Below, one piece after another: positions 1 through 64,000 of a DNA stretch of 64,000 nucleotides; position 1 is the stretch's first letter, and each line of letters begins with the position of its first letter. Origin of the DNA: Diadema antillarum (Eukaryota); contig NW_027271077.1 in assembly GCF_040938485.1 (NCBI RefSeq), positions 186,001-250,000 on the forward strand, in the 5' to 3' direction. A program made the position numbers and the translations under genes. The notes beneath the pieces were generated by a model. It was not told where the DNA came from. It made no database searches and worked only from the letters and a program-made list of their open reading frames with translations.

Positions 1-1147
1 CGAGGTATCACGTTTCAATCTTGATCCTCCTGAGCAAGCCATCAGTGGGCTCGATGCGGATATGTAATACAACTCAGAGATGTGGAATCCACCGCGGCTT
101 TAAGCTGATGAAATGTCTCTTGTTTAAGAGAGATGGATAGTCCGAAGACCTTTCCATTTCAAACACAATTATTTGCCTTGGTCTTAGATGTCATGTAAGA
201 TACCCGGGTACTTCAAATTCGAGGAAAATGGTTGAGCGCACAGACCAGGTGTAGCGACGACATGGGATCATCGCAGAATAGTCAGATATTGGGCTTTTAA
301 TATGACTGTGTTTTGTTATGCCATGACACGAGAATACACAAGAGAGAGGGAAAAAAATCGTCTGTTAGTGAATTGTGTCACGGTACTGACGAAATCAATA
401 TTAGCCGCACTTCCAGGACACAAGGGTATAATATTTTTTCTCCCACTTCTGTGATTGTATGGTACATAATGATGCGAGAACTGAGTGATTATTTTGCTTT
501 AATGGGGGTACTTGACGTCTAGAAGTAAGCTCATTTGAAACAAAATTTTATTTCAAAGTGTTTGACTGTGCATGACGATAAAACCTAAGATACTGCAGTA
601 ATTTTTAGGCTAGGATCCCTCTATCATAACAATAATATGCTGCGATGATATTTGTTTAAAAGATACTAAACAAAATATACAGAACAAAACTTGTTAATGC
701 TCTTTTAATTTCAGTTGTTTTGACACTACAGGAAAGTGATATCGCATGCCCTGATTATGATGTAATCATGGCCGAGCGTCAACCAAGGGCCTATAGAATT
801 AATGCAAAGTGTTTTCTAGGGAAACGGGTGAATTGTATCTCCAAAATACGTCTCCAGAACCAAGAACCCTGCTCAAATACGAGGAATAAAATCCGAATAA
901 AGGGGAAGGAAATTGAGAGGGATCCGGTGACCGTCAGACGCAATACAGTGAATAATTCCGGCTTGGAAACCAGCCTTTAAATTGAAGACGTATTTGGTTG
1001 CATGAATGTGCATGGATCCGCATCTATGGTGGCCGTAAAAACGCCCGAGTCGTGTTCTTCTTTATCGCCGGTCATTTCTTATTCCGATTGGCGATTGCGA
1101 GTCACGTTGTGTGTCCTGGGTTGCGCCAGACTGCTCGCCTTCTATTA

Positions 1148-1209
1148 ATGAATTCCAGTCTCATGACAGTCGCTTCGTACTATAGTACCTTGTCGGGCAA
1201 AGCAGACGG
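1148..1209 (+). CDS. Candidate first coding exon (MNSSLMTVASYYSTLSGKAD-G), product unknown
   Basis: ATG at 1148 and an open frame to a strong donor CGG|GTAAGT at 1210 (phase 2), in a CpG-rich patch with an upstream ATTGG (CCAAT) box. The phase matches the exon at 12453. No recognisable homology. Confidence 0.3.
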
Positions 1210-1929
1210 GTAAGTAGGCATCGCTCACTCGTCATCTGTGCCCGAAATTACGTCAGAATTTGGCTCGCAAGGAAACAGGATGAATAATGTGGCCTCGTGT
1301 TGCTACTGAATTTCATTGCAACACTATAATCTAATATAGTTAGTAATCTATTAAACGCTATTGTTTGCATTGGATATTATCATTGCTGAAGTATAAACGG
1401 CCAGACCATCTTGTGCAAAAATGTATTGAATCTGATTTAAGAATATAAATTTAGTATTGGTGTCAGTATACTCGCAAAAAAGTCCGACATTTGATTAGTC
1501 TTTAATAAAAAAACAATGAAAATGTCAGGGTTGTAGGTCCCAATCTAAAAATACTACAAGAGCAAGCAACTTCCTTCTTACTTCTCCTTTAAGTGGATAT
1601 GTATTGACAAACGTACAATCAAACCCGCTCACCATGTTCACATCTTCTGCTGATACAGAAATCACTGACTTTTGTTGCACAATATCCTGATGAATAGATC
1701 ACATTATCGTGTGTCTCTCAGGTTTCCCAAACGGAGTCTTTGTTCCCATCATCCCTAGATGTCGAATGAATGTCATACAAATATCACCCTTTTAGAGGTG
1801 AAATATAACACTTGACATCCCCACGGGACTTAATCCCCCCCCCCCCCCCCCAGATTATATTTTCCCGAAGCGCACAGCGTTGAGGAAAAAATATTGTCTC
1901 GATGGAAAAATATAGCTTTCTACGGTCTG

Positions 1930-2403
1930 TCAAGTGTTGTTTCAAAACGAATGTTTGTTTTTAAAAAAAAAATCATATCGGTCTATCTCAAAGAATTAGT
2001 TAACTCACCTGTCCCCACACGTAGTCGTAGCTCACAGCATCAATCCCTTTTTCTTCTTCCTAAACTTAATACAAAATTTTATGGTGACAGCTCCTTTTCA
2101 GTTGCTGCCCCGAGATTGTGAAACTCACAACCACAGCATATCTGTCAGTCGTCTACTTTGGTTTATTCAACTCCTCTTTAAAGACTTATTCATTTGTAGA
2201 GTAATCATTTTCTCTCTTTTTTTTTTTAAATTACGTATATTAATGCATACAGTTGTATGATTGCATCGATTTCTTATTATTTTGAATGTAATTTACTATA
2301 TGTGTTTTGTGACGGTGTTGTAAAATGGTAAGAGTTATTGTAAAGTGTATCGGGAACATTGCTTTGTTATGGTTATATGCGCTATAGAAGCTTAATTATT
2401 ATC
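1930..2403 (+). mobile_element. Degenerate 3' end of an L2/CR1-group non-LTR retrotransposon
   Basis: Translation gives YLKELVNSPVPTRSRSS...LLPKLNTKFYGDSSFSVAAPRL*NS. This resembles the L2-group ORF2 C-terminal pattern (YGDRSFSVAAPRLWNSLP). It is followed by an AT-rich tail ending GCGCTATAGAAGCTTAATTATTA. Confidence 0.8.
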
Positions 2404-3448
2404 AAAGACAAAGTAATCTGTTTTACTATCATAAGGGTCTACGTAAATATAGAGATGTCATTTTGTTCAACAGAGGAATGCACATAAAGAGACACAAACG
2501 TAGTTATTAGTACGGGCCAAAAGAATGCTTATATTGCCCTTCATTCAGCCGCTTTGTTTTTTCTTTCCCTTCTATCAGACTTCCTACTTCACGGGGAACT
2601 CCATGTGATTTTTAGAAAGGAAATGACGCATACTAATCAAGGCGTATACTATTTCAACACTCTTTGTCATTTCATTCTTCTCCTAGGCCTACTTGTAATT
2701 TGACTTGAATTAACAAAGTAGAAAAACGCGTCAGCTTTAATTTAACTATAGTCTTCCATTCTTCAATGACACATTATCCACCAAATGCAAGCAAATTTCA
2801 TATCAATTTACTCGTCAACTTTTTCGTCTCATTTTCCTATTCAAAAAATGCGGAAGTTGCTGACTTTCTTTCTTTCATGATTCCGTCCTCCCACGAGCTG
2901 TGGACACAGTTACTCTGAACTCGGCTGCTGTAATTTCACAGTAATTAATTCATTCAGCGAAGTATCCTTTGCAGAGTAGGCCGAGTGGAGAACAAGGAAG
3001 AAAGGCTCTTAGACGTAGAAACTCTCGAACGGGTCACATCGCTTATCGGGTTTCAGGCGGAGTTTCATTCACTAATCAACACCTATTCGCAGAGCGCAAA
3101 CCGAAACCCTTGTAGCGATATTAGAACACGTAGGTGTGTTTAAGCGCACGCGGCAAAACAGTTGTGCTATTTCAGCTTTAACTCATGAACTCATTAGGGA
3201 CAGAAACTTATCGTCCGAGTTTCCTTGAAGTCATTTACGGCAGCTATTGTCGAAATGGATGTTCTTGGAAAGTCGAATGAACCTTCGTTTCAGTAGCAAG
3301 GCTTGATCAGGACTTGTGTTTGCTTGCTTTGTTAGCATGATTCTTAGCAACACATTCGCATTTAATATTAACCCTCTCCCTGTCCGTTCATTCTACACGT
3401 CTCTTTCGTTAATTGTCAAGTAAATTACCAAACATTCTTCAAGTCTAG

Positions 3449-3615
3449 CAGTGGCGGATCCAGAGGGGGCGCAACCGGCGCACGCCCCCCCCCCTTTATT
3501 TTTCGTCAAAAACAAAAGAAATGAAAAGAAAAAATATGAAATGAAACCCGGAAGTGGCACCAGAAATATCAGTCACGCCCCCCCCCCCTTTACAGAATTC
3601 CTGGATCCGCCCCTG
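3449..3615. mobile_element. Short MITE with CAGTGGCGGATCC-type TIRs
   Basis: TIRs CAGTGGCGGATCC / GGATCCGCCCCTG (12/13 match). Flanking 9-mers CAAGTCTAG / CATGTCTAG (8/9) are a possible TSD. A related copy lies at 35395-35585. Confidence 0.8.
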
Positions 3616-3720
3616 CATGTCTAGCCAATAGCTTTCCTGTTGCCTTTATTTTGTGTATAGTCTCGTATCACATTTTTTTTTTTTTAGTTCGGATTTTGCC
3701 TTGCTGACCTTGCCCACATA

Positions 3721-4759
3721 TTAAAGATAATAAAAAGTTTTGGTACCTCAAAAGTGTCCTTGAATTTCCTTGTCTTAGTTTGTGTTTCAGGTTAAAGTAC
3801 CTTTCATATAACTAACAATGTGAGACTTACTCGCCCCAAAGTGCTCTCATGTCTTAGTAATCATGCAATTAACTGCGACCAGCAGCCCCATACGCATAGC
3901 GACCAGCAGTCCCATACGCATAGCGTAATCGGGCTTCGCATTGTAGCATTCAGGATCATGACAGATTTACTATCGCAGGGTAAATGTCAACTTAAAATCC
4001 CATAAATTCTTCAATTTGAAGACTTACCAATTAAGTTGAAGTATTGAAAACAGGCTTCGGGCAACGTTTGGTTCTGCCTATAGTCCCTTTCTGTTCGAAT
4101 TGATGACTGAATGTGACTCGGTCGACAGGACCTTAGGAGAGCTACATACAGTACACTGAATACTACAGCCAGTGCATGCGCAACACATCACATGCACACA
4201 AATTTCAAATCCATGAACGGATAAGATGTTTGTGTGCGCATGCGCTGGCCATGGTATCCAGTGTATGTACAATGTAGCTCTCCCAAGGTCCTCTCGACCG
4301 AGTCACATTCAGTCATCAATTCGAACAGAAAGGGACTATTGGCAGAACCAAACGTTGTTCGAAGCCTGTTTTCAATACTTCAACTTAATTGGTAAGTCTT
4401 CAAATCGAAGAAATTTTTGGATTTTAAGTTGACATATACCCGCGATACTAATTCTGTCATGATCCTGAATGCTACAATGCGAAGCCCCATTACGCTATGC
4501 GTATGGGGCTGCTGGTCGCAGTTAGCTATGCGTACAATGGGCTGCACGCTGCTGGTCGCAGTCAGTGGTTTCGTACAATATTTATCGACGCTGTACAGCG
4601 TTGGCTCTGGTACGAAACCATTATTGCATGATTACTAAGACATGAGAGCACTTTGGGGCGAGTAATTCTCACAGACAACGTACTTTAACCTGAAACACAA
4701 ACCAAGACAAGGAAATTCAGGGAAGCTTTTGAGGTACCAAAACTTTTTATTATCTTTAA
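3721..4759. mobile_element. Foldback MITE with TTAA flanks and AG...CT termini (Kolobok-like)
   Basis: TTAA at 3721-3724 and 4756-4759. The arms are reverse-complementary nearly throughout (e.g. AGATAATAAAAAGTTTTGGTACCTCAAAAG vs its complement ending 4755), meeting at a short loop near 4190-4225. An internal ~25-bp repeat GCGACCAGCAGCCCCATACGCATA occurs in both arms. Confidence 0.85.
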
Positions 4760-6195
4760 TGCTTGCATGCTGAGATGATAACAGGGTATCTTTGTCCCAG
4801 GCCAACTTAAAAAGTTTCGTATGCTTAAGACATAACACTCCAAGTACTCCCACCCCCCCTGCCTCCTCCCCCTCCATTTCCACCACCACTACCACCACCT
4901 TCCCCTTTTCACTGCCCTAAGACGGTATTTATGGGGCTTCTCGTCGTAATCACATTCATCGCCTCCAAGGGGCCGCTGCTCCGTCATCCGCAAGAACTGG
5001 GCGAGGGAAGCGAGGCACTAAGGAGCGAGATGATCGGCAAGCCATTAGTGGGTTCGGGCGCCGTCAACAAGTCACCTCCTTCGCTCTCTGCTCCCCCCTG
5101 ACTGCTGTCCTCGATTAAAGGTTCAGATGAGAGTCGTCGCTATAGTAGAAATCCATTACAAGAATGAAAAATAGTCCATTCTGCTCAGTGACGTCTTTTT
5201 CGCCGAAACGTTGTACATCCTCTTTTTGTTGTTTTTTGAAAGCACACGTTTCATCTATAACACGAAAAAACCAGCAAGATTCCATTCATTTATTCATTTT
5301 CCAGCTCCAATAGAATCATCAGAAAGTGCTTGTGTTGTCACGTTAGAACGTGCATTTAACGAAATTTTAAAGTATATAGTTAAAAAGAAATTAAAAAGAA
5401 AGATAAAACGTTTCTAAAAATGCTTGAAAAGGTAAGCATGATAGCAAGTTTAAGGAGGAAGTAAGAACGCATTGTTTCATGTATCACTCAAGAGCGATGT
5501 ATAGAAGGTGCGGTGAAATGCCTTGCAGAGCTTGTCTTGAGCTAGCAGAATTAATTTGACTATATTTTTTTAGATATATCGTAAATGTTGCTGCGTTTGC
5601 AACGAGTCGCTTCGATTTTCTTTTCTGTGATTTCAGATCAGCAAAGATGAAACGGTTCTTGTCAAAATGGTGTCATCTTTTGTCAATGTCGAATTTTGTG
5701 GCCCGCGGTTACCATCTATAACACCAAGCCTTTGAGACTGATTGACAGACAGACAACTTGTATCCCGGCCATATGAAATCTTAAACTCCACTGAACAGGT
5801 GCACTTAGACACCACAGGGGTAAGAAACAAGAACATTACAAAAGACGTATATCCCGCATGCTCTGTTTCTTGCATTGAAATGAAATCTTTCCCTTTCCAT
5901 TACTACTATTTGTAAAAAAAAAAGAAAAAAAAAGGAAAAAGATTGTATCTTTTAGACAAAGTTACAGAAAATCAGTGAAAATCAATGCGTGGCTGTCTGA
6001 TTTTGCACGCCGGCGATGGTTTGTTTACTACTTCGTCTGATCTGCACTAGAGCAATAGTTTTTCGAGGGGTACTATCAGTCATTCCTTAAAAGTCAAAAT
6101 CCCCAAGAAATAAAGTAAAAACAAAACCCCGACAAAGACTGTTATGAATGCGGTTATGCAACTGGTTGTATTTTGTAATCTTCATGTGAAAGAAA

Positions 6196-6738
6196 GGGCT
6201 TTTTACACTTGTAAATTTTTGCTTAGCCCCGTACCAACGGTGGGGCTAAGGGGGGGCCTTAGCCCCACCGTTGGTACGGGACTATCCTTAGCCCACTTTC
6301 TGTTTACACTCGTTTTTGCCAAAGTGGGCTAGCCCCACCGATAGTACCGTACTATCTGGCCCTGCAAAATAGCAGGGTTAGCACCGCAATTGCGGTGCCA
6401 AGCAAGTGAGTGTAAACAGAACGAAAAAATAATCCGGGGCTAAGCGACGGAGACGAAGTCCGACCCCCACTGACCAATCAGAAACGAGGTAATCAAATGC
6501 TGCCGGTGCGTGCGTGTACGTGTACACTGCACAGCGTAATCATGAATATTCATGTGGTTTGGAAAGTCCGGGGCTAAGAAATACGAGTGTAAAAACGTCA
6601 GTTTTCTCCTTAGCCCCGGACAAGAGATAGTACGGGACTAATTGGCAAGTGTAAAAAGCTGAAAAAATTGGTACGGGACTAACGATAGTCCTGGGTCAGA
6701 GAAAGTCCGGGGTTAAGAAACACAAGTGTAAAAAGCCC
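6196..6738. mobile_element. PIF/Harbinger-like MITE
   Basis: Perfect 16-bp TIR GGGCTTTTTACACTTG / CAAGTGTAAAAAGCCC. Flanks AAA/TAA are an imperfect 3-bp TSD. Subterminal TTAGCCCC and GTACGGGACTA motifs recur. An internal perfect 24-bp stem lies at 6228-6280. Confidence 0.8.
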
Positions 6739-9264
6739 TAAAAAGTGAATCTGAATTCTAAGCAACTATTACGTAACGGCTTGAAAGCATACACTGTAAC
6801 TGCGCTTACCTGGGTTTGCTAATAGATACGGACATAGACTTTGAAATATCTTTCTTGGAAGCATTAAAGAGGCACTGACATTACGTGGAACCGTGCGTGA
6901 TAAGACTCACACCATACTCATGGACAGGACCGGCTTTTACCTTGCTGCCAAACTCCGCTGGACTGTTATGTGAAGAAAAAATGATAGACAAGACGCCATA
7001 TTGAAATTTTGATTTGAATGCTGAATACACCACAGTCGCAACCGTCTTCTTTCTTTCGTACGGGGGCAACGCGACTCATTCCGACGAATTAACAGCCAAT
7101 TCTGCCGCATGGCTAAAACTGCGTAAAGAGCTTTTATCGTGACGACGCGACGACCGACGATGAGCGCTCGATCAAAGTGCACTCCAATCCACCCCACTGT
7201 TTGGCTCCTGAGGGCACGCTGCGTCAACCTCATCCCCAGGGGTCTCACTGAAGCACTCTCCAGCGTACGAAACCAACCTCCCATAGATGGGCACTGCCGT
7301 CGCCCTTCTTGAAATACACTGAGACTAACAATTAAGCGGATTGGCAGCGGGGACCTGGCTCTAAGAGGACGAGTCATCGCACTTCGAAGATCGGGCACGG
7401 CCGTCGTTTGGCCTGCGACGAGAAAGACTCGAGTGTTTGTGCAAACGCTTCACATGAGTCTACGACGATGAAATGAATGAAATCGTTTTGATATCAGTTC
7501 TCTGATTTTTCTTTTGAATGAGAAATGATGAGAGTGCGCCCTTCAGTCGTAGTATGACAACAAAACTCTGTCGCAGTATCCTCTAGGTTCTTTTCGATCA
7601 TGGATTGCTCAATCTTTCTTTTTTTTTATATTCAATAAGGACAGGTTCCTGAGAAGCAAATAAAGCAAACTGAATTGACTTTGCTTTCCAGAAAGAACAA
7701 ACTACTTTCAAGATGATGGCTGTCCAAGATAAATCATTTTTTACAAACTCATCCAGAAATAGACTGGACACTATTCAGTAAATTCTAACAGTTTAAAGAC
7801 ACTGTCCTTTTAGGTCTACTTCCGAACGTACGCGCAGATTATTGGCATCATTTCCTTACTACATGTACTAATATCATAATTTTACTGTTACCTTGTTGAT
7901 ATTGCAATAACAGTTACTAGTATATCCTTATCACAGTGTTTGTTTCTTTTTATCTCGTTCTGGTGTAGCTTTTGTGTAACTAAGTAATTTCGATGAAGAA
8001 CAAGCATCGAAAAGCTTGTAAAAAATCAAATCATCTTCACCAAAAAAAAAAGAACAAAAAACAGCGTTCATTGTCTAGATACAATTTCTTCGATGCGAGA
8101 AGTTGGCGAAACTGTTATATTTGTCAGCAATCAATTATCTAAAAAAATCTAAATCGACACAAACTTACTCCTTTACATTTTACCGTAACACATGTGATAG
8201 AACGCATATCGCATATACCTCGCAGGCAAACTGAATCTATAAGGGCAACTGGATTTCAAACAGGGTTGTTAGATGACGTATTAGTGAACCGACAGCCTTC
8301 CTTCAATATGGACGCATTTCATGACTGATATCTACAGTGAGAGCATATTGACGGGAGGAGGGGGGGGGGTAGATTTGATTCCAGTGAAGAGAAGGAAAGG
8401 GGTCAACACTGTGGACAGCCCAACGGACTTGCCTTCTGATCGATTCGCGCGTTACGTTACGCAGACACGAGTCAGATCGAACCAGCTATTAACGCTACCT
8501 CCACGAGTGCATGATGGATGCTATGAGAATTTTATGAGGGCTATAACTGTCATCGCCGAACAACTTCTTCAAAATATCCGCGCTGGAAAACACCCATGCT
8601 CATCTGTCGTCGCTGAATGAAGGCACTTCTTTCTCTTATTCTACGACGCAGGGACAGTATTTTTGTCGAGGGCCGTTACTTCGGGAGCGCATGTCCCCAA
8701 AGATGAATGGAAAGGTCTTCTCAAAACCAATATAGGGTTAAAGCTGGGATCACAGACAATCGAATGCGTCGTAGGCCTCACTATCTTTAGCTCAGCTGTT
8801 TCATGAAATTTTTCTGTGTCTAGATTTGCGTGCTGCATGTGTGGTGCAGTTTATGAAATGTTTCTAGGTCAGTTTGCCTGCATGCGACAGTACTGAACAA
8901 TTTAATGCATGCATGCAAGGCATTCTATTTCATCAAAAGCAGGAGCTTGAATGGATTTCTGTGGATCGTGACTATGTTTCGGTCTGAGATTTCAGTGTGA
9001 AAAACACCTTAAAGATGTTAAATTGTCATTGGCTTTCAGCCTTGGACAACTCTTTTACTCGACGAGTGAATGCGGGTGACACTGTTGCCCCCGGTGAAGG
9101 TAAAAGTGCAAAATCATATAAAGACAGGGTCTAAGAAATGGCGGCTTTGGGGCGTACCACGGCGAAGGCCTGGTGTAGAGGGGGGAAAAATCTTTTCCCC
9201 CAAAGGAGTTTCGAGAACGATTTGGCTGGCTGCTCTACCGTGGGAGTAATGGCAGTTATGGTCC

Positions 9265-9499
9265 TTAGTATCAATAATAACCTCATCAGTGTAAGTGCCG
9301 CTCTCCCAGAAGGCCCATTTGCAGTCATTGTTACCATTACCCCAACGCTGCCTCAGATACACATTCTGACACCTTGCTCGAGAAGGACATCACTATAACA
9401 AAAACATCTCGTTTGAGAGCGTATGCACTCAGTGGGATTCGAACTTGGGACCTCCGTTTGTAAAGTCTGCAGTCCTTGTCCACTGAGCCACAGTGCTCC
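9265..9499 (-). mobile_element. tRNA-derived SINE
   Basis: The minus strand begins GGAGCACTGTGGCTCAGTGG (A box) ... AAGTTCGAATCCC (B box). The non-tRNA body shares GTTGGGGTAAT with the SINE at 55173. Confidence 0.75.
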
Positions 9500-12452
9500 A
9501 AATCCCAATCTTTTCAACAGATTGGCAAGTCCGCGTCTCCAGCAACTTCCTAAACTTCTGTAACGCCCTCTACCTAACAATCTTATCATGCAGGAACCAA
9601 CCTTCAAAACACACTTAATGATGACGGTGAGAGAAAGATGGGTCACGTTTGCAAATTCAGAGACTTTGAAAATTTAACATCTCTCAAAAAAATAAACCCC
9701 CAAACCCATGAAAATTACTGCTACGTTCATCGATCTACCTTAAAGAGAATACTTATATAATGGAAAAGATTACAATACAACAACGTGATAATTATCTACG
9801 TAAGATGTGAAGTTCGCGAATGATTTTTATGAATAGGCCCACAAAACATCTATCGTCAACTATTCTCCCGCGAAACCGTTTCATGATGAAATATATCCTC
9901 TATTCCATGTGGGGACATTACCGGAAATGAAATTGATGTTTTTACGCGCCTTCGCGGATGTAATCTCACCCGCTTTTCGGCGCTAGACGCAATACAGAAT
10001 TTATGGGAGTCATGCACACTGATATGGTTTCCCTTCACAAACCATTCGTTTTCCACTTTTTCATGGATTGTTTGCCATCACCTGAGACGAAATGCTGCAC
10101 ATAAAACCTAAGTACAGCCCATTTAGCATTCAATTCCCATATGTTCAATTTTCGGCATTTCCATCACTCTGTCTCTCTCTGCCTTCCTGCGTATGTTTGC
10201 ATGACTTGTTCTCAAGAAGTGTCAGACGCTAACCCCATCCCATCTTACTTCGCTTCCGTAGTCATCAAAGGAGGTAACGAGCAACAAACTTTGAAACACT
10301 TTAACAATGATCTCAGCGATCAGTCTTTCTCGAACTGAGATGAATACAAAACAAAGTCTGACAAAAGAGGAGGAAAGAGAGATAGAGAGAGAGAGGGGGA
10401 GATATGGGGGTGGGGTGGGGAAGAGGAAAATGAGGGCGAAATGATTTTCCATTGATCCCAAGTGGTCATGTAGCGATCGTATTCTGCTGTGATATTCCAT
10501 TACGCAGTCATTAATTCCGCACACGGTTGAAACAGACTACTCAGACAGGCCAAGTCTTCCGTATAATGCGTCACGTTTCGTTCCCTCCTGAACTAAAATC
10601 ACGACCATGACTCGGGTACTAACATTTCCTTGCCGCGAAGGGAAAAAATCATCATCATCATCAACAACAAAAACAGCAACAGCAATAACAACAACAAAAC
10701 ATCATGAGAAAGAGGGTCATTGTACAGGGCCTCAGCTGAAAACTTCACCGATGCGGAAAGTTTTCTTGAGCGTTGCTCATCCGCGCAATCTCACTTTGTT
10801 TTCGTGACCACTGGCTGCAAGCTCATCGCCGAGTGAAAAGAATGAAAAAGGCTGACTTCTCATCGACGTGGAAGCTAGTTTCCAAATTGATTGGTCGAAA
10901 ACATCCGAAAGGAATTCGAAAATTGCCGTCACCAGGCATCGCTAGTCTCATTACTCAAGTTGATAGGTGATCGCTCGATCCGGTATCTGCTGTAATAGCC
11001 CGGCAAAGTGGCCGCAAATATTGCTGATTGTTTGCTAGACCATTTCATCTGTTTGCGCAAATCACAATGGCGGAAAAGAAGTTTCTTCTTTGATAAAGTT
11101 GGTAATGTTTTGACATTGGAATTTCCCACCACCGGTAAGACTGGTTTAAAACAAATTGAAAAAAAAACACACGAAGCATTACAATTATTTCCAACTTCCG
11201 AGATCTAAGGGAAGAAACAATATTCCAAATGCCAAAGATTCCTCGCTCTTTCATTTTTCTCAGCTTTAGAATTAGGGTTTTCTCCTTTTCGGTACAACCA
11301 ATTATTCATCCCTGGCGTACGATAAAGTTGGAAGTAGGATATTCATAGTTGAATGCAACTTAAACGCTTTACATTTCTTGCGCGATGGTTTCCTTTCTGC
11401 AATACTGCCGTCTTAATGTTGTCTGCAAATTCGATTTTTTTTTTACTACCTCTCGCTATAGTTTGCGATATTCAGCGAGCGATTGATTCGAATCAAGTCG
11501 TTCTATCATGCAATACTAAAAAACCAAACAGCTTCAAATGATTTGAAAACAGAATGTAGGGCATGTCATTGGCCATTTCTTCCACGCCAGGGAGCCTTCT
11601 TGTTTTTAATGAAATTACGTACAATTATCTCGCATTTATTCGGCCTCCACTTGTAGGTAATGTTTGACGCTCAATGCTCCGAGATCGGTGGGCTTCGATA
11701 CTGGTGGACATTTAATCAAAAATATATTTGTGCCAGGAATAAAAATTCTCCGTAGAACGGATGTGGAGGTATTCACAAGAGTTTAAAGGACGATGAAATT
11801 CACGGATCTCTTTATTTCGCTTAATTATAGTATGGCCACACTCATTCGCTTTATGACGCGCGAGGCCTGTTCAAATCAAAATGATATTGCAAAGTTTACA
11901 TTGCTGAGGCCCATTCCGGTAGAATTGTGGATACCCTCAGGTTTGTCATCATTGTTCTTCAGTACAGTGACGTATTTCTCCTTTCACTTTAGAAAACCTT
12001 ATATTAATGTCGTTGAACTCGAGTGTGGCATAGTGAAAAGTCAACAGTGTTTTGTTTGTTTATTGAACTGGGCTAGAAAACATCACACAGCTTTTGTCGC
12101 AGATCATCTTCTCAATGACTGTTGGTGTTCGTCTGCCTTGGAAAGGTTCGCTCTCTGGAGTGCTGATGACCCAATCGTGACGATTTCATTCGTTACTCGT
12201 GCCACGCAATCATCTCACTCTCCATATCAACAATTTGTGTATACGCGTCCACTGATTACGCTGTTTCTTTGCATACGTGTCTACGCACTCCGTAAATGTT
12301 ATGTTCTTTCTTCTTTCTTGTTTTCACAATAGTCGAACTCTCTCGAACGGTTACCAGTGCAATTTATGAGACCCATTATGTTTATCATAACGTGTTTAAA
12401 GAAGCACTTAATTAATTCTGACCTCCTACTTGCTTTTGAAATCAAATTTCAG

Positions 12453-12545
12453 GGATCAGCACCCCGCGGTTAACATGCCTGAGATACCTGATGGTCGGGT
12501 GGACTTGGGGCCCGCCACAGTTAACTCCTCCTACGTCCACATCGG
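12453..12545 (+). CDS. Candidate internal or first coding exon, 93 bp, encoding DQHPAVNMPEIPDGRVDLGPATVNSSYVHI(G); product unknown
   Basis: Acceptor AAATTTCAG| and strong donor CGG|GTAAGT. It is a GC-rich block in AT-rich flanks, its length is divisible by 3, and it is open in the phase-2 frame with an internal AACATG. No recognisable family. Confidence 0.55.
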
Positions 12546-15500
12546 GTAAGTAAATTTGTGTATATTTTGTATACATTTTCTTCTCTCTCTCTTTTTTTTT
12601 TTTCGCTATGTAGACACCAAAGGAACATAGTTTCCATGTGGAGGTCTCTCGCCTAAGTTGATAATTGTTTTGTTCACGTTACAAAAATCCAAATCCAATT
12701 CTGTAAATTACGAGAAAGATTCAAGGTGCTTGTCATTTCCTATATATTAGAGTAAACCGTCGGGTTTTACTTGCATATTCTTGAGTTTGGCGCAAATCAA
12801 GTTAAAAGTCTTACGCGCATTCTGCGGCTTTTCCACTAAAATTTCATGTGTCGGCTGAGTCATCATCGAAACAAGTCAATTAAATCTAAATTGAATGCTT
12901 ATGTAGAGGAACTCACCCATTTCAAACAAACAATCAAACCAGCAAGAAATCAACATATATAATCTGAGAGGTTACTGTGACGTTGTCTATATTTATTGAT
13001 TTCAGGTGGGACTCAAACACGATTTGCAGTGCTGTTGTTTTTACTTCATTGAATGTTAAGTTCAAAATTGATTTCGAAAGTGACATTTCATCTCGGGGTC
13101 CAAAAGAAGCATTTCTTTCGATCGGTGAACATGTTAACACGCATGCATCTTAGTTTACAAAGTATGTGATAGCCATCTTTAAATCTAATGTATGAACAAG
13201 TGTCATGACGCCCTGTAGCACATCTTTCTTCTACCGCAAACAAGATGTGTCAACTTCATAGTAGAGGTGACTTCGGTTTTTTTGACAAAGGCAGCAACAT
13301 TTTGTGCGCTTTGTTGTTCTCTCTGTAGTCGAGACACAGGTTCGAAAAAAAAGCACCCCAAAAAAACCAAAAAGAAAACCCCCCCAAAAAAAAAAACCAC
13401 GAAAAATAAAACAAAAACAAAAACAAAAACCCAACAAAAAACAAAGACTATACACAACAGCCCCAAACCAACCCTGTTGAAAGCTAGCCTTCTTGAAAGT
13501 GCCCAAACTTAGCTACACGCAGATCAAAGAAAGAAGTCACAAGTATTGTTTCAGCCTATGTGTTTGTATTACTCACTGTAAGTGTGAATTCTCGGAAAGG
13601 CTGCTAAATTAAATAGTGGATTCATCGGTCCGTCACTGGACGCCTAAGGCGCTTGGGTGATGGTGTGTGTGCGTACGTGCGTGCGTGCGTGCAATGACAT
13701 CAGTAAACTGATCAACTTCAGTAGTGTTTAATATCGTAAAGTTGCTTTGGGTCGTTGCCACTTCCCTCTCCTCGCCCTTATATGTCACAGAGGAAAGTTT
13801 TGCATTACGAGGAATTCTCGTCTACGTGACGGCTCCACGACCCCGAATGTTGCTAGAAGGTGAATCGGCTGCGTATTGTTAGCATTTTGAGGAAAGGACG
13901 GACCCCTAGACAGCAAATGAATACTTCTTGTCCGGAAAAAAAGAGTGATACTTCCATCGTCCTAAAAAGAACCAATAACGGTCGAAAATTTGCGTCCATT
14001 TGGACGATTAAACAGTTGCGTATACTTCCGCGAAAATCGATTTCGGGTGAACAAGGGGCTTTGTGCGTAGCATAGATTTGGTGCGTTGATATCCATCAAT
14101 AGCTCTTCCGTTATGGGAACGTATAAGGGAGGCTGGAAGTCGGACACACCCGGGGCTTGCCATCCATGATCGCTTCAACTTTCTAGGGAAATGTAATAGG
14201 CTTACAAGAAAGTAGCATTCATTCAGAAGAGAGAGAGAGAAAGTAGGAGCCGTTTCGACGTGTGAAAGCGTTACTGGTAAAGGTACTGATCTCCAAAGTC
14301 TGGAAGAAGGAAAGCGTCTCTTTAATCCACATATTAAATATTTGGTGAGACTGGCAGTTATATTAGGTATATTTTCTAAAGTCAGTTGAGCTCGTCTCGT
14401 ATAGTAATTCTCAAAGATTTAATGCTCAATATCCGGTATACTCGTAGCCAACGGGCGAAGAGACGCAAAGTCTCACAGGATGATTCGATGCCTTGCTAAT
14501 AATTGATGTTTGTGCGGATTAAACCAGCTTCGTGTTCCGTGCTATTTTTATCCTGATATTTGGGCCAGAAGTGTGTCCCAAAAGAGCGGGAAATTTTCCT
14601 TCTCTTGATATCGCCTTTGTTTATCGTGTGGTATTCTGGAAAACTTACGCGTTATTTTCATGCCTCGGAAGATGTGTTTTGTATCATTCCACATATGTGT
14701 ATTGTATTTCTCCCAATTTGTTTTGAACTTTCGTGGGGAAGACGTTTTACTATCTATTCCAAATTAGATTCGGTAACCCGCATAGACTCCATTTACAGTA
14801 TCCTCTACCCTACTCTTACCGCTTAGTGCAAAAAAAAAAAAGAAAGAAAGAAGGAGAGAAAGAAAAAAACGAAGGTTGTCTTTACAAGTCATAATACTGA
14901 ACATGCTCTGGTCCATCAGATATGAATAATTACCACCATACTATAACTTTATTTTGATAATCGCAGCTCCACCATTCCACATGATAAATAAGGAAGGATC
15001 TTACCATTCCCATATATAATTTTTATCAACGGTTATGCCATTATAACCGTATTAACCCATTTCTCTCGAAAACTGGGTGCACTATGTGTCGCTTTAAAGG
15101 GAGTTAGCCATTATACCCCGAACGGTAACGGGTTAAGTGACTGGATGATAAAAGGATAGATAACGTGGGAGAAAAGTTCATTAGCATCGCTCTCCTCTCT
15201 GGAGCTCAAAGTCCGTATTTTGCCGGAATCATACCATGATGTCATATTGAACCCCTCGAGTATCTTGACCTCCTCCCCGTGAAGACGATGGGACACTCAA
15301 TCATCTTTATACGCATGGCTGGATGGCTAACATTTCAGGCGATACGAAGACACGGTCGTAGAGATGATACAATGCATAAACTCCACAAAAGGTTAATTCC
15401 ATTAACCCGCCGTGAAACACTCTCCTTGCCGTCTTTTGGCGTAACCCTTGAGTTACGGCAGACATATGAGAGAAAAAAAAAAATGGGGACAGTATTTCTT

Positions 15501-18500
15501 CAAGACACGTTGTCGCGAAAACCGGCAGCGCGGTGAGCTCGGCAGCTTTTAGTTTCCCCTTAAATGCACACCTCGTATAATCGCTGATTCTCACTGACAG
15601 ATAATACCGTTAATGATATTCGCCCGCAGTTATCAATTCACTCTCGTCAGTGACGTCGTCTGCCAGGGGCAAGACACCTCGAAGCGCGTAGTTCCTGTGA
15701 AGTGGAAATAAAGAATTGCCCACTCTCACTTTCAGAAAATACAAAATGTTCGCCACTACAAAACGGACTCAAAGGCTGCATTCGGTGTACATAGATGGAG
15801 CGCGCGTATAAAGATATTTAAAGTGCGCCTCGCTTGAGAGGATACTTGGATAGTTTGCTTTTTTTATTTCAATTGAAACAAAGGGTTATATCTTTTTGTT
15901 TTTTAAAGAGCCGGAGCAGTGATTATGTATCATAACGTTTAAAAGGGATCTACGACAATGAATATATCGTCTGGGAGAGGACAATGATGCATAAAATGTC
16001 GAGTCAGAGGTTTAATATAACATTATATGCCCATCGCTTCGGTCAATATAAGCATTCATAAATGTGGTCTCTTGTTGCTCTTTACAAAGTTTCACCCTGA
16101 AAATCCCAAGTATATTTTGCTTTCGACCAATGAGAATGCAACTCGCGGGTGCAAAATGTTTGACCTCAATCTGGTGTGTATGTATCCAACCATATACTAA
16201 GGAGCCGAATTATGATCTAAATGATACCGATTTCTGGTCTGTTATCTTAAATCTTTACGCAAAAACAAAATGATGTTTTTTATGTTTACGGGGGAGGGGG
16301 TGGGGACTCTTTATTTTCACAAAGAAGATGAGTTTGTTATGTTCTTTACAATGTTTATAATGATTCCAAGGATGGTTTCTCTCTGTAGGTGAAAAGAAAA
16401 CAAACTTTAAATGTTTCTCCCCTCTTGCTTCCTGTTTCTTCAGAACATTTCCTCTTTTGAAATTACTGCATACTGCACCCCCGCGGTTACAACATTACAT
16501 TTGCGTGTGGTTCTGTGAGATAATAGCCCCTGTAAGCCCAGTATAAGGGCAGAACAAAACCGCACACCATGCAATCTTCATCAGCAAGGGCAAAATGGTG
16601 TTTATGGCAGCAAGATACCACCTAAAATGTGTGTCTGTGCTCAAGAATTATCTTCTCTCCTGCTTGTTTCGGCAAGATACTGGATTATCTTCCCCGCAGA
16701 GCAGTAGCGTCCTCCGCACGACTCCTCTAATAGCTCGCCGTGAGCCTACGATGAGATGACCTTAATCTACATACTTATACAAGAAGTAAATCGATGGAAA
16801 GATGTCTGACGTCTTAATGTTAGGCATGGTCCGGATTTTCCATCGGATGTTTTTCTTTTTCGAAGGGATTTTCCCTATAGTGTATAAAGAACAACAAGGA
16901 GTAACTTCTCTTGTTGCACCGCCTTTCCTTCAATGTACATGGGAAACCCCGAGAGTTGATTCATTTTTGTCGCGGCGTTATATGCTAGGGTATAGCAGCA
17001 CTTTGAGAGGTTTTCTTTTATATCCTGGTTTCTTTCAATGCCACTTTGTTTTTTTTTCTCACCCACTGCGTTTATGCAAGCAACTCATGCTGTTTCCGTA
17101 GCATGTGACCGAGGAAATAAGAGTGATTACAGTAGATATGTCCCAGTGTGTGAAAACAATGAACCAAACAACAGACGACTGTCATTACCGTACTTTCGTC
17201 ACTAGCCTTTTTTTTTAATCCCACATTATGTCAGTAATTTTCAGGAGACACTATGCAGGATCGCAGTTTTCGAAAACTAAAATCATTTCTAGCATGACTG
17301 TATCAAAGTACGTGATACAAAGGTTGTTGATACTTAATTTCAGGTTTAAAAGTAAAACAATAAAACAACACGTGCGTTATTGAACTTATTCTAACTTTCT
17401 AATGTTATTTGGGCAGTAGATTTTCTTACTGGCTGTGACTTTATACGTAAAAATAGGCATGTTTCTGTTTTTGTGTCTTGGTGTACCAATCACAGAACAC
17501 GCTGACACACCATTCGAAGAAGACTCATATACTCTAGATATAGTCACCTTTGACCGTATAACCTATATTGTGTGACGAGAGCACTGAAAATGCTTTTCTA
17601 TGATAGTACCTCTATTTGTGTTTCCATCATAAACAGGGAAAAAGGGCGCCACTATCTCTTCAATTTTCTGAGCGCAAAATGAGAACGATAGCAGAGCGGA
17701 GAGAGTGCAATTAATCAGAGTTGATAGGCAAGACATGATGGGAGTGAGCGAACGTACTGTATGTGGACGAAAAAGCGGGAATCTCTTGTCGTCTGCTCCT
17801 ATTGAGAACAGGTGGCGCGCGGAATAGCGTAGGAGACTGATTTACGGGTGGGCCGCGATGTGAGGCTCGAAACACTCCCCCTTTTCCCTCTTCCTACGTG
17901 CCAGAGATGTTTTAATCAACTCGAGGGTAATTGCAGACAATGTTTATTCAAGTCGGCAATAATGTACAACTCCCTGGCATTTACTGTCGCCATAACTCAC
18001 GGCAAGACGAGGGGCTCTCTGAAGTCAAATTAATGTTGTCTTTAATACTCAGCTTGTTGTGTTGCTGTACAACGCGTTTTGTTGCTGCATGAGAATGTCC
18101 TAAACCACTTGCCAAAAAAAAATTTCTGTAGAAATTCCCATTTATGTTTCATTCTCATAAAAGTTGTCGCGTTTTCATAATACAAACACCACTTCACAAT
18201 TTCAAGGCGCATCGTAATACAGTAGTAACAAGATCGTATATTCGTCGAGTCAATACTTTCTTACAGTTCATGTCAAACTTAGTGCAGAGGAGTGAAAAGC
18301 TCTACTTGTTTTGTTCTACATTCACTGACATCGATGGCAATTTTCAGTAATGGACACGAATCACTCGTGGAAGAGGGAACAAGCAAGACGGAAGAATCTT
18401 CCTGAAAGTTGATACAGAGTCGCGCGAATTCATCACACCCCGACTTGTTTTTCTGCCTTTTTTCGTTCGCTGGTGGTGAAAAAGCACCAGGGGGACATCG

Positions 18501-20686
18501 TCAGCGTAAGCATATAGGTCAAACGCTGATGAAAACCGCGATATCTGAAGAAATCCCGTGAAAATTACTATTTGCTAAGGGTATCTTCTTTTTCAGATTT
18601 GCATGGGAGAACTCGAAAACGCCACGTAATCCGAGCAACATGATGTGCGGTAAAGGGAGCAAGGGATTAAAGAGCGCAGTCGTTTTACCCATTGATATAC
18701 TACAGCAACATGACCTGCTTCGCCGTCCGAGAGGGTTTGTTTCACGAGGCACCATTATTCGGTGAGAAATTCGCGCGCTATGGTGTCGCCTGATTGTGAC
18801 TTCTCCGAATGATAGAAAGTGTGACAGTGTCAACACCGAGTCCCGACTATTGACAGCAAACAAAAACACGAACAAAAAGAGCAGCTGACACTTAATCTGA
18901 TACTTCAGCACTGACGGCTTAGCGTTACGATTTCTTCTCTCGCCTCCATTCACGGAGCCTTTTTCATCCCCTTTCAGTCTGTGCATGCGCAGTCATTTCT
19001 TTTTCTTCAACGCATAAATTCAATGACGCCAAACCAACTTGTGTCAACCGTTAGCAGTTAAACTATTGTGAATCTGTCTCAAATCGTTTTTTTTTGGGGG
19101 GGGGGGACTTTGGGCAAAATGAGGGAAATATGAGCGTGAAGTGATTGAGTGGGAGAAATTTAGGGAAAGTGCAGAGAGCTTTAACCATTACTGTGAGGTA
19201 TGTGCATGCTTTTTCAACAGACGGAAAACATGATATCGGTTTGTTTGTCGAGCTGAAGAATTACATGGAACATCCACGAGTTTTCTTCAATACATTGTCG
19301 TGATATAGGTCAGGCGTATTTGCGTTCAGTTACCGTTAGCAAAATTTGATTATTGGAAAATCTATTCTTGCTGGAAACGCGTAACTCTGCGTTAATTGTA
19401 CCCAATGAATTATTGATGCGTCTTGCGCGATCACACTTTCACTCATATAGTTTGGCGTCTACGTGAGGTGCCCGGTGTAAAGGCTTAAAATATTACGTTC
19501 ACACCCACATTATAATTTGATATAGTGCACGTCCGCGTGTGTGCTTGCGTGCATGCATGTTCAATGTTTTCTAACAGTAATGCAGTAAATTGCCATGTAC
19601 AAACATTATACAAACACACTTTCAAATTAACCTTTTCCATAAAAAACAACAACAAAATATTCATATAGGGGGTTAGGGGATGCAGGTATTACAATATGAA
19701 AAAAAGAATCATCATGATTACACAATCGCATCTGTGGATGGATGTGCGACGAAATAATCGAATTTCGATTGATTTTTCAGCACAAAATATTGCCGTATTA
19801 TTCGCATTTCGCATCTTATCGCGACTAGAAAAAATAAAGAAGCAACAACAGCGGGGGTGGGGTGGATGGAACAAGCATTGGGGATTAACCCTACATAATT
19901 TGTCATAGTGCCGCAAAAAGAAAGTAAAGTCTTCTATAAGATAAGTCTGGCAGAAGATCTTGCAAGCCTATTGGCTTTGCCGAGGAGTATTCTGATAGTA
20001 AGTCGCCAAGAACGACGGAATTTGTTTCCGTGTTGCTGTTGCTTTATTACCAGCTATCTTGCGTTGATATTTTACGCAGGCTCCCTCCTTTCCAAATGCC
20101 CATGCTCTGGCTTATCGTCTCGCGCTCGAGGGTTACATAAGACTTGAGGCGTGTAGAGGTGGATCAAAACATGACGCAGATAGAAGTTGTCCTTTTTAAA
20201 AACATGTACTGTATACGAGCACTGGTCTCTCTAACTTGCATTCGGACACTGTACTTAAGTATATATAATGGCCTGATGACGGATAAATGTGGTCAAACTT
20301 TTTTTCTATTTCATATTCTCTTTGACTTATTCTTCTTCGCATACCCAGACAGTATGCTGTGAATAAAGTACAACAGTCGCCCGGCTAATAAGGCCCACTG
20401 TCCCCCCCCCCCCTTCCTCCCTTCCTCTAGTTGATGAAATAGTGGTCTTTTAGTCAACAAAAGTTACACACCGTAACAAAACATAAATTTAATGGTAATC
20501 CTAGGATAGAGGGTAATCATTGTCATCATTCATACCGTAATCATTCTTGTGAGTTATATTCTCATAAACGTCATAAACAATCATGAGTAACAACAGGTAT
20601 AGGAGGTAAAATGAGAAGCTGAGACTGAGTGTATTATGGACATTCATGCATTTAAAAGAAAAAGAACTAATTATGACGACTGTATA

Positions 20687-21172
20687 GCCCTGATTTATCA
20701 GACCTTACCCCGACAACGTCAGGACAACGTCCGGCGAACAAAATTCCTTACCTCGGGCAATATAATCGCAGGAAAGAGCGAAGGGTACCGTTATAACAGA
20801 CACACATCGAAAACGTTCTCCGGGTAGGTTTCCATAACAACCTACCCGTTCATGCGCGAAGTGGGTGTGGCTACAATCTATGCAAGTAATCGGCGAGCGG
20901 TGTGTCATCCTGTTTGGACAATTGCTCATGAGTGTTGAGTGTATCAAAGGAATGTAACCGCGAGAGAGTTTTAACAGAAGGGCTGTCGGGGGTAATGTCG
21001 AAGTAATGTCGTGGTAACTACTCTCGCTGGCTAGGGTAGAATTTGGCCAAAGCTCCCGCGACAATGTCCAAGCAACATATTGCGGGGACCTTTTCACAGG
21101 CAGGGTAGAAAAAAAAATGTCCGGACGTTGTCGCGGTAACTTTGGTTTTAAAGACTCTGTTAAAACGGGGCT
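20687..21172. mobile_element. Degenerate TIR element (possibly Harbinger-like MITE)
   Basis: TTACCCCGACAACGTCAGGACA near the left end is the reverse complement (2 mismatches) of TGTCCGGACGTTGTCGCGGTAA near the right end. The outer termini AGCCCTGATTT / AAAACGGGGCT are weakly inverted. An internal 10-bp hairpin lies at 20821-20848. No clean TSD. Confidence 0.6.
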
Positions 21173-24100
21173 TGATTCATATATTTCGTGAGTACATTAA
21201 ACAAAAGAAACAAAAACACAACAACAAAGGAAACAGTTATTGCGACCTGGCTTATTGTTCAAGCCAGTAGAGCGTCGTAAATAGGAGAGGTTGAGAGGTG
21301 TAAAGATGCGCCGTCAGGCGATTACCTTGCGCCATTCTGAAGTGTGGTCGGTGTGAGCGTGCGAGGCATTCCACGTGCTGGACGTTCAACCATTCTGATT
21401 ATGCCCTCCGTTTTCTTAAAAGATGCATACCCATGGCTATCTCTTTGAGTGTGCTGTATGAATCTTTCGCTTTCATGCATGTGTGACTGCTTACTGACAA
21501 GGTTATAATGTGCTTCACGACCGCGGAACACCATCCTTCCCAAATGTATATAGGACCGACCTTGGATATATAGCATGAATAATTTGTCGTTGTTGTCTCC
21601 GTTTTTACATAAGCGTGTCGAGTTTCAATGTCGAGAATTCTCCTTAGTCAGTGATTTGCAAGGATCACATTCCTGATTATGTACTTGGTAAAGAATTCAT
21701 GATTGACAGCACAATCACTTCCGGAATGTAACCGTTACCTTCCGGTGACATATCTTGTCCCTTGCCTCCTTCATCATCTCCTTTCCTTCCTCTCATTTCG
21801 ACCTATTTGTCTCTCGAGACTGCTCATCTTCACCCTATAGTCAATGTCACAAACCTCCGACTGTAGTCTCGTGTTTCAAACAATTTGTTGGCAATATGAT
21901 ATTGTAGCATAGCATGGGTGGGAGACCCATTCATCACGAGAAACCCGATTATGTTGAAATCCACACTGCTTTCGGTATGACAAAATTCAGGAGAAAGAAA
22001 ACAACAGCAAAAAAAAAATCATTCGTCAGACAAAACCACGGTGGTCCAAGAATTATAGGCTTGCCACACCGTTTGTGACGTCACGTCTTCTTTTCGCTGA
22101 TGTCTGAAATTCTCCCATGTGCCCATAACCATATAAAATTAGACCTCATCTACATTAGTTAGCAGGAAGAAGCCACAACGCACTGTAATCGTGAGACACG
22201 ATTTGTATAGTCTACATTACCTACGCTGCCAGTGACTCTCCAATTTTGTATGTTTACGTCACACCGGGATATATTTTTAGAGGTGGCCATTGTTGTTGTT
22301 GTTGTTTAGTGCTAAGGTGAGAAATAACCTTGTTCCTAAAATATCACGCCCGGGAATTACCGGTAATACTCCAATCTTATCAGGCAGGGACCCGGCGTAA
22401 AGAGTGCGCCAAAGGTAAGAGGACATAGAACGGATCATCCTGTCGCCCTGGCCCGGCCAAGTAAACATGAATAACAGAAAAAAAAAATGTTTTTCTCAGT
22501 TGCTAATCGCGAAAACCGCGTTCCATGTACTCTCTTAGGGATTAGAGGGTTAAAGTCGGCGAGAAAAGCAGTTGGGAAACAACCTCCATTATAGTCAAGG
22601 GACAGAACGAAGTCATGACAATTAGTAATTTTGTAGCGGTCGTAGCGCATTGTTGGCATAAGGAAGTAGCGCACCATAGAACCCTTACAGCAACCAGTGC
22701 AGCTGGCAAAAATAAATAGATAGCCCAATAAATCCGTATGAAAACGAAGGAACTAGTCGCTGTAACACTCTTTATAAATCGTACAGAACTAGAATTGAGC
22801 ATGCAAACTGAAAGCAGATATCACATTTTTTTCCTTTCGCTTTAGTCTCCAGAAGCATTCCAGCAAGTTGAGAGCTGACGTCTGAAAAACTGTATTAAAT
22901 TTCACATGTAGAGCAAAACTTCGAAATCAAATGCATAACCTCTGTTGATATAGTCATAATTTCTATAGGTCACAGAAGTACATTGACCGAGTCCTCAAGT
23001 CAATCCAGCGGTATGATATTTTTTTTTGCATAAAAAAAACTTAGTAAAAAAAAAATAACGAATGAAAACACTAATATGTAGAACTATTAATGACATGGTA
23101 TAGATATAAGTATCATCACACTTCCCTTCCAACACATCCAGAAAATCCTCATCATTTTTGCCCACTGCTTCTCAATCTGTACGCGCTTTTTTCTTCTTCT
23201 TCATGATTGATCGACTGCAGTTACGGAGCTTGAATTAACAATATACCCACGGTGCCAGCGTGTCATTAGCAGGCGATTCCGTAACCTACATTTTAGTATC
23301 ATTAGGGAAATCCGTTAAAACGCCAGAGACAGACTTGGCATAATTCATCAACTTCCATACAGGTGAGGTCGAGGAAACACCGGCCAGGTATGCTTCAATC
23401 GCGCCCTCATCGCTGAAGAAGAGACAAGTCCATGCCTCATCGCTTACATTCCACTTAACCCCCCTCACATCCGCCACCATAGAGATCCATTGACATTTTG
23501 TACTAATGGCTTGCCAATGGCAATGTCGGAGTTAAGTCTTAAATGTTTCCAGTTGGTTGAGTGCACTCTTGCTGTACCTGCCTTTTATTTCTCTTCAAGG
23601 AGAAGAAACCACTTGTGTCATTTTGTTTTCGCCCACTCGTAAATCCGTTCAGTGTTCCTCCCTTCACGATGAAGACAGGAACTTCTTGACATTCGATTTG
23701 AAATCAATTACATATCACGTTTCTTGTACTGTTTCTTACGCTTCTGCCTATTTCATACTTGATGATAGCGTGTTGATTCTGACAGAGGGCGCATTGGTTA
23801 GATTTCATTCTTGCCTTTCACACCAACTGGTCATTCTATGATCTGTACTAACTTCTTGTTCTGTTTCTTACGCTTCAGCTTATTTTGATAATTTCATTCA
23901 TTTTCACAAACATCCATTTTGCATGCACTCGATGCCTGTGCCATCATGAGTTAAAAGTCCTGATAGGATTTATCACTCTTGAAGGAATTTTTTACAACTA
24001 CTAATTCACCTTTCTAATCACCTCGTAGTGCGTATTGAAAAACAAAACAAAACAAAACAAAACTAATCTTAGCATTTTCATTCAACTTCGTATAGTTGAA

Positions 24101-27100
24101 TTTGGACATAGTTTCTTAGGATATTTCATGCTCGTAGGACATGCTCCGCAATATTCATGGCACTGAGAGATACAAAGGGACAAAGACGGCAAGGATAAAT
24201 TGATACAGCATAGGAAGTTGAAGCAAAAAGGCGAAAAAAACAAGAAAAAAGGGATGAATGTAACAAAAACAGGCATATCACCAGCCCTCTTTCATTATCC
24301 ATTTTAGTCGATGACTTTAGAACTGCGATATTTTCCACCTGCATCAACCGATGTTGCCTCGGAAAAAAAAACCCCAGAAATGCTCTAAATTGGAGACCTT
24401 AAGTCCTTTATATGGCATCGCCCCCAATAACAGCGAAGAGATGTCGACTGCTCGATGGAGCGGGATGGATGAAAAGAACGTTGAACTCTGACAACGCCAG
24501 GATACGGATTATTGATTCCACATGTCACACAATATCCATGTCATAGCTTTTGGCTATGATATAAGCCACATAGGAGCCCCGAGGTGAAATCGGCGATTAC
24601 CACGCCACGTGTCCAATTTTGCAAGCATCTGTCTCAGATTCGTCAATAAAACCGTCTCCCCCCCCCCCCCCCAAAAAAAAAAAAAAGAAAAAGAAAAAAA
24701 AAAGAAGGTAGGCATCTAAAATATATACCAAAAAAAATGTATTTGTAACGAGTATGTATTAAGAGATAATTTGTCCTCAAATGAATTACATAGAAGACGT
24801 AAATTACCTTTGCTGTAATATGACACAGCAGTGCAAATCAACGTTAGATGGGAACATGTCAGAATCTCGCAGAGATCCAAATTGACAGAGATTACCCAAG
24901 CGACTATTGATATGACTAAAAAGAATGAGCTTTCGCATATTTTCTTTTTTATCTCATTATTCAATTTATATATGAATTTCATTCTGAATGTAATTTCAGG
25001 TGACTCTATTTTCCAAAGCATCATAAAACCTAACTTGTGCCTCGACAAGGATATTTGAAATTAAGATACATATCATTCTGTTTCTTTTACTGCTTTTGGG
25101 AAAGCAGATCACTGTTAACCTACTCTTGGAGAAAGGCTGTGTTTGGCTCCGTTCGTCAGGGGTTAGTGTTCTATATAATAAAACACTGATTACTGTAATA
25201 TCCAGTTAAAAGTGTGTGGATTATAAGGAGCGTGAAGCAAGAGCACTATGGAAGAAAGTAAAGCAAAATGATACGTCAGACATCGTAATTCAGAGCAGTA
25301 GAGCAACATAAAGGGCATTAACCTCTTTGTTGAGTTACCCTCAATACTGATCACATCAAATGTCAAAACCAAAACAAAACAAGACACATTACTCCAAAAT
25401 CCAGATCAGTTAATACCATAGGTATTTTTTTTAATAGTTATATTTCAACCGTCAACACAAATAAATCCAAAACAAAATAAAAGTCAAGTCTAAGGGTGAC
25501 TCGTGCGTTCACACACCATGTTTTATAATATGCAACATTTTATATGCATAGAAAACTTGCCTACCCTGGAACAGTCTTGTAATAGTGTAAATCGTGCCGA
25601 AAAAGGGAACTTTACGTATTTATTTAATGTGATTACTAGGCAAAATTCTGGAAAATTTTCTCGAAGCAGGACAGAGGATGTGAAAACTTTCATCAATTCA
25701 GTTGACATAACCAGTTTGATACTTAAGCAGAGTCTGCTAAAGAAAGAAAAAAAATGCAACGTGTTAAGTAGAGGACTGTTACCAATGTATAATGCTTACT
25801 TTGTTTTGGTTGTTTCATTCTTGTAATCATTACGCAAAGTCCTTGTCATGGGCTCGACGGAGCATCAAATGTGAGTCGTTAATCTTTTTCAAATGACGTC
25901 TACAGGATAATTCCGGTCACTTTTTGGGGGCGCCAGCGTCAGCTTTCAAAATATTTGAATACTCCTTCCGAGTCCACCTACCAATCCAATCACGCCTTGG
26001 TGCCTTCGCGCCATTTTTTTAAAGACTTGTTTGCCGACGCTTCACCCACCGTCTGTCAGCGAGATGTTCGGTTTTGACCATGTTTGTCTTGTGTCCGAGA
26101 TATTGCAGGGATGACACGTCGTCTTCTTACGATAAAAAAAGATTCACGGTTTGTTTTCTCTGGAATACTCGTATACGAGTCTTGTATGGTTGTCGTGCTT
26201 AGTTCATCTGACTAGGTTGGAGGGATAATGAAAGCGACAAGATGCTATTAATTCATTTTATCAAACCTTAAAATTCATATTATTTTGTATACCCTAAGCA
26301 CGGGTTCCAACAGGTTCCCGTAAGCAGTGAGTTCATTTGAAGGGCTTATATGTTGTGCACGTGTCTTTTATCAGTCAGCTTGTGTGTGTGTTGAAGTGCT
26401 TTTTTTTCTTTGTATTGTATATTTGTGTTTTGTGCGCATGGTAACTGTTCAAACAACGTCTGCAATATAGTTATGAATACCTTATGGCTTTGTCGTTTAT
26501 GTGAAATAGCGATACCTGCATAATACTGTCAAGACGAATGAGGTTAGCTAGTGTCCACGAAGTGTCCGATGCATTGTGTTGATCAGCATTATGTCCTGAT
26601 TCTGAGAACTGCGTGCATTCTGGCAATTTTCATCGTCAGTATCAAAAATGCCAAATGGCTTGTGGCTGTCTGTCAAGCTTTACGTCAGGTGAGGCGTTTC
26701 ATAATTGTCACTAATTCCTTCCGGTTTGACGCCCCCATTCATCTTTAGTACCCTCTCATTCCCCCCCCCCCTCCTTCTCCCCCCCCCCCCCCTCCAATTT
26801 CAGCCTTCCTTTTCAGTTATTAATAGTCCCACGCGTGCGCAGTCATGACTATTCATTGTTCAGTTCTTGCACGTAAATGTGCGTTGAGGTGAATCCAGTC
26901 AAATCATAACGCCGCGCGCCAGCGAGTAGCCCAGACAAGCAGACGACGATCCACACACCGGCGCGGTGTGTTTGATCGACACTAAGCCGGACAGTCGCTT
27001 CACGGGCGGGCGTATACGGTCATCGCATTCACTTCTCAGATATTCATGTCTCCGGGTCGACTGGGGGGTGGCGGATTATTACGATCAACCATTCTGAAGG

Positions 27101-39107: not shown

Positions 39108-42100
39108 TATAATCTTTCTTTAGTCTTTCTCTTTCTGGTCGTCAGTTCGTCTCTCTATGCATGCCTCTCTATATATTTGCCTAGGCAAGAACAGATTGGC
39201 GCAGGATGTGAATCGAGTGGGTTGGAATGGACCCAGGAGAGGTTCGACTCTGATTGATCTTCTACTGCGCTAGGTCAACCGGGGACAGTCCCAGGAGACC
39301 ATCAAGGCATTTCGATCAGTGTGGAATTATTACACATCGGTTACAATTTCACGTCTGCCTCCCTTCAAAGGACGATGCATCAGTAGGAATTTGAGATTTT
39401 CAGACTCTCGCTCTGTCGGTTTGTGATTTTGTAGGAACAGGGTATAGCCATGCGAGGATTGTACATAGGTATGTCTGCATGGAACGACTAGAAAAATCAT
39501 GGCATTGTGTAATCCCCGTAAACATGAAGTGGACTTTCCGCCGAAGACATTTCTGTATTCAGACAGACGCTCCTAATCAATAGACTAAATTTGCCACTGT
39601 ACAGTGATCGCGCGATTGCACCGTAATTTCTGTTTACATGGCCTCAGGGGGTTGAATATTCAGTAGTCACGCTAACGCAATATAGAAATTGAAAATGGCT
39701 CGAGAATGTCATACATTGTAATATGAACTGCCGTATTGTTCTCTAACAAATAAGCATGAACATACGATCCCATGTCCATAACGCAAGAAGAGAAAGATAT
39801 GCTTTTGGTTCGCACAAATGCAAATTTACTGGATATATGTGGCAAAATACGGATCGAGGTAGCTTGTCAAATACAAATTTCGATCCATTGAATAGTAAAG
39901 CATATTTACTCTTTGTGAATTCATGCAGCTATTGTATATCCGATCAGACTTTATTCCGTAAAATGTTATTCAATGGAGCTATGCCTTCATGTTGGGTGAA
40001 ATACACGGAATGTTGATAAAGCTTTGTTGGATGAAACACTATAGCCTCTACATACAATCTATACATGCGGTATTAGATGACGTGTTCCGGTATTTAATGA
40101 ACCACTCTGCTTTGCTTTCTATCGTATTGTTTTGTTTTTCAAAAACGATTAGCTAATGTCAGTCGTTGAAAGTGAAAAACAAGTCGCACGTTCTGTTTGG
40201 ACTCCAAACAGCCAAACATGAGCATTAGCAGGAAGCACGCCCGGCGGTGTAGGGAGCAAAGAGCACAAAAATAAAACAAACATACTAACCGGAGGGCCAA
40301 ACCCCAAAAAGTCGCTTACTTAACGAGTGAGTTGCACTCTTTCTACAAACTAAGTAGACCATGCTTATTTTCAAGTTTTTATTGTAACAAACAATATTCC
40401 ACTGGTCTACCTAAAAAAATTTGTTGCGAAAGCCTCCAAATCCAAGATGGCGTCCAAGATGGCCGCCATATTTACTGAATTTGTTATTTGAATGATAGAA
40501 TTCGATAGAAACATCAGATTTCAACAAATGTGATGTCATGTGAAAGAGAATAAAATTTTCTACAAGTTGATACCTTTTTTGTGGGTTATTATGATAACTG
40601 GATTGAGATTTTAAGGAAAAAACACTCATTTTTTGATATTTTTCTGAAAAAAGGAAAATCATGAAAATGCTTGATTCAGCATAAATCAGAGAAAGACTGA
40701 AGGATGATCTTGAAACATTTCAAGAATTTTGTTTGACATATAATTAATATTTGAAGAAAATTAGGGGTCAGTACCGTTTTTGGTTCAGGAGTTATAATGT
40801 CTCAAACTTGAAAACTCACTATGTAAAATGGCCACTTTACTTGTGACAAGACCTTGTTGGTCGTAAAAAAAGCCTGCGCGCGCCAAGACTACTACACGCA
40901 CCACTGCCACTGGCGCGTGTAGCAGTGCCGGTGGTGCGTGTAGTAGTCTTGGCAAACGCAGACTTTTTCTTTGACAAACAAGAGTTTGTGCCTGCAAACT
41001 AACTTTTCATACCAAGTGGTAGCTCAGGTGACGCTGATTGCTATTATTTCAAAGTAGATTGTTCTGATGCAGATGAGATGAAGCAAAAATATCTTTCAAA
41101 TAGAGGTAGAAGCTTGAAACAACCTTGCTATAGAAAGTTTAAAACAAAATTTGGATCAATCACTCAAAAAATTCAAGATTGCTGGCCATCAAAGCTGACA
41201 TAGTGTATTGCGCCAAAATAAATGTATCATTTCGATTTTGATACAATTTTGTCTGTTTTGCTGTCTATTTATATGGCTTTTATATATTCTGAACATTTTA
41301 ATGCCATTTCAAACCATCTTAGGTTTTTATGGAGACATTTTACAGAATGCACCATGAATATTTCTCTAAAAAGTTTAAAAAAAGATTAAAAATGTTTATG
41401 AAAACCATGCAGAAATTAACATCTTTCCCATATAATCAATATTTGGAGAAAATTAGAGGTCAGTATTGTATTTGGTTCAGGAGTTATAATGTCTCAAACT
41501 TGAAATCCCATTTTACATAATATGTTATTTACACGCATCTGTTCCCAAAGACAGAGGGTCAAATCCAAGATCGTGCATACTTTTCGAGTTCCACTCTCTC
41601 TATAAACAAGACCATACATAATGATTAAGCATACTAAGCAATGTTCCGTAAGTACACCTCAGTAGATTTGTTGCAAGTACAGATGCGGTCCAACAGGGCC
41701 GCCATTTTATTGAAATTAACATTTCAAACATAAAATTTGATAGAGAAATTGGATTGCAACAAATTTGATGTCATATGAAGAAGAGTAAAACTTTCTAAAA
41801 GTTGATACCACTTTAGCTGTGTATTGTGATAAATTGGGGGGGGTGCTTCTCTTTTTTTGGGGGGGATCCATATTTTTATATTGTTTTGAAAAAAAGGAAG
41901 AAATGTAAAAATGCATGATTTAATATTTATCAAAGAAGAACTGAAGAATTATTTTGAAACCTGCGATTGAGATTGAGATTTACTGAGATTGAGACATAAT
42001 TCATATTTCTGGAATTACAGGCAATATCATACACTGTTGACAAGTTAACATCTAAAACTTGAAAAAATTATATTTATGCATTATAAATTTTGCTTACAAT

Positions 42101-43355
42101 GTGTTTACATGGTCACATGTAATACTGAAATTGTCTAGTGACTTGCAAGTACCTGCAAACTAACTTTTCATGCCAAGTGGTAGGTGACGCTGGTCGCTAT
42201 TACTGTAGCATTTCATCATAGTAGATTGTTCTGAGGCAGATAAGATTGAACAGAAAGTATTTTCCAAAAAGAGATAGGAGCTTAAAATTTGGCACAAATT
42301 TTGCCAATGTGTAATATTTAGCGATAAAAATAGTATTCACACAAAATTCAAGATGGCGGCAATTAATCGAGGTTTTCGTTCAAGGCCTTATTTACCATTG
42401 TGCACGTAAAACAAAACCCAGCTTTACTTAATTCCTCAAACTAGTTCTAAACTGTGAGTTAGGGATTAATGTACAAACTTAAATCAGTATAATTAATGAT
42501 AACTTGTTAGATATACTAAATAGTTCTGATAAGAATGTTTTTTTTTATGTCAACAGTTATCATGGTTATGGTTTCTTGAAAAGAAATGGTGATACCTCCG
42601 TATGTTTTAGGCTTTATCATAATTTTTTTACATGGTAGAATGTTTTGTAATACAACTAATAACCTGCACATATAAATCGAATGTGATATCTCTCCCAATG
42701 GTAAACAATACCTTTAGTGTGCTGCGTCAAAGTTAAATCTCAACTTATAACTTATAATTTGATATGTTTTTTTTAAATCTTCTTATATTGCTGTCTATTA
42801 CATGTTTCTATACATCCGAACGATATTGTACTAGTGTAAACTATATTGAGGGTCTTTTTTTTGGGGGGGGGGGGGGTGGAGCTCATTCCAGTGTTCGGGT
42901 AAGGCCCAATCTTTGATAAAAAAGAAATGCTTCTGTATCAAAGATATGCTTTTTTACTTGTATGTTACTCTGCTGTTGTAGAAACGTGAATGATGATGGT
43001 TTATGTGTAATAATGTCTGATCCGTAGATGTCCTTGAAAGCCTTTCTGATCCGAACCCCCTCCCCCCCAAAAAAAAATCCAACATGGCGGCAATTTCTCA
43101 ACTTTGCTCTTAAATGTGTTGTGCGAAATTACTTTTCAGTATATTGTTCGAATAGAATTGTCCAAATTGATTATTCGTGTTGGATATTCACATTTACAAA
43201 TAAGCATGCTGAAACTGTATTTTCCGTTACAATCAGATTTTTCTTACATTGTTTTTAGGCTGATTTCATGTGGGTTATAGTGTCACAATTGATCTGAACT
43301 TATGCCATTGGTAGATGCTTTCCTATATTAGATATCAGGATCACTCGAGAGTGGA

Positions 43356-43626
43356 AATGTTCATTTTCATTCATTTTAGAGTGACCTCGGGGATCACTCG
43401 AAGAGTGACGAGTGATCCCTAAGGCAGGGCTCGACACTAACGGTGGTCCGGTGGCCCGGGGCCACAAAAAACGCACGTCGGGCCACCAAAATGTCAGATA
43501 TGAAGAATTTGGTGACCTGATCGGGCCACCAAAAAAGGTCGGATATTTGCTTTTGGGCCACCAAATATAAAAGTTAGTGTGGAGCTCTGCCTAAGGTCAC
43601 TCTAAAATGAGTGAAAATGAACATTT
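43356..43626. mobile_element. Palindromic repeat nested in the large foldback and itself interrupted by a MITE
   Basis: AAATGTTCATTTTCATTCATTTTAGAGTGACCT on the left is complementary to AGGTCACTCTAAAATGAGTGAAAATGAACATTT on the right. An inner stem reads GGATCACTCG...CGAGTGATCC. Confidence 0.75.
43425..43589. mobile_element. MITE with 17-bp TIRs and a 7-bp target duplication
   Basis: TIR CAGGGCTCGACACTAAC vs reverse complement CAGAGCTCCACACTAAC (15/17). CCTAAGG is duplicated at 43418-43424 and 43590-43596. Confidence 0.85.
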
Positions 43627-44772
43627 TCATTCAAAAGTCACTCCAATTTCACTCTAAATTCACCGTTTTCTGTTATCAAAAGTAAAAACTTCCACTCGAT
43701 TTGTTTTTTTTTTTCTTTTTCGGAGAGTAAAATATCACTGGTTTAAAAAATGTGTCCATAAAAACTTAAGACGGTTTAAGATAGCACAACAGACAAATTT
43801 GTATCAAAAACGAAATAATACATTTAATTTGGCGCAATACACCATGTCAACTTTGATGGCTGTCATCTTGATTTTTTTTTTGAGCGGTTGATCTAAATTC
43901 TGTCTTAAACTATCTATAACAAGATTGGTGCCAAGTTTCAAGCTACTACCTCTATTTGAATTTTTTTTTTTTTTGCTTCATCTCATCTGCTTCAGAACAA
44001 TCTACTTTGAAATAATAGCGATCAGTATCACCTGTATGAGCTACCACTTGGTATGAAACGTTAGTTTGCAGGCACAAACCCTTGTCTGTCAAAGAAAAAG
44101 TCTGCATTTGTCAAGACTACTATACGCACCTCTGGCACTGCTGCGAGCGCCAGTGCCAGTGGTGCGTGTAGTAGTCTTGGCGCGCGCAGACTTTTTTACG
44201 AACAACAAGGTGTTGGTCACAACTAAAGTGGCCATTTTTACATAGTGAGTTTTCAAGTTTGAGACATTATAACTCCTGAACCGAAAATGGTACTGACCCC
44301 TAATTTTCTCCAAATATTGATTATATGTCAAACAAAATTCTTGAAACGTTTCAAAATCATCCTTCAGTCTTTCTCTGATTTATGCTGAATCAAGCATTTT
44401 CATGATTTTCCTTTTTTCAGAAAAATATCAAAAAATGAGTGTTTTTTCCTTAAAATCTCAATCCAGTTATCACAATAACCCACAAAAATGGTATCAACTT
44501 GTAGAAAATTTTATTCTCTTTCACATGACATCACATTTGTTGAAATCTGATGTTTCTATCGAATTCTATCATTTAAATAACAAATTCAGTAGATATGGCG
44601 GCCATCTTGGACGCCATCTTGGATTTGGAGGCTTTCGCAACAAATTTTTTGAGGTAGACCAGTGGAATGTTGTTTGTTACAATAAAAACTTGAAAATAAG
44701 CATGGTCTACTTAGTTTGTAGAGAGAGTGCAACTCGACCTCTGTTTTTAGCTTTTGGCCCCCCGGTTATACA

Positions 44773-44810
<38 letters not shown>
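44773..44810. repeat. (ACAG)n microsatellite abutting the right end of the large foldback
   Basis: Directly visible. Confidence 0.95.
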
Positions 44811-45876
44811 TGTTAGACAACGGCGTAATCCTGTAAGAGAGCTGGTTGAGAAGATGGTGTTACTGCGTCACATTATTCTGACAGTGGGTGGATTGTAGAA
44901 AATGCTACTGACTTCCACTTACAGATGTCAGCCATAGCAGTTTTACTTCTTTTTTTCTTTTTCTTTTTTTTTTTTTTTTTGGGGGGGGGGGGGGGGGTAT
45001 CCATTTGTTGTTGGGTTTTTTTTCCCTGGACAGTCGTGTTTGTTTGCTCGCCTACTCTTTTATTGCAGTTTTCAGCCAATCAAGCGAACTGGCGTCCCAT
45101 AGCGTGTTATACGAAGGAGGTATTCACCTGATAGGCCTACCTCCTTGGTTAAACTATGTAATACTATAATCACATTTAGTGCACATCAATCAATATCAAT
45201 CAATCAATCTCATCACCCAGGAGAACGCGTTGTATAACTTAAATCAACGTATAATGTATAGAAACAATTGCTCTCTACAATGTGTACCTTTTATGGACAG
45301 GTATACGAAGAAACGGCAAGAAAATAGGGACTTGATAGAAGGAATTGCCTTCTGGCTTCGTATAAACTTGGTAAAATCTGCCATGAGTGCGTTCTGTGGC
45401 TTGACGTAAGTTATTTGCTTAGGAAATAATGTGTGTTTTGTAACACGACATAATCAATGGTAAGAAAGAAAATATTGCGAACTTCGGATGAATGAAATTC
45501 GTGACCACAGGAAGTGCAAAGGTTTACAACTTCCGTTGCGTGTCATGCTTGTCTCGTAAATCATGCTATTCAATCCAACTTACACATCAATTTGATGTCG
45601 TCGGAACTTACGTCACTTTGTTGCATTGGGGAAAGAAAAATCCGCAGAACAGTTTTCCCACCATTAAAGATGCTCTGCTGGGCCGGTAAAAACAAGAATT
45701 ATGGCAATTCAATAGAGGAAGCAACATAGACACTATGTGTGGCATAGGCCTACACCGATTTCATGCTTTCATATATTCATTCATTTGCAAACCAAGATCC
45801 ATTGTCTAAAGGCATATATTGACGTGTCCCTTTTATAAATTAATCTATCTCGCTATTTGTCTAATATACATGGATT

Positions 45877-46136
45877 ATCATCAAAAACAAAACTGAAGCA
45901 AAATTCATGCTGTATTCACCAACAGTTTATTTAGGCACACAAATTTTCGAGCGATTGCTCTTTCTCAAGAGTTGATACTCAGAGAACAATAAAAATTCAA
46001 TTGAATTCAGTTCAATTCATTGTTATTCTCTCAGTATCAACACTTGAGAAAGAGCGAATCGCTCGAAAATTTGTGTGCCGAAATAAACTGTTGGTGAATA
46101 CTGCATGAATTTTGTTTCAGTTTTGTTATTGATGAT
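45877..46136. repeat. Near-perfect 260-bp palindrome (foldback, no TSD)
   Basis: The ~115-bp arms ATCATCAAAAACAAAACTGAAGCAAAATTCATGCTGTATTCACCAACAGTTTATTT... are complementary to ...AAATAAACTGTTGGTGAATACTGCATGAATTTTGTTTCAGTTTTGTTATTGATGAT. Confidence 0.9.
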
Positions 46137-46185
46137 TTTATCACGCCAACACGTGGACAACTTACTCAATTTTGTGTATATAATA

Positions 46186-46230
<45 letters not shown>

Positions 46231-46290
46231 TATACACTCTGTATATATAATGTTACATATATATGAATTTATAATGCATATATTATATAT

Positions 46291-47477
46291 ATAGTGCATG
46301 AGACTGAATGCACTATAACAATATAAGCACCGACAAATTCTGAATTTGCCCCGAAGGTCAGTTATATTCAATGAGGCCGCAGGCCGAATTGAATATAACT
46401 GTCTGAGGGCAAATTCAGAATTTGGAGTGCTTGGTACTTGTTATAGTGCAATAAGATGTCATGCACTATGTGTTATATAAAATAGCATACATACCCAGGC
46501 GAACCATACGAAAGGCTAGATCACTTAAGATTCTAACATGTTATACGTGCATGCCGTGTCTAGACAATACCAATTACCAGTTTCTTTGAACCTGTGTAGA
46601 CAAAATCCTGAAAATCCAAATTCAACTATCGAGTCTAGGGTCAAGATCTAGATCTTACAGTGCAAGTAACAGTACGATAGGTTAGGACCAACGTTAGATC
46701 TACGAGTGGAACGTAATGAGACCAAATAGGTCTATGGATGTAACACGTTAGAGTGACGCCCTACTTACTGCACTGGGTCCATGACTAGGACTAACGCCTT
46801 ACAATTTGTTAGATGATGTATTGTAGGATTAGGGATCTACTGGATTTAAAAACAAGGCTCGTGCCAGGCATTGTAGGCGTTGACTTTCACTTTGTGTAGC
46901 AAGTCACCATCATTGTAGTCACCATTGCTGAAAATTTGGATGCCGAGAGTGTGTTGTAGAAGTTCATAGCGTGTAGCGTGATCAAAGAGCGCTTAGCGTA
47001 TACCGTACATACGCTGCCCATCTACGGGGCACTTCCGCGTAGAATGTACGGAGAAAGCAGCACAAATCTTGGGTTGACTTGCTTAATATCCGTCGGATTG
47101 ATTCCTTCTTCAGAACAGTAGGAGTCTAAAATTCGTAGGGCGTATTTGATGACATCCTTTGTTTTCTTTGTGTCCTTATCTATAGATCAGTCTCTGTAAA
47201 AGTAGCGAACCTGCTGTTGTTTTCAGCTTCCATGTTTAAATCTACCGCTGAAAGCTAGTCCCACACAGATAAGTTGCTGGCATAGCCAGCGAGAATCGAG
47301 AATAACGATAATATCGAGCAAAGCATATCGCGGTTGTGGCGCAATCGCGTCGATAAGATGCGGGATTCAAGTACTCGATGATAAAAGTGAGGGAGCAAAA
47401 ACCGATAGTCACATCGATAGTGGGTTATCGTTTGCAATCGTTATATTTTGCGTGCACTATAACTTTTGTCATGCACT
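46291..47477 (-). mobile_element. Crypton-like (tyrosine-recombinase class) non-autonomous element
   Basis: A 179-bp terminal hairpin at 46291-46469 has the core TATATTCAATGAGGCCGCAGGCCGAATTGAATATA. The motifs TGCACTATAAC and GTCATGCACT recur at 47453-47477. A decayed recombinase-like frame lies inside, and (TA)n flanks both sides. Confidence 0.65.
46960..47233 (-). pseudogene. Frameshifted fragment resembling the N-terminal region of CryptonA/DUF3504-type tyrosine recombinases
   Basis: Stitched translation: MEAENNSRFATFTETDL / DKDTKKTKDVIKYALRILDSYCSEEGINPTDIKQVNP / DLCCFLRTFYAEV / DGQRMYGIR*AL. This follows the RFA...KD.K.T...AL..F.....E.G...L..FLR.FYAEVR.KDG..Y....IRYAL pattern I recall for this family. 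Three frameshifts and one stop; no catalytic motifs seen. Confidence 0.65.
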
Positions 47478-47504
47478 GCCGGCCTGTATCATAAGTATGT
47501 ATGC

Positions 47505-47505
<1 letters not shown>

Positions 47506-47585
<80 letters not shown>

Positions 47586-47597
47586 AAGAAAGAGAGA
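47506..47597. repeat. Compound (TA)n(GA)n microsatellite
   Basis: Directly visible. Confidence 0.95.
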
Positions 47598-48358
47598 TAA
47601 TAGCTAAACGTAGAGAAGATTGATTTAATGTATCAGTGGTGTATCATGATTTGAAATAAAAATCAGTTTTTTGCAATGTTCGCTTGTTTTTCATAATTTA
47701 GTTATTAGTAAAAACCGAAGTATTAGATATTTATTACAAAGATAATGTATGCAACAAATCCATGATGTTCATTCTCTAAGTTCAACTGAATTACTGCCTT
47801 TAAAAACTTAACCCATAGAAATCTAAAATGGAAATTATGCCGCATCATGCTGGTATTTTGTGTAATACTATGCTGAATGGCCAATTTACATCCACTGACC
47901 CTTCAAATAAACACATTTCTGGGATCTTTTAACATGTGTTTAATCACATTTACCATTCTTGATTTTAGATGATGCCCAGCTTATTCATTATAAAACTTCA
48001 GTCTGATTCAAGTTGTCATACTCATTGCCTTGACATTAAAAAAGCTTCTGTGAAAACATGAATATAATGGTTACACAGCTTACATCTGAACAAAATACCC
48101 CTTTTTGTCCCGATAAGTAGAAAACATAACGAATCATTTCCTACCTAATGGCTTCCAAGATTTGATTCACAAGATTATATGTCTTCCGAACGAATCAAAG
48201 GAAAGCAACGAAATTTCGACATAATCGTATGTATCGATACTTCAACTTATTTTAATGTGAAGGTACAAATCATTCAATTAGATATCGATTTATTTTATTT
48301 ATTTATTTTTTTGGTTAAGATATATTTTATGAAAGAAAGATATTCAGAGGGATGAAGG

Positions 48359-48593
48359 TTCAGGCGCAAGTTTCTTCACTTTGTCTCCCTCTACAAATTA
48401 GATTTGTTAAGATCACAACTGCTGATCTGTGAATTAACAAACATGTCGGAAAAAAGGAACCTGTGGGTTCGAGTCCACAGGTTCGAGTCCCACTGGTTCC
48501 TTTTTCTGACATGTTTGTTGATTTACAGATCAGTTACGATCTTAACAAATCTAATTTGTAGAGGGAAACAAAGTAAAGACACTTGCGCCTGAA
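48359..48593. repeat. 235-bp palindrome with tRNA B-box-like sequence at its centre
   Basis: Arms TTCAGGCGCAAG...CCCTCTACAAATTAGATTTGTTAAGATC... are complementary to ...GATCTTAACAAATCTAATTTGTAGAGGG...CTTGCGCCTGAA. The centre has GGTTCGAGTCC twice in tandem. Confidence 0.85.
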
Positions 48594-49133
48594 GATATAT
48601 TTTGCTGGGTTTGTTTCAAGTAGCAAGTGCATTCTCTACTGAGTGCGTGTGTGTGTGTGTGTGTGTGCGTTTTAAGAAACATAATTTTACAGATTGATGC
48701 AGGGTTGTGTAGCAAATACAATTTATTCACATCTGGAATTACTGATTTAGTATAAGGATGACTTCAGCATGCCGTCACACAAATATTCCTGTACATATCA
48801 GCTTTACCATGAATTGTGTAGAGATACCGTTTGCTCTTACAGTGGCGCGGGCAAATTGAACCCAAACGGCCATCATTCGTATTCAATCCGTATGGTTTCT
48901 TTCACTCAAGTTTCGCTCCGCCGTATCATGTTACTGATCACACAGGTTGCAACTATTACATAATACATCCGCGCTCAGATGTGACACGGAGTGTGCTTGT
49001 ATTGGAGACCAGCATTCTCAAATTACGTCCATATCTTCGCAAGATTTCGCGCGTTGTCCAACGCTGTCTCTGTACGATGCACTTTGTACAATCTTGTGTA
49101 AGAAAGGAGGTAGTATATTTGTTTGGACCTAAT

Positions 49134-49162
49134 GTGTGTGTTTGTGTGTGTGAGTGCGTGCG

Positions 49163-49206
<44 letters not shown>

Positions 49207-49240
49207 TGAATGTGCATGTATCTGTGTATCTGTGTGTGAG
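49134..49240. repeat. (TG)n microsatellite
   Basis: Directly visible. Confidence 0.95.
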
Positions 49241-52200
49241 AGATCTTGGAGAGGGCGTTTCAAAGGTCACCACTCACTAGTAATCTGTTCCACTCATTTA
49301 TCACTGGCCAGTTTTCATGTCGACTTGTCAAAAGACCGCTTAGTTATTGGCGCAGAGTCAGTCCGGAGTCCACTAGTGGGCAGCAGCTACAAAAGGAACG
49401 TAATCACATCCAGGTCCCTTTTTGTACCTCCTCGTGCATTTAATGCTGACATATACGCTGCGAGTTTTCGACTTGCCGAGATCACTAGAGTTAAATTCGA
49501 CTCTCATTTGCAGAGAATGGCTCATGTGCCGTTGTCAGTAAACTGCAATAAACTTCTAAATTCCCCCATGTTGATTGTTTATTTTCTCCTGAGCTAGAAC
49601 ATCTCCGCGCGAACCGTGCTCACCGGTGTAGCCAGCTCTCCCCGTGACCCAGCTTCGTTTGCCAGCCAATAAATCACGCGTGACAGCGCGCTCCCGCTTT
49701 GTTTGGAGTTGACTATCCCGTGGCGGACCCGATACGAAGCTTGATAGAATTTTGAAGGGTTGAAATAATAAACACCGAAGTTCAGAGTACCTTTCCAATG
49801 CACGGGCTGAACTCATTCTTTTCCGCTGAACATAGTCGAACATTACGGAAAACTGGAGTTTGAGATAACCAGTCCTGTCAATATCGGCGCCAATTTTGAC
49901 GCTCTGACTAACAGAAAGTGTAAAAAGATTAATGCCCACGTAAAAAGAAAAAAAAAGTCCCGATTTTGTATATGTTTTAACAAAATCTACGGCGGAATTG
50001 GCAACTACTTAATACCATGGAGATGTGAATTACTCAAAGCTAAATCCAATGAAGAATGATGGATTCGGGAAGTTTGCAATTTGTGCAAAACAGGCAAACG
50101 AACAAAAAGAAAGATTGGAATTGATGTCCACTATGGAAGCATGCAGGAAATGTGGAATAAAAACCAAACAAAAATGATTTGTCCAATAGCGATTATTTCT
50201 TTTAACATAACACCTGTAGGAAGAAAAGACCGCATCGTTCCCAACCAAGAGTGAAGACAGGCTTACCTTCCAGTATTTATTTTGTCCCTCGCTCCGTAGT
50301 ACACTCACCAGGTGGGCGGATGTCCACGAATTGACGCCCCTGGGTGAATATACCACCCCTTCACCCCTACTCCGTTTTTGCCTTTTTTTCTTAACTCGTT
50401 TTCTAGGTCATCACTTTTTCTCAAGACATGCCAGTGGTCTAGCTGTGTTATGGATGCATTTTACCGCCTTGATCCAAATTTGATGAATCTTTCTAAGATA
50501 TGAAATCCAAGATTCAAGTTTGATTATTGTCTGCATGTAAAAATATAGATACAATCTTCGGATATTAAAGAAGTTCGAAGCGCTTAGGTTTTATGCACAT
50601 ACATGTAATTCAGTATACAAGACGGCATACGAATAAAATAAATATTCAGTGCACAATGAAACACCATGCACATCACCCCACCCCCTCTAGAACAATTCAT
50701 AAGGTATACAGTCCCACACTTATATAAGCATGTAGGTACTAGTATCTTAAGATAATCTATTGATAAGAGCTTTGAAGGAACAGGAAGAAATCAATTTCCC
50801 AAGAATAACAAAAAAAGCACATTATACCAACAAAGATTGGTTTACGATGTATGTATGTATGATATGCAAATATTGAGAGGAAATACAAAACCTGTGTTTA
50901 TATGTCATCTCATCTGCACACATACTGGGCACTTCCACTTTTAAAATCCGAGATAAGTTTAATAAATGAACGTAAACTATACTTTCTTTTACTGGAGAAT
51001 TAACCCCGAGTCCACTTAGAGCTTAAGTGAATTAGGTGAATAAACAATACAAATGGCATAGTGTTTAAGGCGTAATGAAATATAAGGCATAACTTAAGGT
51101 ATTATGACAATGGAATTTGGATACCGATGATGATGTATTGACAACATCAAGTTAAATATAAGTTGTTCATGATTCACTCCGCCACGAGAATCTACGTGGC
51201 ATTTCTAAAAGTGAATGCAGCAAGTTCAATGTTACATCACAATAGATGATCCGTTCCCTTTTTCAACGCAGACTTCACTGCGGCTCTGTATATATCTTGT
51301 GAAAGTTTATTTTTGGCAGGTAGAAATCTCTAAGGGCAATTTGGCGCCAAGACGGTTGCATAAATTCACACGTAATTTGGCGCTCTCGCCTGTGCACAAT
51401 GGCTGATTCTCTCGTGGCATTTCGAACGAAAACACCGCCTACTTCTGTGCCTCTCTGTTGGCCAAGGAAGGAGGTTATGGCACGCCAAAGGGGGATGCTA
51501 TAAGGTTATGATGGGTCTGTAATACACTGATTTAGTAATGTTAGTAGTCAACTTTATGAATGTTGAACTTTTTTCTCCGGGGTCCTCTATGTATTGTAGT
51601 GAGAAGCTTTTCCATTAACTCGTTCCTGATGAATAAACATCAATGCTGGAATCCACTCTGCATATTCGAGCTGTTGCTATGTCGGGCAAGCCGTGGGCAA
51701 GCTGTCTGGTTGTCAGGAACAAACCTTTGTGTAGAGAAATGTGCATGAAATTAGAATACAGTATAGTAAATCTGTCAATTAGTCAAATATGCACAGTATA
51801 TTAATATACAGCTACGAGGACTTCGATGACTTCATCTCTGAGGTATGCCGCCATAGACTGGGTTGTTGTTGTTTTTAAAGAGTTGACAGCGATATGACCT
51901 GCACAGATGCTTTGAAAATCTAAGGGTAAAGTCATGAATATGAAGACGCAGGTGGATTCTGAAACTGAGTTGTTGTTGTTGTTTTTTTAACGCGAAGTGA
52001 CCAAGCAGATCATTCAATGAAGACCGCTATAGAAGGCACGATAATAGCATGTTCCATTATAGTATGTTCCTCTATAAGTGACTGCATTGCAAACGAACTA
52101 CAAAAAGTGAAGCCTCGGTGGCGTTTCTTTTTTTTTCAGAGAGACAAAATTATCAGTGTGAAATGGAAGTGATGCTGAAGGTATTCCATGACGAAAAGAT

Positions 52201-52771
52201 TCCTTCGTTTCTTGACGAGCTAAGGTCCATTAGCGGTAGGAGTAAGCCCTTGCAAACTCTCACGATTCTAACCTGCATCAGCAGACGACAGCCAGTGTCC
52301 GTCCTTCCTGCAATTTCATTTCGTGTCAGGGAATAGCCAAAGAAACGGCACAGATGGCCGGGTAAACTAGTTGGTCATTATAATGCCTGGATGTGTACAG
52401 GCTTGTTTGCATCGGTATTCTAGCCCTAGCAACCAGTTACAAGTATAAGAGTTATCTAGATTACGTATAACGCCAGCACGAATATCTTTTGCGATAATTC
52501 ATAATGTCAGTGTCGACCCGAAGTATAAAGATGATTATATGGAAAAGAATAAGATTTTTCAGTTTGTTGACAACTTTGAAAGAAAATGCTGCTGATATAG
52601 AGGCAATCCTAACTCCTTACGTGACGAGCAAGTTTCCTGCATCAAGGTTTGATATGGTGGACAATAATATCCAATTCCACACAATATCTCAATCGCGGAA
52701 AAGGTCTGGATCAAATGCGCTTCAACCATCTCGAGGGCAGAAAACATCCTTTGTTACGGATACTAATTACG

Positions 52772-52775
52772 TCTC

Positions 52776-52811
<36 letters not shown>

Positions 52812-52993
52812 GTCTCTCACTCTATCTTTCTGTCTATCTATCTCTATCTGTGCATCTCTCTGTATCTATCTCTCTCTCCCTCTATCCCCATATCTATCTA
52901 TCTCTCTCTCTATATGTATATCCATTTATCTCTATCTATCTATGTATCTATTTATCTATCTATCTATGATATCATCTATCTGTCTCTATCTAT
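52772..52993. repeat. (CT)n/(CTAT)n low-complexity tract
   Basis: Directly visible. Confidence 0.9.
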
Positions 52994-55172
52994 ACTAGGC
53001 CCTATCTCGAAAACTCATGGACGACTTTCTCTGAACAGCCAATTGCAGATCATCTCTTCAAATTTTCTTAAATGTTCACGTAGGCCAAATTCTGCCTGCT
53101 TGTCAGACGTATTCCCCAACGGCTCCGCATTGCTTCGGATGCCTGGAAAAACATCAGATGAAAAGATCCATCCTCATTGTTTTCATAATATCCCACAAGG
53201 CGCAATTTCCCTTCCCCCTTTTTTATATCTTTCCCTGCCCACGTTTTCGGCTCAGTCATCAGGCCCTCATTAGTGTTTCAATCCCAAGAGGTCGATGATT
53301 CCTCGTTGAGCACTCCACTTCTACCGGCAAAAATTAATAACGAAACAAGCTGGGAGCAGAAAATCCAGGGCCAGTCTACTTACTCGTTAGCGCATATGCA
53401 GCGGAGAATCCATCTGAAATGATCTGTGTAAAAACACACAGCCTACACACCTAACGATGCTCTGATTACTCTCTTGTGGCAACATAGCAAACTTTTGAGA
53501 GTAAAGCTTGGTTACAGTTACAGAAATTCGAAGTACCCAAGAAGAAGACAGCTATCATCTCAGTAGTATGCATTCGCAATCTGTTATTTTCTTGTGCTAC
53601 GTGGTGCATGGTGTAATAAGCTGTATTCGATTGAGGAGACGAGCATAAAAATAGCATTAAACACCAACCAAGTGCTCAGTTTGACAATCTGACATTTACT
53701 TAATGAGATCTAGTTCCGTTGCATCTTGCGGTTTTCTGTAGGTGTTCTTCTGCTCTGTAATCACACCTGTTGTGGTCGAAATGTGAACTCGAATCATGAG
53801 GCAAGAAGAAGGATAGAAAAGGAGAATCAAACCACCATTTGCATTTGACATTCAAGAAACTCGATAAAAACTGGGACAGAGCGTGAAAGCGTTACAAAAA
53901 CAAGGAAATTGGAAAACGGATCGGTTAACCGTGGATGCAGAGCGGACAGTGAGCAATTTGAATGCGGTCACGCCGGACGAACTAAATCAGGTAATGGTCA
54001 AACTGGTCACTCCATGCATGAAGTGATAAAGAGGAGATTCAAGATCTAGGGTGCTGGGCTTGACTCTTTAGTATCAGACCGCAACCACGTGACCTCAGTC
54101 GGCCTCACTTAAACTGGCATCCATCAGAATGCACTGCACTGTCCAGATGAGGTGGGGTTAGGAGTGTTTGGGCCAGGGAATCGCTCGCAGGAATCTTTGG
54201 TGAAGGAAGAGCTGACATCGATGGATGATTATCGTCTCATCCGACATGTAAAACTACCTGTTTCGTGGTCGCAATCCCGGCGAAGATTTATAGCTGGCCG
54301 CTATCATTCTTCGCCCCTCTGTTTTGAGCGCAAGATGTCATTAAACGCAGCCCGGGAGCAAGCCTTAGACATAAATCAGGCTGATTACTGCCGAGACAAA
54401 GCTGCAGGAAGCACATCATCGTGGAAGCGGTATTCCGCATCGCCGATTCGTCATTTGATAAAGTCATCTTTCGTTTGGTAGCGAAACGAAGGATTTTCTC
54501 CGTTTTACAAAAGTCGATGAGCTGAAATGTCGTAATCAATAGTCCGCGCTGGAAATCGAGAAAGAGACATTCTTATTGCGCCAAACCAAACGAGGAAAGA
54601 GTCGATTTCATCGTGATAATCATAATGATTCTCATGCAGAAACCAGATAGACTACGTCCTTGTTATTCTCTGTTCTCTCTTATCAGTCAAACTTATAAAA
54701 GTTTGATTTATATTTACTTTATAGACTATAAATCGCACTTTCAGCCGCTCCCTGTTTTACTTTTGATTATGACTACTCAGCAAATGTTCCATAAATAACA
54801 AACACTTTGTGATTAAGGACGACCCTCTTCAAAACGACACACATCTTCTCCATTTCTAGGAGAAATGAGCAAGTAGCAGTCACTTCCTATTCCCTAAATT
54901 ACACAGAAATTGAAGAGATTATTTGATATCTCACGAGGCATTTGAAACCTTATCAAGTAAACGACAATGCAAGAATAGACTGGCAGAAGATGACAACAAG
55001 CTTCTTTGGCGTATTTCGACACAAACACCTTTTCGCGGAGCTCGCTCCGTTGATAGATGAAAAGATGATACACCAATTAATTGTCCATTTCCAATCTGTC
55101 AATCTGTCCTTGGGTGTTTAGCGGGATTTCTACGATTTGATTGCTCTACTTTATTATCTTAACGTTTAACGA

Positions 55173-55382
55173 GGAGTCACTGCATGTGGTGTAGTGGATG
55201 ATACTCTCGACTTTGAAACGGAGGGTCCGAGTACGAGTCCTATCAAGTGCTTACGTCCGTGGACAACATGGCCTTTTCCACGATGTCTCTATCGACTCAA
55301 ATGTAGGAATGTGTACCCCGCATTGTTGGGGTAATATAATAATGGCAGGGTCATTTTAAAAGAACAATACCAGTCTATACCC
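55173..55382 (+). mobile_element. Degenerate tRNA-derived SINE truncated by an assembly gap
   Basis: A-box-like TGGTGTAGTGG and decayed B box GAGTACGAGTCC, then a body (TCTCTATCGACTCAAATGTAGGAATGTGTACCC...GTTGGGGTAAT) related to the SINE at 9265-9499. Confidence 0.6.
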
Positions 55383-55540
55383 NNNNNNNNNNNNNNNNNN
55401 NNNNNNNNNNNNNNNNNNNNNNNNNNNNNNNNNNNNNNNNNNNNNNNNNNNNNNNNNNNNNNNNNNNNNNNNNNNNNNNNNNNNNNNNNNNNNNNNNNNN
55501 NNNNNNNNNNNNNNNNNNNNNNNNNNNNNNNNNNNNNNNN
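55383..55540. other. Assembly gap (N run)
   Basis: Run of n. Confidence 1.
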
Positions 55541-55833
55541 TAAAACGGGCAAATTTGGCGTTGTAACGTTCTATCTTTATGTACTTATTCATCTGTGCAT
55601 GTCCCGCATGTTTATGCTCGAAGAAAAATATTACGTTTATTAATCTGCAATACTTGCCGTGCTTGTCGTGGTATGTGTTGAATGTGTCAACATTATTTCC
55701 ATGAATATGAATTGAAAACAGTGAAATGAAATTACCATTGTGCTTCATGGTAATTCTTTCTCGTACTGGTGACGTGTAGATGATACCGCCTATTAAATCT
55801 TGAAATTTTATAGAATCTGCCTACTTTAAAAGC

Positions 55834-56048
55834 CTAACATAAGACATATACAATACGTATTTACAAAATTCCTCTAATCTTTCATTGACGAGCACCTCGA
55901 AACCTATACCTGATGTTCATTACCTCGTCATCAGCACCAGCCTCGCTACACTCGAGACTGGTATTGAAAGGTCAGGGGCAATGGTAAACTATTGAAACAA
56001 ATTGGTGTTTCATAGCAATGACTGTAAACAAGCTTTAGTTTAATATCT

Positions 56049-56103
<55 letters not shown>

Positions 56104-56249
56104 ATAATAATAAACTATAGCCTCGAGTGTAGTGAGGCTGGTGCTGATGATGAGGTAATGAATATAAGGCATAGGTTTCGAGGTGTCAAAGGTTTCAAAG
56201 GAAGATTAGAGGAATTTTGTAAATGCGCATTGCATACGTCTTATGTTAG
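55834..56249. repeat. Foldback with ~125-bp arms around a (TA)n-containing spacer
   Basis: 55834-55956 (...TTACCTCGTCATCAGCACCAGCCTCGCTACACTCGAG) is complementary to 56122-56249 (CTCGAGTGTAGTGAGGCTGGTGCTGATGATGAGGTAA...). Confidence 0.85.
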
Positions 56250-59200
56250 TCACTGTAGATATGGCACTCCTAGGATACTTCCAGCTTGCCGTTTTCGCAA
56301 TACACCATACGATAAATCACCACACAAGCAGCGCGTGCATTGTTTATAGAGACAAGAATAAGGTGCAAAGAAAAACATGTATGTATTGGAACAGAGAGCA
56401 ACGGATACACTACTAGTATGCATTTTGCGTATTTGTGTGTGTGTGTGTCTGTGTGTGTGTGTGTGCTTGGGGGGGGGGGAGTGTTTGTCTCTGATTTGTC
56501 GAGTCCTCCAAGTTGTGTGTTTGTTCTCGGAAGTCAGTTCCGATGTCCTCACGAGTAGGCTTACCTATCGGGACACGTATTTACTATGTGGCGGAAGTTT
56601 TAAGCATCCCTAAAGGGCCCTCCAGCGCAACCTGTGTACAAACAACGCTACTCGAGATACGCCTGAAACGGAGATATTGGACACACGAATAGCGGGCAAA
56701 TGATTTAAATCGCATTCAGTGACCTAAAGTTTCTGCCCATTGTGATGTCACAACGCATCAATGTCCCGCGTGTTTGCACTGATGTCAGAGATCTACGTAC
56801 ATAATGATGGTACACTTAAATGACGATATTTTATGACGCATGATTGTTTTTTGAAGTACGTAAAGTTGATTGCCACTGATCCACATCGTCTTTTTGAGAA
56901 CATACAGTGAAAAGTTAAACATCAAGGTATGAAAATTGTGAAGAACACAAATCAGATGCTGATGCTTGTAACTGCGTTAACCAAACTCTACTCCGTTCAT
57001 TGTGACGCAAGCACGCATTCCGTGAGTGAATCCGTTTCCTCATCCGTAAGATTCGTGGTGGCGTGTAGGAATTTGTCTAGATGTCCGTGGGATTGCGTTT
57101 GTTGTGGAAGTCTTACTGTCCATGACGCAAATATGCTCATGTCTGTTTTTTTTCCTTGCATACGCAAGCTTACCCCTTGCTCTCATGCGGATCAACATTG
57201 TAAGTATAATATACACGTGTAGAGATGGAGAGATTATTGCGCGTAGGAATGATGGGAGTATAACTATCATCATTATCCTCCTCCGATGTGCTGAAGCAGA
57301 AATGGTGTCCGGAATCTCTTTGGCAAGGTTCCTACCCATCAGGGAAGGTTTGCCTTTCCCGTCTCCCAGAAGAACGAGATACTGACGACCACCGTTATGG
57401 CATCAGCGTGTCCTATCGTCAATTGACTGTGTCGGACACTTAGTCCACTGGATGCTTAAGATCATTATCTGGAGGCACTGTCCTTCACCGAAGACTGGTG
57501 TCGCCTGATTCGATCACGTATACGTTGAGTCGTAGCAAATGGCTGAGGTAGAAGTTTCCTTGGTTGAATTGAGGAATTAGTGAACATCTACCAGTCTCGA
57601 ACAGCACTTGCAGATAATTTTCTTATCACCGTCACATTCACTAGCGTTATGACCTTTTTCTTTTTGTAGGAAAAAAAAAACCCAGCAACAACACCTTGAG
57701 ATAAATAATGTGGTTTCAATCTTTCGCGATGGAAACCGCCCTCATCTATTGTACTGCTAGCGGTAATCGTGTGTAAATGGAGTGATTGAAGGTAGAAAAT
57801 CGTGTGGTCAACAAGTGGCAAGACACGTGTCAAGCGTCCAAAAAGAGACAAGTCTTGGCTGCGTGATTCTTGCCCCCGTGATGACACACATCCCTCTCTA
57901 GCGCACCGGGCCATAAAAACATTGTAACAGCCGCGATGGCGACAAATTCAGTAAACATTCGTCACAGTCTGAGAAATAAAATTAATTAACGCAACATACG
58001 GGAACTCTCGCGCGACCGGTCGATGACATTTACCATTCACCTCGCGGACCCGTATACTGAGTAACCCAGGCCTGGAGATGTTTTACGACAGTGTCTCACT
58101 AGTATTTGTACTGCCGCTGCCACAGGCGTCACCTCAGTACGGGGAACATGCCAATTGTATGCCAATAATACATCGCCAATGAATAGAGATCCAAGCTCAT
58201 GGACATGTTATTACTTGCTATATCAGTGACTAAAGGTAATTACAAGGACAGTTTCGGTCAGCAAGAAGACCTTAGAACTAATTCGTTTTTGAGCCAGTTA
58301 TTCAAACGTTGTTGTATATAGTATTTATGTTTAGTCCTTGTTATTTAAACTATAAAATCCATAGAAATGAGGTAAAAGCACAACAGAAATTTTGCCAGTC
58401 TTCCAAAATTAATAAATAGATAGATAGATAAATAAATGAATAAATAACGTTAAAAACAGATTCATACGCTGTTAAAAGAAAACGTTTTGTTTGAAGCCAC
58501 TGAAGTCACGATAAAAAAAAACCAGGCAAATACTCATGAAACGTCACAATAAGATTCTGTGTCTCATCACTGTCTTCATAATCATACCTTTCGCGCACTC
58601 ACAAACGCACGCACATGAATACAAATACACATTTTTGCATAATCTTCGTCTATCCAACACCAGATAATGAAGAGAATCTTTGTCAAATATTTTGTGGTCA
58701 TTGTTACTGTGTATAGGTCTTCATATATATATATATATAGGTGTGTGATACATAAGCTTTTTTTTTTCTTTGCCTTCTTTTTCCTCATACGAACACGTTC
58801 ATGCTCCCAATCCTTTCCGCGTCATTTCTTCACAAACAGGGTTTGACACATCAGTATTAGATTTGACGTTGATAATTCACAAAGTGAAATAATCCGCCAC
58901 GAGTCTTAATGGAATGCTATCAGTTTCTCGGACAGTCGCGCGGGGAGACGCCATTAAAATCATAAAGTGCACATTAGACGTGCTACGCACGAATCAATGC
59001 GCTTGTAGACAAGCGTTTATAAAGGGAATTAGGTCAAGATATAGAATTTCTGTTTGTGACAGCTGTTTGTGTTGCGACGCGCTTTTTATAGCCCCCAAAC
59101 CGTCAAGTCTTCGCGCTTTATAGCATCAAGGGATAAAAAGATGAAGAGAGGACTTAAAGTAGATGGCAATGAAAAGGCCAGGACGAGTCATGTCTTCCTC

Positions 59201-59414
59201 CATCTATTTCATTCCCTAATAATGATACTGGAATAATATGATAGAGCTGAGCGGCAGGAGCAAAACTTTGAGATGAACTATATACAGAACGGCATACGAT
59301 GTGCTGCGTAAAAAATCGTTACTCACAAATTGGTGATGCTATTGCAAACCCACGATTGCTCTTATGCACACATGCATTTGGAGAATGTTTGAATATTTTC
59401 TCTTCTCCACGTAC

Positions 59415-59981
59415 TTAAAGGACAAGTTCACCTTCATAAACATAAGGATTGAGAAAATGCAACAATATTAGTAGAACACATCGGTGAAAGTTTGAGGAAA
59501 ATTGGACAATCGATGCAGAAGTTATGAATTTTTTAAATTTTTGTGTTGAAACCGCTGGATGAGGAGACTACTACAGCTTGTGAGTCATATGCGTACAACA
59601 GTATAAAGAAAATGTAAAAGAAAATTCAACATATTTTCACTTTTTTCGCATAATAAAAGAGCACTTGACTTGCCTCTTTCTAAAGGCAGGGGGAATAATA
59701 TTACCCATAACATTTGTCGGTAACAAGTCAGGGGAATGTGTACTTTTTTCAAAAGATGGAATTTTGTGAAATTCTCTTTATGTTTTCCTTATATTGTTGT
59801 ACGCATGTGACATCTAAGTTATTCATACACTGCAGTATAGTCTTCTCATCCAGCGGGTACTGCACAAAAACTTCAAAAAAAAAAGATTGTCTGATTTTCC
59901 TCAAACTTTCAATGATGTGTTCTACTAATATTGATACATTTTCTCAATCCTTATGTTTATGAAGGTGAACTTGTCCTTTAA
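59415..59981. mobile_element. Young MITE, TTAA TSD, AG...CT termini (Kolobok-like)
   Basis: TTAA at 59415-59418 and 59978-59981. Perfect ~41-bp TIR AGGACAAGTTCACCTTCATAAACATAAGGATTGAGAAAATG. Confidence 0.9.
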
Positions 59982-60140
59982 TTCTTGAGCATTATATGGG
60001 ACAGTAAAATACACGGGCAATCACAAGCCACAGAAAATACACTGTGGTGAAATTTCCGACATTTCTTTTTAAAATCTTTCTGATTATATAATATCATGTA
60101 TGGTTATATGATTATACATATATTATGCAAAAAGATATAT

Positions 60141-60270
60141 NNNNNNNNNNNNNNNNNNNNNNNNNNNNNNNNNNNNNNNNNNNNNNNNNNNNNNNNNNNN
60201 NNNNNNNNNNNNNNNNNNNNNNNNNNNNNNNNNNNNNNNNNNNNNNNNNNNNNNNNNNNNNNNNNNNNNN
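60141..60270. other. Assembly gap (N run)
   Basis: Run of n. Confidence 1.
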
Positions 60271-63200
60271 NAATTATGCATAACGATTTATGTGTTCTTC
60301 CACATACTTTTTTCCTTAATTGATACTGGAACATGATAGAGCTCACCTGTAGGAGCAAAACTTTGAGATGAACTACAGAACGATACATACATCGTATTAT
60401 TATACATAATTATAATACATCTCTAACAATTTAGTGTTCTTGATGTCGAAGAGCGACTTCATCTTGAATCTGTTTGCATCATATTGTACACTGTATTCTA
60501 TTTTTAATTCTATATGTTCAGAGGGTTTAGATCTACTTTAGATCGACTTTTTACAGACAACTCTTTTCTCTGACCTGTTGTATTGGCTTGATTAGATCTG
60601 AAATTCAATGTTCATTGCGCTAAAAACATGCAAGTGTCTAACCCTCAAGAGCATGATATTACGGTAAACAAGTGATAAATGATACCTGAATAGATGTCGT
60701 GATTCAATGTCAAATGGAATACATGCTAATAAGGTATAACGCTAGAAAAATGAATTAATTTGAAATCCGCTGACAATATGTCAATTACGTGAGCCGGCTT
60801 CATGGGATAATTTGATTAACTACAGCTAAGCAATGTTTATCTATAATAAATCAAGACTACATTATCATAACTTCATGAAAGTGACATTGCATTATTTTGA
60901 TTAGTACATAATTCATTTCGATAAGGTCTCACCAAACTATATATTACTTCTTTTTTTCCAGCAGAGACAAGAAATCTCACCAAATCCAAAATTCACCACG
61001 TTTAAATCGGCAGTACCATTAATATCGGTTGTAAATCAGTATCTAACCGTTCGTTGAGCAAACTTACAATCAATTTGATACTCGTGCGGGGCCACACCAT
61101 GATACCACACTCCTTGGACCCGGCAACACTCGTCAAGTCACGTGGTTTAAAAGCTCCAATCCCTCCGCCCTCGTCTCTTTATCCATCCTTGGGCCTTTTA
61201 TTACCCATGGGGTCTGCATCATCCTTACGTCGAGTTGCCGGTGGGAGAGACCTTTTTGATCGAGGGAAGCATCGCTAGATCAGAGGTATAAACAGGTGGT
61301 AATAGAAACCGCGCTGATTCTGATTGCTATCCGGCGCTGTAAGCCGCGACATCGAGAGGTGACGTGCAGCGCTCCTTAGCCCACCGGCGGGCGGGTCGAC
61401 GATGCAAGCCGGATTACCCCGATAATGGACTCCGCTGTATCATTTACACCAGTGAGGAGCAGGGAGGAGGCTGAGTCAGTCTCTTTCAAAGGCCGAATGG
61501 AGGATATGGAGAAAGTATCGCGTCACTTTTGTCATTTTGGCGTCATAACCAGCTTAGTATTAGATCTTCTTCAAATTTGATGGGTTTCTTTTCAAGTCAT
61601 ATCTACATTAGGAGTCTTCATTGGTTAGAATAAGATGCTGGATAACATTAGGAAGAAACGCATAATTTTCAAACCAGCTACATCTATACGTCCTTCACAA
61701 AAGATGTTAGCAAATCAAACTACGGGAAAAATGCGTCAGTTGAGCGAGGGCCATCTCAATACCATCGAGTGCAATTTTAAACGAATTCTAAATTTCGGAA
61801 ATAGGTGGAATGAATATCAGATAATTAGGCACCTGTGTCAGAGTGTATGTCTGGAGTTTTGATTCACTTGTATATCTTCTGCTAACATGTAATTCTTTAT
61901 ATAGTGTGCCCCCTCCCCTTCAGTAACGTTTATTAGCAATGTTTAGAATTCTATAATTGAATTGTATTGCTAATTTACTTTCTGGGTAAGATGTCCCTGC
62001 ATTTCCTGAATCTTTATCCGCCCCTTGTTTGCTTGTCATCGTGACCTAGCGGGGATGGAGCCGGATGACACGGGGAAGTACTCCCTGATCCCCGTCCATC
62101 ACACCCGTCAGAGAACCCTAAGACCGGGGATCATTGTTCCACGAGGAAAACAAATAATAGGACGTGCCTGTTATGGTTTCGGGATGAGATGAGAGGAAGT
62201 TCCTTAGACCTTAATTTGACAATAACGGGCGGAGGTGCGTATGGATGCGGGTTACCCTCGTGTGGCATTTTGGAGCACGTCCTGAGACCGTTCTTCGATC
62301 AATCTTTTACCTTTATCATTTAAGGGGGTGCTGTGGTTTTGTGGATAGGACGCTGGACACGTCAGCAGGAAATCATAGATTCGAATCTCACTATCCCACG
62401 CATCCTTAGACAATATATTCTGCTCATATTGTCCCTCTCAATCTGGGTATTCATATTTGTATAGGGCCTATATGAATAAGAGTAGTTTGATGATAGCAGG
62501 AATGTGTTGAAGTGTATAGTACCTAAACCGAACAGAAAACTCTGAGTAAAGAAGGTCATCTCATTATTGTCATCATTGGGTATATAAATAGGCGAGACTT
62601 CAAAAAAAAAAAAAAGAAAGATGAATGTCGAGCAAAGTATGATGGCATGTCCTAAAGCGAAAAAAAAAAGTTCATTTGCACGACTTATTATATTGGTCTA
62701 TATTGAAGTGATCGTAGTGGAGATCCATCTGTGCCTATATACTCTAATATCTGCCTTTGACAAAGAGCATCGAAATTTATACCAAAAGACACTTACATCA
62801 TTTTTAGAAACCATCTTTGCGATACTCCTAGGATGAAGAGATGGATTGGAAGTTGGGGCTAAAGCTAGAAGCTTTAGCTAAAAGCTAAAACACGCAAAGT
62901 GTACACTGAAGAAGACTGCTTCAGCATCAGCGAAAGTATGTCCGAATCCGTCCTATATTATACCGATTATTCCCCTTTATGTTTTCCTGTCTCTTATATA
63001 AAAATACTTTTTTAAAAATCCGTAGAAGTTTCACACTGCAAAATTACGTGCCTGTGAGACCTATTGTAAACAATCACATTATTTCAGACCATCGTTTGGG
63101 TGATGCCTGATAATTTCGAAGCAATGGCAGACAAAACAATGTCTGTGATATCGCTGTGTCTCTGTTTCTACTTTTTATGAGAATTGAGGATTCACTTTAA

Positions 63201-64000
63201 ATTGTATAAGCGTTTACCAAAGACATTTGCTACGTCCCATCGACGATTAATGGAGAACATTGTTTAACCAATGTAAGACGATACCTAGGGTGACTTTTCG
63301 ATAGGGCACTACAAAATGAGCTCACCTCATTCCGTCTACATGCTGCAGACAACAGTAGATGAAAACGACCCGCAGAGAGAGTGAAGTTAGACTTGCACTG
63401 CCTTCGCGAAAAATACCGGAACAATAATTGGCTGAAAGGAAAGAAATGAGACATATTACAAGGATGAATTTAATCAGCGTGTAGTGCGAGGGAATACCAT
63501 AGAAATGGTGGGACACGGTCATACGTTCTTGTCAGTGCCAGCTATCTGGTTCGACTTCTTGTATGAATCGGAGACGAATTTGAGAAGTTTCACCGCGCTA
63601 TGGACGCCCGAGGGACAACTCTCTGATGAAAGTCGAAAAGATAAGAAAGCAAGACCTCCTCTTCTTTCGAAGAGAGCAACATAGCTATGTAATCAATCAA
63701 TGATCACATGAAACTGTGGAGGATACCCAGTGACCTTTTGGAGAGCAATTTCGCTTGCCGTTTCGGTGAGACTGGAAATAAACTATCGAATGAAAATGAG
63801 AGTTTTTCCTGTTTACAATTTAGTTCAGACTGCAGAGGACATGCGTCTGACGCGCCATCACGGCGTGCGCTCGTAATTACCTGCTTACGGATTGCGGCAC
63901 GTTCGGTGCGCATCCTTTCCCGCAAGTTTAGTCCATCCTTTTTTTTTTCTCTCTCTCTCTCTCTCTCTGTTTTCAACTTCATATGCCATACGGACCAGGG

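What the first reader, a model, noticed from the sequence alone, without database searches (positions are those of the whole stretch)
46291..47477. Crypton-like element: hairpin end, recombinase-style half-sites and a decayed tyrosine-recombinase frame
Seen: a 179-bp hairpin whose two ends are each a mini-palindrome of ATAGTGCA/TGCACTAT around a 10-11 bp spacer. The same motifs (TGCACTATAAC, GTCATGCACT) reappear 1 kb away at 47453-47477. Between them on the minus strand is a frameshifted peptide (RFATFTETDL...KDTKKT...FLRTFYAEV...DG...YGIR*AL). Established: Crypton DNA transposons use a tyrosine recombinase, lack classical TSDs, and CryptonA-related DUF3504 domains were domesticated in KCTD1, ZMYM2/3/4, QRICH1 and KIAA1958. 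Tyrosine recombinase sites are typically inverted half-sites around a short spacer. Inference: this is an internally deleted element that still shows its putative recombination sites, linking the common orphan palindromes to the enzyme that may move them.
Basis: partly seen in the sequence, partly recalled or inferred. Interest (0 to 1): 0.7.

Follow-up and report, generated by a model that had tools for sequence, protein, structure and literature searches.

The report
Non-autonomous Crypton with terminal hairpin
This stretch is one decayed copy of a sea-urchin Crypton "jumping gene" that has lost its enzyme-coding core. It keeps both ends, including a 180-bp hairpin that also sits at the end of related Cryptons in other echinoderms and a scallop, so the hairpin is a testable candidate for the unknown recombination site.

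Summary
Window 46280-~47515 is one copy of a ~1.25-kb non-autonomous repeat family with at least ~470 candidate copies in a 1.75-Gb diadematoid sea-urchin genome.

I found its autonomous partner. It is a 2.05-kb element, with about 14 copies 91-100% identical to each other and five intact ORFs of 434-440 aa. It has the same hairpin end and the same opposite end. Its single ORF is a CryptonA/DUF3504-type tyrosine recombinase with R-K-H-R-H-Y intact and a Cre/QRICH1-like fold.

The window copy keeps the N-terminal ~125 codons, broken by frameshifts that the family shares. It has lost residues ~126-351, which is the whole catalytic domain.

New points:
- The ends are precisely defined, and the element inserts into TA tracts.
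- Two autonomous copies sit at targets that match the element's 3' terminus over 11 nt.
- Other hairpin elements have inserted repeatedly, exactly 3' of the TGCACTAT half-site.
- The layout [quoted passage not shown] recurs in related Cryptons of Lytechinus, Strongylocentrotus, Patiria, Holothuria and Pecten, with compensatory changes in the stem.

The literature I could read says animal Cryptons have no terminal repeats. How the enzyme uses the hairpin is inferred, not shown. The scan held no other finding on this stretch.

The parts
46280..46290 (.). Conserved TA-rich terminal tract (ATATTATATAT) at the hairpin end. It is the outermost element sequence before the flanking (TA)n.
   Evidence: Present next to ATAGTGCA in nearly all copies whatever the flank.
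46291..46470 (.). 180-bp imperfect terminal palindrome (hairpin), at the 3' end of the element relative to the ORF.
   Evidence: Fold z = -13.5. At least 481 candidate copies, the best 40 at 97-100% identity. 93.6% identical to the hairpin of the autonomous copy. Homologous hairpins in six other taxa.
46291..46318 (.). Outer mini-palindrome: 9-bp inverted TGCACTAT-type half-sites around a 10-bp spacer.
   Evidence: The arms are conserved while the spacer varies between the autonomous and non-autonomous families. Nested insertions lie exactly at 46316/46317.
46442..46470 (.). Inner mini-palindrome: the same half-sites around an 11-bp spacer.
   Evidence: Mean pairwise identity among copies is 0.95, among the highest in the element.
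46474..46494 (+). Inverted copy of the element's other terminus (TATATAAAATAGCATACATAC), just inside the hairpin.
   Evidence: Mean pairwise identity 0.975 for 46474-46496. 21 of 21 match to the 5' terminus in the autonomous copy L062, and the same relation in Strongylocentrotus, Patiria, Holothuria and Pecten.
46500..46856 (-). Diverged remnant of the 3' untranslated region. This is the least conserved part.
   Evidence: Mean pairwise identity 0.69. Only short matches to the autonomous copy.
46857..46885 (-). Remnant of the C-terminal tail of the recombinase (residues ~352-361). It marks the far side of the internal deletion.
   Evidence: blastn 89.7% and tblastn match to residues 352-361 of the L061 ORF.
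46886..47233 (-). Decayed N-terminal (QRICH1-like, non-catalytic) domain of the tyrosine recombinase, residues 1 to ~125. It is spread over three frames with stops. The start codon is at 47233-47231.
   Evidence: tblastn of the intact ORF gives E = 1.7e-15 and 2e-10. The frameshifts are shared by family members. Residues ~126-351 are absent.
47234..47452 (-). 5' untranslated / upstream region of the element.
   Evidence: Continuous 79% match to the autonomous copy. Mean pairwise identity 0.92 among copies.
47453..47477 (+). Two directly oriented half-sites (TGCACTATAAC and GTCATGCACT) near the ORF-side end.
   Evidence: Conserved in non-autonomous and autonomous copies. Insertions of other hairpin elements lie exactly at 47460/47461 in L016/L021, L053/L056 and L018/L019.
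47496..47515 (-). ORF-side (5') terminus: the inverted partner of 46474-46494, followed by the TA tract.
46163..46279 (.). TA-rich microsatellite flank, read as target sequence.
   Evidence: Most copies have (TA)n or TA-rich pentamer repeats on both sides.
47516..47540 (.). (TA)n flank, read as target sequence, followed by (GA)n.

Best explanation
Window ~46280-47515 is a non-autonomous, internally deleted copy of a CryptonA-type DNA transposon in a diadematoid sea urchin.

The autonomous partner is 2.05 kb and carries a single 434-aa ORF, a two-domain tyrosine recombinase. Its layout is: 5' terminus, ~300-bp leader, ORF, ~250-bp trailer, inverted copy of the 5' terminus, 180-bp hairpin, TA tract. 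The window copy keeps both ends and the first ~125 codons. It has lost the catalytic domain, so it can only move if the enzyme from an autonomous copy acts on it.

Shown here:
- the homology between the window copy and the autonomous element;
- the position of the internal deletion;
- the exact ends of the element;
- copy numbers of both families;
- intact catalytic residues in the autonomous ORF;
- TA-tract targets;
- absence of the element from paralogous sites;
- repeated insertions exactly 3' of TGCACTAT;
- the same architecture in other taxa.

Inferred, by analogy with the Goodwin model for Cryptons:
- The recombinase binds the TGCACTAT half-sites.
- The element leaves as a circle. In that circle the hairpin, flanked by the two inverted termini, would form a ~225-bp palindrome with the TA-rich junction on one side.
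- The circle recombines with a TA tract or a CACTAT-TA pseudo-site.
For: Family and boundaries:
- At least 467 candidate copies of the body and at least 481 of the hairpin.
- Homology among copies spans 46278-47539.

Autonomous partner:
- L061:260-2340 matches both ends of the window copy.
- The catalytic region has 14 copies at 91-100% identity.
- There are nine full-length copies plus two more with a partly deleted hairpin. Five of these eleven (L062, L063, L064, L065, L071) have intact 434-440-aa ORFs.

Enzyme:
- Pfam gives DUF3504 at 30.5 bits (cut-off 29.7), Phage_integrase at 25.7 and QRICH1 at 27.2.
- 199 homologues, the best at 98% identity in Diadema setosum. Others are annotated ZMYM2-like or KIAA1958-like.
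- R175, E178, K209, H298, R301, H324 and Y333 are invariant or nearly so in a 26-sequence alignment.
- Foldseek's top hits are QRICH1, Cre, Tn1549 integrase, XerA, lambda Int and IntI.

Internal deletion: residues ~126-351 are missing, and the frameshifts are shared by family members.

Mobility and target:
- The L062 copy is absent from about two dozen paralogous copies of the repeat it sits in. The flanking alignments overlap by 16-20 bp at a CACTAT...TATATATA site.
- In L062 and L073 the sequence at the 5' junction is identical over 11 nt to the element's 3' terminus.
- Copies flanked by TA-rich pentamer repeats have the same repeat on both sides.

Half-sites:
- They are conserved.
- At least five nested insertions lie exactly at TGCACTAT|AAC, at two different positions in the element.

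Conservation across taxa:
- A hairpin lies 110-530 bp downstream of the stop codon in six other taxa.
- The hairpins share homologous sequence blocks.
- 25 of 30 consensus pairs show compensatory changes.
- The inner flank is an inverted copy of the 5' terminus in five taxa.

Literature: an active Chlamydomonas Crypton ends in CACCG and targets CAYCG (PMC9977147).
Against: - No circle junction, excision footprint or allelic empty site was observed. The public runs gave only short contigs.
- The Pfam scores are marginal.
- The insertion points lie outside the inverted half-sites rather than in their 10-11-bp spacer. That is not how classical tyrosine-recombinase core sites behave.
- Because both ends are TA-rich, a short TA or TAT target-site duplication cannot be excluded.
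- Some of the nested-insertion loci may be allelic haplotigs rather than independent events.
- The cross-species loci are single copies, not curated families. The oyster and Asterias loci showed no such hairpin, and the coral one lacks the terminal inverted match.
Confidence: 0.9

Rival explanations
1. The hairpin is a recombination substrate in folded, single-stranded form, like integron attC sites or the CTX phage attP hairpin. One strand exchange followed by replication would then give copy-number gain. This refines the mechanism rather than changing what the element is.
For: - Structure is conserved more than sequence, with compensatory changes in 25 of 30 pairs.
- In the folded form the half-sites make two duplex boxes separated by an unpaired spacer.
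- Some arm mismatches recur across the aligned taxa, by my reading of the alignment.
- IntI is among the fold hits.
- Chlamydomonas Cryptons gained copies despite clean excisions (PMC9977147).
Against: - There is no direct evidence for single-stranded intermediates.
- A double-stranded palindrome or cruciform explains the same data.
- Cre-like enzymes act on duplex DNA.
- Symmetry can also be kept by templated repair between the arms.
Confidence: 0.15
2. The hairpin mainly serves the transcript. It would be a 3'-UTR structure, a terminator or a small-RNA precursor that regulates the element, and not a DNA recombination site.
For: It lies downstream of the stop codon in every taxon examined. 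It folds strongly.
Against: - It is retained, and is among the best conserved parts, in non-autonomous copies that have no working ORF.
- It sits at the extreme terminus.
- Its inner flank is the inverted copy of the other terminus.
- Insertions cluster at its half-sites.
- No RNA run held the element. That is weak evidence.
Confidence: 0.07
3. The element is moved by some other enzyme and the recombinase ORF is cargo. Candidates are a TA-targeting DDE transposase acting on the 21-bp inverted termini, or a rolling-circle Rep enzyme acting at the hairpin.
For: - The element has a TA target, subterminal inverted repeats and head-to-tail tandem pairs.
- A 2-3-bp TA or TAT duplication cannot be excluded.
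Against: - The only ORF in the 2.05-kb unit is the recombinase, with its catalytic residues kept in several young copies.
- The same ORF-plus-hairpin unit of 2.05-2.25 kb recurs in taxa from two phyla.
- The ends are asymmetric, with the hairpin lying outside one inverted repeat.
- Insertions of the second and third hairpin families show no duplication.
Confidence: 0.04
4. The hairpin and the ORF fragment are unrelated pieces that were inserted independently and lie together by chance.
For: The genome is rich in palindromic repeats. An unrelated one lies 150 bp away at 45877-46136.
Against: All 40 scored hairpin matches lie on copies that continue past the hairpin into the body. Two of them (L033, L034) stop within ~50-140 bp and look truncated. 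The autonomous copy and the relatives in six other taxa have the same arrangement.
Confidence: 0.01

Closest known systems
CryptonA elements and their non-autonomous derivatives (Kojima & Jurka 2011, PMC3212892; for example CryptonA-1_OL with CryptonA-1N1_OL, and CryptonI-1N1_RPro)
   Same: - A single ORF encoding a tyrosine recombinase related to DUF3504/ZMYM/QRICH1/KIAA1958.
- No reverse transcriptase and no DDE transposase.
- No C-terminal GCR1_C domain.
- Non-autonomous copies share both ends with the autonomous element and far outnumber it.
- Cryptons are already known from sea urchins.
   Different: That paper reports no terminal repeats of any kind in animal Cryptons. Here the ends are sharply defined. 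There is a 180-bp terminal palindrome, a 21-bp inverted copy of the other terminus, repeated 8-9-bp half-sites, and insertion into TA tracts.
Fungal and algal Cryptons under the Goodwin integration model (Goodwin et al. 2003, as cited in PMC3212892 and PMC9977147; CryptonF-1_cRei)
   Same: [quoted passage not shown] Here the terminus CACTATATATA matches the targets of L062 and L073, and TA tracts lie on both sides.
   Different: The enzymes belong to a different group (CryptonF, with the GCR1_C domain). No long palindrome has been described there. The target motifs are 5-6 bp long and not microsatellite-like.
Cre/loxP and other simple tyrosine-recombinase sites
   Same: Two-domain Cre-like fold with R-K-H-R-H-Y. 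Inverted 8-9-bp repeats around a short spacer.
   Different: The spacers are 10-11 bp rather than 6-8 bp. The observed junctions lie outside the inverted repeats. One nested junction does create TGCACTAT-7 bp-ATAGTGCA.
Integron attC sites and the CTX phage attP(+) hairpin (folded single-strand substrates of tyrosine recombinases)
   Same: Imperfect palindromes of ~60-180 nt whose structure is conserved more than their sequence. When folded they show two binding boxes separated by an unpaired stretch.
   Different: Those are bacterial systems. Nothing here shows that the Crypton hairpin acts as a single strand. This is a resemblance only.
DIRS1-type retrotransposons (inverted terminal repeats plus an internal complementary region)
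   Same: A tyrosine recombinase, with terminal sequences arranged so that the joined ends form an extended complementary structure.
   Different: DIRS elements encode reverse transcriptase and replicate through RNA. This element has no such gene.

Membership tests
Crypton (tyrosine-recombinase DNA transposon) | Encodes a tyrosine recombinase and no reverse transcriptase or DDE transposase | tested here: met
   The 2.05-kb autonomous copies hold one long sense ORF of 434 aa. The other ORFs in the unit are short antisense or overlapping frames. Pfam finds only DUF3504, Phage_integrase and QRICH1.
Crypton (tyrosine-recombinase DNA transposon) | Catalytic R-H-R-Y (plus Lys and the second His) present | tested here: met
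   R175, K209, H298, R301, H324 and Y333 are invariant or at least 90% conserved in a 26-sequence alignment. The fold matches Cre and QRICH1 with probability 1.0.
Crypton (tyrosine-recombinase DNA transposon) | No long terminal repeats; short direct repeats at both ends; no classical target-site duplication | tested here: inconclusive
   TA-tract direct repeats of 6-11 nt flank copies that lie outside microsatellites. Insertions of the second and third hairpin families show no duplication. However, the element also has a subterminal 21-bp inverted repeat and a terminal palindrome, which the classical description lacks. A TA or TAT duplication cannot be excluded.
Crypton (tyrosine-recombinase DNA transposon) | Moves through an excised circular intermediate | not testable with these tools
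   Only short Logan contigs were available. Head-to-tail tandem pairs exist in the genome, so a back-joined read would not prove a circle.
CryptonA group | Recombinase related to DUF3504 / ZMYM / QRICH1 / KIAA1958, with no C-terminal DNA-binding domain | tested here: met
   DUF3504 is over Pfam's cut-off. The QRICH1 structure is the top fold hit. Homologues are annotated ZMYM2-like, KIAA1958-like or KCTD1. The C-terminal ~90 residues are predicted to be disordered. No phylogeny against Repbase reference Cryptons was made.
Non-autonomous derivative of that Crypton (the window copy) | Shares both termini with the autonomous element and lacks a working enzyme gene | tested here: met
   The hairpin end is 93.6% identical and the ORF-side 615 bp is 79% identical to L061. 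Residues ~126-351 are deleted, and stops and frameshifts are present.
MITE / foldback element moved by a DDE transposase | Symmetric terminal inverted repeats at both extreme ends and a fixed-length target-site duplication | tested here: not met
   The extreme ends are not inverted copies of each other. The inverted partner of the 5' terminus lies inside the hairpin. No fixed duplication was seen.
Helitron / Helentron | Rep-helicase gene in autonomous copies, a short 3' hairpin, and insertion at AT or TT | tested here: not met
   The full-length copies carry only the tyrosine recombinase. The hairpin is 180 bp, not 16-20 bp.

The most novel reading that the evidence does not exclude
The 150-190-nt terminal hairpin is the ancestral attachment site of a whole clade of animal Cryptons, and the recombinase uses it in folded form, as a cruciform or a single strand, much like integron attC or the CTX phage attP. 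Folding would bring two TGCACTAT-type boxes together around an unpaired spacer. A single strand exchange resolved by replication would explain why Cryptons gain copies and why hairpin-only derivatives (the genome's 'orphan palindromes') can spread. If so, this would be the first eukaryotic transposon known to use a structured DNA recombination site.
Probability: 0.15. Interest if true: 0.85.

Novelty: new variant of a known kind. Interest (0 to 1): 0.6.

Why it matters
Cryptons gave rise to several animal genes, including ZMYM2/3/4, QRICH1, KCTD1 and KIAA1958. Even so, their ends and recombination sites in animals have been described as undetectable, and their mechanism is still a model borrowed from bacteria.

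This family offers the following:
- Sharply defined ends.
- A young autonomous element with intact enzyme genes.
- Hundreds of non-autonomous copies.
- Candidate binding half-sites, supported independently by repeated site-specific nested insertions.
- A terminal hairpin architecture that recurs in sea urchins, a starfish, a sea cucumber and a scallop.

Together these turn [quoted passage not shown] into a bench experiment with named sequences. They may also explain part of the abundant palindromic repeats in echinoderm genomes.

Tried and rejected
- Pfam on the window's own peptide pieces, and on the longest natural open pieces from other copies, gave nothing meaningful. These pieces cover only the N-terminal domain.
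- A sequence search of PDB with the intact ORF found nothing. The fold search was needed.
- Looking for an orthologous or allelic empty site of the window copy in four public runs failed. The Logan contigs break at the repeats and none bridges the element. In organism B (runs X3, X4) the right flank is almost uncovered, so no comparison was possible. No listed run is on record as RNA, so expression is unknown.
These included a tandem array on contig 104 and families 65% identical to this one. As a result, I could not find the autonomous partners of the second and third hairpin families in this genome.
- Two Diadema antillarum proteins had no contig on record.
- The oyster locus L078 and the multi-exon Asterias locus L077 showed no hairpin at the expected place. 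The coral locus L082 has a palindrome but no terminal inverted match.
- I did not run the shuffle control of the count of structure pairs, to avoid typing a long bracket string.
- I considered the classical reading, with the crossover inside the 10-11-bp spacer of each mini-palindrome, and set it aside. All observed junctions lie outside the half-sites.
- I built no consensus and no repaired frame. Only natural copies were used.
Full report
**What is there**

The sequence at 46291-46470 is an imperfect 180-nt palindrome. Folded as single-stranded DNA it gives -60.3 kcal/mol, against -17.4 +/- 3.2 for shuffles (z = -13.5). Each base of the hairpin is a small inverted repeat of TGCACTAT-type half-sites around 10-11 bp. 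The motifs TGCACTATAAC and GTCATGCACT recur at 47453-47477. Five of the window's seven TGCACTAT occurrences fall in this 1.2 kb, where shuffles give 2.2 for the whole window.

**It is a repeat family**

The window is contig 189:186001-250000 of a 1.75-Gb assembly.
- The 1-kb body has at least 467 candidate matches. The scored ones are 75-98% identical.
- The hairpin has at least 481 candidate matches, the best 40 at 97-100%.
- In the fetched loci, similarity to the window runs from about 46278 to 47539 and then stops. Hairpin and body are adjacent in essentially every copy.
- Stops and frameshifts in the peptide are shared by divergent copies, so they predate the amplification.
- Regional identities among 31 aligned copies are highest for the inner mini-palindrome (0.95), the 21 bp just inside the hairpin (0.975) and the ORF-side 250 bp (0.92). 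They are lowest for the middle part (0.69).

**The autonomous partner**

A Pfam DUF3504 scan of the genome gave 72 hits. One lay 1.8 kb from a hairpin on contig 124. That stretch (L061) holds a 2.08-kb unit. Its first 640 bp match window 47527-46913 at 79%, and its last 230 bp match the window hairpin at 93.6%. Between them is an open frame that starts with the same MEAENN... peptide.

The catalytic part of this unit occurs 14 times at 91-100% identity. Nine copies are full length, and two more have a partly deleted hairpin. Five of these eleven have intact ORFs of 434-440 aa.

The protein has these properties:
- It passes Pfam's cut-off for DUF3504 (30.5 against 29.7 bits).
- It comes close for Phage_integrase (25.7 against 27.1) and for the QRICH1 N-domain (27.2 against 30.8).
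- It has 199 relatives in the word search. The best is 98% identical, from Diadema setosum, so the host is that urchin or a close relative. Others are annotated ZMYM2-like, KIAA1958-like or KCTD1.
- In a 26-sequence alignment R175, E178, K209, H298, R301, H324 and Y333 are invariant or nearly so.
- An AlphaFold model (mean pLDDT 73) matches QRICH1, Cre, Tn1549 integrase, XerA, lambda Int and IntI.

This is a CryptonA-type tyrosine recombinase.

**What the window copy has lost**

Against the intact ORF, the window keeps residues 1 to ~125 (47233-46886, E = 1.7e-15) and a 10-residue piece at 352-361 (46885-46857). Residues ~126-351, the whole catalytic domain, are missing. Taken alone, the remnant hits no Pfam family. 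"Decayed tyrosine-recombinase frame" is therefore true by descent, but the part that remains is the non-catalytic N-terminal domain.

**Ends and targets**

At the hairpin end, nearly all copies read flank, ATATTATATAT, ATAGTGCA... At the other end they read ...GTATGTATGCTAT, TTTATAT(A), flank. Most copies lie in (TA)n. Some lie in TA-rich pentamer repeats that continue on both sides, which shows insertion into a repeat that was already there.

The L062 autonomous copy sits inside another repeat. About two dozen paralogous copies of that repeat lack the 2.05 kb. Their two flank alignments overlap by 16-20 bp at a CACTAT...TATATATA site.

In L062 and L073 the sequence at the 5' junction is identical over 11 nt to the element's own 3' terminus: CACTATATATA and CATGCACTATA. 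This is what the Goodwin model predicts. It parallels the active Chlamydomonas Crypton, which ends in CACCG and targets CAYCG (PMC9977147).

**Independent support for the half-sites**

Among about 45 non-redundant copies there are several nested insertions exactly after TGCACTAT, in the 11-mer TGCACTATAAC, at two different places in the element.
- At 46316/46317: a same-family copy in L006, and a second hairpin family in L007 and L011.
- At 47460/47461: a 1186-bp element in L016/L021, the same family in L053/L056, and a 497-bp element in L018/L019.

Some of these pairs may be haplotigs of one locus. The inserted elements begin with a TA-rich end followed by a 165-185-bp hairpin of their own. 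The L006 junction reads TGCACTAT, 7 bp, ATAGTGCA. All junctions lie outside the inverted half-sites, not in the 10-11-bp spacers.

**A conserved architecture**

The 21 bp just inside the hairpin are the exact inverted copy of the other terminus (46474-46494 against 47496-47515; 21 of 21 in L062). In a circle or a head-to-tail pair, the hairpin and the two termini would therefore form a ~225-bp palindrome with the TA junction on one side. Head-to-tail pairs do exist.

I fetched loci for related proteins from other species. A 150-190-bp palindrome lies 110-530 bp downstream of the stop codon at these places:

| Species | Locus and position |
|---|---|
| Lytechinus variegatus | L075:4687-4870, with (TA)n at both ends |
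| Strongylocentrotus purpuratus | L076:4368-4552 |
| Patiria miniata | L079:3802-3965 |
| Holothuria leucospilota | L080:3644-3807, preceded by the hairpin of a tandem neighbour |
| Pecten maximus | L081:3640-3787 |
| Oculina patagonica | L082:3454-3616 |

The oyster and Asterias loci showed no such hairpin.

The hairpins align with shared blocks at the inner flank, at mid-stem, at the tip (CTCGGC, 2-4 nt, GCCTCG) and at the outer end. 25 of 30 consensus pairs show compensatory changes.

The inverted relation between the inner flank and a site 190-345 bp upstream of the ATG holds in Strongylocentrotus (22 of 24), Patiria (35 of 37), Holothuria (16 of 16) and Pecten (21 of 22). This gives units of 2.05-2.25 kb. 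The two nested Diadema hairpin families resemble the Holothuria and Strongylocentrotus hairpins.

**Literature**

Kojima and Jurka (PMC3212892) state that Crypton boundaries are hard to define and that no terminal repeats were found in animal Cryptons. They do describe non-autonomous Cryptons. [quoted passage not shown] Two full-text searches found no description of a Crypton terminal palindrome. Repbase was not available, so earlier notice there cannot be excluded.

**Mechanism**

Shown: the identity of the element, the internal deletion, the ends, target preferences, site-specific nested insertions, and conservation of the architecture.

Inferred: the recombinase binds the TGCACTAT-type boxes, the element circularises, and it recombines with TA tracts or CACTAT-TA pseudo-sites. 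Whether the hairpin acts as duplex, cruciform or single strand is open.

**Verdict**

The element is a new variant of a known kind. Its value lies in giving animal Cryptons defined ends and a testable candidate attachment site.

Noticed in passing
window 45877-46136: A 260-bp near-perfect palindrome (80-nt arms at 95%, plus inner 36-nt arms) lies just upstream. It shares no motifs with the Crypton hairpins. In public runs its word depth is several hundred times that of the unique flank, so it is a separate high-copy MITE-like family.
   Followed up: partly
window 48302-48600: A very high-copy repeat. Its word depth is roughly 2,000-4,500 times that of the unique flank in all four runs, and it has an internal inverted structure.
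   Followed up: no
L002 = contig 189:1233606-1237625: A segmental duplicate of window ~44964-47871, in inverted orientation and about 1 Mb away on the same contig. It is 96% identical and includes both the Crypton copy and the neighbouring palindrome.
   Followed up: no
L016:315-1501, L053:2674 onward, L018:3278-3775, L007:868 onward, L011:524-1343: Two further families of hairpin-ended elements, about 0.5-1.2 kb long, starting TATAC(A/T)AAT... with a 165-185-bp hairpin. They are inserted exactly after TGCACTAT in Crypton copies. Their hairpins resemble those of the Holothuria and Strongylocentrotus Cryptons. I did not find their autonomous partners in this genome.
   Followed up: partly
contig 104:750907-756490 (not fetched): Three DUF3504 open frames of 529 aa spaced 2,592-2,593 bp apart. 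This looks like a head-to-tail tandem array of another Crypton family.
   Followed up: no
L062:1-846 and 2916-3801: The autonomous copy on contig 278 sits inside another interspersed repeat of at least 1.7 kb, with about two dozen copies at 90-96% identity. That repeat has its own ~265-bp inverted segment at L062:285-549.
   Followed up: no
L080:1474-1673 and 4777-4940: The Holothuria locus carries further copies of the same ~165-200-bp hairpin, upstream and downstream of the Crypton unit. The upstream one directly abuts the 5' terminus, which is a tandem or solo-hairpin arrangement.
   Followed up: partly
window 47603-48398: The unique right flank of the element is covered in runs of organism A (X1, X2) but almost uncovered in organism B (X3, X4): two short stretches at low depth only. 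The left flank is present in both at about 95% identity.
   Followed up: no
several locus pairs (contigs 1206/1027, 993/2040, 354/312, 2854/297, 778/605): These locus pairs gave identical or matching hit tables and look like the two haplotypes of one site. The 1.75-Gb assembly therefore probably holds both haplotypes for much of the genome, and copy counts are inflated accordingly.
   Followed up: no
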